DNA from: Acidilobaceae archaeon | Lineage (GTDB): Archaea > Thermoproteota > Thermoprotei_A > Sulfolobales > Acidilobaceae | Reading direction: 5' to 3' | NCBI GenBank assembly: GCA_038824665.1 | Contig: JAWBBK010000001.1 | Coordinates: 32,001-96,000 of the forward strand | Length of the DNA stretch: 64,000 nucleotides | Shown: positions 1 through 64,000 of the stretch, piece by piece | Position numbering within the stretch: the first letter of the stretch is position 1 | Layout of the letters: each line of letters starts with the position of its first letter | The notes under the pieces: generated by a model | What the model was told of the DNA's origin: nothing | What the model saw: only the letters and a program-made list of their open reading frames with translations | Databases searched by the model: none | Program-made: the position numbers and the translations under genes

Positions 1-194
1 GCAGTGCTTACGTTTTTGTTTGTATAGCCACAACCTTCGCAAATGGAGGTCGAGATCAAGATCTTGCCGAAGTAAGGAACCTCGTAAACGTAAACGTCTG
101 TCTGAAGTTTTTCCTCTCCACAAATAGGACATCTATCTCGGCTAGTGTACAACTTTACTGTCTTTCTCTCTTCTATTCCGTTTTCGCTTTGCAA
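1..194 (-). CDS. ZPR1-related zinc finger protein (5' part; runs off window start)
   Basis: Manual translation from TTG 194: MQSENGIEE...CPICGEE...YEVPYFGKILISTSICEGCGY, the ZPR1 C4 finger signature; not in ORF track. Confidence 0.85.
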   Translation of the reverse strand, partial: MQSENGIEERKTVKLYTSRDRCPICGEEKLQTDVYVYEVPYFGKILISTSICEGCGYTNKNVST

Positions 195-200
195 GACTTC

Positions 201-554
201 TCAGCCCTCTTTTCGGCTTAGAAAGCTTTTGACTTCTTGAGCTACTGCTTCAGAAAGAGTTTTCTCAACTTCTAGCACACACTCTTCTACACAGCCTTCT
301 CTAGCTACAGGGTCTAGGGTAGCACACCTTTCGTAGAGACATCTTCTCGAAAGCGATTGACGATTGAAGGAATAAACCACTACGTTACCTACCTGTTGTT
401 TGAGCAGAATGTGTGAAACCCCCAGCTTTCTAAGCACCTCGTCTATTAATCTAACGTCTACCAGTCTAACGTCTACAATGAAAGCTCTGAGATCGGACTT
501 CAACGACTCTTCTAAACTTGAGGCTAGAGACTCTTCGAGTTCTCTAGAACCCAG
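201..554 (-). CDS. Hypothetical Cys-containing protein; probable CTG start at 554 (ORF track starts at TTG 503)
   Basis: Frame is open upstream of 503; AGGTGGG SD just before CTG; co-oriented with ZPR1 gene. Confidence 0.6.
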   Translation of the reverse strand: MGSRELEESLASSLEESLKSDLRAFIVDVRLVDVRLIDEVLRKLGVSHILLKQQVGNVVVYSFNRQSLSRRCLYERCATLDPVAREGCVEECVLEVEKTLSEAVAQEVKSFLSRKEG

Positions 555-617
555 TGTTACCCACCTGACAGGTCTAGTGCGCTCGAAACAATATAGTTAA
601 CGAGTAGGGTCTAGGCT

Positions 618-1628
618 TTGTCTCTCAGAAGAGTTGCAATTCCGCCGCCTAAACACAACAAGACCTTGAGCGAAGCTGTAGAAGAGTTCACAGCCAAGCT
701 GACCACTATGGGCTTGTCTGAGAAGACTGTCAGAGCCTACTTTGCAGCTCTGAAGAACTTCATCAACTACGTAGGTCGTGACAAGCCTATAAGCGCTGTC
801 TCAAGCAGCGATTACTATGCTTGGCTCTCTTATCTCAGAGTGAAGAGCGTTGGAACTCGCGGCAACAGACTCAAAGACTCGACTCTTCACTACTATTCTG
901 TGTTCGTTAGGAGATTCCTTAGATGGATCGGAGTCAAAGAAGACCTTCAAGCCATACCTGGAGGAACACGGGGGTTTAGTGGAGTTCTGAGTTGGGGAGA
1001 CGTAGAAAAGCTGTTGAGTGCCTCAAGAGACCTGGTAGACCTAGTCATAATCTCGCTTTTAGCTGAGACAGGTTTAAGAGCTTCTGAACTACTTTCGTTG
1101 AGAGCTTCTGATGTGAATCTAGCTGAAAACACAATCAGAGTGACCGGAAAGTATGGAAAACAGAGAGTGGTAGTCCTAGGCCCCTACTCCCGTCATATAT
1201 TATCTGAGTACATGGCATACGCTGTGAGAAATCCTAGCGATAAGCTTTTCAACATGTCTTATCCGGCGCTCTACAAACGTCTCAAAAGGCTAGCAGCTAG
1301 AGCAGGTCTTCCTCTAGAAAAGGTGAGACCACATGTGTTACGTCACACCTTCGCTACAGAGGCCCTAAGAAGAGGTATGAGTCTCCCTTCGCTACAAAGG
1401 CTTCTCGGTCACAGTGACTTAAAAGTAACACAACTCTACTTACACCTCACAGCCGAGGATGTGAGAGCTGAGTATGAAAGAGCTTTCATGGGAGCCATTG
1501 TGCCTCCTGCTCCAAACCCCTGGCCTCCCTATGGTCATACGATCTACCCAGGCGCCTATTACCTCCACTACCAGCCTGGCTACAGTCCTCCGCATAGCAG
1601 AACTCATGTCAGCAAAAGACTAGCTTGA
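618..1628 (+). CDS. xerA: Tyrosine recombinase, XerA-like
   Basis: TGLRASE, GKYGKQR, HVLRHTFAT, LLGH and TQLY catalytic motifs; N-terminal SAM-like domain. Confidence 0.85.
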   Translation: MSLRRVAIPPPKHNKTLSEAVEEFTAKLTTMGLSEKTVRAYFAALKNFINYVGRDKPISAVSSSDYYAWLSYLRVKSVGTRGNRLKDSTLHYYSVFVRRFLRWIGVKEDLQAIPGGTRGFSGVLSWGDVEKLLSASRDLVDLVIISLLAETGLRASELLSLRASDVNLAENTIRVTGKYGKQRVVVLGPYSRHILSEYMAYAVRNPSDKLFNMSYPALYKRLKRLAARAGLPLEKVRPHVLRHTFATEALRRGMSLPSLQRLLGHSDLKVTQLYLHLTAEDVRAEYERAFMGAIVPPAPNPWPPYGHTIYPGAYYLHYQPGYSPPHSRTHVSKRLA

Positions 1629-1712
1629 TTAAAGCTCTCTATAGAGTGTTTTTTACTTAGTGCTCGCTACCTCCCAATGTATTTCAAGTCTATGCAAGAG
1701 CTGAGCTTCAGA

Positions 1713-1934
1713 TCATTGTTCTGACTCCTCTTCCTCCTCCTTTTCTTCTTTCTCAGCTACTTTTACGAGCTTGTTCGTCAACCCTCGAGCATGAGCTATT
1801 ATGTGATGCATTAAGTCACTGGGCGAAGCGAACAGCGCTTTATTGCAGACCGGACAGACGTAAAGGCCGTCAGGAGTTACCTCAACCAACACTTTTGATC
1901 CTCGGTAGCTAACTTCGAGTTTTCTCTCAGACAC
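1713..1934 (-). CDS. Small C2H2 zinc finger protein with acidic tail
   Basis: CPVC...HIIAH. Confidence 0.75.
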   Translation of the reverse strand: MSERKLEVSYRGSKVLVEVTPDGLYVCPVCNKALFASPSDLMHHIIAHARGLTNKLVKVAEKEEKEEEEESEQ

Positions 1935-1946
1935 GAACTAAAACCC

Positions 1947-1978
1947 GAGAAGTTTATAGGACCGCTACAGTATATATG
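1947..1978. promoter_or_regulatory. Divergent TATA elements for the H/ACA RNA (+) and the zinc finger gene (-)
   Basis: gagaagTTTATAgg about 26-30 nt upstream of 1985; TATATAT at 1971-1977 upstream of the minus-strand gene. Confidence 0.5.
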
Positions 1979-1984
1979 TTATTG

Positions 1985-2059
1985 GCCCCGCTGTCTCACG
2001 TCCGTAGATGACCTATTCTAGGAGATGAAGATGAAAACGGATCGGTAAAGCGGGGCACA
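1985..2059 (+). ncRNA. Box H/ACA pseudouridylation guide RNA, predicted target in 23S rRNA helix 93
   Basis: Lower stem GCCCCGCT/AGCGGGGC directly followed by ACA; pocket GTCTCAC / CGGTAA; upper stem GTCCGT/ACGGAT; GA-rich K-turn-like apex; 14 nt from pocket top to ACA. Confidence 0.85.
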
Positions 2060-2142
2060 ATTATAAAGGAAGTAGCTTCGTCTAGATTCAAGCAGAAACG
2101 GACCAGCCTCAGCTAAAGTCTATCTCTGAGTCGCGGGACTCC

Positions 2143-4599
2143 TTGGTGCTAATAGCGATCCTGCGTTCTCTCTTAAACAGACTCCGCCGATGCGAGGAAG
2201 AGATGTTTTCAGAATTTGTGATGAGCTGTAAAGGGTTCGAGGTCAGAACTTTGAGACCAGAGGGCTACGGTATCTACATAGACCAGAACGTAGCGAAACT
2301 ACTTCTTAGAGATAACGAAAAAGATATGACCGTTCTGCTGTACCCTGAAGTGACCTTCAGACAACAGGAACTCGGCTATTTTGACTTGTGTCAGGTCGTT
2401 GAAGAAGTTGCTCGTCAAACTCCTTTAGCGTATGTCATGACTAGAGCTGTGAAGAGTTCGAAAGAAGGTAAAAAGCTCCTTCTAAGTAAATGTACACAAG
2501 AGATATCTATTGAAAGTTTGCTTGCTGAAGTAGAAAATCAGCTAGCTAAACGAATTCCCGGCTACAAAACGAGATTAGGACAACGAAGGCTTGCTGAGCT
2601 AGTGCTTGAAAGAGCCGGTAGAGGAGGACTTGTGATAGCCAGGCTGTCTACTGGCTACGGTAAGACTACGTTGTTTGGATTTTTAGCAAGAGTCATGTCA
2701 AGTCACGGCTTAGGTGGCTATGGTCTCTTAGTTTCTCCTCTTAGAGCTCTTATGAGAAATCTATATAACAAATCGAACAATCTGAAACTTAAGATAGCTT
2801 ACATAGACTCAACTATGAGTTCTAGCGAGAGAGCTAATGTCCTCGAAAAGATGTCGCGTGGACTTCTTGACATCATAGCCGTGACTCCCGAAAGATTTCT
2901 AGATGAGTCCTTTAGAAGAGCTGTTGAGACCAACCCTCCGTCCTTTATAGCTATAGATGAAGCCCATGTGGCTGTAGAGTGGAGCTTAAGCTTTAGACCC
3001 TCATATCTCTATCTGTTAAACTACCTATCTCAAGCCAAGACGAAGAGATTGAGAGGTGTTCCTATAGTAGCTGTGAGCGCTACTTTAGCTCGAGCTCACG
3101 CTGAGTTCTTGGCGAATTGGCTCGGGTTCTCTAAGCTCTACAGAGTCAGTTTTGACGATGTTGAGAAGAAAGTCAATGCAGTGTTTCTCGAAGGTGATCC
3201 TCTACGAGAAGGATTAGAAATCTCCGTGCTAACGGTCCCTGAAGACGAGAAGAGGTTAGAGGTTCTGAAGGTTAAAGTCGAAGAGCTGATAGCGTGGTCT
3301 CGCTCTAGAAGGGAGAGTTCTATAGGCGTGATATACGTCAACTTCGTAGAAAGACCTCCTGCTCCGTGGCTCGGCGCGAAGACTATAGCCGAGTTTCTCT
3401 CAAAATCTCTCGAAGTCCCAGTGGTGATATACCATGGAAAGATGAGAAAAAAGAAAAGAAAAGAAGTAGAAGACCTGATCTTCTCTAGCGGAGACAACAA
3501 GAACCTCATAGTGGTAGCCACTAAAGCTTTCGGAATGGGAGTAGACATTCCCCATATAAGATGGACTATTCACTACATCCCTAGCGACTCCTTAGAAGAC
3601 CTTTATCAGGAGGTTGGAAGAGCTGGAAGAGATGGAAGAGGAGCTCGATCGCTAATCTTCTACAACCCTCTTGACTTCGAGATCAAAAGGAAGCTCGTTG
3701 TGAACGAACTCTTTTCTGTTCTCATACCGCTTAAGGTCTACAACACAGCTGTAGAGCTTGCCAAAACCGGAATTTGGAAAGAGGCTGTACCCATCCCCCT
3801 AGAACTCACCGGAAGTCGTGTCAAGACGTTCAGGGTTCTAGAGAAGCTTAGAGAGTCCAACCTCATAGACTTCACCATCTCGAAAGCTCGTAGCGAAGGG
3901 TCTACAGAAACTCTAAAGTTTAGTCGTTGTGTTAAAGGATGGCATAGTCTTTATCCGCTTAGAGTAGAGTCCTTGAACTTCAGAGTTGAAGTAGGCAGTT
4001 GTGAAAGCTGGACCTCAATAACCAGCAACGCTATAGCGCTTGTCTCTATAAAAGGCGAAGCTGAGAAACTGAGCGCGCCTACGCTAGACTTACTCTTAGC
4101 CGTCTATACAGAAGCAGCCTGGAAACTTTCGAAGCTAAGCGACTTGCAGAGAGCGATCGAGAAAGCGTTAAGTTGTGAAAACACTTGCTTCAACGAAGTG
4201 CTTAGAGAGTACTTTAACAGAAAAGACCTAGGCTTTATAGCTGAGTGTAGAAGGCTTCTGCAGAACAGAGTAGAGATAGTTGAAGTTGAGAGGTTTGAAG
4301 AGATAGCGAACTTAGTGAAAGACTTAATGCTCTGCCTCTCTTGGAGAGGAGTGACGCTAGTCTCGAAGAAGAGGTCTTTAGTTATTCCTTTGCTCGTAGC
4401 CTTACGAGAGAAGCTGAGAATAGAAGAGCAGCCTCGTCTCATTTCGTTTTCGAGACTGCTAAAGACATCACAAAACGAAATAAGGCTTTCGGGCTACGGT
4501 TACATAGTGGTTCTTACAAGCTGTAGAAAAGACATAGAGAGAGTTCGAACAGCTTTGAGTCGATATCCCTTCAAAACTCTTGTTTTCGTTCAACGCTAA
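2143..4599 (+). CDS. recQ: RecQ-family SF2 helicase
   Basis: STGYGKT, SPLRALM, TPERF, DEAH, WSLSFRPSY aromatic loop, SAT, YHG, ATKAFGMGVD, YQEVGRAGRDG. Confidence 0.85.
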   Translation: MVLIAILRSLLNRLRRCEEEMFSEFVMSCKGFEVRTLRPEGYGIYIDQNVAKLLLRDNEKDMTVLLYPEVTFRQQELGYFDLCQVVEEVARQTPLAYVMTRAVKSSKEGKKLLLSKCTQEISIESLLAEVENQLAKRIPGYKTRLGQRRLAELVLERAGRGGLVIARLSTGYGKTTLFGFLARVMSSHGLGGYGLLVSPLRALMRNLYNKSNNLKLKIAYIDSTMSSSERANVLEKMSRGLLDIIAVTPERFLDESFRRAVETNPPSFIAIDEAHVAVEWSLSFRPSYLYLLNYLSQAKTKRLRGVPIVAVSATLARAHAEFLANWLGFSKLYRVSFDDVEKKVNAVFLEGDPLREGLEISVLTVPEDEKRLEVLKVKVEELIAWSRSRRESSIGVIYVNFVERPPAPWLGAKTIAEFLSKSLEVPVVIYHGKMRKKKRKEVEDLIFSSGDNKNLIVVATKAFGMGVDIPHIRWTIHYIPSDSLEDLYQEVGRAGRDGRGARSLIFYNPLDFEIKRKLVVNELFSVLIPLKVYNTAVELAKTGIWKEAVPIPLELTGSRVKTFRVLEKLRESNLIDFTISKARSEGSTETLKFSRCVKGWHSLYPLRVESLNFRVEVGSCESWTSITSNAIALVSIKGEAEKLSAPTLDLLLAVYTEAAWKLSKLSDLQRAIEKALSCENTCFNEVLREYFNRKDLGFIAECRRLLQNRVEIVEVERFEEIANLVKDLMLCLSWRGVTLVSKKRSLVIPLLVALREKLRIEEQPRLISFSRLLKTSQNEIRLSGYGYIVVLTSCRKDIERVRTALSRYPFKTLVFVQR

Positions 4600-5452
4600 C
4601 GATTAGGGCAGTTCCACAAATCGCTAGAATCACCGCTAGAATTCTAAACGGTGATATGGTCTCTCCTAGAAGAGCCCAAGCCAAAAGAGAAGCTCCAGCA
4701 GGCTCTAGAAGAGGTGGAATTGAGGCTACCGTGAGACTCGTTATTCTAGCTAAAGCGTTTATTATTGTATGTCCCAATAACGTTGGGAAGATAACTAGAA
4801 GTAGGACCAGAGGGACTGTCTCAAGAGGAATGAAAACGTTTGAAAACAACACTGCCGAAAGCATTAACGCGACTAGACCTCCTATGAGGTATGCATAAAA
4901 CGTATACTCGAGAGCGCTCATAGAACCCCTTAACAACTTGCCGATAATGAGATAGCCCGCTACCCCAAGCATCGATATGAAAGCCAAGAGAGCGCCTCGA
5001 GGGTCTTCGGAGCCTCTGTCTAGAGTAATCGTCAGAGCCGTTATCGCAACAAGAGATACAGCGAGACCGAGATACTGACGAAACGCGATGTTAGTCTTGA
5101 AGATCACGTTGTCTGCTAAAACCATAACAACAGGATACGAGTTGACTATAGTGGCAGCTACGGCAACGCTGGTCATACTTAGACTGATATTCCATAAAGA
5201 CATGTGAAGTCCGAAAAGAAGTCCTCCAATAGCGGTGAGGATCAAAACAGAAGGCTTGAAGCTAATCTCAGAGCTGATCTTTAGAAATCTCAACAGAGCT
5301 AATGTGAGTAGAGAGGCCGTAAGCAGTCTCCACGCAGCTAAAGGAATAGGCTCAGCTCCGAGAGCTAGAGAGTACCTGATTAAGATAGAGGCTAAAGAAA
5401 AGCTAATTGAAGCCGTTGTAACGCCTGCTACTACAGTCACAAAGCGTTTCAA
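4571..5452 (-). CDS. DMT/EamA family transporter
   Basis: About 10 hydrophobic helices; duplicated EamA pattern (LLEPAGASLLAWALLGE). Confidence 0.85.
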   Translation of the reverse strand: MKRFVTVVAGVTTASISFSLASILIRYSLALGAEPIPLAAWRLLTASLLTLALLRFLKISSEISFKPSVLILTAIGGLLFGLHMSLWNISLSMTSVAVAATIVNSYPVVMVLADNVIFKTNIAFRQYLGLAVSLVAITALTITLDRGSEDPRGALLAFISMLGVAGYLIIGKLLRGSMSALEYTFYAYLIGGLVALMLSAVLFSNVFIPLETVPLVLLLVIFPTLLGHTIINALARITSLTVASIPPLLEPAGASLLAWALLGETISPFRILAVILAICGTALIVSVERKQEF

Positions 5453-5535
5453 AGCTTTCCCCTGGCTCTCGAAGTGCTCGTATCTAAAGCTTAAACTTTA
5501 GAATACAATACTTTATAAGGGATGGGGGGTATCTC

Positions 5536-6339
5536 GTGGACTGCTCGAAGCTCGCCTCTGAGCAACACCCAGACGTGGCAGTAGCTGTTCTAGCTGGTGG
5601 TGAAGGGAAGAGATTTAGACCCCTAACCTACTACATCTCCAAACCTCTCATACCTATAGGGTCCTCTGAGAGACCCGTCATCGATATCATTCTTGAGTGG
5701 ATAACTAAAAGCGGCGTGAAATACATAGTTCTACTCGTCGGGTATAAGTGGAGACAACTAGTAAACTATGTAGGAGACGGAACTCGCTATGGAGCTAAAG
5801 TTAAGTATGTAGTGGACAAACCTCCTTACTCAAATACTGGAGGGGCTCTAAGAAGAGCTGTAGAACTCGGACTCTTCAATGGCTATAGAGACGTTCTCGT
5901 CTGGTATGGAGACATAGTGGCCCCCATAGATATTCACGACTTAGTGAAAAAACATAGAGACTCAGAAGCTGACATCACCTTAGTGGTATCTAGGTCTTAT
6001 AGAGTTCCTGTAGGCGTGGTCAAGATAGGAGACGGCGGTATCGTGGTCGATATGAAAGAAAAGCCTTTGCTCGATCTAGAAGCAAACATAGGTGTCTTTA
6101 TAGTTAAACGTGAAAGCATAGAACGGATCTTGGCTGAAAGCAATTTGGGTTGCTCTTTCGATATCTCAGAAGACCTAATACCCTCTGCGATAAGAGCTAA
6201 ACTCAAAGTCAACGCTTATCTCTTTAATGGCGTTTGGTATGATGTGGGTAGCATAGAACGTTATGAAAAGATAGACCATGAAGACTTAGAGAGGCTAATG
6301 TGTATAGAGAAAGAGCCCCCGCCTTACGTCTACCTCTAG
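5536..6339 (+). CDS. Sugar-phosphate nucleotidyltransferase
   Basis: LAGGEGKRFRPLT...KPL, YGD, EKP, WYDVG. Confidence 0.9.
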   Translation: MDCSKLASEQHPDVAVAVLAGGEGKRFRPLTYYISKPLIPIGSSERPVIDIILEWITKSGVKYIVLLVGYKWRQLVNYVGDGTRYGAKVKYVVDKPPYSNTGGALRRAVELGLFNGYRDVLVWYGDIVAPIDIHDLVKKHRDSEADITLVVSRSYRVPVGVVKIGDGGIVVDMKEKPLLDLEANIGVFIVKRESIERILAESNLGCSFDISEDLIPSAIRAKLKVNAYLFNGVWYDVGSIERYEKIDHEDLERLMCIEKEPPPYVYL

Positions 6340-6445
6340 TTTCTGAAACCTTGAGGGCTAGGTCTATAGACTTTTTCCAACTCTTTAGACTCCAGTCTTA
6401 AAGGCTATTAAGCTCTCGACGAAGACTTAATGGAGGCGACCGATT

Positions 6446-7633
6446 TTGAGAGAGGTCTATATCGTTGACGGTGTGAGAACTCCAATAGGAAAGTTCGGTA
6501 AGAGCTTGAAGAACTACAAGGCTTCAGATCTGGCTTCATTTGTGATCAGAAAGCTTCTGAACAGAACAAATCTAGATCCTTTCTCTATAGACTTCGTAGT
6601 CATGGGTCATGTGATAAGAGCTGGAACAGGTATGAATACAGCAAAGCAAGCTGCTCTTCGAGCTGGGCTCTCGCCTAACGTAGCGGCCAGTAACGTTGAC
6701 ATGGTCTGCGCTAGCGGGATAAAAGCGATCATAACGGCATCACTTCACATAGCCGTAGGCGATTACGATATAGCTATAGCCGGAGGCATGGAGTCTATGA
6801 GTCAAGCTCCCTTGTTGCTACCGGCCTCTCACAGATGGGGTGTGAGACATTTGGTCTTAGATAGAGGCCTAGGGTCTATACTTGACAGCATGGTTTATGA
6901 TGGACTAACAGATGTTCTGAACGCCACCTTAATGGGTGAAGAAGCCGATAATGTAGCTCATAGATATGGAGCAACTAAAGAAGAGCTCGACTGGATAGGT
7001 TACGAAAGTCATAGGAGAGCCTCTTGGGCCTGGACTCATGGACTCTTCAAAAAACACGTAGAAGCTATTGTAGACAACGGTAACGTCGTGCTCGAAAAAG
7101 ATGAGGGAGTACGATATGACCTGAAACTTGAAGAAGCATACACATCGAAGCCTATTTTTAGTCCAGAGGGACTTCATACCCCTATATCTTCGAGTCAGCT
7201 AAGCGATGGAGCTGCTGCAGTCATTTTAGCCTCTAACGAAGCTGTCAAGAAGTTTAGGCTAGAGCCTATAGCTAGGATAGTAGGATACTCTTACGTTGGG
7301 ATCGAGCCTAGAGACTTTCCTGTAGCCCCAGTCTACGCAATTCGGAAGCTATTATCGAAGATCGGATGGAGCATCGATAAGGTCGACTTCTGGGAGAATA
7401 ACGAGGCTTTTGCTGTAAACAGTTTCTTAATCAACAAGCTATTGGGCATTCCGTATGACGCTCTTAACGTATATGGAGGAGCGATAGCTCTAGGACACCC
7501 TCTAGGAGCGAGCGGAGCGAGAATAACGGTAGATCTGCTGAATGTGTTAGAGACGAGGAATGGAATCAGAGGGGTCGTCTCAATATGTCATGGACTCGGA
7601 GGAGCTGCTGCACTAGCTATCGAGCTCCTCTGA
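6446..7633 (+). CDS. Acetyl-CoA C-acetyltransferase (thiolase)
   Basis: VCASG, NEAFA, GHPLGASG, CHGLGG. Confidence 0.92.
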   Translation: MREVYIVDGVRTPIGKFGKSLKNYKASDLASFVIRKLLNRTNLDPFSIDFVVMGHVIRAGTGMNTAKQAALRAGLSPNVAASNVDMVCASGIKAIITASLHIAVGDYDIAIAGGMESMSQAPLLLPASHRWGVRHLVLDRGLGSILDSMVYDGLTDVLNATLMGEEADNVAHRYGATKEELDWIGYESHRRASWAWTHGLFKKHVEAIVDNGNVVLEKDEGVRYDLKLEEAYTSKPIFSPEGLHTPISSSQLSDGAAAVILASNEAVKKFRLEPIARIVGYSYVGIEPRDFPVAPVYAIRKLLSKIGWSIDKVDFWENNEAFAVNSFLINKLLGIPYDALNVYGGAIALGHPLGASGARITVDLLNVLETRNGIRGVVSICHGLGGAAALAIELL

Positions 7634-7652
7634 CTTCAACAAATTGTCAGGA

Positions 7653-8246
7653 TTAGAGCCTTTCAGTAAGGGCTCGGACTCCCGTTCTTCTCAGCCACTC
7701 CACGAATGCAATGACGTGCTCTGTATGTAAACTCATGGGACCAACCGAAATGACGTCTGCTCCTAAAGACAGAACGAAGGACTGAAGGTGTTCGGGCATG
7801 TCGATCTGAGAGCCTAAAAAGAAAAGCCTTTGTCCTTCGACCAAATGGGGGTTAGACAACGCGTTTTCTCCTTCTTCTTTCAAAAGCGTGAACTTGAAGC
7901 CAAATCTGCGTACCTTAAGCCAAAGCTTTTCAGGACTCTCGCTCATCACTTCAAGAGTGCCTAAACGTCCCCTCTTTAAAGCCTTCGAGAGGCTAAGAAC
8001 TGCTTCTCTCTCACTTGTGTAACTTGGTCGAGCATCAAAAACAATCTTAGGTGGATCTGGAGGACCTAAGAGAACTCCTAGAAAGCACGTTCCTGAAAAG
8101 AAAGATAGGACATACATACATCTGGCTATTATATCAATTCTGCCCGCCGAGCTTGCATAACCTCGAGGCTTGAAGGAAGCTGTGACTGCTGTCGGGCTGA
8201 CCACACAGTAAACAGCCTGACAGCCAGTTAGCCCGTTTAAGATCAC
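7653..8246 (-). CDS. trmY: TrmY-like tRNA pseudouridine-54 N1-methyltransferase (SPOUT)
   Basis: GRIDIIARC, LLGPPDPPK, ISVGPMSLHTEHVI. Confidence 0.7.
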   Translation of the reverse strand: MILNGLTGCQAVYCVVSPTAVTASFKPRGYASSAGRIDIIARCMYVLSFFSGTCFLGVLLGPPDPPKIVFDARPSYTSEREAVLSLSKALKRGRLGTLEVMSESPEKLWLKVRRFGFKFTLLKEEGENALSNPHLVEGQRLFFLGSQIDMPEHLQSFVLSLGADVISVGPMSLHTEHVIAFVEWLRRTGVRALTERL

Positions 8247-8304
8247 TCAGAGTTCTCCTCGACCCCCTTAGAGACGATCGTATCCTTCCCGTGAGCTTAC
8301 GACT

Positions 8305-8667
8305 TCATCTCAGGTCGTAGTAGACCTCGTTCTCTTCTTTAGCTACATCTTCGATCTCGACTATAACTTTGACGCGCAAACTATCGCCAGTAGATTTGAA
8401 AACGTTCTCTCCCAGCTCTACTCCTATCACAACTGGGTTGCCAAGATCATCGGTAAACCTAACCTCAGCGACGTAAGTGCTCGAGGGGCCTCCTTCTTCC
8501 ATCATCTTCAGTAGGGCGTCGTAGATCCTTGAAATAGCCATTTGTAAAGATATAGGACTTGAGAAGTCTTCAGGCTTTAAAGTTATGGTAGATAGTCCTT
8601 TGATCACCTTCCCAACTCTACCTGTAGCCTCAAAGACTCTGACCACACTCCTTCTCTCTTCGCTCAC
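8305..8667 (-). CDS. Hypothetical protein (probable GTG start at 8667)
   Basis: Coding-like ORF; GGGG/GAGG SD before GTG. Confidence 0.7.
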   Translation of the reverse strand: MSEERRSVVRVFEATGRVGKVIKGLSTITLKPEDFSSPISLQMAISRIYDALLKMMEEGGPSSTYVAEVRFTDDLGNPVVIGVELGENVFKSTGDSLRVKVIVEIEDVAKEENEVYYDLR

Positions 8668-8780
8668 TCCTCTACCCCAATGCCTCCAAAGCATCTAACC
8701 TTAATATTATGCCAACCGTTCGTAACACAAATAGAAGAGCGAAGAGCTATTAAGCTACCTCCAGAAGTCCTGAGGTGTGG

Positions 8781-8859
<79 letters not shown>

Positions 8860-8868
8860 GAAAGAAAG

Positions 8869-8896
8869 ACAGAATCTTTTCTACAGAATCTTTTCT
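8869..8896 (+). repeat. Perfect 14-bp tandem duplication ACAGAATCTTTTCT x2 downstream of tRNA-Gly
   Basis: Copies at 8869-8882 and 8883-8896. Confidence 0.85.
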
Positions 8897-8954
8897 TATG
8901 TCTAAAGAGAACGAGTTGAACGAAGCTGTAGGATTGGAACAGCTCTTCTCGGTC

Positions 8955-9689
8955 TTAAGTCTGTTGAGATTGTGTTCCTTTCTTTCTGCCGGTTCTTCTT
9001 GCTGCTATGTGTCCGACCTTCCTGCCTGGTGGTGCGTTCCTGCTTACCGTAGAGGGCTTACTTTTTCTCTGGTGTCTACCTCCACCGAAAGGATGACAAG
9101 CAACGATCATAGCTACTCCTCTTACTCTAGGCCACTTTCTGGCTTTTTTCTTCCACTTGTGGTAAGCGTTCCCTGCCTTCATTAACGGTTTCTCGATCCT
9201 TCCGGCTCCTGCTGGAACTCCTATCGTGGCTCTACAGTCGCCGCTTAACGTTTTCTGTCTTCCACTCGGTAGGAGAACCACAACCTCGTTACCGCTTTTT
9301 CCTAAAACCGTACAATAACTGCCTGCTTGTCTCGCTATCTTACCTCCATCGCCGGGTCTCAGCTCTACGTTACAGACAAGAGTTCCTTCTGGGATGTTCT
9401 TTAGCATTGTGATATTGCCGGGAGCCACGCTGGCTTCAGGTCCTATCTCTATTGTCTGACCTACATACATTCCCTCGACAGCTGGCATTAAGAACTCCTC
9501 TCCAGAGTCTAAGACTATTCTAGCTAGTGGAACATATCGACCTGGATCGTGTACAAGTTCAACAACTTTAGCTTTATGTGTGCTAAAATCTAAAGGTGGA
9601 TACTTAGCTGGACCCACTCTTAAGTGCGAAGGGCTTCTGAAGGTTGGTGATCCCCTTCCTGCTCTCTGCTGGATTAGACTTCTACCCAT
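8955..9689 (-). CDS. rpl2: 50S ribosomal protein uL2
   Basis: QQRAGRG, HDPGR, WPRVRGVAM, HPFGGG, PPGRKVG. Confidence 0.98.
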   Translation of the reverse strand: MGRSLIQQRAGRGSPTFRSPSHLRVGPAKYPPLDFSTHKAKVVELVHDPGRYVPLARIVLDSGEEFLMPAVEGMYVGQTIEIGPEASVAPGNITMLKNIPEGTLVCNVELRPGDGGKIARQAGSYCTVLGKSGNEVVVLLPSGRQKTLSGDCRATIGVPAGAGRIEKPLMKAGNAYHKWKKKARKWPRVRGVAMIVACHPFGGGRHQRKSKPSTVSRNAPPGRKVGHIAARRTGRKKGTQSQQT

Positions 9690-9835
9690 AGCTAGTCCTT
9701 CCTCTAGCTCCTCGATCAGACCTTAAAATAGATTTCAGAGAGTCCGCAGATGACTCACTACAACCGATCTCGTTTGCTTTCCACTAGTCACATCATGTTT
9801 TTAAGCTTCTGCTCCATGAAGACCTAGGGACAGAT

Positions 9836-10000
9836 ATGCCGGTAACAGACCCTCAGCTATTAGCCATATTTGAAGCTAGAGTGCTAAACAAAAAAGTGTG
9901 TAGAAAGTGTGGAGCCCTCAATCCCATGTCTGCTGTCAAGTGCAGACGATGTAGGAGTACCAACCTAAGGCCTAAAAAGAAGCTCATGGGCAAGAAGTGA
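9836..10000 (+). CDS. rpl40e: 50S ribosomal protein eL40 (54 aa, below ORF cutoff)
   Basis: MPVTDPQ...[31 protein letters not shown]. Confidence 0.95.
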
Positions 10001-10023
10001 AGGAATATAGCGGGAGCAACGAT

Positions 10024-10590
10024 ATGCCTTTAAGAGTTCCTCTCCACGAGTCCTGTGTTAAGAAAGGCTCTCTCTGTGCATCGTGCTCCAGTAAAGTAAA
10101 GAGAGAGGAGGTAGAAGAGTGGGAGGTAGACGTGATCAGAGCTCTCTTTTTAGCTCTAGAAAAGATAAAGATAGATACCGATATGAGATATTATGCTTCT
10201 GCTGTAGCCGGATCTACGCTTTACATAGCTCTTGAAGGAGAAGAAGTGAAAGGACTTGAAGAAGAACTCTCCAAAGTTCTCTCGCTACCCCGTGTCACAA
10301 AGGTAAGGCTTCTCTTCTTCAGAGGCGGAGACCTAGGTTTGCTTGAAAGAGTATATGGACAAAAGGTCCTCTCGGTGAACAAAGTTTACGATCCTGATGG
10401 AAGCGTTCAGCTTCACATAAAAGTAGCTAGACCAGACCCGGGAGCCGACAAGCTCGCTTCTCTACTTTTAAAAGTTAATGTGAAAAGCTTTGAGGCTAAA
10501 GAGGTAGCCCGACAACGCTCAGAGAGAGCGTTCAGTCGAGAGGCTAAGAGAGCTGACGTAAAGAAGCTTCTAGATAAGCTCTTCAGCTAA
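10024..10590 (+). CDS. NusA-like KH protein with Cys-rich N-terminus
   Basis: PLHESCVKKGSLCASC, VNKVYDPDGS; ATG 10024 after GGGAG. Confidence 0.7.
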   Translation: MPLRVPLHESCVKKGSLCASCSSKVKREEVEEWEVDVIRALFLALEKIKIDTDMRYYASAVAGSTLYIALEGEEVKGLEEELSKVLSLPRVTKVRLLFFRGGDLGLLERVYGQKVLSVNKVYDPDGSVQLHIKVARPDPGADKLASLLLKVNVKSFEAKEVARQRSERAFSREAKRADVKKLLDKLFS

Positions 10591-11638
10591 ACCACTGATC
10601 AAGCCTTTTCTGTCTGGACTTGACGTGTTCTCTGAAAGCTTTTTTGAGCCTCTCAACAGCATTTGTCACCCTCTCTTTATTAAAGTCGTGTTTCTCTACC
10701 AGTATCTCGTATATCCTCCTCTCGTCAGGCTCTCGAAACACAACTTTGTAATCCTGTTTCACTGGCGGTTTCAGGAAATACTCATATATCGCTATGGGGT
10801 TTATGTCATCCCCCCAATCAGATTTGGGAATGCTCTGAAGAGCCTTAATGGGGTCTCCCAAAGCTTTTACATGTCTGTAGGCTCTTTGAACACCCCATCC
10901 TCTAGCTCCGCCGAGATTATAGTCTGTACCAACTATCACCCCTATAGCTATGAGTTGCTCTCTAGTAATGCCGAGAGCTTTCAACAGCTCATCTAGTTCT
11001 ATGAGCTCAGGTTTGACCTCAACATACTCCTCTCTTCCTGGCATCTTCCTCTTACCGGTTATCGCTAAGTTTCTGACAAGACGCTTAGCTCCGAAAAGGA
11101 GGCTATCGTAGTCCTGGCTTCCGACAGCATATGCGTCTCCTCTTATCGTCATATAGGCTGCCTGAGCTTCACCTTCTGCCTCTGCTTGAATCCAGGGGAT
11201 CCCCATAGAGTTCAGAAGCTCTTGAGACTCACGAACCATGTCTGTAGTGAGTCTGCTCGTAGCCTGAGCGTATTTCCTCGCCTCTTCCAAAAGACCGGCC
11301 TCCAAAGCCTCTTTGTATCTAGCCTCAGCTTCAACTCTCCTCTTGGCCCTTTCTTCTAGCTCTCTAGCCTTGAGTTCAGGAGGTTTGCCGTCGAAAACAT
11401 AAATAGGTCTAACTCCCTCTTCAATTAAGTTTATTGTTCTATAGAAGAGACCGCTAAGATGACTCGTCACTCTTCCCTCTCTATCCATCAGAGGGGTCCC
11501 ATCAGGTTGCCTTATAGCCGATAGGAACTGATAAAGCACGTTATAAGCGTCTAAAGCTATGACCTCTCCACGAAGTCTTGACAACTCGACCTCTTTTCTG
11601 ACCCTCTCAGGAATCAACTCTCTTATATTGACTCCCAC
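10583..11638 (-). CDS. fen: Flap endonuclease 1
   Basis: DAYNVLYQFL, VFDGKPP, EGEAQAA, SQDYD, GTDY; C-terminal PIP box QKRLDQWF; GTG start at 11638 preferred. Confidence 0.97.
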   Translation of the reverse strand: MGVNIRELIPERVRKEVELSRLRGEVIALDAYNVLYQFLSAIRQPDGTPLMDREGRVTSHLSGLFYRTINLIEEGVRPIYVFDGKPPELKARELEERAKRRVEAEARYKEALEAGLLEEARKYAQATSRLTTDMVRESQELLNSMGIPWIQAEAEGEAQAAYMTIRGDAYAVGSQDYDSLLFGAKRLVRNLAITGKRKMPGREEYVEVKPELIELDELLKALGITREQLIAIGVIVGTDYNLGGARGWGVQRAYRHVKALGDPIKALQSIPKSDWGDDINPIAIYEYFLKPPVKQDYKVVFREPDERRIYEILVEKHDFNKERVTNAVERLKKAFREHVKSRQKRLDQWFS

Positions 11639-12034
11639 AAATCCCCCACTGCTCAGAGTCAAAGGGCTATGGTTAAGTTTCTTAGGCTTAAAAACTTTAG
11701 CATAATTCGCATCGTTCGAGGTTTCTCTAAGATCTTCGAAGTGGTCTATACGTTATCCAACAGCAAGCACAGAGACGTCAAACTTAACAGCTATTAGTCA
11801 CATCTCTTCTCAGATACTCTGAGTCAATATGAAGACCTTTTGTAGACCCTACAACTCTTCTTCAGTTACTGAATCAAGTTTGGTCTCAAAACAGTCGAAA
11901 CGCGGCATTTAGTTCTGTCTTTAAGCTGAGAGAACAGCTGTAACTATGTTCTACTTACGGTTTGAAGGCTCTACTAAGAATGAGAAAACCACGCTCTACA
12001 TATAAAGGCTCCAGTCCTCAAGACTTCCGAAGGA

Positions 12035-12132
12035 GGGGCCGTCGTCTAGCCTGGCTAGGATGCCAGCCTGGGGAGCGTATCCCCAGCCCGGAACGCTGGT
12101 GGTCCCGGGTTCAAATCCCGGCGGCCCCACCA
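12035..12132 (+). tRNA. tRNA-Pro(GGG) with 20-nt intron (12074-12093) at canonical position 37/38, CCA encoded
   Basis: Acceptor stem GGGGCCG/CGGCCCC; CCAGC-CT GGG G[intron]C-GCTGG; BHB with CTGG/CCGG central helix and 3-nt bulges. Confidence 0.93.
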
Positions 12133-15041
12133 TGCTTCTCTATGTAGACAGCCGGCTTAGCAGGAAGGGCTTGAGATCTTCTTGGAGACACCCCTTCTTC
12201 TTCTCTTTCTACGTAGACTTCTACACCTAGTTCTCTAGCGAAGAACTCTTCTGCTTCTTTGAGTACTGAATACTCGAGTTCTGGATCTATAAGATTCTCA
12301 ATTATTTCTGAACTCTTCGCCACTCTCGAGATCAGAACTCCCGCTTTCTCTTTATATTGTGATGTCCTCAGGACTTCTCTAAGAGCTTCGGCTAAAGGTC
12401 TGCTTTCTGAGAGCTTTTTGACCTCGTTAAGGAACTCGTACTTCCATCTGGCTGCCGTAGTTATGATAACCTTGTCTCCGCCTACTAATCTAAGGACCTC
12501 TCTGACGTCACTAAGTGTGTTCTCCACTATCTTCTCAGCCTTGGCTATATCCGACTTTATTGCCGAAAGGACGGGCTCTGGCCACCGAGCCAAAGACACA
12601 AAGCCTTCTTTTCCTATATTGGACCACACCTCTTCAGCTACATGAGGAGCGAATGGGGCTATGATGAGCGTCTGAACCTCTATGAACTTCTTCAAGAGTT
12701 CTTTATTAGGGATTTTTGCTCTCCTTAAATACCACTTAAACTTCGATTGAAGGCCGTAGAAGCCTTCAACTAAAGCCGATCTGTACATGGTTTTGTCCAT
12801 GAGGTCTGTGACTTTAACTATTGTCTCGTTGAGTACATGATTAAACCAGTCGTCGATTCTCTTCCAATCGTCTCTTCCCTTTCCATAGTTGTTTTTAGCG
12901 AACTCGAGCCAAGCTACTAGGTCTTCTACAGCAGAGTCTGCTGTAGCTGGATCAAAGTTAGCATCATCAAGTGTAGAATCAGCTCCTGCAAGAACCTCTG
13001 CCCATCTGGTAGCGTCGGCCCCCCACCACTCTAGAGCTTGTCTCAATAGAATGAAGTTACCTTTGCTCTTGCTCATCTTCTCTCCTCCTACTAGAACCCA
13101 GCCGTTAACGCTTATGCCTCTAGGCCAGAACTCTCTCGGGAATATGGCTACATGGTGCATTATAAAGAAGATGAGATGATTATAGAGCAAGTCTTTTCCG
13201 CTTATCCTGAGGTCTACCGGATACCAATATAGAAACTCTCTTCTCATATCCTCTAGAAGTTCGACTCCGATTCCTGTTTTTCTAGAAACCTCTTTGGGAT
13301 CTCCTACGCCCAGAAACACATAGTCAAAGAACTCAGGACTTAGGCTTTCAGGCTTGATCCCGTACTTCTCCTGTTGCTTGATATATTTGGAAAGAGTGTA
13401 ATAGGCCATGTATATGGTCGAGTCACTAAGACTCTCTATGACCCATTCGGGATCCCAGGGCAAATGTGTGCCTAGCTCTCCTTTGTGGGTGAAGGCCCAG
13501 TCTCCGAGTTCCTTCAGGAACCTCTTCATCTCTTCTTTAGCCTCCTCAGGGACTATCGTCATAGAGTCTATGGCTTCGAGAGCTGTCTTCTTCCAGCTCT
13601 CGTTGCTGTATAGGATGAACCACTGATCTTCAACTATCTTTACGTGTGTTCTACTCCCACATCTACAATAGACTCGCTGAGGTAGGGTGTAAACCTTCAG
13701 GGTCGCACCTATGGACTCAAGCCATGAAGCGATCTCTTTCCTAGCCTGAGAGACCCTGACGCCTCTCCAAGCTCCGGCGTTCTCTAACATCACTCCTTTG
13801 TGAAACTCTCTACTGTAGAGGTTCTTCGTTGCTTCTTCTAGCAACTTTCTGTCATGTTGACTTTTAACGCCCTTTGCTTTAAGCTCTTCGAGAGCTGGAA
13901 CTCCTTTGTAGTCTTCTGTCTCGATTATCACTATGGGCTCTATCGAAGCGACCAGCTCGTGGCTTAGACCATACTTAGTCAATAGCTCTTTGTTATTCTT
14001 GAGGTCTAGGAGTGCAGCTAAATCGAAAGGAGCGTGAGCTGGAACGCTCATAACGACTCCTGTTCCCACATCAGGGTCTAAGAACCATGCCGGTAGGACA
14101 GGAACTTCAGAGCCTGTAGCTGGATTTGTTGCCCACAGTCCTAAGAGTTCCTGTCCTCTTACTTTACCTCTGACCTCTACGGAGTATCTTTGGTCTCTTA
14201 ACTCCTTGGCAGCTGTCTCTCCAAGGATCCATGTCTCTCCGTTGACCTCTGCTATCAAGTATGAGGCTTCAGAATGTATCCAAATGTTTGTAACCCCGAA
14301 AACCGTCTCGGGCCTGAGAGTTAGAGCTGGAAGCACTCTGCCATCTCTGAGTCTGAACTTAATGATATAAGCCTCTATAGGGCTGATTCCTACATACTCA
14401 TCGGGTCTGTCGTGGTCTCCCACAACCTTGTTCTCCTTGGGACACCAGACGACAGGATGTGTACCCTTTCCTATTAGGTTCTTCTCTTTAAGCTTGAGGT
14501 ATTGCCACTCTATGAACTTACTGTAGTAAGGATTTAGTCGTGTTGTAAAGAACTCCCTCCTCCAGTCTATGCTCATCCCGTATCTCTCTAAGTCTCTCTT
14601 CCACTCCTTCGTAAAGTACTCTACCCAGGTCTCAGGGTCTCTGAACTTCTCTATATCGTGCTCCGGCACTCCAACTGCCTTGAGGCTCTCCACGACTTTG
14701 GTGTCTCCCTCTCTTAGTCTCAGAGCAGCCGCTACTATAGGCCCTCCTGTAGCGTGCCAGCCTTGAGCGAATAGCACGTTGAACCCTCTCATTCTCTTGT
14801 ACCTAGCCGTTATGTCTACTCTGAGTATTGTGAAAGCGCTACCCAAATGAGGAGGAGCATTGACATAAGGATAGGGAAAAGTCACGAAATACTTCTCAAC
14901 GCCTAGTTTAGGGTCAGCCTCGAAGACTCTAGCGTTTCTCCACCTCTCTTGCCACTTGACCTCTATGGATTTGAGAAGCTCTACTAGCTCTCTCGAGGCT
15001 TTGGGAACAACAGTTAGAGTCCTGGGTTTCTCTTCAACAAT
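12111..15041 (-). CDS. leuS: Leucine--tRNA ligase; N-terminus extends beyond ORF-track start (14885), proposed ATT start at 15041
   Basis: FPYPY..PHLG, GTGVVMSVPAHAPFD, KMSKS; upstream in-frame IEVKWQERW...FEADP is the conserved LeuRS N-terminus. Confidence 0.92.
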   Translation of the reverse strand: MVEEKPRTLTVVPKASRELVELLKSIEVKWQERWRNARVFEADPKLGVEKYFVTFPYPYVNAPPHLGSAFTILRVDITARYKRMRGFNVLFAQGWHATGGPIVAAALRLREGDTKVVESLKAVGVPEHDIEKFRDPETWVEYFTKEWKRDLERYGMSIDWRREFFTTRLNPYYSKFIEWQYLKLKEKNLIGKGTHPVVWCPKENKVVGDHDRPDEYVGISPIEAYIIKFRLRDGRVLPALTLRPETVFGVTNIWIHSEASYLIAEVNGETWILGETAAKELRDQRYSVEVRGKVRGQELLGLWATNPATGSEVPVLPAWFLDPDVGTGVVMSVPAHAPFDLAALLDLKNNKELLTKYGLSHELVASIEPIVIIETEDYKGVPALEELKAKGVKSQHDRKLLEEATKNLYSREFHKGVMLENAGAWRGVRVSQARKEIASWLESIGATLKVYTLPQRVYCRCGSRTHVKIVEDQWFILYSNESWKKTALEAIDSMTIVPEEAKEEMKRFLKELGDWAFTHKGELGTHLPWDPEWVIESLSDSTIYMAYYTLSKYIKQQEKYGIKPESLSPEFFDYVFLGVGDPKEVSRKTGIGVELLEDMRREFLYWYPVDLRISGKDLLYNHLIFFIMHHVAIFPREFWPRGISVNGWVLVGGEKMSKSKGNFILLRQALEWWGADATRWAEVLAGADSTLDDANFDPATADSAVEDLVAWLEFAKNNYGKGRDDWKRIDDWFNHVLNETIVKVTDLMDKTMYRSALVEGFYGLQSKFKWYLRRAKIPNKELLKKFIEVQTLIIAPFAPHVAEEVWSNIGKEGFVSLARWPEPVLSAIKSDIAKAEKIVENTLSDVREVLRLVGGDKVIITTAARWKYEFLNEVKKLSESRPLAEALREVLRTSQYKEKAGVLISRVAKSSEIIENLIDPELEYSVLKEAEEFFARELGVEVYVEREEEGVSPRRSQALPAKPAVYIEKHGGAAGI

Positions 15042-15099
15042 AACCGCGCACCTTTGAAAAGAGTCCTGACACGCTCTAGCTTTTAATGTTTAACTACGG

Positions 15100-16308
15100 T
15101 TAGCTTCTCCTTTTCCGCACCTTCGCCTTAGCCTCCTTGCTTTCCTCTTCTTTTTCTCTCTTCTCAACTACAGCTATCCCAGCTCCTATCAGCTTCCTGA
15201 AGACCTCGTCGAGGAACCTGATGTAAACTCCCTTCTGACCTAATGCTGCTCCCATAGCATCTCCGGTCACAGTTAACCTTACTCTGTTGCCAGCGAAGTC
15301 TGCCTCGACTATGTGTTTGTAAACCCAGGCTACGGGATGCACAGCTCTAACTATTTCTCTTAAGTCCAGAGTGTGCTCTATAGCCCTTATGCTCACGCCT
15401 ACCTCTTTCTCCATCTTCTGTACTCTCTCTCCTCCCGCTCCTACAAACCTACCTACGTGTCCTTCTTTGGTGATAACTAAGACTCCTGGCACATGTTGAG
15501 CCGTTATCTCGTACTTCTTCTTCAATCCTTCTATGTTGAGCACCGTTACCACATCTGCGTCAGGAGCGTAGATTCTAGCCGCGTCTCTTACTCTAGACTC
15601 AAGTTCATCCAGAGGTCTCTTCCTCATCTGGAATTCCAGCAAGAGCTTGATTCCCTTCTTAGCTCCCGGTCTTACTATGTCTCTTAGACCCAGGTCTACC
15701 ACTACTGCTGACTCCTCGCCGAGAAGTATCTCTCTAGCCAAGGTTGCTCCATCTCTATCGCCGAACCTCTGAAAGACTGGGTCTCCAGCTATTATCAACT
15801 TGCTTTTCCTGCCCATTCTCGTTATTATTTCAACTATGGTCTCTGCCGAGGTCCCTTGAGCATCATCAACAATTATAACTGACTCGTCAAACGTTCTCCC
15901 TCTGAGGAAGTGAGGATCAGCTAGTACTAGCTTCCCTGAAGCCATAAGCTCGTCAAGAGCTACGGGGTCTGCAAAGCCCGCTAGGATGTCTCTCAGGTAG
16001 TCGCTAGCGTGCTTCACGTATGCCTGAGGGTCGCTGAAGAGAGTTATCTCTCTTCCTGTCACCACGTCTACTATTGGTCTCGATAAGACCATCCTCTTGT
16101 AAAGTCCTCTCACAGTAGCGCTTAATCCGTATGATATAGCGAACAAGCTCTTTCCCGTGCCCGTAGGTCCGAAGACTCCGATTATCTCCTTCTCTGAAAC
16201 CAGAGCTTTCTTGAACTCCTCCTGACCCAAACTCTTTGGCTCGAGCTTCTCGAAGAGTTCCGCTATGCTCTTATTCTCAAAGGCTTCGGGTTGTCTCGAT
16301 CCGCTCAA
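15100..16308 (-). CDS. PhoH-like ATPase fused to KH domains
   Basis: GPTGTGKS, LRGRTF, DDAQ, TRMG, AGD; C-terminal GxxG KH motifs (VGAGG, LGQKG). Confidence 0.88.
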   Translation of the reverse strand: MSGSRQPEAFENKSIAELFEKLEPKSLGQEEFKKALVSEKEIIGVFGPTGTGKSLFAISYGLSATVRGLYKRMVLSRPIVDVVTGREITLFSDPQAYVKHASDYLRDILAGFADPVALDELMASGKLVLADPHFLRGRTFDESVIIVDDAQGTSAETIVEIITRMGRKSKLIIAGDPVFQRFGDRDGATLAREILLGEESAVVVDLGLRDIVRPGAKKGIKLLLEFQMRKRPLDELESRVRDAARIYAPDADVVTVLNIEGLKKKYEITAQHVPGVLVITKEGHVGRFVGAGGERVQKMEKEVGVSIRAIEHTLDLREIVRAVHPVAWVYKHIVEADFAGNRVRLTVTGDAMGAALGQKGVYIRFLDEVFRKLIGAGIAVVEKREKEEESKEAKAKVRKRRS

Positions 16309-16696
16309 CCTCCCACCCTGTGGTCCGCCTTCCAGCTATTCCGACAGATTTATCTCTTCTGAAATTGAATAAGACTCGCTTTCAGTCTTCTCTGAGATCC
16401 TTTATAGCTGTCTCGTTTATCCTCTCCTGAGTTCTGCGTTACGTTATACATCCCAAAAAGCCGTGCATGTCCCTAAGACAAGTCCATAAAGATCAAAGAT
16501 CTGAGAGGCTTTGTTCTTCTAAGAGAGATAGCGAAGTCCAAAGGCTCAACGCTAAAGAGGTCAGCGTGTGTCTGCTACCCAGAACTCGACGAATTCTGAG
16601 AAAGGCCGTTAGAGAAGATCGAAAGCGTGTTCTATAGAGGCAGTCAGAAGGTTGAAAAGGACGCACAACGTTGAAGTTCTCAAGGAAGCGCTGGAG

Positions 16697-17290
16697 ATGT
16701 CTGAAAAACTAAAGGTAGCAGTGGGTAGTCTCAACCCAGTCAAGATCAGAGCTGTGGAGAGGGTTTTCTCTCGATACTATGATGTGATAGTTGAAGGAGT
16801 TCCTGTAAAGACAAGCGTTGGACCACAGCCTGTAGGCTCTCGGGATGTGTTGCTAGGAGCTCTTGAAAGAGCTCTAGGAGCTCTAACTCTTGCGAGTTCA
16901 GACTTAGGGGTTGGAGTCGAGGCCGGTCCTATAGAGTTCTATTCCAGCTCTGGCTTTTTGGAGGTCGAGATAGCTGCAGTTATCGATAGACGTTGTAAAG
17001 TTAGCTTAGGACTCAGCGCCGGTTTCGAACTAGATCCGACTGTGATCACAGCCATGGCTTTAGGCAGAGAACTCTCAGACGCAGTCTCAGTGAATCGAGG
17101 AGTTAAAGACTTAGGGGAGAGCATAGGATATATCGGATACCTCAGCTGGGGGACTCTGACGAGACAGGAGTTAACGGAACAAGCCGTTCTCATGGCTTTG
17201 CTACCTAGGCTCAATGGAGCTAGCTGGCTCGTCAGCCTAGAGGAGCTAAGTCGTAGAGCTAGTCTCGATATGAGATGTTCCTACGGTTAG
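16697..17290 (+). CDS. yjjX: Inosine/xanthosine triphosphatase (YjjX family)
   Basis: VAVGSLNPVKI, QP.G, GALERA, GVGVEAG, IG.LS.G.LTR; ATG 16697 preferred. Confidence 0.88.
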   Translation: MSEKLKVAVGSLNPVKIRAVERVFSRYYDVIVEGVPVKTSVGPQPVGSRDVLLGALERALGALTLASSDLGVGVEAGPIEFYSSSGFLEVEIAAVIDRRCKVSLGLSAGFELDPTVITAMALGRELSDAVSVNRGVKDLGESIGYIGYLSWGTLTRQELTEQAVLMALLPRLNGASWLVSLEELSRRASLDMRCSYG

Positions 17291-18048
17291 ATAGTAGGAG
17301 CTAAGAGATACCTCACTAGAGACCCATCGGGACTCTTGAACTTGAGCTCCAAAGGCTTCTCCGTTGAGAAGCCAACCTCTAGAGTGTCAGCTACGCCAGA
17401 CAGAGCTGTGACTCTGCTCACATAAGACGTATCGTACTTCGATGAAGACTCCTCTTCTACCTCTAAAAACAGAAGAGCTGAAGTCTCTCGAGTGAACCGC
17501 GCTAATACCTTCTTCTCCAGAGCGCCTATAACTAATTGTTCTTCGTCTGCTTTAAGCTCCAACACGTCTGAGACTCCCTCAATATCCTTCACCGCTTTCT
17601 TAAAGGCATCAGATATGAGGAGAGCTCTAGCTTTGTGCTCAAGTTTCACTTCTTCCGGCACGCTTACAGAGACCTCTAGGTTCGGGAGCACGTAGCGCTT
17701 GATCGTGATGCCTTCGATCGAGACCAGAACTCTATTGGAAGCCACTCTGAACTCTATTGGATTGCCCTTCTTGGCTACAACTATACTCTTCAATGTGTCT
17801 AGGTTAAGACCCATCTCTACAGAGTCTTCTTTCAGCTCGTATTCGAGAAAGGCTTCTCTAGGCATAAAGACCTCGATGTAAGATATCTTAGCGGGGTCCA
17901 TTCCTCTTACTCTCATCCCCTCTTCAGTTATAGAGAAGAGGGCTTCGTCCATTATCTCTACGAGCGCGCTCACAAATCCCGAGAAGACTTTAGCGTCTGG
18001 GTACTTTATGACCGCTTTAGGCTCCTCAACCTCTTCTAAAAGACTCAA
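17287..18048 (-). CDS. pcn: PCNA sliding clamp subunit
   Basis: DEALF, GMDPAKI, F.EY, KPL.L.F, YLLAP. Confidence 0.93.
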   Translation of the reverse strand: MSLLEEVEEPKAVIKYPDAKVFSGFVSALVEIMDEALFSITEEGMRVRGMDPAKISYIEVFMPREAFLEYELKEDSVEMGLNLDTLKSIVVAKKGNPIEFRVASNRVLVSIEGITIKRYVLPNLEVSVSVPEEVKLEHKARALLISDAFKKAVKDIEGVSDVLELKADEEQLVIGALEKKVLARFTRETSALLFLEVEEESSSKYDTSYVSRVTALSGVADTLEVGFSTEKPLELKFKSPDGSLVRYLLAPTI

Positions 18049-18095
18049 GCCCTCTCCCGCCTCCTTTAGAGGCTCTGAATTAATAAGCTAGATAG

Positions 18096-18707
18096 CTAGC
18101 CTTCTATTAGAACCCAAGAGCTCTTCTTGTGGTCGTAGTAGACTAGTCCTGATCTCCTCAAAAGGTCGAAAAGTCTCCCATAAGCTCCGAGAGCTGAAAC
18201 TGCCTCTGTGGGATCGCCAACCTTAAGGCTCTCGAGACGCTTCTTAAACTCCTCGTAAGACTCTTCGCTCATCACCGCTAGGTCGCCACCTACGTTTAGA
18301 ACCTTGTAGCCCTCTTCAGTTGCGAGTCTCAACACCTCTTCAGGTCTAGCCTTGAGTTTCTTGATTGCCTCACTGAGGAGCATGTATCCGCTCTCCCCTA
18401 AGGCTACCGAGAGCAACGCTTCGCGTCCTCCTCTCTTACTCCCTTCGAAACGTCCCTTCTCGGCCTTGCTCTTAGCTAGCTCTTCTTTTATTTCCTTGAG
18501 TTCTGCCTCTATAGACTCTAGCGCTTCTCTTATCCTCCTGAGTTCTGCCATAACCCCTCTGCTGACTAAGAGAGCTGCCTTCTCAGCAGCCATGTTAACA
18601 GCTTTCTCCAACCTGTCGTCCTTCTGAGGCATCTTGACTTTCTTTACATCCTCGTTGCTCACTACACTGGATCCCAGACCTGTAGAAAACACAGAGAAGT
18701 TATACAC
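18096..18707 (-). CDS. Hypothetical protein, coiled coil plus wHTH-like C-terminus (true start probably downstream)
   Basis: Coiled-coil segment; LFDLLRRSGLVYYD..W. Confidence 0.7.
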   Translation of the reverse strand: MYNFSVFSTGLGSSVVSNEDVKKVKMPQKDDRLEKAVNMAAEKAALLVSRGVMAELRRIREALESIEAELKEIKEELAKSKAEKGRFEGSKRGGREALLSVALGESGYMLLSEAIKKLKARPEEVLRLATEEGYKVLNVGGDLAVMSEESYEEFKKRLESLKVGDPTEAVSALGAYGRLFDLLRRSGLVYYDHKKSSWVLIEG

Positions 18708-18710
18708 AGA

Positions 18711-19973
18711 CTAGGAGGACTCTATGTACTCTATGAGTTGTTCTGTATACTCACTGGTCCTCAAAGCTGTAGCTCCGCTAATATGTCTTGCTAGGTCTTG
18801 AGTCACTTTCTTTTCCGCTATAGCTCTTCTTATTGCTCTCTCTACTAGCTCGTTGACTTCCCTCCACCCAAGGAAGTAGCCGACAAGAAGCGAGGCTGAC
18901 AGAACAGCTGCAGTAGGATTGGCTACGTCTTTACCTGCATACTTAGGAGCACTTCCATGAACGGGCTCAGCTACAGCTATCCCGTCTCCCATGTTGAGCC
19001 CAGGAGCCATTCCTATGCCTCCCTCTAAAGCTGCTACCATGTCCGTTATCACGTCACCAGCTACGTTGGGAGTCACGAGAACTTCGTAATCCCATGGTCT
19101 CGTTATGAGCTGTTGAAGCATATTGTCGGTTATCCTGTCGTTCACTAAGATCTTATCTTGAGGAAGAACTCCTCCGTAGATAGTGTTCAGTTCCTCTTCA
19201 GTGACTACGTACTCTCTGAACTCCCTGAGGATAACCTCGTAAGCCCACCTGACGAATGCTCCTTCAGTGTACTTCATCACATTGCCCTTGTGAACTATCG
19301 TGACCCTCTTGTTTCCGTTGGCTAAAGTCCACTTTAGCGCTGCTCTCACTATCCTCTCAGTGCCGAACTTGCTTATCACCTTCAAGCCAAGTCCAGCATC
19401 ACTTCTCACGTTTATCCCGAACCTTTTTCTTAGGAAGTCTCTGAGTTCTTCAGCTTCAGGGCTGTCGTTCTGCCACTCTATACCTACATAGAGGTCTTCT
19501 GTGTTCTCCCTGAATACAACAACGTTGAGTTTATCGGCGTAGACAAAAGGAGCAGGTTGTCCATACCATTTGGTTGGTCTTACGTTAGCATAAAGGTCCA
19601 GAGCTATCCTTAGGGCCACATTGACGCTTCTCCAGCCTGTTCCTACAGGGGTGGTCATAGGACCCTTAAGCCCTGCTCTAAGCACACGAAGAGCCTCTAC
19701 AGTTACGCTAGGAAGACGTTCTCCACAGACTTCCTGAGCTTTTTCACCAGCGAGAAGTTCTAGCCATCTTATTCTCCTCCTGCCTCCGTAGGCCTTTCTT
19801 ACAGCTGCGTCTACAACTCTAATGGCGCTAGACACTACCTCAGGACCTATGCCATCTCCCTCTATGAACGCTATGATAGGTTCGTCAGGAACAGTTAGCT
19901 TACCGCCTTCGTATTTAATCAACGAACTCTCCTCAAGAGCTGGGAGGTCGTGTGCCTCGCAGATCTTGGTCAA
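18711..19973 (-). CDS. icd: Isocitrate dehydrogenase
   Basis: IEGDGIG, KGPMTTPVG, RENTED.Y, VHKGN.MK, HGSAPKYAG. Confidence 0.96.
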   Translation of the reverse strand: MTKICEAHDLPALEESSLIKYEGGKLTVPDEPIIAFIEGDGIGPEVVSSAIRVVDAAVRKAYGGRRRIRWLELLAGEKAQEVCGERLPSVTVEALRVLRAGLKGPMTTPVGTGWRSVNVALRIALDLYANVRPTKWYGQPAPFVYADKLNVVVFRENTEDLYVGIEWQNDSPEAEELRDFLRKRFGINVRSDAGLGLKVISKFGTERIVRAALKWTLANGNKRVTIVHKGNVMKYTEGAFVRWAYEVILREFREYVVTEEELNTIYGGVLPQDKILVNDRITDNMLQQLITRPWDYEVLVTPNVAGDVITDMVAALEGGIGMAPGLNMGDGIAVAEPVHGSAPKYAGKDVANPTAAVLSASLLVGYFLGWREVNELVERAIRRAIAEKKVTQDLARHISGATALRTSEYTEQLIEYIESS

Positions 19974-20089
19974 CCTACAGCCCCTCCCTTCAGCCTCCTG
20001 ACTGCCTTTCTTCTCAACTCAAATACCTTTGTCTCTGTGTCTTTTTCTCTTTCAGTCTTTTCCGTTCCGTTCCCACCGAAATCTAACAG
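19970..20089 (-). CDS. Possible 39-aa charged peptide (CTG start) translationally coupled to icd
   Basis: GTGGTG SD then CTG; MLDFGGNGTEKTEREKDTETKVFELRRKAVRRLKGGAVG; its TGA overlaps the icd TTG (TTGA). Confidence 0.35.
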   Translation of the reverse strand: MLDFGGNGTEKTEREKDTETKVFELRRKAVRRLKGGAVG

Positions 20090-20159
20090 ATGCTAGACAC
20101 CACGTCACGGACATAATGTATTTAGGTAGAGGACTCCCTTCTTCTCGAGGAGAGTCAGT

Positions 20160-21446
20160 ATGAAGCGTTCCGGGGTCTGTGACGAGCTACTAGCCTTCGA
20201 TGACGTTGCTGTAATTCCGGGCAAAGCTTTTGTAGAGCCCGGACAGGTAGACATCAAGAGCAGATTCTCAAAAAACGTAGAACTTGAAATACCTGTCGCA
20301 TCAAGCCCTATGGACACTGTAACCGAATGGAGGCTAGCTTTAGCTTTAGCAAGAGCAGGAGCTCTAGGCGTGATCCATAGAAACATGAGCATCGAAGAGC
20401 AGGTTTCACAAACACTGAAGGTAAAGAGCGCTGAGCCAGAGCTGAACAGAGAAGTCCTCATAGCCTCAGGAGGTGATGTGGTTGAACTCATAGCCAGAGC
20501 TAAGAAAGAGGAGATAGCTTCAGCTCTAATCTTAGAGAGAGGAGAACCTATAGCTATCCTAGTCCTAGACGTAGGAGACGCTGAGTATTGGCTAGACAAA
20601 GCGTTAAGCGTGTCCAAGCTCGTGAAGCTACTTGGTCTCAAACCTTCTCTAGACGAGAAAGGCAGATTGAGAGTAGCCGTTGCAACAAGTCCTATAGATC
20701 ACGAAAGAATCAGGAAACTCGATTCTGCTGAGGTCGATGTCATTGTGATCGATGTTGCTCACGCTCACAACGAGAACGTAATATCGTCTCTGACCAAACT
20801 CTCCAAAGAGCTAAGAGCTGACCTCGTAGTTGGTAACGTAGGATCTCGAGAAGCCGTCATGGAGTTTCTCTCAAGAGTAGAGAAGGTGGACGCCTTTAGG
20901 GTAGGTATAGGTAGCGGTAGCATATGTTCGACAGCCGAGACCACTGGAGCCTATATGCCAACACTCACAGCAGTTATCGAGGCGAGGAGAGGGCTAGAGG
21001 AGATGGGGGCTTGGAAAAAAGTGCCCATCATAGCGGATGGGGGGATAAGAAGAACTTCAGATATAGTCAAGGCTATTATAGCTGGAGCCTCGTCTGTAAT
21101 GTCTGGAAGGCTCTTCGCTGGAACGGAGGAGTCAGCTGGACTGAAGATCAGAATAGGAGACAAAACTTACAAACAATACAGAGGAATGGCTAGCAAAGGA
21201 GCTATGGAGAAGAGATTTGCAAGCGACAGGTATTCGAAACCCTCTAAGGCTATAACTGAGGGAGTAGAAGGCTTAGTTCCTTATACAGGAAGTGTCTACT
21301 CGGTACTGGTTGAGATAGTTGCTGGTCTTAAGGCGGGTCTAGGCTATGCTGGAGCGAGAAAGATTGAGGAAGCCTGGAGCTGTAAGCTGGCTAGGCTGAC
21401 AGGCTCTGCTAGAACAGAAGCAAGACCTCATGATGTGGTTCTCTAG
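20160..21446 (+). CDS. guaB: IMP dehydrogenase
   Basis: SSPMDTVTE, DVAH, GIGSGSICST, ADGG, YRGMAS, EGVEG. Confidence 0.93.
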   Translation: MKRSGVCDELLAFDDVAVIPGKAFVEPGQVDIKSRFSKNVELEIPVASSPMDTVTEWRLALALARAGALGVIHRNMSIEEQVSQTLKVKSAEPELNREVLIASGGDVVELIARAKKEEIASALILERGEPIAILVLDVGDAEYWLDKALSVSKLVKLLGLKPSLDEKGRLRVAVATSPIDHERIRKLDSAEVDVIVIDVAHAHNENVISSLTKLSKELRADLVVGNVGSREAVMEFLSRVEKVDAFRVGIGSGSICSTAETTGAYMPTLTAVIEARRGLEEMGAWKKVPIIADGGIRRTSDIVKAIIAGASSVMSGRLFAGTEESAGLKIRIGDKTYKQYRGMASKGAMEKRFASDRYSKPSKAITEGVEGLVPYTGSVYSVLVEIVAGLKAGLGYAGARKIEEAWSCKLARLTGSARTEARPHDVVL

Positions 21447-21460
21447 ATCTGGGGAAGGAC

Positions 21461-22036
21461 GTGACGGTCGTTAAAGTCATCGTAACGAAGTTCGGTAGAC
21501 GCACTCTAAAAGTGGGTCCAGTTAAGTTATCCGTTCTTGAACCTATAGAGGTTCGCTCAGAACAATTTGAAGGAGATATAATTGAAGTCCTGGCTAGAAT
21601 CAGCGAATCTGAAGTTTTCAAGGAAGGAGTGGTATATGTAGTCGCTGAGATAATCGGAACAGGAGCCAGATTAGTCTATGGAGATACAAAAGAAAGAGGA
21701 AAGGAGAAAGCTCTCTTCCCTCGACCAGCCAAGTTGCTCGAAGTAGGAGCTGTCAGAATCAGTTCCCTGAAGTACGATCAAAAGCTTGGAGGCGTTGTCT
21801 TCAGAGAGAACGACGTAGAGTGGCACGTCGTAACGGAGAACGTATACGTATTCGACTCTTGTATAGAAGTCGAGGAAGGGGTGGCGTTCGTGGTCTTAAA
21901 AACGGATCTAGGCAAGGCTGTAGTCAAAACCTTAGATCTTTCGAAGAGCGAACTATTCTCTCAGCTTCAAGAAAAACGAGCTGAAGAATTTCCTCTCGGT
22001 GAGATCGAATCAAATGAAGGAAGTAACCCCTCTTAG
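21461..22036 (+). CDS. Hypothetical protein
   Basis: Coding-like ORF after guaB with GGGGA SD. Confidence 0.65.
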   Translation: MTVVKVIVTKFGRRTLKVGPVKLSVLEPIEVRSEQFEGDIIEVLARISESEVFKEGVVYVVAEIIGTGARLVYGDTKERGKEKALFPRPAKLLEVGAVRISSLKYDQKLGGVVFRENDVEWHVVTENVYVFDSCIEVEEGVAFVVLKTDLGKAVVKTLDLSKSELFSQLQEKRAEEFPLGEIESNEGSNPS

Positions 22037-22229
22037 TATCGAAGTCTCTGCCGCAGAGAGAACATCTGAAGAGGAAAGCTCTGGGAGGTCTGAGCTGAAG
22101 TCCTACGTTTCTGACAGCTTCTAGGACGTGTTCAGATAACAGTGGACTGTAGTAGTCCTCAGGCTCAGTTATACTCGACGCTATCAATGAAGCTCCTCTG
22201 ATTATCTCCTTCTTAGTTTGGTTCTCCAA
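21924..22229 (-). CDS. C2H2 zinc finger protein
   Basis: CSLCGRDF...HLIRSH; 113-bp convergent overlap with previous gene. Confidence 0.75.
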   Translation of the reverse strand: MENQTKKEIIRGASLIASSITEPEDYYSPLLSEHVLEAVRNVGLQLRPPRAFLFRCSLCGRDFDTKRGYFLHLIRSHREEILQLVFLEAERIVRSSKDLRF

Positions 22230-22269
22230 GACTTGTAGCCCTCAAAGACCTTATCTCCGCTACAGGAGT

Positions 22270-23070
22270 TCACGGATAAAGCCTACTGAGAGTTCTAAGC
22301 TTTCCATCTTCGATCAAAATAGGAGTTATCTCTACATAGGACTGTAAGATCGTGCCCCTTATCTTGGGAAGTAGTACGTGTTCTATCTGGAAGAAGCCCG
22401 CACTACTATCCATGTAGACCTTAATGTGAATAGGTCTTTCTCCTCTATCTACCTCAACTCTCTTTATGCTAAGAGCCGAGAGAGCATGCATGTCGGTTTT
22501 GCCTCTACTGTATGGAACTCGAGCTCTTCCTTCAGCCATGTCTGTACCGTCCGCTATCTTTACTATGCTCGACTCTACTGTCAAAGCGCTCACTCCCGGA
22601 GCTGAGGAATAGACTATGTTGGCGACCTCGCTCGCCATTCTGTAATAAAGCCTAGGATCCTCGTTTGGGAACACTGTAGAAACGACTCTCTTGGTTATAT
22701 CGTAAGCTAATAGGGCTCCGAGTTCTTCATGACCATGTCTGTGTATAGCGTTACCTATGTCATGTAGAGCCGCACCTAGCAAAAGAATCGCCTTAGAGTG
22801 CTCTACGCTTTTCACTACCCCTTGCGCGAGACTTGATGGAGTGAGGCCTTCATTCGTCAAAAGGTCAAACATAAGAAGAGAAACGCCTGATACGATGGCT
22901 ACATGTACAGGACCGTGGTCGTTGTAGAGCATTCTCAAAACTGCGTTCACGTTCGACATCCTGATCAGCTCTTGAATTTCTATATCATCGACTATGACTC
23001 TCCACGTCTTAGCTACAACAGGATCTCTTCGAGAGTACTCTTCTATGAGATGTGGACCTACGATTGGCAA
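22270..23070 (-). CDS. HD-domain phosphohydrolase
   Basis: YNDHG.VH, LHDIGN, ADGTD..GRAR.PY. Confidence 0.9.
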   Translation of the reverse strand: MPIVGPHLIEEYSRRDPVVAKTWRVIVDDIEIQELIRMSNVNAVLRMLYNDHGPVHVAIVSGVSLLMFDLLTNEGLTPSSLAQGVVKSVEHSKAILLLGAALHDIGNAIHRHGHEELGALLAYDITKRVVSTVFPNEDPRLYYRMASEVANIVYSSAPGVSALTVESSIVKIADGTDMAEGRARVPYSRGKTDMHALSALSIKRVEVDRGERPIHIKVYMDSSAGFFQIEHVLLPKIRGTILQSYVEITPILIEDGKLRTLSRLYP

Positions 23071-23355
23071 GTCCTGCTCCTAGAAGTCTTCATTAAACGG
23101 ACCGTTTTCTTCTTGATGTTTTAGGAAGCGTTTATAAATGTTGTTTTCTGTCATGTCTACACGAGATTGTTCCACGTAGTGATGAGAATACGGTTCTGAA
23201 CTAGCTAGTAAAGTAAAATTGAATGGAAACTCCTGTGTCATTTCTGTTGTCTATGAGCTGTCTATGAGTCTTCATATGTGAGACTAGGTCTTGATATGAA
23301 CGACGAAAATTAATATCTGAGGACAAACGATAGAGAATGTTTGTCTCTAAATGGT

Positions 23356-24444
23356 CTAAATAGGAATGACAGGAGTTTCGCCAAAGAGCTTAAGAGCCAC
23401 CTTGTCGCCAGGCTCTAGACCGGATACAGGGATCACTCTAACTCCCAGAGCCTTCTTCTTTGTCTTAGAATATGCTGCTACTTCCAGAACTAATCCAGCA
23501 ACTCCTTCTACGTCTGCAGGAACGGCAGCCATGTCCAATCCTGCTAGACACACGCCTGAAAGTCTGGCCAAGTCTCTAGCCGTCACCCCGCTTTCAACCA
23601 CTCTAAGCTTTAGTCTGGAGTCCTCGGCTACAGGAAGCTGAACTTCGTTATAGCCCAACGAAGGAATGTTTTTAGTTGCTCTCTCTAGAACGTCATTGAC
23701 AAGTCTGACACCCCAAGCGTAACCTGCTTTAGGCATCCTGACTCCGGCCACAGCTTCCGTAAGCCCTAAAGACGATTCGCTCATCCAAGGCGAGACGCTG
23801 AGATCTACGCCTCCAACTTCTGCTTTCAATAGTTTCGCTGCTCTCTCCGCAACGTCTATAGCGATTCTTCCCGCTCTGAGAACTGCGTTCTCAAGTTCTT
23901 CTAAACCCCCTCTCTGATAGGCTTCAAGGAGGTAGTTGGGATAGAGGAGCGAGACTGTCACAAAGTCGTGGTCTCCAGGAGAATAGGCTAGAGGGAAGTA
24001 GGGGGTCACTATGGGCTCTCCGAGAGTGTTGATCCCAACTCTTGTTGCAAAGTTTAAGTCTTCATCAGCGACCTTATGAATAGCTCTTGAGACTCTAAGA
24101 GCTGTGTCCCAGTCGTGAGCGTCTAGCAAAACCCCCACTGTAAGGTCTTGTTTAACAGCCTCTGAGACCGCTTCCTCTAGCTTCGAATGTGACGCTGGAA
24201 CGTTCCCTATAGAGGCCATCACTAGAGCTGGCTTCCTCTCGCTCAGCTTCTTGGCTAAGTCTGCTGGATTCACATCGAGAAGCGGGGGAAGGACTAGCCT
24301 AACGGTGTTGACTGTTACTCCTAGGTCTCTCTCTACCTCGTTCTTCACGTCGAGAAGTCTATAGGTCAGGTCTTCAACTCTTTCCCATCCCTCTTCAAAG
24401 GTTGCATGAGAGAGATGTAAGACTACAGCCCTCACTGCGAACAT
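23356..24444 (-). CDS. DUF711 (PFL-like fold) family protein
   Basis: TPYFP, GVDLSVSPW, GYNEVQLPVAED, C.AGLDM. Confidence 0.8.
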   Translation of the reverse strand: MFAVRAVVLHLSHATFEEGWERVEDLTYRLLDVKNEVERDLGVTVNTVRLVLPPLLDVNPADLAKKLSERKPALVMASIGNVPASHSKLEEAVSEAVKQDLTVGVLLDAHDWDTALRVSRAIHKVADEDLNFATRVGINTLGEPIVTPYFPLAYSPGDHDFVTVSLLYPNYLLEAYQRGGLEELENAVLRAGRIAIDVAERAAKLLKAEVGGVDLSVSPWMSESSLGLTEAVAGVRMPKAGYAWGVRLVNDVLERATKNIPSLGYNEVQLPVAEDSRLKLRVVESGVTARDLARLSGVCLAGLDMAAVPADVEGVAGLVLEVAAYSKTKKKALGVRVIPVSGLEPGDKVALKLFGETPVIPI

Positions 24445-24568
24445 TTCTCCCGCCCTCTAAATCGAGCATTCATTAGGTTATATATGTACACTATAAGAGT
24501 TCCTGCTGAGAGAGTTATTACCAAAAACTAAATTTGGAAGCTGATCAGTAAACGCGGTGTTGAGACCT

Positions 24569-24907
24569 ATGCCGAAGCTTTGGAAATGTCAGGTCTGCGC
24601 GCTCGTCCTTGAGGTTGAAAGTCCTCCAGAGAGATGTCCAAGATGTGGAGCTCCTCGCGAACAATTCAAAGAGCTAGCTGAAAACGAAGTTCAACTAATT
24701 CTGAGATCTAGACTTACCAACTCTCTCCACATGAGAGCTCTTACGCTACTAGAAGAACTCAAAGAGATAGCTGAGAAAGGGATTCGAGACAATCTAGATC
24801 CTCTTTGCCTAAAGATATTTCAGAAAGAGAAAGAGTTCGCAGAGCTAACGATTCAGGAGATAAAGGCTGAGCTAGAAGTCCACATGAAGAAAGGCAAGTG
24901 GGGCTAA
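24569..24907 (+). CDS. Rubredoxin-like domain protein
   Basis: WKCQVC...PPERCPRCGAP..F; C-terminal IKAE...H..KGKWG. Confidence 0.8.
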   Translation: MPKLWKCQVCALVLEVESPPERCPRCGAPREQFKELAENEVQLILRSRLTNSLHMRALTLLEELKEIAEKGIRDNLDPLCLKIFQKEKEFAELTIQEIKAELEVHMKKGKWG

Positions 24908-24913
24908 AGATCT

Positions 24914-27900
24914 TCAGAACTCTTCTTCTCCAAGCCTCTCAGCTATTATCTTTCTCACTCTTACGAACACTATTCCCGCTATGACTAACCCGATAGCTCC
25001 TACTATTAGGGGAGCATATCTTATCAAGGTCGCTATTATACCTGGTTCTACTATGAACTCTTTGGAGGTACTGGACTCTAAGATCACAACATCGCGGAAG
25101 TCTTTGTAGAATCTCTTCGATATAGTGACCTCATAGAATCCGTAAGGTAGCTCTAGTCTGACCTTACCGTCCCTTCCTGTCATCACTACAGCTGTCACAG
25201 GAATGTCTGTGCCGCTTATCGCGACTTTAGCTTCTTCCATCTGTCTGCCCCAAATGTCTTTTGCTGTGATCTCCAATGTGAACCTCTTCCTAGTCATATT
25301 TATTGTTATTGTTTTGGGCTCTATAACCTCGACCACTATCTCTTTTGGTCTCTCGTAGACGTCTAATCCTAGCGGCTCTAATTTGAGCCTATAGGTTCCT
25401 GTCGGTAGCTCTACCGTAGCCTCGCGGACAACTACAAGGCTTCTCGGAAACACAAGAAGAGCCGAACCTGCTTTTAGTCTTTCTATAGAAACTCTATGAG
25501 CTACATCAACAGGTGCTCCTGCATCTAGGTCCCATAGTAAAATCTTTATGGGCAAATATGATGGAGCAAGCACTACTTTATCGGGCGTCGTTCTCGTCAG
25601 GAAGACTCTAATTGTAGTTGTAGTCTCACGATAAAGCGGACTTAGAGGAGATATGTGTACCGTGTACTCGCCTGGTCGGACTCCAGTTGCTCTCAGAACT
25701 CCGTCTTCTACTACGAAAGTATCGTAACCTACTAGAGTCACTTTAAGAGGTTCTCTAACGACCTCTCCGTCTACATTTAAGAATGTCAGCGTGACCGTAG
25801 TCGAAGGTGGGTGGTATCTCATGATGGTCTCTATAGTTCTTTCTTCGTCTATGATCTCTAACTTGAGTGGAAAGCCCGGATAGTATATAAGCAATAGGTT
25901 CCTTATAGTAACGTCCCCTCCTACGCTCACGGCTAGAGACGCTGGAGCTGTGGCTCCAGGTGCGTAAAGCGTTAAGTTATAGACGCCTGCTGGAACGTAA
26001 AATGGTGCTGTCCTCCTAGCTCTAGTCATTGCTACGGTCGAACCGGTTTCGTAGTCTTTCAGCACAAGTTCGATATCAAAAGCGGGATCAATAACGTACC
26101 AGTTGCCTTCATCGTCATATGTGACAAGCACCAGGTTGACGACTAGCGGACGCAATGCTTCTATCTTCTCTCTAAAAACGTAAACTCTGTTGGTACCGGG
26201 AGAAAAGGCGACAACGTATGGACCCGCTAGCTCTATGGAGGCTCCTACTAAGTCTGTATCTAACCCTTCATAGCCCGGAGGGCCTCTCCATAGAGGAGTC
26301 CAGTTGTTTATGTCAATGAGCTGAAGCCTGCCGTTTTCAAGACCTACGAGGGCTCGAAAGTCGTCTACCATTCTGATAGATGTGACAGGCGCTGATCCGA
26401 TTGTGAGAACTGAGTTTATGAAGTATCTGTCAAGACCTTCAGCAGACGAGACAACACCGAGGCTTCTTAGCCAGCATATCTTAAACAGAAGTCCTTTATC
26501 AGTTCCTACAAGCATAGTCCTGCCGTCACTCGACACGATCAGACTTCGTGATATACTGCCTAGATATATAAGTTGTGGCTGTTCGTAGCCGACGTCAGCT
26601 AACCTGAAGTCTCTCTCCAGGTAATAAATTGCGAGCCACTCGCCTAAGCCTATTATTGCTATGTATTCTACGTTGAGAGCATCCCAGCCCAAAGGCTTTT
26701 TGAGAGGCTTTACAAACAGCATGACTGTGCTGTTAGCTAGGTCTCTAGCTCCCGTTTCCGCTAGTTGAGTAGGTATGGGGAGAAGGAGAAGTCTCCCATC
26801 TCTTCCATACTCAAAAAAGACAGGTAGCCTTGTCGTATCAAGCACCAATAGGCCCTGCATTGCGTTAGGAGAGTAGAATCGTTCTCCTTTTAGCAGACAG
26901 TTCTCTACGAGGTCTAAACATTTATCTTTAGATAAAGTCATGCTGACTAGCGAAACGCTTCCTGGCTTTACTTCTATCTGAAGTTCACCAAAGTAGTACT
27001 CTCTAGTCAAGACTGCTCTGGTCGTGCTGTCTCTCACTACGACCTCATAAAGCACTCTGACCTTATACGTGTCTGGAGGCAGATTCTCCAATCTAAGCGT
27101 TCCATTGTCTCCGTAATATACCGGTATGGTTGCTGGAGCCCGCGGATAGGGTAAAGGAAGTAGGTAATTGCTCCAGGATACGATGTAGTAGAGCGTTCGC
27201 TCTTCTACTACGCCTCCAAAAACCGCTGGCTCAAAGACCCCTGTGTAAGCTTCGACAAGCTCGTTTTGTTCGTTGAGGTAGTAAACTCTTACGAACACTG
27301 AGCCTAAGAAGGGGCTCGTCGTTATGAGTTCTGGCATCTTTAAGTCCGTAAGGGCTATCACCCTGTCTCCTAAATACTTGTATGAGTGCCAGCTCGACAG
27401 CTCTGTAAGAGGCGCTACTCTTAAGACTTTAAACCCATAGAGCCCCGTTACTGCTCCCTGGTTTTTTAGAGGACCAGCTTCAAACCAGCCGGACATAAGC
27501 TCTCTAGCTACTCTCATGACATAAAGAAATCCTCTCTCATCTAAAGCTATGAGACGGGGATATTCCTCTGCGTTCGAGAGCCGTACTATATAGGTAGAAA
27601 TTGCAGAGGTTCTCGTAGCTGTGTAGAACCTAACTACGGGGCTCCAGTCTTTAAGGTCGAGAACCAAGACCTCGCCGCTATCCGAGCCCACAATAGCGTA
27701 CTCGGCAGAACTTGAGTCTAACTTTAAAGATGTAACTCTACCGATCACTGCAAAAGCCCTCTCGATCTTAAGCTTTTGAAGATCAAGGCTTGCGACGTAC
27801 CTATCTCCGCCGAGAACTGCCTTGAGTTCTGAGACCTCATAATGAGAATATGTCATCCATGCCGGTAAAGTGACCACTTCTAGACCGTAAACGTTACCTA

Positions 27901-28009
27901 GAACTCTTTCAACAGATCTTTCTAGAACGACTGCTGACGATGCTTGCTGAGCCACAGAGATCATGAATACCATTAGGAACATTAGAGTTACCGTAATCTT
28001 TCTTTCCAT
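24914..28009 (-). CDS. Large cell-surface protein (signal peptide, beta-propeller-like repeats, Ig/PEGA-like repeats, C-terminal TM anchor)
   Basis: Hydrophobic N-terminus; VG...G.V/L blade motifs; repeated PG.Y.(L/V) motifs; TM followed by basic residues. Confidence 0.8.
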   Translation of the reverse strand: MERKITVTLMFLMVFMISVAQQASSAVVLERSVERVLGNVYGLEVVTLPAWMTYSHYEVSELKAVLGGDRYVASLDLQKLKIERAFAVIGRVTSLKLDSSSAEYAIVGSDSGEVLVLDLKDWSPVVRFYTATRTSAISTYIVRLSNAEEYPRLIALDERGFLYVMRVARELMSGWFEAGPLKNQGAVTGLYGFKVLRVAPLTELSSWHSYKYLGDRVIALTDLKMPELITTSPFLGSVFVRVYYLNEQNELVEAYTGVFEPAVFGGVVEERTLYYIVSWSNYLLPLPYPRAPATIPVYYGDNGTLRLENLPPDTYKVRVLYEVVVRDSTTRAVLTREYYFGELQIEVKPGSVSLVSMTLSKDKCLDLVENCLLKGERFYSPNAMQGLLVLDTTRLPVFFEYGRDGRLLLLPIPTQLAETGARDLANSTVMLFVKPLKKPLGWDALNVEYIAIIGLGEWLAIYYLERDFRLADVGYEQPQLIYLGSISRSLIVSSDGRTMLVGTDKGLLFKICWLRSLGVVSSAEGLDRYFINSVLTIGSAPVTSIRMVDDFRALVGLENGRLQLIDINNWTPLWRGPPGYEGLDTDLVGASIELAGPYVVAFSPGTNRVYVFREKIEALRPLVVNLVLVTYDDEGNWYVIDPAFDIELVLKDYETGSTVAMTRARRTAPFYVPAGVYNLTLYAPGATAPASLAVSVGGDVTIRNLLLIYYPGFPLKLEIIDEERTIETIMRYHPPSTTVTLTFLNVDGEVVREPLKVTLVGYDTFVVEDGVLRATGVRPGEYTVHISPLSPLYRETTTTIRVFLTRTTPDKVVLAPSYLPIKILLWDLDAGAPVDVAHRVSIERLKAGSALLVFPRSLVVVREATVELPTGTYRLKLEPLGLDVYERPKEIVVEVIEPKTITINMTRKRFTLEITAKDIWGRQMEEAKVAISGTDIPVTAVVMTGRDGKVRLELPYGFYEVTISKRFYKDFRDVVILESSTSKEFIVEPGIIATLIRYAPLIVGAIGLVIAGIVFVRVRKIIAERLGEEEF

Positions 28010-28158
28010 AGCTCCTCAGTTCATTAAAAATCCTACCTGAAGTATTTAAGGATTTTAGAGAAGAAGCTTGAAATAGATAAAAAACTAATATATAAATCCT
28101 TTGTCCACATAATTAAAGAGCAGGAAGAATAGAGCCATTAAAGCAAGGTTGGAAACCT

Positions 28159-29817
28159 TTGATCTGGGACTTGCTACTGAAGATCTTTAAAAAAAGCGAT
28201 GACGTTCTAGCGAGAGACCAGTTTTTGGAGAAACCCCAAGATGATCTCACAGTTCCTGAAACCCCTGAGATCAAAGGATATGAAAACCATGAGGTAGTAG
28301 ATAGATATACAGTATCCAAACCCTATGCTCATGTATTTATATTGGAGGACAGAGATAATAGAGAGAGACTTTACTACGTTTACGAAAGTCCTTTAAACGA
28401 GTATGAAGTAAAGGTCTTCGAGAAGCTAAAGCGAATCTTAGAATGGGAATTAAAGCCTTTCGACAGGTCTCTGGCTACAAAGAGTTCTCTCAAGATGTCA
28501 GAGCTAGAAGCAGAAAAAGAGTACTTGCTAGATCAGGTCAGAAGTCTCTTGAAGAGATATAGTATAAGACTAGAGGCAGCGCTTAGGAAAAGGATCGATT
28601 GGAACAAAATCTACTATTATCTGGTTAGAGACAGTATAGGATATGGACCTCTAGATGTAATTATGAAGGACCCTTATATAGAAGACGTCAGTTGTAATGG
28701 CGTCGGTAAGCCCGTATATGTTTGGCATCAGAAGTATGAAAGTATGCCCACAAACATAGTCTTTGAGACAGAAGAAGAGCTAGACTCCATGGTGTTGAAG
28801 CTTGTTCATAAGGCAGGAAAACATATAAGTAGCGCATTCCCTATAGCTGATGCTGTCTTGCCTGAAGGTCATAGGCTTGCCGCTACGTTTAGAAAAGAGG
28901 TCAGCACTCGTGGCTCAACGTTTACCATAAGGAAGTTCAAAGAGAAACCTCTGAGCGTAGTTGACCTCGTGCTAGGCGGCACGCTAGATCCTATGACTGC
29001 TGGGTACTTGTGGCTAGCTATGGAACACAAAATGCCAGGCGTAGTGATAGGGGTCACTGGCTCGGGTAAGACGACGATGTTAAACGCTTTGGCTACGTTG
29101 TTCAGACCTAACATCAAGGTAGTCACTATAGAGGACACGGCCGAGCTGAAGTTGACCTTAGAGAACTGGGTACAACTCGTAGCTAGACCTAGCTATGCTC
29201 TCGGCGGTAGCAAAGTCGGAGAGGTCACACTTTACGACCTCGTAAAGGTGAGTCTGAGATACAGACCAGACGTGATAATAGTAGGTGAAATCAGAGGAGA
29301 GGAAGCCTATGTGTTGTTCCAAGCAATGGCCACAGGTCACGGGGGACTAACTACAGCACACGCCGAACACGTTAGGAATCTAGTGAGAAGGCTTACGAGC
29401 CCGCCTATGAACATACCGCCCAGCTACATACCCCTGCTTAAGTGGTGTCTTCTGGTCAGAAGAGTGACGTTGACTACTGAGCGCGGTCCTGTGACAACCA
29501 GAAGGGTCTTCAACGTGTGGGAGATCAAAGACTACGAGAACTACAAGGCTACAGTAGCTTGGGACCCCGCTAAAGACAAGTTCTCTCTTGACCTTAGAGA
29601 AAGTATAATAGTAAGAGAGGTTAGCCTCTACGTAGGTAAAACTCCAGAAGAGATTGAAGAGGAAGTGAAGAGAAGAGCTACCGTTATCCAGTGGATGGCA
29701 CTTACAGGTAAGAGAGACTATAGAGAGGTAGCTAACGTCGTTTACATGTACTACAGATTCCCCGAAGAGGTCTACAAGAGAGCAAAAGAGGAGGTGACTC
29801 AACATACAAAGAAGTAG
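28159..29817 (+). CDS. Type IV pilus assembly ATPase (ArlI/CpaF/VirB11 family)
   Basis: D..IEDVSCNG, GVTGSGKTT, IEDTAEL, LRYRPD.IIVGEIRG.EA, TGHGGLTTAHA. Confidence 0.93.
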   Translation: MIWDLLLKIFKKSDDVLARDQFLEKPQDDLTVPETPEIKGYENHEVVDRYTVSKPYAHVFILEDRDNRERLYYVYESPLNEYEVKVFEKLKRILEWELKPFDRSLATKSSLKMSELEAEKEYLLDQVRSLLKRYSIRLEAALRKRIDWNKIYYYLVRDSIGYGPLDVIMKDPYIEDVSCNGVGKPVYVWHQKYESMPTNIVFETEEELDSMVLKLVHKAGKHISSAFPIADAVLPEGHRLAATFRKEVSTRGSTFTIRKFKEKPLSVVDLVLGGTLDPMTAGYLWLAMEHKMPGVVIGVTGSGKTTMLNALATLFRPNIKVVTIEDTAELKLTLENWVQLVARPSYALGGSKVGEVTLYDLVKVSLRYRPDVIIVGEIRGEEAYVLFQAMATGHGGLTTAHAEHVRNLVRRLTSPPMNIPPSYIPLLKWCLLVRRVTLTTERGPVTTRRVFNVWEIKDYENYKATVAWDPAKDKFSLDLRESIIVREVSLYVGKTPEEIEEEVKRRATVIQWMALTGKRDYREVANVVYMYYRFPEEVYKRAKEEVTQHTKK

Positions 29818-29863
29818 TCTCAAAGACTCAGAGGGGAATCCGAGAGCAAAGACGAGAGGAGAA

Positions 29864-31600
29864 GTGGACTTCATAGATGTTTACGATTACATTTCTCTGA
29901 GTCTCTTTGGTAGAATCACAGACTGGTTCACTAAGACCTTTGAACTTGAAGACGCGTTGAAGAAGGCTGGATGGAACCTCTACCCTCCTCTATATTCGGC
30001 AAGAGTACTGATGGCCACGCTTCTCTCTCTCCTCGTCTCGCTATATGTAATTCTCGTCGTCTGGTGGTTCGAGTTTAGTCTGACGTTTCGTATACTTGTC
30101 TCTGTCTTCTCGCTTCTCGTTCCGATCTTCGTCTTAGCTATTGGACTCATGTTACCATCACTAGCTGCAGACTCTAGAAGAAATAGAGTTAATAGCGAGC
30201 TTCCGTTCTTTGCTGCATACCTTACTTCAATGAGTTTAGCGGGCGTTGGCTTAATGCATATCTTGGAGCGCATATCCAAGTTGAAGGTCTTCTTCGGTAT
30301 CAGACGAGAAGCTATAATGATCTTCCGCAACGCCAAGTATATGGGTCTAGACCCTATAGACGCTTTAGAAAGAAATGCCTATGACCACCCTAGCTCTCTG
30401 TTCAGAGACTTCGTGCTAGGCTACATAACGGTACTGAAGACAGGAGCAAACCTAGTCGACTATTTAGAGGTTAGAACTAGAGACATCTTCTCTAAGAGAA
30501 TTGAGGAACTCGAGCTGATAAGTAGCAGAGTAGCGATGTACAGCGAGCTTTACATCATAATAGCCGTCGTGATCGCTATAACCTTCTACGTCTTCTTCAC
30601 TATGACCTCTATGCAACCAACTCAAACAGGTTTTGGAGGCGTTTATCAGTTCGCTCTCTTCTCCTTCATAGTGCTCCCCTTGATGACTCTTGTCGTTATG
30701 TATTTGGTCGATAGAGTTCAGCCTAAGACTCCTATAAGGATCACCTCCCCCTATCTGGCTACTCTAAACTATGGAGTCCCCATAGCTCTGTTAGCATCGC
30801 TGATAGTATTCCAGACAAGCGGAGCGTACAGAGTGCTAGAGGGGATCGTCGACAAACAGACAGTAATAGGACTATCGATGAGTGTAGGAGTCTTTTTCAT
30901 AGCTCTCAGCGTTCCGGGAGCTATAGCGTGGATGAGAGAATCTAGAAGAGCTAGAGGAGCAGGGCTTCAGCTAGCTCTGTTTCTAAGAGAACTCGTAGAG
31001 ACCAGAAAGACTGGACTAGCTCCTGAAAAAGCTATTGTGATCCTCTCCAAGAGAGACTACGGACCGCTCAACCCTGTTCTGAAAAAGATCGCTTCCGCTC
31101 TTGCCATGGGAGCCGATATAGAACAGGCAGCAACTATAGCTGTGAGAGGGTATAAAAACTGGCTCCTCTTAGCCACAATGAGGTTCTTGGTTGACGCTAT
31201 AACCTATGGAGGAGGAAGCCCAGAAACTCTTGAAAGTCTTGCCAGGTACTCAAAGAGTCTGTCCGATCTCGAAGAAGAGTTGACTAAGAAGCTCAAAGTC
31301 TACACAATAATGCCCTACGTGGGAGCTGTTTTAGTTGCTGGCTCCTCGTTGCTAATGGTGGGTCTCGCTTCTCAGAGTCTCGTTACTGGAGCCACAGGCC
31401 CTAGACTAGAAGCTATGAAAGAACAGCTTATGGTTATCTCTTTAGTAGCTAGCTTAGGGTCTATTTTAAACTCCTGGCTTATGGGACTTACTGCGGGAAA
31501 GATATCGAGCGGTACTGTAGCTGCTGGCTTTCTGCACGCTATATTGACCACGAGTTTGGCTATGGTGACCTCTGTGGCTACACTGTCTTACTTGCTTTAG
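29864..31600 (+). CDS. Type IV pilus membrane platform protein (TadC/ArlJ-like)
   Basis: Two T2SSF-like domains (ELPFF; FLRELVE..KTG..PE) with multiple TMs; follows the ATPase. Confidence 0.9.
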   Translation: MDFIDVYDYISLSLFGRITDWFTKTFELEDALKKAGWNLYPPLYSARVLMATLLSLLVSLYVILVVWWFEFSLTFRILVSVFSLLVPIFVLAIGLMLPSLAADSRRNRVNSELPFFAAYLTSMSLAGVGLMHILERISKLKVFFGIRREAIMIFRNAKYMGLDPIDALERNAYDHPSSLFRDFVLGYITVLKTGANLVDYLEVRTRDIFSKRIEELELISSRVAMYSELYIIIAVVIAITFYVFFTMTSMQPTQTGFGGVYQFALFSFIVLPLMTLVVMYLVDRVQPKTPIRITSPYLATLNYGVPIALLASLIVFQTSGAYRVLEGIVDKQTVIGLSMSVGVFFIALSVPGAIAWMRESRRARGAGLQLALFLRELVETRKTGLAPEKAIVILSKRDYGPLNPVLKKIASALAMGADIEQAATIAVRGYKNWLLLATMRFLVDAITYGGGSPETLESLARYSKSLSDLEEELTKKLKVYTIMPYVGAVLVAGSSLLMVGLASQSLVTGATGPRLEAMKEQLMVISLVASLGSILNSWLMGLTAGKISSGTVAAGFLHAILTTSLAMVTSVATLSYLL

Positions 31601-31680
31601 CCTGACTCACAACATCTAACTCAATCGCTTTACAAATTTATCTATCTGCTCCGTGGTAGAAGAACTAGGACCTGAGCGAT

Positions 31681-32337
31681 ATGAAGGTGCTCGTAGTAGG
31701 CGCTAATTTCGTTGCTCGCTACCTAGCTGAGAGGCTAGCTGAGCAAGGTCATTCTGTCACTGTCGTTGACTCAGATAGCGTCGAGTTGGATAAGATCAGA
31801 GAAAGCGCTGACGTAGAGACTTATGTGGGAGACGTCCTCGATCCTGAGTTTTATGATAACATAGACGTGTTGAGTTACGATGTAGTAGTGGTCGTCACTC
31901 AAAGAGATGAGGTCAACCTCTATGTGAGCGCTATAGCTAAGATTAAGGGAGTGAAAAGAGTATACGTAGTTTTAGGTAGAAACGAGATCGCTGAAGCAGC
32001 AAGACTTATGGGCATAACTAACGTATTGGTGTGGCCTCAGCTTGTAGCCAGCGCTCTTCAAGCCATGATTGAAGGCTCTCAAAAAGTACTACCTCTTGTC
32101 CCAGCTCTCTCAGAAAGCTATGTTCTCGTCTCTCGCGCAATATCGAAAACAGACTCGCATAGAGGCAAACAGCTAAGAGAGTTGAAGATGAAGATGAACA
32201 AGCTAGGAAGAGTTCTTGCCGTGTTGACTAAAAGAGGTTTAGAAGAACCTGAAGACTCTCTGACTCTAGAGGAAGGAGACATAATTATAACTTTAATCAA
32301 GAGAGAGCACATAGAAGAGTTCAACAAGCTACTCTGA
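31681..32337 (+). CDS. trkA: TrkA-family RCK protein
   Basis: VLVVGA..VA..LA..L...GH.V.VVD; D..NL; TrkA-C. Confidence 0.88.
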   Translation: MKVLVVGANFVARYLAERLAEQGHSVTVVDSDSVELDKIRESADVETYVGDVLDPEFYDNIDVLSYDVVVVVTQRDEVNLYVSAIAKIKGVKRVYVVLGRNEIAEAARLMGITNVLVWPQLVASALQAMIEGSQKVLPLVPALSESYVLVSRAISKTDSHRGKQLRELKMKMNKLGRVLAVLTKRGLEEPEDSLTLEEGDIIITLIKREHIEEFNKLL

Positions 32338-32349
32338 GGTGTAAAGCTG

Positions 32350-33180
32350 TTGATTGAAAGCTTGTTTGAAAGCGATCTTCAAAAACCGGCTGGAGTCTCT
32401 CTCGACATAGTGATAGGAGTTCTAGCTATAGTCTCTGCAATAGTCTTAGCTAGAAAACTCGGATATCTTCTAGCCGGAGCTAAAACAACTTTAGGACCCG
32501 AAGGCGCAAAGAGGCTTTCTGATGCATTATCGCTAATGATTTTCGGGCTAGCCCTTCTGGTGTTTCTCTATCTGATCACAGACTCTCTTGTGTTTTTAGT
32601 TATGCTTATCGGTTTTATAGGAGTCTTGGCTTTATCGTTGACTACAGTCCTCTCCAACGTTATCGCCTATTACGCTATTGCGTCTCAAGGAGTTTTGACG
32701 AAAGGAGCACAAATATTTCTACCGGACGGAGCTCATGGAGAAGTTGTTGATATCACACCAACTCACATCTTGATTAGAACTTCTGGTGGAGTCTACATCG
32801 TACCGAACTCTAAGCTCTTGAACTCTCCTGCTCTTATATCTGGAGAGTCTACAGCAGTACGTCTTAATATCAAGCTGTGGAACCTAGACCCCAAGATGAG
32901 CGCTCAAAGAGTATTAGAGTCGCTCACAGAGTCTTTAGGAGCGATCGTCAAGGACCTTTCAATGGACGCCTTAGCAAAGCCCAGGACTATAGTTTATGAG
33001 GTAGGTACAGACAGTCTAGGAGTAGCTGTAGACATTCCGCTAGCTAGCGGAGCTGGTCTAGAAAGACTTGGAAGACTTGTAGAAAGGTTGAGATCTTCTC
33101 TAAAAGAGCTGTCCCCCTCTTATAGTATTGTAGTTGAGCCTCTCGAAGGATATGAGTTGAGGTGGAAAAGCGTTGCCTAG
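32350..33180 (+). CDS. MscS-family mechanosensitive channel
   Basis: 3 N-terminal TMs; G.V.DI...H..IRT...IVPNS. Confidence 0.82.
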   Translation: MIESLFESDLQKPAGVSLDIVIGVLAIVSAIVLARKLGYLLAGAKTTLGPEGAKRLSDALSLMIFGLALLVFLYLITDSLVFLVMLIGFIGVLALSLTTVLSNVIAYYAIASQGVLTKGAQIFLPDGAHGEVVDITPTHILIRTSGGVYIVPNSKLLNSPALISGESTAVRLNIKLWNLDPKMSAQRVLESLTESLGAIVKDLSMDALAKPRTIVYEVGTDSLGVAVDIPLASGAGLERLGRLVERLRSSLKELSPSYSIVVEPLEGYELRWKSVA

Positions 33181-33454
33181 AAAAGGTAAACAGAAAGCTC
33201 CTTCAGAATGTCCTGAGTGCGGATCTAAAGCTCCTGGTCCTGTGAGAACCTGGACTCTCGTATCCCCGATACCCGATAGAGAGGGAAGGGTAACGGTCAC
33301 CGTAATGGGAGCTTTCGTCTGTCCGGAATGCGGAAAGACCTGGAACGCGACTCTACAGAAGCTAAAAAGCGGAGGACTGAAGAGCGAAGGCAGTGAAAAA
33401 GAAGAAGGAGAACCTCAAATCATAGAGTTCAGCGTTGAGGAGCTTAGAGAATAG
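33173..33454 (+). CDS. Cren7-family chromatin-like protein (two CxxC motifs, acidic tail)
   Basis: CPECG...PVRTWTLVSP...G.F.CPECGK. Confidence 0.72.
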   Translation: MPRKGKQKAPSECPECGSKAPGPVRTWTLVSPIPDREGRVTVTVMGAFVCPECGKTWNATLQKLKSGGLKSEGSEKEEGEPQIIEFSVEELRE

Positions 33455-33459
33455 CCTCA

Positions 33460-34986
33460 CTACTCCCATTCTATCGTAGCGGGAGGTTTGCTAGTCACGT
33501 CATAAACCACTCTCGAGACCGATGGGATCTCGCTGGTTATTCTTAAAGCTATTCTTTCTAAAAGGTCCCAAGGAAGTCTAGCTGGCGAAGCTGTCATCGC
33601 TTCTGAACTCTCTACAGCTCTGATCGCTATGACATACCCGTAAACTCTTCTGTTCTCTCTCACTCCTGTAGCTTTAGACGTTGTAAGCACTGCGAAGTAC
33701 TGCCAGAGCTTATCTGCAAGACCTGCTTTCTCTATCTCCTCCCATACTATGGCGTTAGCCTTCCTCACTATTTCAACTCTCTCTTCTGTTATCTCTCCCT
33801 CAACTCTTACCATTAAAGCTGGTCCTGGTACCGGTTGCCTCTTTACAATCTCTTCGGGAACGCCTAACGATTTAGCTATCCTCCTAACCTCGTCCTTGTA
33901 GAACCATTTGAGAGGCTCTATTAACTTCAGCTTGAAGTCTTTAGGTAGCCCGGCTACGTTATGATGAGTTTTTATTAAGCTAGCTCCAGGTCTCTCTCCA
34001 CTTTCTATGACGTCAGGGTATATAGTGCCCTGGACTAAGTACTCTGCACCCCACTTCTTAGCCTCTTCAGCAAGCACTTCAGCGTATACCTTGCCGAAGA
34101 TCCTTCTCTTCTCTTCAGGATCCGAAACTCCTTTAAGAGCTTTGAAGAAACGTTCTTTGGCATCAACAAGTTCCACGTTTATGTCCAGACTTCTGAGCAG
34201 TTTCAGCGACCTCTGAGGCTCGCCTGCAGGAAGGAAACCGTGATCTATCATTATAGCCTTAAGGGAGTCTCCTACAACTTTCTGAACGAGAAGAGTAGCT
34301 GTAGTCGAATCTACGCCTCCGCTGACAGCAGATATTACTCTAGCTCCTTTGAGTTCTTTCTTCAGCTCTTCTATTATCTTCTCTACTACGTCCTCTGGCT
34401 TCCAGCTCCTGTCTATGTTGTAAGTGTCGAGCCATTTAGAGATGAGTTCAATACCGTACTCTGTGTGAGTGACTTCAGGATGCCAGTAAAGGCTGTAGAC
34501 ACGACCTAGCTTGAACGCTGCTACTGGACTTCCAGAGCTTCTCGCTAGAGTAACGCTTCCAGGAGGAGCTTCTATAACTGAATGAGTATGACTCACCCAT
34601 ACCCTAATCTTGCTAGGCAGAACCTTGAACAGAGGGTCGTTTCTGTCTAGGATCTCAACGTCTGCTGGTCCGTGTTCTGAACGAGGCGAAGGACCGATTT
34701 TTCCTCCTAAAGCTAGAGCTAGAAGAAGGTGGCTAGAGCCTACAGCTAGAACAGGTTTGCCTGACTCTACGACTTTTTTCGCTAAAGAAACCGTTTCTTC
34801 GCTGAAAGAGCTTGAAGGAACTCCGCTAAAGACTATAGCGTTTGACTTCTCTACTTCTCGCAATACGTCGTCTATGCTTAGAGACGCTACTGGAAGGAGT
34901 TCGCTATAGACTCCTAGCTCTCTGAGCCTTCTAGCCATTAGGTGCGCATATTGATCTCCAAAGTCTAGTATTAAGGCTCTGCCCAA
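33460..34986 (-). CDS. guaA: GMP synthase, fused; GATase nucleophile Cys absent
   Basis: SGGVDS, QGTIYPDVIES, IKTHHNV, KPPATIEWE; HPE present but PVLAVGSSH replaces PxLGICxG. Confidence 0.93.
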   Translation of the reverse strand: MGRALILDFGDQYAHLMARRLRELGVYSELLPVASLSIDDVLREVEKSNAIVFSGVPSSSFSEETVSLAKKVVESGKPVLAVGSSHLLLALALGGKIGPSPRSEHGPADVEILDRNDPLFKVLPSKIRVWVSHTHSVIEAPPGSVTLARSSGSPVAAFKLGRVYSLYWHPEVTHTEYGIELISKWLDTYNIDRSWKPEDVVEKIIEELKKELKGARVISAVSGGVDSTTATLLVQKVVGDSLKAIMIDHGFLPAGEPQRSLKLLRSLDINVELVDAKERFFKALKGVSDPEEKRRIFGKVYAEVLAEEAKKWGAEYLVQGTIYPDVIESGERPGASLIKTHHNVAGLPKDFKLKLIEPLKWFYKDEVRRIAKSLGVPEEIVKRQPVPGPALMVRVEGEITEERVEIVRKANAIVWEEIEKAGLADKLWQYFAVLTTSKATGVRENRRVYGYVIAIRAVESSEAMTASPARLPWDLLERIALRITSEIPSVSRVVYDVTSKPPATIEWE

Positions 34987-35054
34987 AGCGCGTCATCATC
35001 TCCCTTTTAGCTTAGCGCCCTAATATAGAGTTTTCGGTTTAGTGAATGAGAGTT

Positions 35055-36710
35055 CTAGAACGGTTCTAAAGGAAAGCTAGGAAGGTCTTCAGTTCTCGTT
35101 CCTCGGTCCCAGAGTTCGACTAGGTTTGGAGTAGCTCCTACTCTTTTGCCTTTGTGTAAGTCTATGTCTACTAGCGCAGGAAACCTGCCTACCCATTCTC
35201 CCATGATTATAGCTCTTCCATCTGGGAGACTAGGTATTATCGAGGCTAGGCTTTCATCTAGAGAGTCAGCTATGTTCATTACTGTTTCAATATCTTCTCT
35301 TTGCACCATCCTCAAGAACACAAAGTTCTGAAGCTGGCTAACTACGTTCACGTCTAAGCTTCTCGGTCTCTGGCTGACTACGATAAGACAAGCTCCGAAC
35401 TTCCTGCCTTCTCTGGCTAGCCTCTGGAGACTTTGTTTTACTGGGTGTTTGAGATCTCGATCGAGGAACAGAGGAGCTTCTTCAACGACTAAAACTATTG
35501 ACTTCGTGCCTCTAGCTGTTTTAAGTCTTTCTAACACTGAGTCGGCTAGAACTTTGAGAACCCATCTTTTCTGCTCGTCTGTGAGTTCAGATGAATCAAC
35601 CACAAGTATAGTTCCGTTTCTAGCTCTAGCTACTATAGGGTCTTCTTGCAAAGTGATGGGGGTGTTTTCGAAGAACTCCTCTATCTTGTCTACTACTGTT
35701 TCTTTCTGTCTTCCGTCTGTGAGAACCTGAGTGTCCCCAGTCTTACACTTTTCCAGTTTTTCATCTAAGAAGTACTGACCGCTGACTTTGCACTCGAGGA
35801 GTTCTTTAAAACGTAAAACAGCTCTAGAAGAATTCCAGTTCAGCTCTTCATCTTCTACCTCTCTTCGCTTTTGCGTAACTATCGTTGCGTGAAGTCTAAG
35901 AACGGCTTCTTCTGTAGAGAACCCCTCTTTCTTTATCTTCTCTATTTCTTTTTTCAAATCTCTCAGAGCTACAGCTAAAGCTCTTCTCTGTCTTCGTGCT
36001 TGAGGCTCTTCAATTATTATAGATGCCATCATCTTCGGAGGTATAGTGAGAGGGTTGATCTTAGCGCTAACTTTAATCACTCTACCTACGTTGCCGTCTT
36101 CAGGTGTTATAGAGTATTCGCCATGAACGTCAAAGATTATCACAGGAGCTCCGATTTGAGAAAGCCTATCTGCAAGAATTGCGACAGTGTTGCTCTTACC
36201 TGAACCTGTAGCTCCAGCTATGAAGAGATGTTTAGCGAGCTTGTTAGGATCAACTTTTATCTCAACTCCTAGCTCACGAGGAGCTAAAACGCCAAGTCTT
36301 ACGATACCTCTCTTGCTTCCATAGATCTTTGAAAGCAATTCAGGATCAGCTGACATCAGCGGCGTATCTGGAGGTATCGGATATCTAGGAGGCTCTATGT
36401 TCCCTGTAGTCTGATCTACTTGAGCTACTATGTGAAGCAAGGACTCTACGTATTTCAGAGCAGAAGCTACAGGTCTGTGTCCTGGATTCACGTATTTCAT
36501 AACGCTTTCAGGAATAGCTGGAAGATGAGAAGACAGAGAGACCACGCCCAGAACGGTTACGCTTTTCTCTCCGCGGATCGGGTCATCGGTTTTGAAAGAA
36601 GCCGATACGTATTCTCCTACAGGAAGAGGACGTCGAGATATAGCTATGGCATTACGGTGACTCAAAGATTTAATAACGTAGCCTAGAGGCTCACTCAACT
36701 TTTTTACCAA
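35055..36710 (-). CDS. HerA-like ATPase with N-terminal HAS-barrel-like domain
   Basis: KHLFIAGATGSGKSNT, FDVHGEY, EEA, REGRKFG, SQRP. Confidence 0.88.
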   Translation of the reverse strand: MVKKLSEPLGYVIKSLSHRNAIAISRRPLPVGEYVSASFKTDDPIRGEKSVTVLGVVSLSSHLPAIPESVMKYVNPGHRPVASALKYVESLLHIVAQVDQTTGNIEPPRYPIPPDTPLMSADPELLSKIYGSKRGIVRLGVLAPRELGVEIKVDPNKLAKHLFIAGATGSGKSNTVAILADRLSQIGAPVIIFDVHGEYSITPEDGNVGRVIKVSAKINPLTIPPKMMASIIIEEPQARRQRRALAVALRDLKKEIEKIKKEGFSTEEAVLRLHATIVTQKRREVEDEELNWNSSRAVLRFKELLECKVSGQYFLDEKLEKCKTGDTQVLTDGRQKETVVDKIEEFFENTPITLQEDPIVARARNGTILVVDSSELTDEQKRWVLKVLADSVLERLKTARGTKSIVLVVEEAPLFLDRDLKHPVKQSLQRLAREGRKFGACLIVVSQRPRSLDVNVVSQLQNFVFLRMVQREDIETVMNIADSLDESLASIIPSLPDGRAIIMGEWVGRFPALVDIDLHKGKRVGATPNLVELWDRGTRTEDLPSFPLEPF

Positions 36711-36770
36711 ATTGTGTTCTGTCTGCGCTACATAATTAGCTTTACTCTTTTCAGTTAGCGTAGGGCTTGA

Positions 36771-37343
36771 GTGAAAGGTTGTGAGCTAGAATCTACAAGA
36801 CTCTTTTTAACTGGAGATCCGGGAGTAGGGAAAAGCACTATATTCTTGAAAGTCGTTGAGGAACTCCGTAAACGAGAGTGTAGAGTAGGAGGCTTTAGCG
36901 CTCCCGAAGTCAGAAGTCATAATCTAAGAGTAGGCTTTAAGATAGTGGATCTGGTCACAGGAGAAGAAGGCTGGCTAGCTAGAGCTGGAGCTCAGGGTAG
37001 GCTAAGAGTAGGTAAATATGTTGTGATTGAAGAAGACGCTTCGAAAATAGGAGTAAAAGCAATAGAAAGAGCTCTGAAAGAGTGTCACGTAGTCGCTATA
37101 GATGAGATAGGACCTATGGAGCTTCTCGTTGAAAGCCTCAAGAACGCTATAGAGAGAGCTATAGCCTCTGGAAAGCTCTATCTAGCGGTTGTTCACAGAA
37201 GGCTTCATGAAACGCACCCAAGTCTATACAGAACTCTTATTTCTCAAGCTCCTATAGTGAAAGTAACGTATGAAAACAGAGATCTATTAGCTTTCTGTTC
37301 GTCTCGCTACGCAGAACTCATAGCGTCGCGCGCTTGTCTTTAA
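36771..37343 (+). CDS. THEP1-family nucleoside triphosphatase
   Basis: LTGDPGVGKST, GF...EVR, VGKY.V, IDEIGPMEL. Confidence 0.9.
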   Translation: MKGCELESTRLFLTGDPGVGKSTIFLKVVEELRKRECRVGGFSAPEVRSHNLRVGFKIVDLVTGEEGWLARAGAQGRLRVGKYVVIEEDASKIGVKAIERALKECHVVAIDEIGPMELLVESLKNAIERAIASGKLYLAVVHRRLHETHPSLYRTLISQAPIVKVTYENRDLLAFCSSRYAELIASRACL

Positions 37344-39124
37344 TCTCCTCTAGCGTAAGGTATCACTCCTATTATCTCGACTCCTATAGTGAGGTCTAGG
37401 TCGTCTCTGCCTCTTCCGTTGAAAGGGTCGAGGATAGAGACCGCTACGTAAGCTCTTCTAGCATCTGTAACAGGGACTGCAAGCGTAGTTGAGATAATTG
37501 CATACTGTAAGTTCGGAGGCCAAGTGTTTTCTGCAGCTAAAGCTGCTAGCTCGTTGTACGTTATGTCTCTAGACGCTAACACCCTCCAGTTATCATCTAC
37601 AAGCATGATCCTCATTATTGGATAGGGCGTGAGTATACACTCGCCTAAACCTCCGACCTCAGTATCGTGATAGAACACTCTAACTAATACGTAAACGCTT
37701 ATCACTCTCCTTGGGTCCAGGATCACCTCTTTGAGTCTAAACGTAAAGCCTCCTAAGAGGTTCCAGGGATTATACGTAACTCTGCCTCCAGAGATGAAGG
37801 CAGAGTACGCTAGAATCGCTTGAGACGGGTTCACTTCGCCTCCTTCGTCTATCCCACACGCTCGATCTGATGCCGCAGGATGCACAGAACCCCACCTGAA
37901 GTCTTCAGTAACTAAAATAACCTCTCCGTACCCGTTGCCGTCAGTATCGGCTATGAATAGAAATGGCTCGTAGCTGTTCAGCGTTATGCTCGAAACTTTG
38001 TTCAACTTGTAGATAAAACACCTCTCTGCATCTCCCTTTACCTCAAGCGAGCCCTCAACTTTGACGCTAACTCTTGGTTGTATCACATACTCTTCTCTGT
38101 TTGCATGATTAGCGTAATACCAGAAGCCTATAGCTTCAGTTATTTCGTTTGTATTTATGTTGAAGTAGTTATCGGTGCTCCTGTAGTAAAAACTAAATTG
38201 GCTTATGTTACTTAGTCCTTCCACCTTGACTCTATACCAGGTAGTCGAGTTTCTGTAGGACACCAAAATGTTGTATTTGTCTGTCGAGCCAGGAGCGTAT
38301 CCTATTATTGCAGTGAAGGGATTATTGAGGGTGAGCTTGAGGCTGAAGCCAGTACAGGGTACCCTTGCGCTTTGTAGAGTATAGACATAGTATCCGCCCG
38401 ATCCATCGTAAACCACTACTCCTACTTGAGGGTTAGTTCCCCTCAAGTACTCAGAAGTGACGAGCTCTACCGGAGACTCTGGACTCAAGAGATCGCTGAG
38501 AGAAGAGAAGCTTAGTATGACTATCTTGGGTTCGAGCATCACAGCTGTAAGAGCTTTCTCGCTAGCTCCGGCTTGAGCTAGCCTTCTGTCATGAGCTAAT
38601 CCTGCTGTAGGATGAAGTGCTCCTCGAGTTGAAAGAGCTACTACAGAAACCGTTATCTTATTCAGCTCTTCAACTTCTCTGTTGAGACGAAAGAGAGCTG
38701 AGTCTCCTGGTCTTAACGTTAGAACTCCTCCTGAGTGCTTACGAGCTCCAGGATATACAGTAATGCTCGTAACGGGCTTGCCTTCAGCCGGTACGTATTC
38801 AGTCAAGTTGATAGCGTATAGTACTTTGTGAAGAGCTGTGTCTATTAAGAAAAGGGTTTTGAGTTCTACTATAACCGTACCTGTATTGTTAAGCCAGAAC
38901 GCAGGATATCTCTCATCGGTTACAGGCAACCAGTCGACAGCTATCTTTTCCGCTAATCTTTCTGACTGAAAGGAAGCAACAGCTTTGTATCTCTCCATGT
39001 TTTTCTGTGTGTCTAAGAATACGCCTAAGATTAAAGGTACGAGGATCAACATTATAACTCCTACAGCTATAGCTCCTCCTAAAGCCTCTGCTTGAGCTCT
39101 TCTCACGCTATTCCCTCTTATCAT
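37340..39124 (-). CDS. Large pilin-like protein/adhesin with class III signal peptide
   Basis: RRA|QAE followed by hydrophobic helix; NTGT...LKTL pilin motif; ATG at 39124. Confidence 0.75.
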   Translation of the reverse strand: MIRGNSVRRAQAEALGGAIAVGVIMLILVPLILGVFLDTQKNMERYKAVASFQSERLAEKIAVDWLPVTDERYPAFWLNNTGTVIVELKTLFLIDTALHKVLYAINLTEYVPAEGKPVTSITVYPGARKHSGGVLTLRPGDSALFRLNREVEELNKITVSVVALSTRGALHPTAGLAHDRRLAQAGASEKALTAVMLEPKIVILSFSSLSDLLSPESPVELVTSEYLRGTNPQVGVVVYDGSGGYYVYTLQSARVPCTGFSLKLTLNNPFTAIIGYAPGSTDKYNILVSYRNSTTWYRVKVEGLSNISQFSFYYRSTDNYFNINTNEITEAIGFWYYANHANREEYVIQPRVSVKVEGSLEVKGDAERCFIYKLNKVSSITLNSYEPFLFIADTDGNGYGEVILVTEDFRWGSVHPAASDRACGIDEGGEVNPSQAILAYSAFISGGRVTYNPWNLLGGFTFRLKEVILDPRRVISVYVLVRVFYHDTEVGGLGECILTPYPIMRIMLVDDNWRVLASRDITYNELAALAAENTWPPNLQYAIISTTLAVPVTDARRAYVAVSILDPFNGRGRDDLDLTIGVEIIGVIPYARGD

Positions 39125-39224
39125 ATAGAGATCGTAAGGTAATAAATCAACAAACAGAAAAGCTAAAGGTCGCTTTTGATCCACCTATATTAGGACGCTC
39201 AGCTTTAAAACAAATGGGAGTACA

Positions 39225-39830
39225 GTGAGAGGTCAATCGGACGTTCTTGCTGTAGTAGTGTTAGTTGTCGCTACTCTAGCCTTAGGGTTAGCTCTTTTCG
39301 CTTATTCAGTATCTCAACAGTCTTGGCTAGCGGGAGAGAAAGCTAGAGTCTCCTATTTGAACTTGATCTCTTCTAGCATAGACGTAGTGCTCGTTTATAG
39401 TAGCTCAAACAACGGAACAGCTTGTGTAATGTTAGAAGTGATCAACATTGGAGTAGAAGAACACTACATAACTGTAGCTGTGGTCTCAGGAGTTATCAGC
39501 AGAGAAAGGATCGAAGTGAGAGCTGAAGCTACAGTCCGTCTCGCTGAGCTCAGGTCTTCGAATGGACTCATTCCAATACCTCAGTGTCCGTCAAGCTTTC
39601 AGCCTTTAGAACTCATAGACATCTCGTCTTTAGTGTTGCCTGAGGGCTACACTTTAGGCGAAGCCGGAGCTCCTAAAGTCCTCGCTCCCGCTATGTCTAC
39701 AGTACTAAGACCAGGAGCCTCAAAGACTTTATACGTAGAGGCTCCTCAAGGATCTCTGAGCGTATTAGTAATAGCTTATATAAATAAAGTCCCTCATCTC
39801 GCTTTCACAAGAGTCTACGCTACAGGCTAA
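39225..39830 (+). CDS. Minor type IV pilin-like protein
   Basis: MRG|QSDVLAVVVLVVATLALG; NIG and LRPG.S.T motifs. Confidence 0.8.
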   Translation: MRGQSDVLAVVVLVVATLALGLALFAYSVSQQSWLAGEKARVSYLNLISSSIDVVLVYSSSNNGTACVMLEVINIGVEEHYITVAVVSGVISRERIEVRAEATVRLAELRSSNGLIPIPQCPSSFQPLELIDISSLVLPEGYTLGEAGAPKVLAPAMSTVLRPGASKTLYVEAPQGSLSVLVIAYINKVPHLAFTRVYATG

Positions 39831-39956
39831 GGATTTTGAACTAAAAATAGTATTTATAGAGTATTTATAGGGAAGAACAGGAGCCTTTTGTGTGTTCAGA
39901 CTATAACATTTAAGATGGCTGACAGAAAATATCGATTTGGGCCAAGGTGAGACGAG

Positions 39957-40412
39957 ATGCGTAAAGGAATAAGCCCTGTAATCGCTACTGTGATCCTCAT
40001 TGCTGTAGCCATTGCTGTAGCCATTGCTGTAGGAGCTTGGGTTATGGGCATTTGGGGCGGGCTTGGCGGTGGCGAGAGGCTGGTAATCAGCTATGCGAGG
40101 CTATATGAAGATGGCACTCTTGAACTGAGGGTCAAAAACGACGGTACAGCTGTAGCTAAGATAGTCAGAATAGAGGTTGTTGGAGCAGGAGCTTGGCCCG
40201 TAGGTGCTAATTGTAGCATTATAGACACAACCGGTGGTCGTATCAGGAATAATTCTATCGAGGTCGAAGCAGGAGAGTCAACAACTATCCGATGTGACTT
40301 CGGCAATCAGATTTTCACTGTCGGCGAGAGACGCATCATAAAGATCTTCACTGAAGCCGGTAGCGAGTACACAATCGAGAGAACTGTCGAGCAGGGCTCC
40401 GCTACGCAATAA
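39957..40412 (+). CDS. Major type IV pilin (archaeal)
   Basis: MRKG|ISPVIATVILIAVAIAVAIAV; V.NDG; I.T..G; GGTGA SD; strong oligo-T terminator. Confidence 0.92.
   Translation: MRKGISPVIATVILIAVAIAVAIAVGAWVMGIWGGLGGGERLVISYARLYEDGTLELRVKNDGTAVAKIVRIEVVGAGAWPVGANCSIIDTTGGRIRNNSIEVEAGESTTIRCDFGNQIFTVGERRIIKIFTEAGSEYTIERTVEQGSATQ
39998..40032 (+). repeat. 12-bp tandem repeat CATTGCTGTAGC x2.9 in pilin N-terminal helix
   Basis: Perfect copies at 39998, 40010 and 40022. Confidence 0.9.
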
Positions 40413-40469
40413 CAGCAACAACAGCAACAGGGACCATGAGGAGGAGGACAGTAACGAAGTTGCTCTAGT

Positions 40470-40507
40470 CTCTCATCCTCTTCTTTCTCTTTTCTTTCTT
40501 TTTTCTC
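40470..40507 (+). terminator. Oligo-T/pyrimidine terminator after pilin
   Basis: ctcttctttctcttttctttcttttttctc. Confidence 0.7.
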
Positions 40508-40560
40508 AACTTCTCTTCGCTTATATTAGAGCGCGTCTCTTCTAGAGACCCGGGCTCAAG

Positions 40561-41841
40561 ATGGAAGAGCTAGAGATATCTAAAGTCTTAGGGCTTCTCG
40601 CTTTAGACTCTAGAGGCTCTCCTACAGTCAAAGCTTTAGTAAGAACCAAAGGAGGAGCTGAAGGTTGGGCTATAGCTCCTAGCGGAGCAAGCAAGAGCGC
40701 TAAAGAAGCCGTAGAGCTAAGAGACGGAGGGAGAAAATGGGTCGGTAAAGGCGTCTCTATAGCTTTAGCTAGACTTAACGATATCGTAGCTCCTAGACTT
40801 ATAGGAGTCAACGCTACAAACCAAGCTTTAGTTGACGCTATTCTAGTAGCTCTTGATGGAACTGAGAACAAGTCCAGATTAGGAGGTAACGTGACTACAG
40901 CTGTAAGTCTAGCTGTAGCTAGAGCTGCTGCAAGTCAGCTTAAGCTTCCTTTATATAAATATCTAGGAGGAGTTTCAGCTAGAGTCATGCCTGCTCCTCT
41001 TCTAAACGTGATCAATGGAGGAGCTCATGCAGGAAACGAGCTGTCTTTCCAAGAGTTTCTTATAATCCCAGTTGGCTCCGATAGTTTTAGAGAAGCTCTC
41101 AGAATAGCTGTAGAGGTTTATTGGGAACTCAAAAAGCTTCTTAAAGAAAGATATGGTTCAAGCGCTATTAACGTAGGCGATGAAGGAGGCTTCGCTCCTC
41201 CAATGAAGAAAGTAGAGGAGGCTTTGAACTCTCTTGTGGAAGCCGTTAAAAGAGCTGGTTATTCAGAAAACTCTGACTTCTTTTTAGGAATTGATGTGGC
41301 CGCTAGTCAACTGAAAGGAGATAAAGGCTATCTAATAGATGAGAAAGTCTTTGAAAGAGAAGAGCTAATCGAGTTCTACGCAGACCTGGTTTCTAGATAT
41401 CCTATCGCCTATATAGAAGACCCTCTTTCTGAAGACGATTTTGAAGGTTTTGCAGAACTTGTGAAAAAGCTTGGAAAAAGAGTTTTAGTTTGTGGAGACG
41501 ACCTCTACGCTACTAGAGCTGATAGACTAGAAGCTGGACTAAAAGCAAAAGCGACTACAGCGGCGCTCCTCAAGGTCAATCAAGTAGGAACTCTTACAGA
41601 AGCTATAGAGTTTGCAGAGCTCGCTAAATCAGAAGGAGTTAAGATAGTAGTCAGTCATAGAAGCGGAGACTCTGAAGACTCTTTCATAGCGGACTTAGCT
41701 GTAGCTCTTAGAGCGCCTCTCATAAAGACAGGAGCTCCAGCTAGAGGAGAGAGAACAGCTAAGTACAATAGGCTTCTAGAAATAGAAGAAGAGCTCGGAC
41801 CTCAAGCTAAGTATATTGGGATTAGAGCTATCAAAGCCTAA
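40561..41841 (+). CDS. eno: Enolase
   Basis: DSRG.PTV, PSGAS, NGGAHA, GDEGGFAP, SHRSG, KTGAP.RGER. Confidence 0.97.
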   Translation: MEELEISKVLGLLALDSRGSPTVKALVRTKGGAEGWAIAPSGASKSAKEAVELRDGGRKWVGKGVSIALARLNDIVAPRLIGVNATNQALVDAILVALDGTENKSRLGGNVTTAVSLAVARAAASQLKLPLYKYLGGVSARVMPAPLLNVINGGAHAGNELSFQEFLIIPVGSDSFREALRIAVEVYWELKKLLKERYGSSAINVGDEGGFAPPMKKVEEALNSLVEAVKRAGYSENSDFFLGIDVAASQLKGDKGYLIDEKVFEREELIEFYADLVSRYPIAYIEDPLSEDDFEGFAELVKKLGKRVLVCGDDLYATRADRLEAGLKAKATTAALLKVNQVGTLTEAIEFAELAKSEGVKIVVSHRSGDSEDSFIADLAVALRAPLIKTGAPARGERTAKYNRLLEIEEELGPQAKYIGIRAIKA

Positions 41842-41858
41842 AAGCCTAGAACTCAAAA

Positions 41859-41930
41859 AGATCTCAGTGACCTCTCAGACGCTCCCGAAAGCGGGAAGGG
41901 AATGAAGAGAGGAGCCGACGGGGTCTAGCA
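41859..41930 (+). ncRNA. Atypical H/ACA-like K-turn RNA (no canonical ACA)
   Basis: Lower stem AGATCTC/GGGGTCT (G-U pairs imply + strand); pocket AGTGA / AGCCGAC; upper stem CCTCTC/GAGAGG; CAGA/ATGAAGA K-turn; TCCCG-AAAG-CGGGA cap. Confidence 0.6.
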
Positions 41931-41985
41931 CCCACCATCTTTAACTTGTTGTATGCTTCAGCTTTTTCGTTAAGTTCGCTAGCTC

Positions 41986-43404
41986 TTATAGCAAAAAGCT
42001 AAGATCTGCAGGAAGCCTGAGTCTCGCTCCTGAGACCTTCTTTACGCTTTCTTCAAGACTCTCTGCGATCTTCTCTAGCTCGAGCGCTGCTTCGTCTACG
42101 TTAGCGAAAGAAACGCGTTTCTGAATTCTCTTAAGCTCCTGCAAAGAGTATATTGAGACCGTTAGCGCCTTCTCTTTGACTTCACGAGTTCCTACAAAGA
42201 CTATCACAGGCGGCTTGATCGTAGACTCTATTTGTCTTATCGATCCAGAAAGCCCTGTTTTGTTGACTTCTTCAAGTCCAACTCTAAAGCCTAAAGATAT
42301 CAGTTTCTCCTTCAGCTCTCTAGCGACTCTAAGTATCTCTTCATCTACCTCTTCTCCTCCGGTAACGGCTAGAACAGCTATCTGAAGAGGAGCTAAAGAG
42401 AACGGAAGTCTGCCTTTCGAGTACTCTAGATAACCTCCGAGAAACCTCTCGAGAGAGCCTAGAAGAGCTCTGTGGATCAGATAGACTTTAACGTCTCCGA
42501 AAACCTCTCTGACCTCTTTGTCTATACCGAACCTTCTAGGCAAGTTGAAATCAAACTGAATAGTTCCCATCTGCCATTCCTTCACTACTCCAGCTTCTCT
42601 AACTGTCAATAAGAAATCTATCTTAGGTCCATAGAAGGCTGCTTCTCCAACTCCAACTACCTTCTTCACTCCGTAGTCTTCTTCAATACGTTGAGCTACT
42701 CTCTCTAGAGCGTCTTCTGCGTGTTCCCACTCGCGAAGAGATCCCATGAACTCTTTCCCTATGAGGTTTTTGTCTGAAACGCTAAGTCTAACCTTAACGT
42801 TCTCTGAGCTGATAGGAAGAGAGAAGACTTCTTCGAGCAACAGCTTCATCTCCTCAAATATGCTCATAACTACCTCTGTTGTCTGAGACTCTTCGACTAT
42901 TATGTGAGCATCGTCTTGGGTAAAGCCTCTTACTCTCAACAGACCGTGTATTGTACCGCTAGGCTCATATCTGTGAACTCTTCCAAGTTCGAAGATCTTG
43001 AAGGGCAATCTCAGCTTGCCTCTCCTCTTGCCGAGCTCGTTAAGGAATACGAGAATGTGAAAAGGACAGTTCATAGGCTTAACCACATAGCTCTTACCCT
43101 CTATATCAAGCATAAACATGTTCTTTCTGTAGAAGTCTGTGTGACCCGATATCTGAAAGAGTTCGTCACTAGCTATAGTGGGAGTCTCCACTATGTAGTA
43201 ACCGCGTCTTGTATGAAAGTTGAGAAGGATCCAGGAAAGAGCCTGTCTGAAGTAGCCTCCTCCTATACTGAAAAGAGGAAAGCCTGAGCCTAAGATCGTG
43301 CCCACTTCTCTGTCAACGCCAGGCACTAGAGCCTCTGGCTTGACCATTATGTCCAACTCGTGAGCGTAGTCTATATGAGTCTTCATAGACCTCTCTTCGC
43401 TCAA
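41986..43404 (-). CDS. thrS: Threonine--tRNA ligase, catalytic part of crenarchaeal split enzyme (no editing domain)
   Basis: KPMNCP.H, HRYEPSG, LLRVRGFTQDDAH, AFYGPKID, IHRA.LGS.ERF; 472 aa. Confidence 0.95.
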   Translation of the reverse strand: MSEERSMKTHIDYAHELDIMVKPEALVPGVDREVGTILGSGFPLFSIGGGYFRQALSWILLNFHTRRGYYIVETPTIASDELFQISGHTDFYRKNMFMLDIEGKSYVVKPMNCPFHILVFLNELGKRRGKLRLPFKIFELGRVHRYEPSGTIHGLLRVRGFTQDDAHIIVEESQTTEVVMSIFEEMKLLLEEVFSLPISSENVKVRLSVSDKNLIGKEFMGSLREWEHAEDALERVAQRIEEDYGVKKVVGVGEAAFYGPKIDFLLTVREAGVVKEWQMGTIQFDFNLPRRFGIDKEVREVFGDVKVYLIHRALLGSLERFLGGYLEYSKGRLPFSLAPLQIAVLAVTGGEEVDEEILRVARELKEKLISLGFRVGLEEVNKTGLSGSIRQIESTIKPPVIVFVGTREVKEKALTVSIYSLQELKRIQKRVSFANVDEAALELEKIAESLEESVKKVSGARLRLPADLSFLL

Positions 43405-43497
43405 GTCAAACGCCCTCCTAACGACTCAAGCCAACCGCTTCTAGCTCTGTCTCTGCTCTGTTCAGCTTTTTTAAACTCCTAAAAAGAACTTTGAAAG

Positions 43498-43552
43498 AGG
43501 ATGAGGTAAGGCGACGACGCTGACCTGATGAGAGAAAGACGCCTCTCCGACC
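43498..43552 (+). ncRNA. Box C/D sRNA
   Basis: C AGGATGA; D' CTGA 43520; C' TGATGA 43526; D CCGA 43547; two 15-nt guides; TTTTAAA about 25 nt upstream. Confidence 0.8.
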
Positions 43553-43648
43553 GTACGAGATTTTATAGATAGAAAGAAAGCGAGAAGATCCTAAAGAGCT
43601 GAAGCGTTGAGATTTTCTTCTTATATAGTTTATTGAAGACGTTGAGGG

Positions 43649-45301
43649 CTAGTCTTCTTCTTTTTCTTTCTTCTCTTCTTTCTTTTCTTCTTTCTTCTCC
43701 TCTCTCTTCGCCGCTATCATATCATCTATCCTTAATATGAGAGTAGCTATTTCTGTAGCTGCTTTGTAAGCGTTAACCTTAACTCTTAGAGGCTCTACGA
43801 TTCCTCTCTCTACAGAGTTTATCGGGTTTCCTGTGTCTACATCAAGACCTATCCATCTGCCTTCTGAAGAGGCGTGAGCGCTCCTTAGCTTAACGAGCGT
43901 CTCTATTGGGTCAAGACCTGCGTTAAACGCTAGTATCTGAGGTATTGATTCTAGAGCTCTAGCATATGCCTCAACGGCTAGCTGGGTCTTACCTGCAAGA
44001 CTCTTAGAGTACTCATAGAGGTGTTTAGCTACTTCGACTTCTGAAGCTCCAGCTCCGCCTACTACCTTTCCGTCCATAACGGCATCGCTAACGCTTCTTA
44101 TAGCGTCGTGAATAGCTCTGTCTGCTTCTTCAACAAGTCTTTCGAAACCTCCTCTTATGAGTATAGTGACGCTTCTCTGCTCTTTAGCTCCCTCTATGAA
44201 CACCATCTTATCCTCTCCTACCTTTCTCTCTTCTACAAGAGTAGCATAACCTAGGTCTTCAGGCTTCAAGTCGTCTATGTCGGTAACTATCCTAGCTCCC
44301 GTAGCTCTAGCGAGCTTCTCTATATCGCTTCTCTTCACTCTTCTGACCGCTAGTATTCCCTTCTTAGCCAAATAGTACTGAGCTACGTCGTCAATACCTT
44401 TCTGAGTTATGACCACATTGGCTCCTGTCGCAGCGATCTTCTCGACTTTTTCAGCTAAGATCTTTTCCTGTTTCTCCATCAACTTCTTGAGATGATCAGG
44501 ACTTGAGATGCTTATCTCTAAGTCTATCTCGGGCTTCTCTATCTCAAGAGGAGCGTCTAGTAGAGCTATTTTAGCGTTCTCTACTCTCTTGGGCATATCG
44601 GGATGAACTACCTCTTTGTCTAAGACTATTCCTCTGATCAGCTGAGTGTCCAAAAGGCTACCTCCGTGCTTCTTTATGATTTGGATGTTGTTGTGGTCGA
44701 CATACCATCCATCTCCACGTCTTTCAGCTACGGCTAACACTGCTTCGACCGCGAGGTTAGCTAAGTGTTCTCTAGCGTCTTTCACAGCCTTGCTATTCAA
44801 GCTCGTTAAAGCTATTTGTCGAAGCGTTTCTTTTTGCTCTGGAGACAACGGAATAGCTATTGAGGAGAGATATTCAACCGCCTTTTCAGCAGCGTGTTTG
44901 AAGCCTTCGATTATGATAGTAGGATGAATGTTCTTATCTAGAAGCTTCTCCGCTTCTTTTATGAGCTCTCCAGCGAGTATAACGGCAGTCTTAGTGCCAT
45001 CTCCAGCTTCAGCGTCTTGACCTTTGGCTATCTGAACCAACATCTTGGCTGTAGGATGCTGAACGTCCATTTTATCGAGTATTGTAGCTCCGTCGTTAGT
45101 GATAGTTATGTCGCCTAGACTATCGACAAGCATCTTATCCATGCCTTTAGGGCCGTAAGTCGTTCTGAGCATCTCTGCTATCGCTTTCACAGCCATAGAG
45201 TTGATCCTAAAGGCTTCTCTGCCTACAGTTCTAGAAGTTCCCTCTTTTAATATTAACACAGGGACTCCTGTAGCCTCCGTTACAGGAACCTTTACGCTCA
45301 T
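43649..45301 (-). CDS. ths: Thermosome subunit (group II chaperonin)
   Basis: GPKGMDKML, TNDGATIL, GDGTKT, LRIDD; ATG 45301 after GGAGG. Confidence 0.97.
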   Translation of the reverse strand: MSVKVPVTEATGVPVLILKEGTSRTVGREAFRINSMAVKAIAEMLRTTYGPKGMDKMLVDSLGDITITNDGATILDKMDVQHPTAKMLVQIAKGQDAEAGDGTKTAVILAGELIKEAEKLLDKNIHPTIIIEGFKHAAEKAVEYLSSIAIPLSPEQKETLRQIALTSLNSKAVKDAREHLANLAVEAVLAVAERRGDGWYVDHNNIQIIKKHGGSLLDTQLIRGIVLDKEVVHPDMPKRVENAKIALLDAPLEIEKPEIDLEISISSPDHLKKLMEKQEKILAEKVEKIAATGANVVITQKGIDDVAQYYLAKKGILAVRRVKRSDIEKLARATGARIVTDIDDLKPEDLGYATLVEERKVGEDKMVFIEGAKEQRSVTILIRGGFERLVEEADRAIHDAIRSVSDAVMDGKVVGGAGASEVEVAKHLYEYSKSLAGKTQLAVEAYARALESIPQILAFNAGLDPIETLVKLRSAHASSEGRWIGLDVDTGNPINSVERGIVEPLRVKVNAYKAATEIATLILRIDDMIAAKREEKKEEKKEEKKEKEED

Positions 45302-45459
45302 GTTCCTCCACCCTCTTTCCGTTACCATATCTTACTAATCTATAATCAAAGCGTCCGCTCCTTAAAAAGTCTTTTCTTGACCTCTAACTTCTTGTGTTCC
45401 TTAAGATTGTTCTACATTTCGCTAAAGCCTTCGAAAGAACTGATCTCAAGAGGGCTGAT

Positions 45460-46080
45460 TTGAAGAAAGAGAAGCCTTACGTGCTTCTAGTTGTAGGAAC
45501 TCCGGGGTCTGGGAAGACCAGCGTAAGTCGAAGATTGGCAGAGCTTCTAGGCTGTCTCTTCTTCGAAGCTAAAGAGATCTTCGAACGCGGGAGAGCTCTG
45601 ACTCCTGACGCTACAGGAAGAGACTCCATGACTGTTCTAATCGACAAGGCTGAAGAGGTCCTAAAGAACTTCGTGGAGTCTCTAGAATCTTGTGCTGTGA
45701 TCGCAGACATCAGCTCCTCTCTTTGGTTAGAGCGCGTAGGAGAACATATAGCTCTAGTCGTTCTGCTTCGTCTTCACCCTCTCGAGCTCAGAAGGAGGCT
45801 TGAAATGAGAGGTTGGAGCGCTAAAAAGGTCTTGGAAAACGCTTTGGCAGAAGCCTTCAACGTAGTGGCTGAAGAACTCTTAGACTACAGCAACGACGTA
45901 ATCGAAGTAGACTGTACTGGAAAAAGTGTAGAGGAAGTCGTTGTTGAGGTCTTTACAGCGATAAGCAAATGGAACACAGGAGTCTCCATAGACTGGCTCG
46001 AAAGAGATCCTGAGCTATTAGAAGAGGTTTCTAGAATGGTCTTAGAGCTTGACTCTCACCAGAACGACTCGACTACATGA
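45460..46080 (+). CDS. Adenylate kinase-like P-loop protein (AK6/Fap7-like)
   Basis: GTPGSGKT, L..RL..RGW...KV.EN..AE, IDW; TTG 45460 preferred. Confidence 0.8.
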   Translation: MKKEKPYVLLVVGTPGSGKTSVSRRLAELLGCLFFEAKEIFERGRALTPDATGRDSMTVLIDKAEEVLKNFVESLESCAVIADISSSLWLERVGEHIALVVLLRLHPLELRRRLEMRGWSAKKVLENALAEAFNVVAEELLDYSNDVIEVDCTGKSVEEVVVEVFTAISKWNTGVSIDWLERDPELLEEVSRMVLELDSHQNDSTT

Positions 46081-47625
46081 GGGAGACTGGACTAGAGCCA
46101 CTCCTGGCTCAAGTTTGTCAAGAACTTCCAGATAGTCTTGAGATAAGCTCATGCTATCCGCTATCACCGCTTTGTCTCTAGCGCTCTTCAGAGCGTGAAC
46201 TATCTTGGTGTTAGCGTTTAGGAGAACTCCGTTAGGTATTGATGAAGGAGATTGAGAAGCTACAGCTAGGCTGAGTCCGTACTTTCTGGCTTCTGCAAAC
46301 AGTTGTTCTACAAAAGGTTGTTCCTCCCCTGAGAGCACGTTATGAGCTTCATCGACCACCACTAAAGAACTGTCAGCTATACTTCTTCGCTCTCTCTCAA
46401 AGAAAAGAGTAGCTAACATAAAAAGAGCATAGCTTCTTCTGGCTATCCAACCTCTAATATCGTTCAATCTGACGACCTTTATGCCTGTCAGCTCAGGCAA
46501 AGAGGTCTTTGAGAACGCCGTATAAGACCCTCTGGTCAATAAAGCGACCTTCCTGAGAAGAGCTCTCTTAACCTCTCTATCCCATCTGGACTCCTCGAGA
46601 AGCTCTTCTATCTTAACCTCTAGCTCTTTCAGATTTCTAGGTCTCGCTCCCTCGACAGCCTTTACGAGAAGATAAGACTGAGGACCGCTCAGACCTAGAG
46701 CTTTGCTCATTATGTTGACAAACGTCTCTTCGTCTTCTACCACTTCTAGAGGGTTCAAAGAGGCCTGGCCCTTCATAGGACTTAGGACATCGAAGTTAGC
46801 GCCAACAGAGGTCAGAAGGTTCGAGTACTCGCCAGTCCAGTCCAAGATCAGTACTGAGAACCCTAGCTCTTTGGCGACCACAGCAAGACGAGAAAGAGTT
46901 GTAGACTTACCGGTTCCTGTAGAACCGAACACCGCTACATGTTTCGACAAGTCATCTTTAGAGAGTCTGAACTCTCCTCCTGCGAAGTCTAAGAGTTCTC
47001 CAAAGACTATGGAACTCTCTCCGTTAAGACATGGAGAGAAGGATAGAGGAGAGTAAACCAAGGGAGTAACGAAGTTCAGACTGAGTTTTCTGAAGGCTTC
47101 TGCAAGGCTAGCGCAAACCTCACTGTCATCAATCACTTTGAGACCCGGTATAGCTGAAGGAAGAAGCTTCTTGAGGACTAGGTGCTCCTGCCCGACAACA
47201 TCGGGATCTCCCAAGACGGCAAGCACTGTGGCGGAGAGGGTTCCAGAGAGTCCTGTCACTAAAGCGTACTTAGCTGTAGTTCTCCTAGCTCTCTCTCCAA
47301 TGATCTTCGAGAGCTCTCGCGATGCCTCCTCAGTCTTCCTTCCCTTGAAGTCTAGAGCTAGAGCTCTACACGACTCCTCGAAGCCTCCTTGAGTATAACC
47401 AAGCCTTGAAGCCTTGGTCAAGAAATCACTGATAAGGCTCTTAGCCCTAAAGACAGCAAAGAAAAGCGCTAAAGCGATAACTAAGACCCAAAGCGCAAAG
47501 AGAAGTCTACTCGTTTCCACGAGTTCTAAGACTGTAGCCAAGGTCGTAAAGAAGAGCGCTACAGAAATTGTGACGACAACCAGTCTTACAGCGAGCGGAA
47601 ACCTTTCAAGAAAGGAGGTCTCCAA
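46042..47625 (-). CDS. Membrane-anchored HerA/VirB4-like ATPase
   Basis: Two N-terminal TMs; HVAVFGSTGTGKST, LDWTGEY, DEAH, EARKYG, SQSP. Confidence 0.85.
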   Translation of the reverse strand: METSFLERFPLAVRLVVVTISVALFFTTLATVLELVETSRLLFALWVLVIALALFFAVFRAKSLISDFLTKASRLGYTQGGFEESCRALALDFKGRKTEEASRELSKIIGERARRTTAKYALVTGLSGTLSATVLAVLGDPDVVGQEHLVLKKLLPSAIPGLKVIDDSEVCASLAEAFRKLSLNFVTPLVYSPLSFSPCLNGESSIVFGELLDFAGGEFRLSKDDLSKHVAVFGSTGTGKSTTLSRLAVVAKELGFSVLILDWTGEYSNLLTSVGANFDVLSPMKGQASLNPLEVVEDEETFVNIMSKALGLSGPQSYLLVKAVEGARPRNLKELEVKIEELLEESRWDREVKRALLRKVALLTRGSYTAFSKTSLPELTGIKVVRLNDIRGWIARRSYALFMLATLFFERERRSIADSSLVVVDEAHNVLSGEEQPFVEQLFAEARKYGLSLAVASQSPSSIPNGVLLNANTKIVHALKSARDKAVIADSMSLSQDYLEVLDKLEPGVALVQSPSCSRVVLVRVKL

Positions 47626-47708
47626 GACTACCCTCTGACATCTTAGAGCTTCTTAAAGAGGACCTCTGAGAAAGTGTTTTTGTGTGACCAGAACTAATCT
47701 TAAACTTT

Positions 47709-48047
47709 CTAGAGCTTTTTAAAACATAGATAGTATTTTTGCTCTAGTTGAAGGCCTAGAGGAGGCTTGAACCTAAACACTATTCCCCAGATCGACAACA
47801 CAGTCTCCCCTATCTTTTCATCAACAACCAAATAGCCGTGACCGCAAAAGTTCTGTTCGTCAAGGTTTTTGGGTTTCTCTTCGCTTATAGAGAGTTCCAA
47901 CACATCTCCCTCTTTGACTTCATAGATGCTCTCGATAACGTCAAAAATCGCAACGCCTTTCTCGTACTCTGCCGTAGCTATAGACTGACCTCTGATAAGT
48001 CCGGGTCTGACGCTCGTGATTTTAGCCTTTAGGTTTACCTCGACCAC
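47709..48047 (-). CDS. rpo8: RNA polymerase subunit Rpo8 (RpoG)
   Basis: FD......EGD, FCGHGY.V, LS.WG; located next to Sm/tgtA. Confidence 0.82.
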   Translation of the reverse strand: MVEVNLKAKITSVRPGLIRGQSIATAEYEKGVAIFDVIESIYEVKEGDVLELSISEEKPKNLDEQNFCGHGYLVVDEKIGETVLSIWGIVFRFKPPLGLQLEQKYYLCFKKL

Positions 48048-48231
48048 TTTAGCGCTTCACCTAAGCCTCTCTAATTTCGTAACGTTATATCTTATTTGCT
48101 GATGAAGCGTTTATAAGTGTTTATGCCTAAAACAGACCTCGAACGATAAGACAAGAGCGAAAGCAGTTCGAAAAGGAAAGAAAATAAGCTTAAAGACCTG
48201 CCCTTCAGCTGTAGGCAGGGGGTGAGTTCAG

Positions 48232-48678
48232 ATGTCTATACCCTCGGAGGCTAGCAGAAGGCTTTACTCAAAGCTGTCAAGTCTGTTAGACAAAGAGGTA
48301 TCGGTTAAGCTGACGAACGGTAGACTCTACAAAGGGAAGCTAGGCGGTCTCGACTTTAGCAATCTAAACATGATACTAGAGAAAGCCGTAGACTCAGATG
48401 GTCGCACTTGGCCTCTTGTTTTCATAAGCGGCACAAGCATAAGCGAGGTGATTCTTGAAGAGGGCTCTGTTTTCGACGCTAAAGAGTTCGCTGAGTTCCT
48501 AGCGGTTCAAGGAGGGATTGGGAGACATCTCATAAAAATCTACGAAGACGTTAACATAGTAGAGATAGGCAAAATGATTAGAGTCAGCGCCAACGGTATA
48601 GAGGGCTCAGGTCCTATGGCTCAAAAGATACACACTCTTTACCTAGAATACCTTAGATCTAAAGGTGTCAGAGTTTAG
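48232..48678 (+). CDS. Sm-like protein with C-terminal domain (SmAP3 type)
   Basis: LLDK.V.V.L..G..Y.G.L.G.D...NM.L; FDAKEFA extension. Confidence 0.88.
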   Translation: MSIPSEASRRLYSKLSSLLDKEVSVKLTNGRLYKGKLGGLDFSNLNMILEKAVDSDGRTWPLVFISGTSISEVILEEGSVFDAKEFAEFLAVQGGIGRHLIKIYEDVNIVEIGKMIRVSANGIEGSGPMAQKIHTLYLEYLRSKGVRV

Positions 48679-50203
48679 CTCCTTTTTTGAGATAAAAGAT
48701 GTAGACCTAGCTGGGAGAATTGGAAGACTCAGAATTAGAGGTAAGAGTTTAGAGACTCCTGCCTTCTTTCCTGTGATAAACGTCCTCAAGCAAGAAGTGA
48801 GCATAGAAGAGATCGAAAAAGCGGGTTTCAAACAGCTTATAGTTAACGCCTACATCCTTAAGAAGAGATATGGAGACTTAGTAATTCAAAAAGGAGTGCA
48901 CTCCTTTCTGGGCTTCGACGGAGTAGTGATGACTGATTCAGGAGCCTATCAGATCCTCGAATATGGAGACATAGAATTCGAACAGAAAGAGATCATAGAT
49001 TACGAGAAAGCCATAGGAAGCGATATAGCTGTCATCTTAGACATACCTACAGGCGACGTAGATTACGAGACCGCTAAGAAGACTGTAGAAGAGACTCTTA
49101 GAAGAGGGAGAGAAGCAGAAGCTATGATAGAGGGTTCTGACCAAGTCTGGCTCATGCCTGTCCAAGGAGGCAGATACTTAGACCTTGTTGAAATGTCTGC
49201 ACGAGAAGCAGCTAGCATGAAAGGATACTCTATGTACGGTATAGGTAGTCCCACAGTCTTTCTCGAAAGATACGATTTCGATGTAATTCTCGATATGATC
49301 TACACAGCTAAGAGACGTCTTCCTGAAGGCAAGCCTGTTCATCTCTTCGGAGCTGGACATCCTCTCATACTGCCGTTCGCTATAGCGCTAGGGATCGACA
49401 CGTTTGATTCAGCATCCTACATCCTTTATGCTAGAGACGAGAGATACATGTTGGAAAGCGGAGTCTACGACCTTAAAGAGCTCGACTACTTGCCTTGTAA
49501 CTGTTCAGTCTGTTCTTCTAAATCCGTAGAGGACCTGAAGACTGCAGAAGCTAGTGAAAAAACGAGATTGCTTGCGCTCCACAACCTCTATGTGATAAAG
49601 AAGAGCATAGAGAAGACCAAACAGGCTATCAGAGAAGGAAGGTTATGGGAGTACCTTGTGGAACTTTCGGCAAGTCATCCCAAAGCTTACGAATGTCTCC
49701 TCAAAATGAGAAGGTATATGAAGTATCTTGAAGAACGCACTCCTGAAGCCGAGGGGCGCATCAAAGCTCTGAGGTTTTCCAGACTAGAGAGCGTGTGGAA
49801 CCCTAAGGTCATTAGGTATTATAAGAGAATAGCCTCTGTTCTAGACGGACTTCTCAAAAAAGCTGAGAAGCTGATCCTTAGGCCTTTTCTAGACGAGACC
49901 GAGTGTCTCCTAGATTACGACTTTGAGAGAAGAGACCAGGCGATAGTGATATACTATAGACCGTACTTAGGACTCATCCCTGAAAAGCTGTGTGGAACTT
50001 ATCCTACCACTCAAAGCGTCTTCAGCGGTCTTCAAGACTCTAGGGTCGTAGACCTTTTGGCGAATTCTGTGAGAGCTTTGGCGAGCAAAGCCAAAAAAGA
50101 AGGTGTCCAAGTGGTCGTCGAGTATTGTAACAGAGTCTATTGGCAAAGGGCTGTAGGGGTTGAAGCTCGAGAGCTAGGACTAGAGGTTGTTGAGAGGTGT
50201 TGA
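48665..50203 (+). CDS. tgtA: Archaeosine tRNA-guanine(15) transglycosylase
   Basis: ETPAFFPVIN, TDSGAYQ, LDIPT, QGG, HLFGAGHP, FDSASY, CNCSVC...HN. Confidence 0.95.
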   Translation: MSEFSSFFEIKDVDLAGRIGRLRIRGKSLETPAFFPVINVLKQEVSIEEIEKAGFKQLIVNAYILKKRYGDLVIQKGVHSFLGFDGVVMTDSGAYQILEYGDIEFEQKEIIDYEKAIGSDIAVILDIPTGDVDYETAKKTVEETLRRGREAEAMIEGSDQVWLMPVQGGRYLDLVEMSAREAASMKGYSMYGIGSPTVFLERYDFDVILDMIYTAKRRLPEGKPVHLFGAGHPLILPFAIALGIDTFDSASYILYARDERYMLESGVYDLKELDYLPCNCSVCSSKSVEDLKTAEASEKTRLLALHNLYVIKKSIEKTKQAIREGRLWEYLVELSASHPKAYECLLKMRRYMKYLEERTPEAEGRIKALRFSRLESVWNPKVIRYYKRIASVLDGLLKKAEKLILRPFLDETECLLDYDFERRDQAIVIYYRPYLGLIPEKLCGTYPTTQSVFSGLQDSRVVDLLANSVRALASKAKKEGVQVVVEYCNRVYWQRAVGVEARELGLEVVERC

Positions 50204-50211
50204 GCTGGTGT

Positions 50212-50946
50212 TTACATATACATGCCTTTCGCTTCTTCTGTCGTTCTCGATGCTTCGCTCTCCAACACTCTGATGATCTTTTCTATTTCATCTCTTTGTT
50301 TCTTAGCTAAAGCCTCAAGTTCTTCGAAATCTAAGTCTGTGTTGAGGAGGTCTCTCGCTACCACTTTGACAGCAACGAGAACAGCATCGTAGTCTATGGT
50401 TTCAGGAAAGGTATAAGAGAGAACCATCACTGCAGGGATCTCTTTGATATCTGAAAGCATGTAGAGGTAAGCCAAAGGACCTATCACTCCAAGCCCTTCT
50501 TCAAGCTCTGGAGCGGGGAGTTGAGGTCCTTTATACTTAGAGTTCTTAAGCCATCTGTAGCCGAAAGTCTCGTTTTTGTGTTTGAACTCCTTATTAAGTC
50601 CACCGATTAGGATCATGTGGCTGAAGCCAACTCTCTCTACCCATTCTGTTAGACCTTTCCCATACTCTACTAGGGACCTACCCTGAGGAACAGCTCTGTT
50701 GATGATTATAGTCGCTTTGTGTTTAGGAGAGTAGTATATCTCATAGGGGTACCCTACTCCGTCTTCTTCTACAGCTATAAAAGCTGGAGTGTCTTTGAGC
50801 AAGATAACGCCAGCTTTTTCTGCCTTGAGGGCTAACGCTAAATGTTTAGAAGCCAGATACCCTACCATCCCAAAACCTCTGAACCCAGTTATTAAAACTG
50901 AACCTCTCAGTTCGTCTTCGCTAAATCTCTTCAAGACTATCTCCAA
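50212..50946 (-). CDS. PAC2-family proteasome assembly chaperone-like protein
   Basis: ITGF.GFGMVGY; IGGL; C-terminal MYM HbYX motif. Confidence 0.85.
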   Translation of the reverse strand: MEIVLKRFSEDELRGSVLITGFRGFGMVGYLASKHLALALKAEKAGVILLKDTPAFIAVEEDGVGYPYEIYYSPKHKATIIINRAVPQGRSLVEYGKGLTEWVERVGFSHMILIGGLNKEFKHKNETFGYRWLKNSKYKGPQLPAPELEEGLGVIGPLAYLYMLSDIKEIPAVMVLSYTFPETIDYDAVLVAVKVVARDLLNTDLDFEELEALAKKQRDEIEKIIRVLESEASRTTEEAKGMYM

Positions 50947-51416
50947 GACTTTTCCACCTTGCTTTCTCTAAGCCTGACTACCTCTCCGCGCTCGACGCTT
51001 TTAACTGCGGCTGGAGGAAGCCTTAGCCTTCCTACACCCACGAGGGTGTCTCTTTCGTCTACTACTATCACCTCTGCTCCCGCTCTTACCATAGGGTCAA
51101 TGTCTAAAACTATGGGTCTCAACACAGAGCCTTTGATGAAGTCTATTCTTGAAGAGTCTATAATGACTCTATGTCTAGGAGGTTCAACACACTCTCGTAT
51201 TATCTCGCCAGCCTTTAAGGTCAAGGCAAAAAGGCCTATGGTAGGCCTTAAGGTAAGAAGTCTCTCACCTTTTAGCAACACGTCTCTTATCCTTCCTCTA
51301 GGTGAGAGCATCACATCCATATCTCTCTCGTACTTCATGAAGCATTCAGCTACCTCTACTCCGAACTGATAGGCTAGAACTGAGTACACTCTAAGAGCTA
51401 GCGTTTCACTCAACAC
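50937..51416 (-). CDS. PUA-domain protein (ArcTGT C-terminal-like)
   Basis: YQFG, GRIR.V, TLRP..G...LT..G, R.G.EV.VVDE...L.GVG. Confidence 0.85.
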   Translation of the reverse strand: MLSETLALRVYSVLAYQFGVEVAECFMKYERDMDVMLSPRGRIRDVLLKGERLLTLRPTIGLFALTLKAGEIIRECVEPPRHRVIIDSSRIDFIKGSVLRPIVLDIDPMVRAGAEVIVVDERDTLVGVGRLRLPPAAVKSVERGEVVRLRESKVEKSWR

Positions 51417-51707
51417 TGAGAGCCCTCTTATGAGAGACTAGCTTAGAGCAGATTAGGATTAGTCGAATAGCCGTTTTGCCCTAAGCTTCTGTATGCTTTA
51501 TTAAAGCAAGCTAAGCCTCCACCTTGCAGACGACCTTTGAACTCAACAATACACAGAGTTCACGTCTAGCTTAAGCTTTGAAACTTAAGACAAACATCTC
51601 ACTATCGCTCAGAACTTTGTCTTGGACTCACTCAGAAGGTCAAAAGCCTGCTAAGTATCTTAGAACCCTACAAAAAGCCTCTTAAAAACATAACGCGCTG
51701 AAGTATC

Positions 51708-52022
51708 TCAGCCCTCGCTTTCGACCGCTAAAATCGGAAAGCCCGAAAGTTTAGGAAGAGACAAAGACTCCTCTAATACCTTGAATACCGCTTCGAGTAA
51801 CGCGTAAAACGACGGAGGCTCTCCGAGAGCAACCAATTTATCTTCTACATAGACTACTGGTATCCTCTCAGCCTCGCTATCTGTCTCTCCTATTGGAAGT
51901 TCCAAGACGTCCACATCTACTGAGATCCCGTAGGTTGAAGCCACAAACAACTGGAAGTCTTTCAGAATCCTCCGAGTTGTATCGCTCTTCCAGTCAAACC
52001 CTAGATAAGCCTTAACTCTCGT
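51708..52022 (-). CDS. Hypothetical thioredoxin-fold-like protein; probable ACG start at 52022 (104 aa)
   Basis: GGTGA SD + 6 nt + ACG; (M)RVKAYLGFDWKSD...; P.V.VED..V..G.P. Confidence 0.65.
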   Translation of the reverse strand, partial: TRVKAYLGFDWKSDTTRRILKDFQLFVASTYGISVDVDVLELPIGETDSEAERIPVVYVEDKLVALGEPPSFYALLEAVFKVLEESLSLPKLSGFPILAVESEG

Positions 52023-52127
52023 AGATCTTCACCGCTAGCGTTTAAAGTTAGCGAGGAGTTTTCGTGAGCGACCACAGTAACACCTAATAATCTTAGCGTT
52101 AAGAGTATCGTAGGTCCCGCTCAGGAG

Positions 52128-52448
52128 GTGAGAGATTTGGTGAGGACGCTTAACACTAGCAATAAAGAAGCTCAAGAGGACAGCGAGGAGAAGAAATGGG
52201 TCTCCTTAATGATGAGGTCTGCCAAAAAGTACCATAGACTCTGTCCCTACTTCGACAAGAAGACTCTCGTATGCTTGATCTCTGTGAACGTCGAGGGGAA
52301 ACAAGAGAAATGCGGTAGAGAGGGCAAGTTTGAGGGATGTCCGGTCTTAGCGAAGCTTTTAGAGAAGGCTTACAAACATTATAAGGAAAGAGGTAAGGCT
52401 TTACCTAAAGATTTTCAGGACGTGGTGAGCCAGGCGTTTTTGCTCTAA
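52128..52448 (+). CDS. Cys-rich hypothetical protein
   Basis: CPYFD....C...C.R.G.F.GCP; LP.DF.D. Confidence 0.75.
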   Translation: MRDLVRTLNTSNKEAQEDSEEKKWVSLMMRSAKKYHRLCPYFDKKTLVCLISVNVEGKQEKCGREGKFEGCPVLAKLLEKAYKHYKERGKALPKDFQDVVSQAFLL

Positions 52449-52451
52449 CCG

Positions 52452-52688
52452 CTAGCTAGTTTGTTGTTCGCCTAAGATCTGAAAGTAGAGCTTCCTGATA
52501 GGACAGAACTCCCACAGAGCTTCGCATTTGTACACGGATGAACTCGTTAGATAGCGTTCGCTTAGATTGCACCGAGCTACATAAACTCCTTGTCTTTCCT
52601 CTACGCTAAAGAACTGACAGCGAGACGAAGGCTTACGGCTTTGTGCGTAAATCCGAATAAAAGAGATTTTGTTAGCTTTGCTTGACAG
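52452..52688 (-). CDS. 78-aa four-Cys protein with CTG start (missed by ORF track)
   Basis: GGAGGTG + 6 nt + CTG; MSSKANKISFIRIYAQSRKPSSRCQFF...ARC...YLT...KCEALWEFCPIRK; fills the gap downstream of pan. Confidence 0.8.
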   Translation of the reverse strand: MSSKANKISFIRIYAQSRKPSSRCQFFSVEERQGVYVARCNLSERYLTSSSVYKCEALWEFCPIRKLYFQILGEQQTS

Positions 52689-52727
52689 AGTTTACACCTC
52701 CTAGGTTACTTCTGCTAGAGAACGGTT

Positions 52728-53873
52728 TTAATAAGTCAGAGCGCTCTCTAAAGACCTCTTGCCTCTCATAGACTTCACTTTCTCTATCGCTATCTTGAAG
52801 TCCTCTGAAGAAATAACGCTAGAACCCTTCCTTATAGCGTTGTAAGCCGCTTCCACAACTAACGACTTCAGCTCAGCTCCGCTAAACCCTTCTGTGAGAA
52901 CAGCTATCTCTTCCAAATCCACATCAGGAGCTAGAGGAGTTTTCTTAGTATGTATCTTCAGAATAGAGAGCCTTCCTTTCTTGTCAGGTAGAGGGAACTC
53001 TATGATCTTATCGAACCTGCCTGGTCTCAACAGAGCTGGATCAAGAATCTCTAATCTGTTCGTAGCCGCGACTATCTTAACGTTTGAAAGAGAGGAGAAG
53101 CCGTCTAGCTCTACGAGAAGTTGAGCTAGTGTTCTGTGGACTTCTCTCTCGCCACTTGTTCCAACTTCCAGCCTACGACTTCCTATTGCATCGATCTCAT
53201 CGATAAACACTATTGAGGGGGCTTTGCTTTTAGCGAGCTTGAAGAGTTCTCTCACGAGACGTGCTCCTTCTCCAACAAATTTGTTAAGCAGACTACTTGC
53301 GCTTAAGCTGATGAAGGTAGCTCCCGCTTCTCTCGCAAGAGCTCGAGCTACAAGAGTCTTCCCTGTGCCAGGAGGACCGTAGAAAAGAACTCCTTTAGGT
53401 GGCTCTATCCCCATCTCGACGAAAAGTTTAGGTCTTTTAAGAGGTAAGATTATAGCTTCGTATATCTCATCGAGCTGAGCCTCGAGACCTCCTACATCAT
53501 CGAAGCTCACGGGAGGGGTCTCTTCAACTAAGAAAACAGAGACGAGAGGATCAGCTCGATCAGGAAGCACATCTACTATCGTAGAGCCTCTGCTGTTAAG
53601 AGCTACGGTCACTCCTGGTCTTAGTTTCTCTCTATCGACATGACTGGCTACGTTGACTACTAGATTAGGTCCCGAACTGCTTCTAACTACTACTCTATCG
53701 TTGTCTATAACGTCTATAACTGTAGCCTCTATGAGAGGAGGAGACAGGAGCTTTGCTACCTCGTTTTTATAGTATTCAAGGTCGCGCTCAAGAGCAAGCT
53801 TAGCCTGAGTGAGGAATCTAACCTTCTCTCTCAAAGCATCTTGCTCACTTAGTTGTAGCTGAGCGGGTTGCAC
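52728..53873 (-). CDS. pan: Proteasome-activating nucleotidase
   Basis: Coiled coil + OB fold; GPPGTGKT, DEID, ATNR...DPALLRPGRFD; GTG 53873 preferred. Confidence 0.93.
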   Translation of the reverse strand: MQPAQLQLSEQDALREKVRFLTQAKLALERDLEYYKNEVAKLLSPPLIEATVIDVIDNDRVVVRSSSGPNLVVNVASHVDREKLRPGVTVALNSRGSTIVDVLPDRADPLVSVFLVEETPPVSFDDVGGLEAQLDEIYEAIILPLKRPKLFVEMGIEPPKGVLFYGPPGTGKTLVARALAREAGATFISLSASSLLNKFVGEGARLVRELFKLAKSKAPSIVFIDEIDAIGSRRLEVGTSGEREVHRTLAQLLVELDGFSSLSNVKIVAATNRLEILDPALLRPGRFDKIIEFPLPDKKGRLSILKIHTKKTPLAPDVDLEEIAVLTEGFSGAELKSLVVEAAYNAIRKGSSVISSEDFKIAIEKVKSMRGKRSLESALTY

Positions 53874-53973
53874 TCGACCCCTTCCAGCTTCTAGCTCGCA
53901 GAAGATTTTTATTAGAGGAACCAATTAATACCCTCAAGCGATACTCCGTTAATACGTGAGCGAGGTCTAAAAC

Positions 53974-54489
53974 ATGACTTCTAGCGTCTGTGAGGTCTGC
54001 GGAAAGGTCGTAGAGAGGGTTGTGAAAGCTACGGTCGACGATGCTGAGCTCAGCCTCTGTCCGCTTTGTCTCTCCAAACTAGGAAAGAGAGCTAAAGTGA
54101 TAGAAGAGGAGACGAGAAGAACTCTTGCTCAGAAGAAATCTCAACAAAGTCAAACTAAGCGTCAGACTTCCGTTAGAACTTCTCAATCGATTGAGATTTT
54201 AGACCTCGTAGAAGGCTACGGCGACGTGATTAGAAAAGGGCGTGAGAAAAAAGGATGGACTCAAGAGGTTCTAGCCCAAAAGCTAAGGGTCAGTGTAGAC
54301 GTGGTTAGGAAAATAGAGAGCGAGAAGTACAAACCTCCTATAGACTTGGCTAAGAGGATAGAGAAGTTGTTAGGAGTGAGATTGCTCACTTCAACTGAAG
54401 AAGAGCCTTTAGGAGAAGTTCCTAACCTCCGAGGAACCACCTTAGGAGAGGTGGTGGTGGTTAGGAGAGAAGAAAAGCAAAACAGCTAA
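53974..54489 (+). CDS. mbf1: Archaeal MBF1 (Zn ribbon + HTH)
   Basis: CEVCG...CPLC; RE..G.TQE.LA; TLGE. Confidence 0.92.
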   Translation: MTSSVCEVCGKVVERVVKATVDDAELSLCPLCLSKLGKRAKVIEEETRRTLAQKKSQQSQTKRQTSVRTSQSIEILDLVEGYGDVIRKGREKKGWTQEVLAQKLRVSVDVVRKIESEKYKPPIDLAKRIEKLLGVRLLTSTEEEPLGEVPNLRGTTLGEVVVVRREEKQNS

Positions 54490-54508
54490 GAGCTTCAACG
54501 CATATCTC

Positions 54509-55609
54509 GTGATCCCTAAGCGTGCCTCTGATCAGCTAGAAGAGGCTCTAGCTCTAGCTGAGACTGCAGGATATAATATCTCTAGGATTTGGAAGACCCG
54601 ATACTCTTGGGGCGTAGGTAGAGGGCTTCTAAAAGAGATAAGTGAGAAAGCACGAGAAGAGAAGCCTCAGGCTATCATATTTTACGGAAACGTAAAGCCC
54701 TCTTCTTATTTCAAGCTGGCTAAAGAGACAAAAGCGAAGGTCTTGGATAGAGTTATGTTGATATTAGAGATCTTTTTAAAGCATGCTGGAAGCAAGGAAG
54801 CTTTGCTCCAAATAGAGATAGCCAGATTGAGACACGAACTTCCTCTAGTGAGAGAATTCGTCAGGAGGAAAAAGCTAGGAGAGCTACCGGGTTTTCTAGG
54901 ATCTGGAGGCTACGCTACCGATAGCTACTATAGACACCTCACGAACAGATTGGCTAAGCTAAGAGATGAGCTAGAAAAGCTCAGAGAAATTAGAAGACGT
55001 CATGCTCTCTCTAGGATAAGCCTAGGGTTACCTCACATAGCTATAGTAGGCTACGCTTCAGCAGGGAAAACCACGCTTTTCAATGCAATAACCGGAGAGA
55101 ATCAACCTACGGGCGAAGAGTACTTCACAACTCTTCATCCGAAACGCTCTTCAAGAGTGCTCAACGGCGCTAAGCTCGTGTTTGTAGATACGGTCGGTTT
55201 CATAAGAGATGTGCCTCCTGAGATCATTGAAGCTTTTCATTCAGTGTTAGAAGAAGTCAGACTTGCCGACTTGATCTTGTTTGTTGTAGACGTCTCTGAA
55301 GAGTCGAGAGTTCTCAAGGAGAAGCTAGAAGCAGGACTACAGGTGCTCTCTAGAATTGAAGCCATAGGGGTCCCTCTTGTTGTCGTTGCTAACAAGATAG
55401 ACAAGGTGTCTCTCGAAGACCTGAAGGTTAGAACGTTGGTCATAGAAGAGGTCTGTTTAAACAAGGGAGTAAACTGTAGGATCGTACAGGTCTCAGCGTT
55501 GAAAAAGATAGGTTTAGATGATCTCCTGAATACTGTGCTTGAGCTGTTAAACTCTAAGCTCAGCGAAAAGCAGAGTTCAAGAGGTCAGAGAGTTCTTGCA
55601 CCCAGCTGA
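54509..55609 (+). CDS. hflX: GTPase HflX (start may lie slightly upstream)
   Basis: [37 protein letters not shown]. Confidence 0.94.
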
Positions 55610-56144
55610 CGTTTATGGTAAGGTTTACGTATTGAGACTTGGACACAGACCTCTTAGAGATAAAAGAGTGACCACTCACGTAGGGCTTGTAGCCAGAGCT
55701 TTCGGAGCTAACGGCTTTGTGTTAGGAGATATATGTGATGAAGAAGTCATCAATAGCCTCAAGAAGGTGTTGAGCTTATGGGGAGGCTCTATGCATATAG
55801 AGTGCGGTATCGGTAGTAAAGACTACGTTAGGTCCTGGCGCTCCAACGGCGGAGAGATCATTCATCTCACAATGTACGGGCTGAGCCTAGATGACGTTGT
55901 AGACGAGATAAGGTCTTCCCCAAAGCCGAAGCTGATAGTAGTCGGCTCTGAGAAAGTGGAGAGGTTCTTTTATGACAACGCAGACTATAACGTAGCTGTC
56001 GGAAATCAGCCTCACAGCGAGGTCTCAGCCCTAGCTTTGTTTTTAGATCGGCTTTATAGGGGTTCCTGGACTCATATTATCTTTGAGGGGGCCAAACTCA
56101 AGATAATACCGTCAGAGAGAGGTAAGAAGGTGATACGTCTGTGA
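55596..56144 (+). CDS. trm56: tRNA (cytidine56-2'-O)-methyltransferase
   Basis: [35 protein letters not shown]. Confidence 0.95.
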
Positions 56145-56707
56145 GCGGAAACTCAACGACAAATAGTCTCAAGCTTATTGAAGAGTTCGCCATGAGGATC
56201 TCTGAGAACAATGGAATAGACCCAGCTTTAGCTCTTAATGTCTTCAGGCTTATAGTAGTTCACAGCGAAAAAGGCGGTTTGAGCGATAACGAAATCGAAG
56301 AGCTAAGCGGACTAAGACAGATAGAAGTCCGTAAAGTCCTCAGAGTGCTTTATGAAGCAAGACTTATAGAGATGAAGAAAGAAAGAGACGCTAAGCAGGA
56401 CATTGTGAAGTACACTTGGTATATAGACAGCGACGTTCTCAACTTCAACCTGCTAAAAAGGAAGAAGCTCACACTAGAAAAGCTCAAAGAAAGATTAGGA
56501 AGCGAGAAGAAAAACGAATGGTATGAGTGTCCTAGCGAGGGAATCAGGTTCTCGCTTCATGAAGCTTTCGAAGTCGACTTTGTGTGTCCTCGTTGTGGCT
56601 CTCCTTTAGAGATGTCTAAAGGCGACTGTATTGAGAAGCTGTCCAAACACATAGCTGTTCTAGAAGAGGAGATAGCTGAAGATGAGAAGAACCTTTTCGC
56701 TAATTGA
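56141..56707 (+). CDS. tfe: Transcription factor E (TFE alpha)
   Basis: wHTH VRK.L..LYE; C....RFS..EAFE.DF.CPRCG. Confidence 0.9.
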
Positions 56708-57653
56708 TGTGTTTGGAGGTGGAGGAGGCTACAGCAGAGGTTTTGTAGAAGCAGGCTTCAAGGTTCTAGCTGCAATAGAGAACAACCCTCCTGTAGCTAA
56801 AACCTATAAAGCCAACTTTCCTGAAGCTTTGGTAATAGCTGAAGACGTAAAAGAGGTCGGTTATCCTCTTCTTAAAAGCCTTTTAGGCATTTCGCGAAGC
56901 GATGTAGAGGTCGTGATAGCGAGTCCGCCTTGTGAACCCTTTACAGAAGCCAATCCAAAAAGGATGAAAGACCCTCTCGACAGGCTTTACGTAGACCCCG
57001 CAGGACAACTCTTTTTGCATGCTATCAGAATAATAGGAGACCTACAACCTAAGGTCTTCGTTATAGAGAACGTGAGAGGGATCTTAGAGCCTCCTATAGC
57101 TAAGAGCATAAAGAGAGAACTCGAAAGAGCAGGCTATCCTCGAGTTTACTTCAACGTGTTGAAAGCAGAAGAACACGGCTGTCCTAGCGCGAGAACTAGA
57201 GTCTTCGTGTCCAACATAAAGATAGATCCTCCCAAGAAGCCAGGACCTTCAGTATGGGAGGTGCTCAAAGACTTGCCTCCACCAGGTTCTAGCTACCCTC
57301 CTAATCATGAGTATCCTCAAGAACTCTCTAAAAGAATGAAGGCTAGAGTTTCGAAGTTAAGATGGGGAGAGGCCTTGCTCTTCTTTGAAGGAGCCACTCG
57401 AAGACATCCTAACTACGTGAGGTTGGACCCAGAAAAGAGAGCTCCTACGGTTATGGGCTCTTCTAGATTCATTCACCCCTATGAGGATAGGTTGCTAACT
57501 GTGAGAGAGCAGGCGAGGCTTATGGGATTTCCTGACTACCATATCTTCTTGGGAAGCAAAGACCTGCAGTACGATATGGTTGGTGAAGCCGTTCCTCCGC
57601 CTTTAGCTAGAGCTATAGCCGAGTGTGTTATAAGAGTTCTATCGGAGAGCTAA
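56682..57653 (+). CDS. Orphan cytosine-C5 methyltransferase
   Basis: F.G.GG, SPPC, ENV, R.R, LTVREQARL.GFP, GEAVPP. Confidence 0.88.
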   Translation: MRRTFSLIDVFGGGGGYSRGFVEAGFKVLAAIENNPPVAKTYKANFPEALVIAEDVKEVGYPLLKSLLGISRSDVEVVIASPPCEPFTEANPKRMKDPLDRLYVDPAGQLFLHAIRIIGDLQPKVFVIENVRGILEPPIAKSIKRELERAGYPRVYFNVLKAEEHGCPSARTRVFVSNIKIDPPKKPGPSVWEVLKDLPPPGSSYPPNHEYPQELSKRMKARVSKLRWGEALLFFEGATRRHPNYVRLDPEKRAPTVMGSSRFIHPYEDRLLTVREQARLMGFPDYHIFLGSKDLQYDMVGEAVPPPLARAIAECVIRVLSES

Positions 57654-57739
57654 GGAAATCGTAGTCTTCTTAAGCCCGCTCCAACTGTACAACTCAACTC
57701 AATAAAGCTCCTTCTTGTCAAACGAAAGAGGAGTCTGCT

Positions 57740-58474
57740 TTGCTCACAAGAGAAGAACTCGAGCGTTACGATAGACAGATCCGGCTTTTTGGAGTCGAAG
57801 CTCAGGAGAAGCTGAAGAGATCGCGTGCTCTGATAGTAGGGCTTGGAGGTCTCGGGTCTCCTACCGCTATATACCTAGCCGCAGCCGGTGTAGGCGAACT
57901 CCTCTTAGTAGACTTCGAGAAAGTGGAGTTAAGCAATCTCAATAGACAACTCCTTCACTGGACCAAAGACTTAGGAAGACTAAAGACCGAATCAGCAGCT
58001 GAAAAGCTAAAAGAGATCAACCCTCACGTATCCGTTGAGGTCTTTAACGTCAGAGCTGATGAAGAGCTACTCGACGAACTGATCAGGAGAGCAGACGTAG
58101 CTCTTGATTGTGTAGACAACTGGGAGACCAGGTTCGCTCTCAATAGAGTCGCAGTAAGACATGGAAAGCCTTTTGTTCATGCAGGAGTTAGAGGAATGTG
58201 GGGACAGCTTTTAGTAGTGGTTCCAGGAAAGACTCCTTGTTTGAACTGTTTGATCCCCTTGCCTCCTCGAGAGGAAGCTAAGCTTCCTATGTTAGGCACC
58301 ACTTCTGGAGTCATGGCTGCTCTTCAGGCAACTGAAGCCATCAAGTTGCTAACCGGTTATGGGAGACCTGCTTTAAACAAGCTCGTAGTCTACGATGGCT
58401 TTTCGACTGAGTTCTCAGAGATCCCTGTGGTCAGAAATCCCAAATGTCCTATTTGTGGCTCCGAGAAGCGTTAA
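57740..58474 (+). CDS. ThiF/MoeB/E1-like adenylyltransferase
   Basis: RYDRQ, GLGGLG, SNLNRQ, PCLNC, CPIC. Confidence 0.93.
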   Translation: MLTREELERYDRQIRLFGVEAQEKLKRSRALIVGLGGLGSPTAIYLAAAGVGELLLVDFEKVELSNLNRQLLHWTKDLGRLKTESAAEKLKEINPHVSVEVFNVRADEELLDELIRRADVALDCVDNWETRFALNRVAVRHGKPFVHAGVRGMWGQLLVVVPGKTPCLNCLIPLPPREEAKLPMLGTTSGVMAALQATEAIKLLTGYGRPALNKLVVYDGFSTEFSEIPVVRNPKCPICGSEKR

Positions 58475-58510
58475 GTCTTCTCAATCAAGTAGAGAGCGTT
58501 GGGTGGACTT

Positions 58511-58984
58511 ATGGAACTCTTCCCGCTATTACATAACGTCAGTAGCGTTCAGAGACTTGTAGACACAGCGAGACTTGTCTATGGGCTAGGTCTTAAAGTC
58601 TTTGTTGCCACCAAAGTCTATGGAGCAGCTGCTCAGTCAGGAGTTCCTGAGATCATGAAAATAGCTATGAAAAGCGGAGGTAGTTTCTTCGTTCTCCAAG
58701 ACCTTCCAGACGCTTTTGAAGTCCTCAGACCCGATGTGGTTCTTCTGGTAAGCCGTAGCTACGCTCGCGAAGTCCTAGACGTTTTTAACCCCCCGGTTTA
58801 TGAAGGTAGAGTTCTCGTGGTCTTCAATGGAGGAGACCCTGATTTCGCAGTCAACGAGATAGCTCATGGAAAGCCTGTGTACATAAAAGGAGCTGAAGGA
58901 AAGCTCGGTCCCGTCGCTGAAGCAGCATTAATTTTATACTGTCTCCTTCATCGCAGAGATCGGGGAGAGCACTCAGTTGTCTGA
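58511..58984 (+). CDS. DUF2122-like (SPOUT-like) protein
   Basis: LHNVSSVQRL, KVYGAAAQSGVPE, GPVAEAA. Confidence 0.7.
   Translation: MELFPLLHNVSSVQRLVDTARLVYGLGLKVFVATKVYGAAAQSGVPEIMKIAMKSGGSFFVLQDLPDAFEVLRPDVVLLVSRSYAREVLDVFNPPVYEGRVLVVFNGGDPDFAVNEIAHGKPVYIKGAEGKLGPVAEAALILYCLLHRRDRGEHSVV
58785..58800 (-). repeat. whiP-flanking motif copy A (TTAACCCCCCGGTTTA)
   Basis: Reverse complement of copy B; lies inside a CDS. Confidence 0.85.
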
Positions 58985-60155
58985 ACTTCGTGAGGAGACA
59001 GTCAGAAGCCTTCTGGCTCAGCTAAGACGTTACTCAAGCGCTGCCTTCGATCTAGCTGTGTACTCTCTGGCTTTCAATGATAGTGTGGCAGCTCTCGAAG
59101 TGCTCTTGATAGAAGACGTAGTAGACAGTCTCACTAAAAGACTAGCGGAAAAGACCTTTCAGGCGTTTAGGCTTGGCGGCTCAGCTCGTATGAGTCATGG
59201 AATAGCTGGAGTCGCCTCAGCTCTAGATAGCATAAGCGACGCTTCTGGAGACCTAGCGACAGCCGTTTTAAGAGGTTATCCTCCACATCCCTACATCACA
59301 GCTACGACCTGTATGGGCGAAGCTGTGTTCCCTCTAAGAAGCAGAAGAGAAGTCTCCTGGCCTTTTTCAGCTGTTGTTGATGTGCTTCTCATAAAGAGAG
59401 GCGAGAAGTATCTCCTAGCTCCTGAAGTCTCTAGAGTAATGGAAGGCGACCTGTTAGTCGTCAGAGGGCCTATAGACGAGATAGAACAGCTTTCGAAAGA
59501 ATTGGGAGAACCTATAAATGTAGAGAAGTGTTCTCAAGAAGTAGCCCTTCTCTCTCGTGCTGGCGACAGACTTGCTGAAAGCGTAAGAAGCTTAAAGCTC
59601 TCTCTAGATGCCATGTTGGATATGGCCTTCTACGCTCTCATAGACGACGATATGGAGATAGCCTCTAGCGTTGTAGAACTCGAAGACCATGTAGACAAGC
59701 TCTACTACGAAGCTCTCGAAGGCATAGCTGAACACTCTTACTCATCTCCATCGAGAGAGGTCATCAGTCTGATAGTGTTTATCAAAAGCTTAGAAGAGAT
59801 AGGAGACGCTGCTCACAGACTAGCGCAAGTCGTTTTGAAGAGAGAAGTGTCTGAAGTGCTTGGAGAGGCTGTCGAGATGGGTGAAGAGGTCTATCTCAAA
59901 GTAGCGTACCCTAAGAGAGACCCTATAGAGCTCAGCAGACTAGACCTTGAAGACTTGGGCTTCGTTGTAGTAGCCGTCTATAAGAGGTCAGAAGACGATT
60001 GGATAGTCCCTCCGCGTTCCTCTATGAAATTAGAAGAAGGAGACCTTTTGCTATTAAAGTACTACAAAACTGAAGCCAGTGCAGAAAGACATCTCTTAAA
60101 GCGTTTAGAGGCTATGGGGTTACGTCCTTTAACCAAAACTCCGTCTCGTTCTTAG
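58977..60155 (+). CDS. PhoU/TrkA-C domain protein
   Basis: Two PhoU-like helical domains (DLA.Y...D; LE.IGDAA) alternating with TrkA-C domains. Confidence 0.8.
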   Translation: MSELREETVRSLLAQLRRYSSAAFDLAVYSLAFNDSVAALEVLLIEDVVDSLTKRLAEKTFQAFRLGGSARMSHGIAGVASALDSISDASGDLATAVLRGYPPHPYITATTCMGEAVFPLRSRREVSWPFSAVVDVLLIKRGEKYLLAPEVSRVMEGDLLVVRGPIDEIEQLSKELGEPINVEKCSQEVALLSRAGDRLAESVRSLKLSLDAMLDMAFYALIDDDMEIASSVVELEDHVDKLYYEALEGIAEHSYSSPSREVISLIVFIKSLEEIGDAAHRLAQVVLKREVSEVLGEAVEMGEEVYLKVAYPKRDPIELSRLDLEDLGFVVVAVYKRSEDDWIVPPRSSMKLEEGDLLLLKYYKTEASAERHLLKRLEAMGLRPLTKTPSRS

Positions 60156-60158
60156 CCT

Positions 60159-60177
60159 TAAACCGGGGGGTTAACGG
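60159..60177 (+). repeat. whiP-flanking motif copy B (TAAACCGGGGGGTTAACGG)
   Basis: 17-bp perfect inverted repeat with copy C. Confidence 0.9.
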
Positions 60178-60239
60178 TTAACTAGAGTAAGACCGGGGCT
60201 CTCCTAGCATAGATTCGATTAAGACATACTCTTTGGGCG

Positions 60240-61013
60240 GTGGCTCTGAGCACTGGAGAAAGAAAAGAGCGGTTCGCTGAAAGGACTACGGAAAGTCAAC
60301 AACACGAAAGAGCTGGACCGCGTAGCAGAATAGTAGATTCAATTTTCTTACTGCTTCTCTCTAGACCTATGAGGTCAGCTGAGATAGCTGAAGCTTTAGG
60401 GTTTAGCTCTAGATACGTCTCGAGCTATCTCTCTTATTGGAGAGCTAGAGGTTACGTAGAGTATAGCTCAGGGTTTTGGTATCTCACAGCTAAAGGAGAA
60501 GAGTACGCTAGGTCTGTGTATTTCAGAGAGTCGAAGAAGAGCTCTTCCGATGAGTACGTGCTTTTGGCTCAGAGAATCCTCTCGTCTAACGTAAAGCTGG
60601 CAATAAAAGACAAAGCTCAAACTCTTCGGTCTGGCTCTTCTGAACGACTTTTGCCGTTCACTGTCGAGCTAACGGAAAAAGCTGGCAATAAACTACAAGA
60701 TAGAGTTTCGACAGCTACATGTGTTCTTTCCAAACTGAAGAACCTTGTCAGTGATGACGAACTCGACGTCTTGGCTCATTTAGCTACTCACTATGCGAGA
60801 TGGGGAACCACATATATGTATCTTGATCAAATACAGGAGAGACTTGAAGCCGACTACTCTTGGCTTATGAGAGTTTTGAGGACTCTACAGAGCAAAGGAC
60901 TTCTTTATATATACACTGACCCTCGACTTGGGGTAAGAGTCGGCTTCTCGAAGAACTTGAAAGAGCTTTTAGAAAGATGTTCTAATGAAGGTCTAGAGTC
61001 GGCGAGGTCGTAA
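60240..61013 (+). CDS. whiP: Winged-helix replication initiator WhiP
   Basis: GPRS..V..I..LL.SRPM...EIA..LG....YVSSYLSYW...G.V....G.WYLT..GE; second wHTH with TY.Y.DQ. Confidence 0.8.
   Translation: MALSTGERKERFAERTTESQQHERAGPRSRIVDSIFLLLLSRPMRSAEIAEALGFSSRYVSSYLSYWRARGYVEYSSGFWYLTAKGEEYARSVYFRESKKSSSDEYVLLAQRILSSNVKLAIKDKAQTLRSGSSERLLPFTVELTEKAGNKLQDRVSTATCVLSKLKNLVSDDELDVLAHLATHYARWGTTYMYLDQIQERLEADYSWLMRVLRTLQSKGLLYIYTDPRLGVRVGFSKNLKELLERCSNEGLESARS
60593..60692 (+). repeat. 15-bp direct repeat AAAGCTGGCAATAAA x2 inside whiP, in different codon phases
   Basis: Copies at 60593-60607 and 60678-60692, offset 85 nt. Confidence 0.88.
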
Positions 61014-61192
61014 ATTATAAACTACTACCACTTAGCTCGAGTTAGCTCAAGTTCTGTTGAAGTTTGACTATCATAATGAAAAAGTTTGTATAATTGTGTT
61101 TTAGCGCCTATAGTACTACTAAGCCAGAAAGAAGAGACCCAGAGGTGGTAGTTTTAGAAGCACAGAGGTCTAGAAAGCCGTTAACCCCCCGG
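61014..61192. other. Putative WhiP-associated replication origin / AT-rich unwinding element
   Basis: AT-rich 180-bp gap between convergent genes next to whiP, bounded by motif copy C. Confidence 0.55.
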
Positions 61193-61200
61193 TTAAAGAC
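61178..61200 (-). repeat. whiP-flanking motif copy C (CCGTTAACCCCCCGGTTAAAGAC)
   Basis: 21-bp perfect inverted repeat with copy D; 17-bp with copy B. Confidence 0.9.
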
Positions 61201-61804
61201 ATAGCTCGAATACTGACACAAGCGCGTTGTAGGCTTTATCGAGTTCTCTGTTGTTCACTATAGCTACAAACATTAAGTCGCCTTCTGTGAAACATTTAGA
61301 GACTTTTCCGCCTATCTCGCTTTCAAGTTCAGGAGGAGAGCCAGGCATTAGAAATCTATCTCGAGCCCAGCTACCCACTATAGCTTTAGAACAACCTGCT
61401 GCGATGAAGAGGTCTCTAAAAGCCATAGCCTCTACGTCTTTAACCGGGGGGTTAACACAGGAAACAGCTATCGCTACAGCTTGTTCCCATGACTTGAAGC
61501 CCAGACTTGTCTCACAGACTCTTACCTTAGAGTTCAACCACTTGAGGAGCTCTTCTCCTTTCTCTGTGAGAACAGCTCCTCCTCTGCTTCTCATGATCAG
61601 CCCTCTTTCCTTCAATCTGGCTAAAAGGGTTTTCACAGAAGAGTCGCTAAGACCAAGCCTATAGGATATAGAGGGTCTACCCAAAGGCTCCTTTTTCAAC
61701 TCTTTGAGGAGAGCGTGGACATGATAGAGAGTGAAGGCAGGTCTGCCTCCTCTTTCAGGTTCTGTGAGACCTTTGAGGAGCTCAAGCAAGAGCCTGTTGC
61801 CCAT
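61193..61804 (-). CDS. wHTH protein (DUF4443/DUF2111-like)
   Basis: GG.PAF..YH, P.GR..IS..LGL...SVKTLL.RL...GL...G..LT.KG. Confidence 0.78.
   Translation of the reverse strand: MGNRLLLELLKGLTEPERGGRPAFTLYHVHALLKELKKEPLGRPSISYRLGLSDSSVKTLLARLKERGLIMRSRGGAVLTEKGEELLKWLNSKVRVCETSLGFKSWEQAVAIAVSCVNPPVKDVEAMAFRDLFIAAGCSKAIVGSWARDRFLMPGSPPELESEIGGKVSKCFTEGDLMFVAIVNNRELDKAYNALVSVFELCL
61436..61456 (+). repeat. whiP-flanking motif copy D (GTCTTTAACCGGGGGGTTAAC)
   Basis: Inside CDS; inverted relative to copy C. Confidence 0.9.
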
Positions 61805-61853
61805 TCATAGAGATAAGGCTAGTTGAGCTAATAAACGAGCTGGGGCTCAGCTA

Positions 61854-62141
61854 GTGAACTCTAGACGCGAGAGAGCGCTTAAGATAAAGAGGAAGCTTTA
61901 CGAGAAGCTCAGGAGTTCTTGCGACCTAAAAGAAGTAGTTGAATGGGCTTGGGAGGACTTCGGAGCCAGAGTGAAAAACTGGGACGACATCGAGAAGCTC
62001 GTAACCAGTAGCGAGGTCACTATAGGAGACATCGTAGCGTTTCTCTCAGAGCTCGGCATAGAGGTCACAGAAGAAGATTTAGACTTAACGGAGGAAGACC
62101 TAAGAGACGCTCTGAAAGCTTCTGAGGAAACAGGGAGGTAA
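61854..62141 (+). CDS. Hypothetical acidic protein
   Basis: Coding-like ORF in operon with argF. Confidence 0.7.
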   Translation: MNSRRERALKIKRKLYEKLRSSCDLKEVVEWAWEDFGARVKNWDDIEKLVTSSEVTIGDIVAFLSELGIEVTEEDLDLTEEDLRDALKASEETGR

Positions 62142-62144
62142 ACG

Positions 62145-63077
62145 GTGCTTAGAGGCAGACACCTTTTAGACCTAATAGACTATGAGCCAAAGGAGATCGA
62201 GGAGATCATAAAGAAAGGGCTTGAGTTCAAAGAAGCTTATCGTAGAGGTCAGAGAAGAGTTGAACTTCTTCAAGGAAGAACTATAGCTCTTCTTTTCGAG
62301 AAGCCCAGCACGAGGACTAGAGTGAGTTTAGAGGTTGCAGCCTATCAGCTTGGAGCTAAAACTCTCTATTTGAGGTGGGATGAGCTCCAGCTAGCGAGAG
62401 GAGAAACTCTAGCTGATACAGCTAGAACGCTCTCAAGATATGTAGACGGCATAGTGGCTAGAGTTAAGAGCCATAAGACGTTAGTAGAGCTAGCTAGACA
62501 CTCTACAGTCCCCGTGATCAACGGGTTGAGCGACCTCAGTCATCCGCTTCAAGCTCTAGGAGACATGATGACGATATTGGAGAAGAAAGGTAGACTCAAA
62601 AACGTGAAGCTCGTCTTCGTGGGAGACGGCTCTGACAACGTGCTGAACAGCCTGATAGTAGTTGGAGCTAAGCTAGGTCTTCATATAATCATTTCGTCAC
62701 CTCCTCAACTAAAGCCTGACCCCAATGCCTTGAGCGCAGCTCTAAGAGAAGCAGAGAGAACTGGAGCGACCATAGAGTTTGTAGAAGAGCCGAGAGAAGC
62801 AGTCAGAGGAGCTGATGTTGTTTACACAGACGTCTGGGTAAGCATGGGACAAGACGAGACGGCTGAGCTCAAAAGAAGCCTCTTGAGACCTTATCAAGTC
62901 AACGCGAAGCTTATGGAACTAGCTGGAAGTCAAGCTATCTTCATGCATTGTCTTCCAGCTAGAAGAGGTGAGGAGGTCACAGACGAAGTGATCGACGGTC
63001 CTCAAAGCGTAGTATGGGACCAAGCTGAGAACAGACTACACATCCAGAAAGCGGTCTTCTCTCTCCTGATACCTTGA
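62145..63077 (+). CDS. argF: Ornithine carbamoyltransferase
   Basis: [32 protein letters not shown]. Confidence 0.97.
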
Positions 63078-63086
63078 GCCTCAAAC

Positions 63087-63170
63087 TCGATGAGAGCCTA
63101 AACGAGATGTCGGAAGAGACAGGTGAGGTGATGAACTCACCTAATATAAAAACCCATATCGAAGCTGACC
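63087..63170 (+). ncRNA. Candidate extended box C/D sRNA
   Basis: TCGATGA 63087; CGGA 63111; GTGATGA 63128 inside an AGGTGAG/CTCACCT hairpin; CTGA 63165. Confidence 0.5.
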
Positions 63171-63228
63171 CCTCTCAGTCTTTAAGCTTTAGATAACGAG
63201 TACTTCAGGATACCTGCGGGTAGCTGAG

Positions 63229-64000
63229 ATGAACAGCAAAGAGGAGGTTATTGACAAGCTGAAGGTAAGTAGAGAGGAGCTAGCGAAGATCGTGAAGGAA
63301 TTGAAAAACTGGCAGGCTCCCGCTACGGTTCTACTCAGCCTGTATGTGCCTCCAGGCAAGCCCATATCCGATGTGCTTCAACTCTTGAGACAGGAGTTTT
63401 CGATCACTGACAACATAAAGCTGAAGAGGACCAGACAAGCGGTTAAGAGAGCTCTTAGCGGAGCCATAGAAAGACTTCAAATGATTCCGAAGACTCCTCC
63501 CAACGGTTTGGTAGTCTTCTGTGGAGAGAACATGAATACAGGAGACTTCATCTGTCTCATCTTTTCTCCGCCAGAGAAAGTTCCAGTGTTTTATTATAGA
63601 ACGGAGAAGGAGTTCATACTCTCGTTCTTAGAAGACATGATTGAAGAGAAGGAGGCAGTAGGGATAATCATTGTAGAAAGAGACCAAGCTACTATAGGCT
63701 TGTTGAAAGGAGGCAAGATAGAAGTTCTCGAAGAGCTCGAAGGCTTCGTTCCTGGCAAACACGAAAAGGGAGGACAGAGCCAGAGGAGATACGAAAGGAT
63801 CATAGAGCAAATGGTAGACGACTTCTTTAAGAAGGTTGGAGAAGTAGCGAACAACAAATTCCTCCCGCTTCTTGAAAAGAACGTACTCAAAGCGGTGATA
63901 ATAGCGGGTCCAGGTTACGCAAAACAGGACTTCATCAAAGGAGGCTATCTGGACTATAGGTTAGCTCAGCTAGTCTCTAAAGAGCTAGTAGACGTAGCTT
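63229..64000 (+). CDS. prf1: Peptide chain release factor aRF1 (runs off window end)
   Basis: Manual translation: [36 protein letters not shown]. Confidence 0.96.

Follow-up and report, generated by a model that had tools for sequence, protein, structure and literature searches.

The bacterial gene infC, encoding IF3, starts with AUU and is autoregulated through start-codon discrimination, the factor itself proofreading the start codon. The gene prfB, encoding RF2, is autoregulated through a +1 frameshift at the sequence CUU UGA C with an upstream Shine-Dalgarno (SD) sequence. The bacterial his and leu operons are controlled by leader-peptide attenuation, and frameshifting at 'hungry' codons was reportedly described by Gallant and Lindsley in 1992. 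To our knowledge, archaea have neither the T-boxes nor the classic attenuators of bacteria, and how they match the levels of synthetases and amino acid pathways to demand is, as far as we know, largely unknown.

Here we analysed the start of the leucyl-tRNA synthetase gene leuS in a stretch of 64,000 nucleotides (the window) from the genome of a hot-spring Acidilobaceae archaeon (assembly GCA_038824665.1, contig JAWBBK010000001.1, positions 32,001 to 96,000). The conservation at this start of TTG followed by a leucine codon, one base out of the leuS frame, appears to be new here. Through a full-text literature search, with subscription journals and supplements outside its scope, we found no paper on a leuS AUU/UUG device. 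The words 'leucyl' and 'hisG' were absent from a 2021 review of archaeal recoding (PMC8211752), and 'leucyl' was absent from 300,000 characters of a 2016 review of frameshifting.

The leuS start in the window

The product of the gene is a leucyl-tRNA synthetase (LeuRS) of class I and of the archaeal type. Pfam revealed PF00133 tRNA-synt_1 (E 8.5e-38), PF13603 and PF08264, comprising catalytic, editing and anticodon-binding domains. The protein was 81% identical to the LeuRS of the congener, and its public relatives are labelled leucine--tRNA ligase. leuS was present once in the genome, whose assembly of 10 contigs is 82.9% complete. The features around the start are collected in Table 1.

Table 1. 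Position of leuS, its neighbour and the elements near its start, in window coordinates
Feature	Position	Strand	Remarks
leuS coding sequence read from ATT	12111..15041	minus	976 codons and stop; archaeal-type class I leucyl-tRNA synthetase
GTG, first in-frame canonical codon	14883..14885	minus	codon 53, inside the catalytic domain
Short frame TTG TTG AAG AGA AAC CCA GGA CTC TAA	15014..15040	minus	one base after ATT; 8 sense codons
A-AAC-CCA heptamer, X-XXY-YYZ layout	15023..15029	minus	not conserved in G001 and G248
Third short frame GTG CGC GGT TAT TGT TGA	15034..15051	minus	opened by GTG (15051-15049) within the SD
Start and Leu dicodon TTG TTG	15035..15040	minus	conserved part of the short frame
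ATT, proposed entry to the leuS frame	15039..15041	minus	in-frame; kept in orthologues
AGGTG Shine-Dalgarno	15049..15053	minus	7 nt before ATT, 8 nt before TTG
A/T-rich box gttaaacattaaaagc (putative TATA element)	15078..15093	minus	kept in G001 and G248; sequence comparison
In-frame TAA closing the leuS frame upstream	15090..15092	minus	read from translation
PhoH-like ATPase with KH domain, upstream neighbour	15100..16308	minus	Pfam; stop codon about 60 nt before the leuS ATT

As the sequence-only reading had stated, leuS has no canonical start: no in-frame ATG, GTG or TTG was found from the TAA at 15092 down to the GTG at 14885. The Pfam class-I synthetase domain begins at residue 29, with ATT counted as residue 1, and a start at codon 53 would therefore cut the conserved domain. 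A start of LeuRS at this GTG is thus unsupported.

A sequencing error had been considered as well. In Logan contigs from four metagenome runs of three studies, with low depths of 2-12, no indel was listed at the leuS start region. The contigs of X1 (possibly the source run) and X2 cover 14500-15600 without a gap, those of X4, from another study, cover 15017-15244 without difference, and those of X3, from a third study, cover 14782-15042. No RNA run was listed among the runs that contain this DNA. Four independent contig sets without an indel refute the error, and we confirmed that the observation is not an assembly error. A one-base repair between the SD and the ATT, as in the congener, was tried and rejected; it gives GCG, which is not a start codon, and the added base fails to restore the congener's GTG because this codon also has a T>C change here. 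The incomplete assembly and the low depths are what could be said for a one-base assembly error, or for a damaged gene that starts at the GTG at 14885 or at another internal codon. Against this stand the identical sequence in all four runs, the location of that GTG inside the catalytic domain, the fact that this is the sole leuS of the genome, and the many other genomes that share the arrangement, and we consider an artefact or a decayed gene extremely improbable.

The 16S rRNA of the congener ends at its 3′ side with GGATCACCTCCA, and the complement of this end, GGAGGTGATC, is matched by the AGGTG of leuS. Among 286 ORFs of the genome with an unambiguous start, the most frequent spacer behind GGTG was 7 nt (27 ORFs; range 4-11), and none of them had GGTG at spacers of 14-25 nt. 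With its AGGTG, leuS has the AUUG at 15041-15038 positioned in the ribosomal P site.

The proposed entry into the leuS frame at ATT was supported by four observations: the SD is at the modal spacing; ATT GTT GAA GAR is kept behind GGTG in the congener (G001) and in G248; ATT is the rarest Ile codon in the genome (16% of Ile codons); and an identical public protein of 976 aa starts at this same ATT with MVEEKPRT. The LeuRS frame is the AUU frame, so the protein would begin M-V-E-E-K-P-R-T. With no upstream canonical start, an SD at the proper distance and a conserved codon, leuS appears to have a near-cognate AUU start behind an SD, similar to that of infC.

The A/T-rich box upstream of the SD is a putative archaeal TATA element, which would leave a leader of about 14-17 nt before the ATT.

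Public leuS starts were discordant. They were placed at the ATT, at a GTG inside the SD, at an ATC further on, at a far-upstream TTG, or at a downstream ATT, which leaves the protein truncated. Considering these discordant gene calls, many N-termini of archaeal LeuRS in the databases are probably misannotated.

The overlapping TTG register in leuS and hisG

Across two archaeal orders, ATT-G[T/C]T was invariant at the leuS 5′ end, so that the frame one base on always reads TTG and a leucine codon. In 194 distinct leuS 5′ regions, ATT-GCT (24) and ATT-GTT (21) accounted for 45 of the 67 Ile-Val/Ala dipeptides, compared with 23 of 545 in gene bodies; the related sequences are non-independent in this and all other leuS and hisG counts, so that all the counts overstate the support. 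This is the unselected comparison, since TTG with a leucine codon in 44 of 44 distinct ATT-G[T/C]T starts results from selection of the sequences.

The base after GTT was G in all 21 cases; the third residue varied (E, D, A, G, V) and its first base was fixed, which gives TTG in the next frame. After GCT the base was T, A or C in all 23 cases, giving CTN, a leucine codon whatever N is. The leucine codon at this position is UUG in the window and CUA, CUU or CUC elsewhere; CTG and TTA never occur there in leuS.

GGTG was located 7 nt before the ATT in 18 of the 44 distinct starts, 6 nt in five and 8 nt in three, and the remaining 18 had none at 4-12 nt. No canonical in-frame start was present between the upstream stop and the ATT in 25 of the 44, and in 17 the sequence was free of one as far as the conserved KW motif. 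In 19 of the 44 the region before the ATT also contained a canonical in-frame start. Four sequences (L090, L267, L308 and L311) contained an in-frame TGA inside the SD itself.

In the second order the module was found in all 29 leuS 5′ ends, 24 with ATT and five with TTT GCT A, where ATT was lost and TTG CTA was kept. Thermofilum pendens and Infirmifilum species are among the relatives with ATT GCT. With the exception of these five TTT genomes, ATT was conserved in the leuS orthologues and was not replaced by synonymous Ile codons. Within family f1, the 'GGA ATT G' group lacks a leucine codon in the next frame. In metagenome contigs, none of the matches belonged to the IVEE clade, and the closest had 74% identity over residues 13-200; the loci nevertheless extended the comparison.

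We carried out a census of the genome for sites with an SD and a canonical start at which a long ORF is offset by one base. There were six hits, and only leuS and hisG held up. In the other four, which encode an MgtE-like transporter, a GHMP kinase, an ARMT1-like protein and a flavoprotein, a canonical in-frame start further downstream precedes the Pfam domain, and we therefore discarded them.

In hisG the frame one base on reads TTG and a histidine codon. All ten long-form hisG genes, from three genera, had ATT GCA TG[T/C], which is TTG CAT in the next frame, and GGTG was located 7 nt upstream in nine of them. The conserved GCATG also includes an out-of-frame ATG. In the family of the window hisG was present in G000 and in the congener, with a distant copy in G010, and because of this scarcity the comparison was drawn from other families.

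Possible readings of the start

Considering the conserved overlap, we propose that leuS is entered at AUU and that the overlapping UUG-leucine register may sense charged tRNA. The sequence AUUG would give the initiator tRNA two registers, AUU in the LeuRS frame and UUG; by pair counting against the anticodon CAU, each of them keeps two of three base pairs and the TTT clade keeps one. For a tRNA on UUG, the codon that follows would always be one for leucine. When charged Leu-tRNA is plentiful, this codon would be read at once, and a useless peptide of 8 codons and no LeuRS would come from that initiation. When Leu-tRNA is scarce, the A site would stay empty and the complex would move back by one base to AUU, which has the optimal SD spacing; the next codon read would then be GUU (Val), and LeuRS would be made. 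In this way the product of LeuRS would exert homeostatic control over the enzyme, and in hisG the same module would carry a histidine codon at the sensor position. We rate this sensor reading of leuS just short of an even chance.

A leucine-sensitive short frame had already been suggested, and comparison of relatives lent it unexpected support in one part: the first two codons, TTG and a leucine codon, are kept, but they alone, and the length of the frame varies from 4 to more than 12 codons. The description of TTG TTG as two Leu-type codons was half right, because the second codon is a leucine codon but the first would serve as the start.

A wider form of the proposal is a two-register start of Thermoproteota, SD-N7-AUUG-XXX, at which the first elongator tRNA would fix the frame, XXX being leucine at leuS and histidine at hisG. 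With XXX coding for the amino acid handled by the gene, scarcity of the charged tRNA would divert initiating ribosomes into the enzyme frame, and the start would act as a ribosome-based amino-acid gauge. Sister devices with a +1 slip (YUU-U at leuS and ACC-CAC at hisG) may be present in a neighbouring order. We hold this general form more tentatively, at somewhat below even chances.

Several observations speak against the sensor. The 7-nt mode of the SD points to AUU rather than UUG. The T at the sixth base could be a second-codon preference, GCT being 57% of Ala codons here. Near-cognate codons are apparently used behind SDs elsewhere in the genome. The sensor also does not explain the avoidance of CTG and TTA, and it is weakened by the canonical starts before the ATT in 19 of the 44 sequences, by the out-of-frame ATG in hisG, by the TTT clade and by the 'GGA ATT G' group.

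The main rival to the sensor is plain initiation at AUU with low efficiency, where the overlapping UUG and leucine codon would be functionless and would come from context or second-codon preference or from shared ancestry. It agrees with an SD exactly at the modal spacing for AUU and with the public gene call. In other families of the same order leuS begins behind GGTGA at CTG (three f11 genomes) or at ATT TCA, ATA AGC or ATA AGT (Sulfolobaceae-like f13), with no overlapping TTG, and near-cognates behind SDs were enriched genome-wide (16 hits for 7 codons against 23 for 51 codons; at control spacers of 12-17, 14 against 61). Therefore, LeuRS could probably be made from AUU without sensing. However, plain initiation leaves unexplained why G always follows GTT while the base after GCT is free, why five genomes changed ATT to TTT yet kept TTG CTA, why hisG keeps GCA-T with its histidine codon and not the common GCT, and why both genes so built in the genome handle the amino acid named by the codon. 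We regard plain AUU initiation as a serious possibility, though well under an even chance.

The sequence-only reading had also offered initiation at the TTG at 15040, translation of the short frame and a -1 slip at A-AAC-CCA into the leuS frame. The heptamer has the X-XXY-YYZ layout, and TTG is the commonest start codon among the well-defined starts of the genome (113 of 286). However, the heptamer is missing in the two nearest species, where the same place reads AGC GGG CCA (G001) and AAG CCA GCA (G248), and the leuS-frame residues before it (IVEE) are conserved, while the short frame differs in length among relatives. No special fold was found downstream: the region 15062-14975 gave -17.8 kcal/mol (z 0.74), and 147 of 200 shuffles folded at least as well. 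The leuS start thus has neither the conserved slippery heptamer nor the stable downstream hairpin or pseudoknot of a programmed -1 frameshift, and the slip is unsupported and very unlikely.

The third short frame could be used if initiation took place at the GTG at 15051, close to the 5′ terminus of an mRNA with a short leader, and a +1 shift into leuS followed before the TGA at 15036-15034, as in prfB. The conserved A/T box lies 29 nt upstream of this GTG. Five genomes of another order read GTG nnn nnn YTT TGC TAR, a classic YUU-U +1 site, with a TATA-like box 24-25 nt before it, a distance that fits a leaderless mRNA. However, the frame in the window has no re-pairing site for the +1 shift that it needs, since no P-site codon re-pairs one base forward (UAU to AUU, UGU to GUU). 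Across relatives the GTG takes each of the three possible frames with respect to leuS (spacers 6, 7 and 8), so one direction of shift cannot serve all of them, and the genome demonstrably uses GGTG as an SD. For the window we consider this reading improbable.

For the TTT clade itself, a +1 slip out of a 5′-terminal GTG frame (GTG nnn nnn YTT TGC TAR) is a better fit than re-registration by -1.

Returning to the two-register start, the module, which is conserved at the nucleotide level and has in its overlapping frame a codon for the amino acid of its gene, is a directly testable candidate, and one silent base change should break it. It is found both at an essential synthetase gene and at the first gene of the histidine pathway. 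If true, this would be the first description of such a control for archaeal genes of synthetases and of biosynthesis.

Relation to known systems

With infC, leuS shares an essential translation gene, AUU behind an SD and a conserved weak start, and a control of the gene by the process in which its product works is plausible. In archaeal initiation it is aIF1 that discriminates against non-canonical starts, as described for S. solfataricus in the 2021 review (PMC8211752). The proposed sensor of leuS also differs from infC in being an overlapping UUG with a cognate codon in the other frame.

The likeness to prfB is in the logic. In prfB a short initial frame ends in or reaches a codon that is decoded with the help of the gene's product, slow decoding lets the P-site tRNA re-pair at a distance of one base and so enter the main frame, and a nearby SD sets the tension; the pattern of TTG and a leucine codon appears to fit this scheme. 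Unlike prfB, the shift at leuS would be -1, the tRNA that slips would be the initiator tRNA while on the start codon itself, and the slow codon would be a sense leucine codon.

The leuS start has no run of cognate codons and no significant structure or alternative hairpins, which are the marks of a leader-peptide attenuator. The likeness to attenuation and to 'hungry' codons is that ribosomes on cognate codons would report the charged tRNA, for a synthetase and a biosynthetic gene (leuS and hisG). In contrast to attenuation, one sensor codon would take the place of a run, and the control would be exerted on the reading frame at initiation instead of on transcription termination.

Start region of leuS and start-codon use in the genome

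The assembly carrying the window (G000) comprised 10 contigs (1.10 Mb; 82.9% complete) and had a single leuS, whose start region reads ...ttaaacattaaaagctagagcgtgtcaggactcttttcaaAGGTGcgcggttATTGTTGAAGAGAAACCCAGGACTCTAAct... on the minus strand. The leuS frame is open after TAA 15092-15090, and its first ATG, GTG or TTG is GTG 14885. Read from ATT 15041, the leucyl-tRNA synthetase (LeuRS) has 976 residues. Residue 29 (ATT = 1) is the first of its Pfam class I synthetase domain, and GTG 14885 is codon 53; therefore the conserved N-terminus is coded upstream of any canonical start. This confirmed the sequence-only reading, which had placed the N-terminus there and a Shine-Dalgarno (SD) motif ahead of an in-frame ATT, and the comparison showed that leuS, which has no canonical start in frame, is apparently entered at AUUG. 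One public gene call already uses the ATT start, its protein beginning with MVEEKPRT and being identical to our translation.

Features of the leuS start region, a candidate ATA start and hisG
Feature	Position	Strand	Remark
leuS	12111-15041	minus	read from ATT 15041
AGGTG (SD)	15053-15049	minus	7 nt before ATT 15041
Short frame TTG TTG AAG AGA AAC CCA GGA CTC TAA	begins 15040	minus	8 codons, one base past the A of ATT
Third short frame GTG CGC GGT TAT TGT TGA	begins 15051	minus	begins at GTG within AGGTG
Candidate ATA start, membrane-protein ORF	29804-31600	plus	598 codons
hisG (ATP phosphoribosyltransferase, long form; L234/L235)	G000:C1:323577-324572	minus	outside the window; without canonical start

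A sequencing error had also been considered. Eight hot-spring metagenome runs, none of them recorded as RNA, were listed with part of the stretch, and we aligned the contigs of four, drawn from three studies. Contigs of X1 (possibly the source run) and X2 covered 14500-15600 without gaps, those of X3 covered 14782-15042, and those of X4 covered 15017-15244 with zero differences. No insertion or deletion was found over the start region in these contigs, at a low depth of 2-12, which argues strongly against a sequencing error. The A-AAC-CCA site (15029-15023), earlier proposed for a -1 slip, was not supported: it was not conserved in the two nearest species and no structure was found after it.

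The 16S rRNA 3' end of the congener G001 is GGATCACCTCCA, and therefore the SD is GGAGGTGATC. Among 286 ORFs of G000, each with one clear start, GGTG stood 7 nt from the start in 27 (the peak), 5, 6 and 8 nt from it in 10 each, and at spacers of 14-25 nt in none. The spacing of ATT 15041 is thus the modal one; TTG 15040 is one base farther from the SD. The commonest clear start was TTG (113 of 286), and ATT made up 16% of Ile codons.

We counted codons 6-8 nt after GGTG without an upstream canonical start. G000 is enriched for near-cognate codons behind SDs (16 hits for 7 codons against 23 for 51 codons; at control spacers, 14 against 61), and the tally suggests relaxed start-codon use. Both this enrichment and the SD spacing, optimal for AUU, favour plain AUU initiation, the main rival explanation, which we consider plausible though on the unlikely side. 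The near-cognate hits were CTG 5, ATA 4, ACG 2, ATT 2, AGG 2 and ATC 1; there were also 6 hits for TTA, which differs from ATG at more than one base. In the window, GGAGGTGActcaac ATA caa is a candidate start of the 598-codon ORF, with a stop two codons 5' and the next canonical in-frame codon 20 codons 3'.

Conservation of the leuS start site

G001 (same genus, LeuRS 81% identity) has the start region gaaGGTGTGaggatcATTGTTGAAGAG, with an in-frame GTG three codons ahead of the shared ATT. Relative to G001, the window has T>C in this GTG and an indel of one base between SD and ATT, so this stretch is noncoding in one or both species. In G248, a further species (71% identity; aaaGGGTGttgtactATTGTTGAAGAA), the GGTG-ATT spacer is again 7 nt and the closest upstream canonical in-frame codon is 32 codons off, beyond a conserved A/T box. 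All three proteins can be aligned from ATT onward with no gap, and the changes are conservative or synonymous.

The leuS 5' regions were collected from 41 relatives, 80 metagenome loci, 33 genome_contigs loci and, within the order, 307 of 325 genomes, 116 of which had their start regions retrieved. A motif script placed 216 of the regions, omitting 9 of 80 loci in one batch and a few others without the pattern of the KW motif, a conserved LeuRS landmark downstream. Many regions lacked a canonical in-frame start (20 of 80 flagged in one batch, 6 of 80 in another). Among 67 Ile-Val/Ala dipeptides in 194 distinct regions, ATT-GCT occurred 24 times and ATT-GTT 21 times; in gene bodies, taken as control, ATT-G[T/C]T encoded 23 of 545 such dipeptides. 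GGTG preceded the 44 distinct ATT-G[T/C]T sites by 7 nt in 18, 6 nt in five and 8 nt in three, and was not found at 4-12 nt in 18, some of which carry GAGG-type motifs. No canonical start was present from the upstream stop to ATT at 25 of the 44 sites, and none ahead of the KW motif at 17. Several genomes have an in-frame TGA inside the SD itself. Relative to leuS, the GTG of the SD falls in each of the three frames, so it cannot be the general start.

The sixth base was T at all 44 sites, which were selected by motif. GTT was followed by G in 21 of 21, though the third residue may be E, D, A, G or V, and GCT by T in 15, A in 6 and C in 2, never by G. Therefore, one base on, the frame begins in every case with TTG and a Leu codon (TTG or CTH). 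Of the leucine-linked short frame proposed earlier, this beginning held across relatives; the rest did not, its length varying from 4 to >12 codons. The comparison showed a conserved UUG-plus-cognate-codon overlap at leuS, and plain AUU initiation leaves the G/non-G rule unaccounted for.

Other start arrangements were also observed. In the window's family, L007, L008, L050, L056-L059, L075-L087 and L124 share gtt GGA ATT G, conserved at the nucleotide level and preceded by GGTG at 11-12 nt, and have no Leu codon in the next frame; a canonical start is absent in some (L007/L080, L075, L076). Three genomes of another family (L177, L185, L225) have CTG A.. behind GGTGA as a plain near-cognate start, and a Sulfolobaceae-like family (L211, L213, L214, L218, L186, L223) has ATT TCA, ATA AGC, ATA AGT or ATT CCA behind GGTGA; the SD of both groups often encloses an in-frame TGA. 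The public leuS calls P0002, P0011, P0057, P0104 and P0105 disagree on the start, using GTG inside the SD, TTG 32 codons upstream, ATC, the ATT GCT site itself or, with truncation of the protein, an ATT three codons ahead of the KW motif.

A second order was reached through a Thermofilum pendens protein (30 loci, one without the N-terminus), and the site was present in 29 of 29 leuS 5' ends with sequence. ATT was found in 24, comprising 23 GCT (next base A in 15, C in 8) and one GTT G. The other five (L330-L334) read TTT GCT A, so that ATT is lost and TTG CTA kept, and their leuS frame is closed by an in-frame TGA two codons upstream. Plain AUU initiation does not account for this clade. Here the GTG of GGTGA opens the frame GTG nnn nnn YTT TGC TAR, with a prfB-like YUU-U +1 slip site, and a TATA-like aaatttaaat lies 24-25 nt ahead of GTG, a distance which suggests that the mRNA may be leaderless. 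These features fit a +1 shift into leuS, which in the window would start from GTG 15051; the re-pairing site is absent in the window's GTG frame, and we regard this explanation as very improbable for the window.

hisG as a second gene

We searched G000 for GGTG 5-9 nt ahead of a canonical start with a short frame of its own and, offset by one base, a long ORF without its own start. Six matches were found, and leuS and hisG remained after a domain check. In the other four the Pfam domain begins past a downstream in-frame canonical codon, and therefore they are ordinary genes.

The hisG of G000 reads GGAGGTGATcagttATT GCA TGT... (translation IACRIKLAIPKGSLE), with the upstream context GGAGGTGATcagtt ATT GCA TGT, a stop two codons 5' of ATT and the next canonical codon 83 codons 3'. 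ATT GCA TG[T/C] was conserved in all ten long-form hisG found, from three genera, with GGTG 7 nt upstream in nine. One base past ATT the frame is TTG CAT, a histidine codon, which plain AUU initiation leaves unaccounted for; the conserved GCATG also holds an ATG in the third frame. The hisG of two outgroup genomes starts with ATG.

Three genomes of the second, Thermofilum-like order (L340, L341, L342) have no ATT module in hisG. They carry a conserved cGT ACC CAC in an ATG-led short frame, from which a +1 shift is needed to reach hisG and which would place ACC in the P site and the His codon in the A site; an in-frame GTG is also present in one. In several Sulfolobaceae-like genomes (G312-G315, G036), hisG and leuS share a contig and are about 5 kb apart.

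A possible sensor of aminoacyl-tRNA supply

The initiator anticodon would form two of three pairs on AUU and likewise on UUG; the SD would favour AUU, and codon strength UUG. If Leu-tRNA promptly read the codon after UUG, the ribosome would be spent on a short peptide; with that codon left unread, the complex could settle on AUU and GUU would then be read. Such a choice of frame by Leu-tRNA supply would give negative feedback on LeuRS and, with CAU, on HisG. We put this sensor model, drawn from sequence patterns, at a little short of an even chance. Plain AUU initiation also draws on leuS of other families, which starts at CTG, ATT or ATA without an overlapping TTG.

The conserved UUG-plus-cognate-codon overlay appears to be undescribed. 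A literature search, judged from its listings, found no paper on a leuS AUU/UUG start with a cognate codon. A 2021 archaeal recoding review (PMC8211752) mentions neither leucyl nor hisG, and states that aIF1 disfavours non-canonical starts in S. solfataricus. The overlay can be tested with one silent mutation.

The closest known systems are the AUU start of infC, the frameshift of prfB and leader-peptide attenuation.

Follow-up and report, generated by a model that had tools for sequence, protein, structure and literature searches.

A conserved 20-bp palindrome beside WhiP-type and ORB-type replication origins in Acidilobaceae and neighbouring archaeal families

The DNA analysed here, a 64,000-nt stretch of the genome of an Acidilobaceae archaeon (the window), contains the gene whiP followed by a replication origin. 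To the left lie a PhoU/TrkA_C gene and a DUF2122 gene, and to the right lies a wHTH-DUF4443 gene (Table 1). The first-pass annotation had named the central gene whiP, and the name is borne out by the homologues, which NCBI lists as 'replication initiator protein WhiP'. The whiP ORF also holds an internal 21-nt direct repeat (60593-60613 and 60678-60698). The gap after whiP has the IR(+)/ucm/IR(-) layout, with both motifs, as given in the accessible part of the Ori-Finder-Arch preprint (bioRxiv 10.64898/2026.08.15.744077), and relatives show the same layout after whiP. The wHTH-DUF4443 protein, modelled with a pLDDT of 95.3, has its best PDB match in 2P8T (PH0730; E 3.9e-9, 30% identity). Its gene is found at most 1.5 kb from whiP in 29 of 30 family loci, 14 times on the origin side and 15 times on the 5' side; here and below, the relatives' family is probably Acidilobaceae and its genomes are kin, so that locus counts are not independent.

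Table 1. Features of the whiP locus, in window positions; copies A to D are given as 16-mers.
Feature	Position	Strand	Remarks
DUF2122 gene	58499..58984	+	Pfam PF09895, E 3e-34; contains copy A
Copy A	58785..58800	-	TAAACCGGGGGGTTAA; inside DUF2122 gene; coding strand reads F-N-P-P-V
PhoU + TrkA_C domain gene	58977..60155	+	Pfam; left neighbour of whiP cassette
Copy B	60159..60174	+	6 bp past PhoU/TrkA_C gene stop; 66 bp upstream of whiP start
whiP	60240..61013	+	Two winged-helix domains, Pfam wHTH residues 36-93 and 171-227
WhiP-type replication origin	61014..61180		Gap after whiP, 38% G+C
TAC-repeat inverted pair	61024-61031, 61145-61152	+, -	ACTACCAC; edges of origin gap
ucm	61084-61093	-	TTATACAAAC; between the two TAC repeats
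Copy C	61181..61196	-	28 bp outside distal TAC repeat; first bases overlap wHTH-DUF4443 stop codon
wHTH-DUF4443 protein (PH0730-like)	61193..61804	-	Pfam; named as candidate binder at first reading; contains copy D
Copy D	61440..61455	+	Inside wHTH-DUF4443 gene; V-N-P-P-V, residues 117-121

Around whiP, the 14-mer AACCGGGGGGTTAA occurs four times, each time exactly, and a search of the window with up to two mismatches returned only these copies, as had been noticed at first reading. The 14-mer itself lies at 58785-58798 (-), 60161-60174 (+), 61181-61194 (-) and 61442-61455 (+). All four copies of the earlier description therefore exist, but its starts for copies B and D (60159 and 61440) are those of the 16-mer and are two bases off for the 14-mer. 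By shuffling of the window, 0.11 matches were expected, and none of 100 shuffles reached four. The exact 14-mer is confined to the window copies in the whole assembly (1,100,729 bases in 10 contigs, 83% complete). Six more genome matches appeared at one mismatch (reversed-pattern control, 0) and further copies appeared once one to two mismatches were allowed, so that uniqueness holds for exact copies only. The perfect inverted-repeat cores first reported, 17 nt for B and C and 21 nt for C and D, were recovered within inverted repeats of 41 nt at 78% and 25 nt at 96%, respectively.

The full site spans about 20 bp, TGTTAACC-GGGG-GGTTAACA, with arms of 8 bp and a spacer of 4 bp. In the 163 unique sites that all loci supplied, bases outside the search pattern continued the symmetry, with G at 73% and T at 61% on one flank against C at 75% and A at 61% on the opposite flank, and conservation stopped at 20 bp. 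When the spacer was left free in the search, GGGG was still present in 23 of the 25 sites of one relative, G017. The arm 5' of the G-run reads TATACC in 8 of 15 sites of genus g14 and the opposite arm never does, which fits an asymmetric reader. Copy B is followed by an extra GGTTAAC half-site.

We compared the palindrome with several known classes of element. Its hairpins are weak (-1.6 to -3.7 kcal/mol for DNA at 37 C; z-scores -2.7 to +0.25) and it had no match in Rfam, which favours a site read by protein on the duplex. A structured RNA or intrinsic terminator was rejected on these two grounds and because the copies take both orientations relative to genes. A mobile palindrome of the REP or MITE type was rejected as well, since similarity ends at 20 bp, no Y1_Tnp was found and positions are conserved across genera. 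The palindrome is an element separate from the TAC repeats and the ucm of the WhiP-type origin. Copies B and C bracket whiP and the origin, with the TAC repeats inside the pair. It does not represent the WhiP binding repeat, because the TACTACTAC-type repeats at the gap edges differ in sequence, nor the ucm, which differs in sequence and place and is present separately here and on contig C3. The earlier view that it is not a canonical ORB also held: as an ORB or mini-ORB it would carry GTTAAC in place of the winged-helix dyad TCCA-N-TGGAAA, and the ORB pattern TCCANAGGAANCNGNGGGGTC gives its own, separate matches at the same loci.

An origin of the ORB type is located on contig C3 of this genome. 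Three near-copies of the palindrome surround its ORB/ucm/ORB array, one with a gap of 0 bp to the outermost ORB, which it contacts at the G-rich end; the ucm sits between the ORBs, apart from the palindrome. Altogether, 7 of the 11 genome sites with at most two mismatches belong to the two origin loci. A stop codon is found no more than about 10 bp from copies B and C and from each of the sites C3:53526, C3:54616 and C5:89422, and neither orc gene of this genome has a palindrome copy upstream.

The palindrome was present in 17 of 18 other genomes of the family, against 0-2 for controls. At 19 of the 27 ORB loci of relatives, a gap of 0-3 bp separates it from the outermost ORB, in a register fixed across genera; it abuts the ORB in G017 too, and at one further locus a variant with four mismatches does so. 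Of the 30 whiP loci of the family, 19 have a copy in the 300 bp before whiP (at 51-166 bp), 18 have one in the 350 bp after the whiP stop and 14 have both, and 12 of these 14 pairs are mutually inverted. With three mismatches allowed, no copy was detected at 8 of 27 ORB loci and, for whiP loci, at 11 of 30 upstream and 12 of 30 downstream. A motif count over the genome and its relatives, proposed as a check when the repeat was first noticed, thus ties the palindrome to the whiP origin and shows its conservation in whiP neighbourhoods. Beyond the family, it abuts an ORB in f6 (L154) and in f11 (L163 and L164). Both sites of each of two f11 genomes are within 4 kb of the ORB origin, four of the five sites of the f6 genome are at its two origins, and in genome G001 8 of 13 sites are within 5 kb of origins. 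Of the 31 sites in G017, 4 are no further than 2.5 kb from an origin and 9 no further than 12 kb (about 1 expected). By our own ORF calling, 23 of these 31 are intergenic and stand beside functionally unrelated genes; 12 of the 23 follow a stop codon by at most 51 bp, and they do so in either orientation. In genus g9 and family f10, the abutting palindrome has AACC/GGTT arms and an A/T spacer, and the G-run is absent. Two Orc1/Cdc6 genes were found in each of the 11 palindrome-carrying genomes tested.

Two copies were said to lie inside coding sequences, and this is correct for A (DUF2122 gene) and D (wHTH-DUF4443 gene). A copy at the same codon as A occurs in DUF2122 of 9 of 30 family loci, and the protein stretch varies in the other 21. 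Of 28 aligned homologues, 8 keep the 16-mer of copy D at its codon position, with differing codons around it; the remaining 20 mostly have PP(R/K)D there. These alignments indicate that the in-gene copies are maintained at the DNA level while the surrounding protein varies.

In evolution, the whiP-origin cassette has also been inverted, with its breakpoints at the flanking copies or close by. Within genus g13 (G013 versus G044), the flanks are collinear and a cassette of about 1 kb with whiP and the origin is inverted, with homology ending at the motif on both sides. Within genus g15 (G015 and G037 versus G046), a cassette of the same size is likewise inverted between collinear flanks with motif copies as bounds, although the aligned blocks place the breakpoints only to within about 565 and 862 bases. 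Across the 30 loci, the cassette takes its two orientations relative to the conserved neighbour 14 and 15 times. The copies may act as inversion breakpoints because they are mutually inverted near-palindromes.

From its sequence, positions and conservation, we infer that the palindrome is probably a 20-bp protein-binding site on duplex DNA and a conserved outer component of origins in this family and at least two neighbouring ones. Such an origin element appears to be undescribed in the literature covered, which is without some older A. pernix origin work. A sequence-specific accessory protein would sit at the palindrome, right beside the initiator. Copies B and C would then bracket the initiator gene together with its origin, and copies A and D would be extra copies under selection inside neighbouring genes. 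The accessory protein would mark or limit the origin, and two origins that differ in mechanism would come under a shared factor. As to its identity, we tentatively suggest an Orc1/Cdc6 paralogue, a guess with less than an even chance, because the left two thirds of the site, GTTAAC-CGG-GGGGT, mimics the ORB 3' half GGAAAC-NGR-GGGGT. The ORB G-run is read by the AAA+ domain. The argument from an ORB-like G-run is weakened by its absence in the g9 and f10 variants, and the G017 sites, mostly intergenic and far from origins, suggest that the factor may be a general one. WhiP alone is an unlikely binder.

Three other readings had been offered for the repeat at the outset: WhiP sites, recombinase sites and parS-like sites. 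If the palindromes were WhiP operators, WhiP would bind them and control both its own gene and the origin. The upstream copies at 51-166 bp from whiP in 19 of 30 loci would suit this, the two tandem winged helices of WhiP could read an asymmetric two-arm site, and Sulfolobus WhiP is reported, in the accessible text of PMC3607249, to bind all three origins in vitro. However, the motif also brackets the ORB origin and abuts ORBs in 19 of 27 loci. In the f11 genomes G060 and G079 (98% and 99% complete) it lies against the ORB, yet a 12-sequence WhiP profile found no match in either; a palindrome at the ORB origin of genomes without detectable WhiP is not a WhiP-specific site. Moreover, the TACTACTAC repeats of WhiP origins and the whiP-internal repeat differ from the palindrome and are present here separately. 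We therefore regard the operator reading as very improbable. A recombinase acting on the palindromes, in turn, would flip the cassette (B x C) or excise it (B x D) as a regulated switch; Acidilobaceae would then carry an invertible module of initiator gene and origin, with the ORB-origin and other sites as further substrates, and species with opposite orientations would have the switch frozen in one or the other state. Inversions of the B x C type did occur in evolution, bounded by motif copies in g13 and g15. Relative to its conserved neighbour the cassette occurs in both orientations (14 and 15 of 30 loci), flanking pairs are mutually inverted in 12 of 14, and the core is asymmetric. Against this stands the geometry, a 4-bp spacer with 8-bp arms. 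The lox, FRT and dif sites have arms of 11-13 bp and spacers of 6-8 bp (13-8-13, 11-6-11). In the 83%-complete genome, the single tyrosine recombinase is about 59 kb away (window ~999-1454), and neither a serine recombinase nor a Y1 transposase was found. Junctions of inversion or excision, for which a search had been suggested, were absent from the contigs of four metagenome runs (three studies), although contigs hide rare forms. These points led us to reject a tyrosine-recombinase core site. There was also no evidence of B x D excision and no sign of ongoing recombination at the locus. The best-conserved position, flush against the ORB, showed no inversion in 11 within-genus comparisons, the cores of the two G013 sites have the direct orientation, an outcome not to be had from conservative recombination, and rare inversions can arise from short inverted palindromes without a dedicated enzyme. 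We consider both the switch and the invertible module quite unlikely.

Two readings with a wider role were judged unlikely, each a little less so than the switch. One is a parS-like or chromosome-organising role, in which a spreading or bridging protein would load at the origin-proximal copies and serve chromosome segregation or folding. Genomes have few of these 16-20-bp near-palindromes, the copies cluster at origins (in G001, 8 of 13 are within 5 kb; in G017, 9 of 31 are within 12 kb versus about 1 expected), and in-gene copies are tolerated, one of them inside the gene of a DNA-binding protein. Bacterial parS likewise occurs inside spo0J. The absence of SMC proteins in the order, as reported in the accessible part of PMC10769869, would count in the same direction. 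Nevertheless, a ParB_N homologue (PF02195, the only profile of the family searched) had no match in the 83%-complete genome, no partition ATPase gene lies beside the sites in the window, each f11 genome has only two sites, and the exact 0-3 bp contact with the ORB is unexpected for a centromere. The other is a general regulator, nucleoid protein or transcription roadblock, whose site would be near origins only because these are intergenic. The intergenic G017 sites, just over half of them shortly after stop codons of unrelated genes and in both orientations, and the five stop-proximal sites of this genome would agree with it. It accords poorly with few-site genomes, which concentrate the palindrome at origins (7 of 11, 8 of 13, 4 of 5, 2 of 2 and 2 of 2), with the fixed ORB register across genera, and with the maintenance of in-gene copies, since a roadblock within a coding sequence would be harmful to it.

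In descriptions of archaeal origins, an unwinding element containing the ucm is surrounded by initiator sites, either ORBs or the WhiP repeats. An accessory protein site of the kind we favour would give both origin types one more conserved element, placed at their outer edge, and some of the genera concerned have cultured members. It raises a testable question: which protein adjoins the initiator, and does this protein couple or restrict firing at origins with different initiators? The palindrome is long and specific enough for affinity purification, the approach that found UBP, and would sharpen computational origin prediction in this lineage. The inversions are a documented example of an initiator-origin cassette that was inverted repeatedly, with a short pair of palindromes at the breakpoints, and they bear on the idea of whiP origins as captured, movable modules.

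Several known systems resemble the palindrome in part. In the Hin/hix and Fim invertible segments, as at lox, FRT and dif, inverted copies have an asymmetric centre. Our sites resemble Hin/hix and Fim in bounding a segment found in both orientations, and differ from all of these in the 4-bp spacer, in both states being observed only between species and not inside a population, and in a locus without a recombinase gene. Accessory factors also bind origin edges at yeast ARS1 (B3/Abf1) and E. coli oriC (IHF/Fis), and the same factors occupy many other genomic sites; this is an analogy only, as proteins and domain of life are unrelated. The ORB, the Orc1-1 site, is like the palindrome in its location at origins and its polar G-run, the palindrome standing in fixed register beside a true ORB. 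The stretch that mimics the ORB 3' half agrees with the ORB of L090 at 12 of 15 positions with the same spacing, and a G-rich string 3' of the dyad position at fixed spacing is present except in the g9 and f10 variants. Unlike the ORB, the palindrome lacks the dyad half TCCANAGG, has a second, mirrored arm, and is found in addition at WhiP-type origins, within genes and at scattered intergenic positions. At Sulfolobus oriC2, the Orc1-3 'C3' site lies beside a mini-ORB. A second protein's site thus adjoins the Orc1-1 site there and at oriC1, as the palindrome would as a putative one. The accessible part of PMC3718332 names the 'C3' site of oriC2 and the 'C2/C3' palindromes of oriC1; the likeness is one of description, not of C2/C3 sequence, and Orc1-3 is Sulfolobales-specific according to the accessible text of PMC10769869. 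The repeats of WhiP-type origins, as described in the accessible parts of Samson et al. 2013 (PMC3607249) and Ori-Finder-Arch, share the locus and gene neighbour and form inverted pairs around the unwinding region, but they are TAC triplets of different sequence inside the B/C pair. The protein that binds the ucm, UBP, is not an initiator (Dhanaraju et al. 2025, PMC12141716, where a comparison with IHF/Fis is drawn). Like the palindrome, the ucm is a short motif that every origin of a genome carries regardless of its initiator, and it is also found elsewhere. It is its own element at the centre of both origins, in the middle of the DUE, whereas the palindrome stands at the outer edge; and UBP binds as a monomer to about 11-12 bp, whereas the palindrome spans 20 bp in two arms.

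The 14-mer AACCGGGGGGTTAA, part of a near-palindrome of about 20 bp with arms around GGGG, had four matches in the window when up to two mismatches were allowed, and all four (copies A to D, listed in the table) were exact. Shuffled sequences gave an expectation of 0.11 matches, and four or more were reached in 0 of 100 shuffles, so the four copies noticed around whiP by the first-pass annotation are real. Its starts for B and D are right for 16-mers and are not those of the 14-mer; the inverted repeats that it saw between B and C and between C and D agree with ours, and their perfect cores are 17 and 21 nt long. Outside the window, the exact 14-mer did not occur in the assembly (1,100,729 bases in 10 contigs, 83% complete), in which the window corresponds to C1:32001-96000. 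Six more copies were found genome-wide at one mismatch, with none for the reversed-pattern control. Mismatched copies are found on contig C3 and elsewhere.

Features of the two predicted origin regions and related genes (window coordinates unless a contig or locus is named)
Feature	Position	Strand	Remark
C-5 cytosine DNA methyltransferase gene	56682-57653		a few kb from whiP
Same gene in relative G017	L126:16133-17101		a few kb from whiP
DUF2122 gene	58499-58984		contains copy A
PhoU + TrkA_C gene	58977-60155		
whiP	60240-61013		two winged-helix regions
21-nt direct repeat in whiP	60593-60613, 60678-60698		AAAGCTGGCAATAAA...
IR repeat	61024	+	ACTACCAC, in the gap 3' of whiP
ucm	61084-61093	-	TTATACAAAC, between the IR repeats
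IR repeat	61145	-	ACTACCAC, in the gap 3' of whiP
wHTH-DUF4443 gene	61193-61804	-	contains copy D
Copy A	58785	-	exact 14-mer
Copy B	60161	+	exact 14-mer
Copy C	61181	-	exact 14-mer
Copy D	61442	+	exact 14-mer
Integrase-family gene	999-1454 (approx.; C1:32999-33454)		probably XerA-like
C3 copies	C3:53526, 54616, 55368	+, -, -	1-2 mismatches
Predicted Orc1-type origin	C3:54317-54631 (L009 about 5290-5640)		ORB(+), weak ORB(-), ucm, ORB(+)
Orc1/Cdc6 genes	C1 about 197.7-199.2 kb and 397.3-398.6 kb		

Homologues of whiP carry the NCBI name "replication initiator protein WhiP" in Acidilobaceae, Stetteria, Caldisphaera, Aeropyrum, Acidilobus and Pyrodictium. The 167-bp gap 3' of the gene (61014-61180) has a G+C content of 38%, against 46% for the window, and contains two opposed IR repeats around a central origin motif (ucm). 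The accessible text of the Ori-Finder-Arch preprint, from which our ucm sequence was taken, gives IR(+)/ucm/IR(-) as the layout of a WhiP-type origin, with TACTACTACTAC as the IR; the ucm is essential at Sulfolobus oriC1 and is bound by UBP (PMC12141716). Because the gap has this published layout, it is, by sequence, a bona fide WhiP-type origin, and the palindrome is distinct from it: copy C starts 28 bp outside the distal IR repeat, and copy B lies 66 bp 5' of the whiP start. We rejected the idea that the site is itself the ucm/UBP element, as the ucm has another sequence and its own position. Both strands of this 1.1-Mb genome together contain only four exact copies of the 10-mer ucm, two of them at the centers of the two predicted origins.

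Some other features of this locus can be recorded here. The direct repeat within the whiP ORF has units of 90% identity 85 bp apart; the available part of Samson et al. (2013, PMC3607249) describes Sulfolobus WhiP as binding repeats in its own ORF. The site sequence includes CCGG and two GTTAAC hexamers, and in G017, a relative with a single-contig genome, one copy lies 6 bp 3' of the methyltransferase stop. The wHTH-DUF4443 gene forms a conserved cluster with the genes for a 95-aa protein and an aspartate/ornithine carbamoyltransferase.

The same genome has a second predicted origin, of the ORB type. On C3, three further copies within 1.9 kb flank an intergenic region with two clear origin recognition boxes (ORBs; TCCAGAGGAAACAGAGGGGTC and TCCACAGGAAGCAGGGGGGTC), one weaker inverted ORB and a ucm between them, and the middle copy begins at the base directly after an ORB. 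This predicted origin lies between rpiA and the TiaS gene, with no adjoining orc gene. With four copies at the whiP locus and three on C3, seven of the 11 genome sites (16-mer, at most two mismatches) are at the two predicted origins.

The arrangement recurs across the family. The 16-mer, at up to two mismatches, was present in 17 of 18 other family genomes with 2-39 matches each (reversed control, 0-2), and WhiP was found in 37 of the 41 genomes sampled. Among the 30 whiP loci listed, 19 had a copy within 300 bp 5' of whiP and 18 had one within 350 bp past the stop codon, immediately outside the origin repeats, which upholds the whiP association in relatives. Both copies were present at 14 loci, mutually inverted in 12. 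An ORB pattern based on the C3 locus matched 27 of 41 genomes, at one locus apiece (control about 0). In 19 of the 27, a gap of 0-3 bp separated the site from the G-rich end of the outermost ORB, with site and ORB in the same orientation in 15 and in opposite ones in 4, including the present genome; one more locus had a 4-mismatch variant at that position, and G017, missed by the ORB pattern, has an ORB-adjoining site too. These family counts are not independent events, because the genomes are related. In genus g9 the G-run form is absent, and arm-only palindromes such as GTAAACC-AAT-GGTTTAC occupy the same place; family f10 has GGAACC-AAW-GGTTTC there (ORB loci L156, L157 and L161), so that AACC-AAW-GGTT palindromes stand against the outer ORB in both groups instead of the G-run form. 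At two g9 whiP loci (L052 and L069), another inverted repeat, GAGGGACCCC..., is found on both sides of whiP.

Elsewhere in the order, one genome of family f6 and two of family f11 have the site adjoining an ORB. WhiP is present in the f6 genome, where four of the five sites are at the two origins. The two f11 genomes are 98% and 99% complete; each contains exactly two sites, one next to an ORB and a second no more than 4 kb away, and a 12-sequence WhiP profile matched nothing in either. This is our chief ground for assigning the site to origins generally and not to WhiP.

Away from the origins, the 31 sites of G017 (1.55 Mb) divide, by our own ORF calling, into 23 intergenic and 8 in ORFs, and 12 of the 23 lie at most 51 bp 3' of a stop codon, in both orientations. 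Nine of the 31 are no more than 12 kb from one of the two origins, against about one expected; in another family genome, G001, 8 of 13 are within 5 kb of its two origins. Judged by eye, the polarity of the G017 sites showed no clean switch around the origins. A coherent regulon was rejected, as the genes beside the 31 sites are functionally unrelated. One inverted pair in G017 (C1:1498825 (+) and 1499563 (-)) brackets a lone metallo-beta-lactamase-fold gene, as B and C bracket whiP. Copies within genes encode (V/F)-N-P-P-V or P-L-T-G-E-L. Among 28 aligned homologues of wHTH-DUF4443, eight belonging to several genera retain the copy at the same codon, with differing flanking codons, and the others mostly have PP(R/K)D where it would be. 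The DUF2122 copy is at one codon in 9 of 30 loci, in a stretch that is otherwise variable; G017 is among the nine, though its DUF2122 gene is 41 kb from whiP. We read this as in-gene copies kept by selection on the DNA.

The symmetry of the site reaches a TG...CA pair outside the search pattern, and nothing further out is conserved among 163 unique sites. When the spacer was freed and the arms fixed, GGGG was found in 23 of 25 G017 sites, so the asymmetric core itself is specified. Symmetric variation is seen at positions 6 and 11 (C/T and G/A). In 8 of 15 sites from genus g14, TATACC replaces the arm 5' of the G-run; the other arm is never so altered, which suggests an asymmetric reader. An RNA element was rejected: no Rfam family matched the copies at E values up to 0.1, and their single-strand folding was weak (-1.6 to -3.7 kcal/mol at 37 °C).

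The first-pass annotation proposed WhiP sites, parS-like sites or tyrosine-recombinase sites, and genome comparison offers something to the last. At 29 of 30 loci, whiP has the wHTH-DUF4443 gene within 1.5 kb; 14 loci have it on the origin side and 15 on the 5' side. In genus g15, G015 and G037 are mutually collinear. Their flanks also line up with those of G046, but the whiP-origin cassette between the motif copies runs the opposite way, and the breakpoint intervals span several hundred bases. G013 and G044 of genus g13 differ by the same inversion, with flank homology reaching the motif from outside and cassette homology from inside. Inversion at B-/C-type copies has therefore happened at least twice, as documented by these alignments, the g15 breakpoints being only coarsely placed. 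At one and the same flank, the 4-bp core may be found in either orientation, as exchange between the two arms of a single site would produce. A dedicated recombination switch acting on the sites nevertheless fits poorly: the spacer between the arms is short, the sole integrase-family gene found in the assembly is about 59 kb away, and there is no resolvase or Y1 transposase. Inversion or excision joints, which the annotation expected from such a switch, were absent from the Logan contigs of four hot-spring metagenome runs (three studies), where contigs hide rare forms; one contig, which may be the source of this DNA, covers 58000-62500 in the reference arrangement. At the ORB origin, 11 within-genus comparisons gave no inversions.

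As for the binder, WhiP is unlikely, because the f11 genomes have the site without a WhiP profile match, and no ParB_N protein was found in the present genome (83% complete). The wHTH-DUF4443 protein is possible and not favored. Its model (pLDDT 95) has a match in Pyrococcus PH0730 (2P8T, E 3.9e-9) and shows a CggR/MarR-like winged helix, and the protein looks like a widespread small regulator; a lineage-specific binder was rejected given this Pyrococcus relative. PH0730, to which the structural relationship is confident, is itself uncharacterized. The Pfam DUF4443 model is too insensitive for presence/absence calls, with the window's own protein below the cut-off. Two Orc1/Cdc6 genes were present in every genome tested, which agrees with the ORB-like half of the site; the missing G-run in g9 and f10 counts against Orc1/Cdc6 as a candidate, as does the lack of a copy upstream of the orc genes in the present genome. 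Loss of an Orc paralogue in g9 was not seen (2, 2 and 1 matches in three genomes). Autoregulation of orc through the site was rejected, as neither orc gene of the present genome has a copy within 400 bp upstream, even at five mismatches.

Judged by its conservation, the motif is functional, and it is best read as a putative origin-boundary binding site common to both origin types in Acidilobaceae-like archaea. The searchable literature yielded no description of the site, although an earlier one in A. pernix origins is possible; the element, as read here, appears undescribed, and the history of cassette inversion at its copies is documented. The left two thirds of the site, GTTAAC-CGG-GGGGT, resemble the ORB 3' half, GGAAAC-NGR-GGGGT; according to the accessible text of the Ori-Finder-Arch preprint, that G-rich half is the part of the ORB read by the AAA+ initiator-specific motif.
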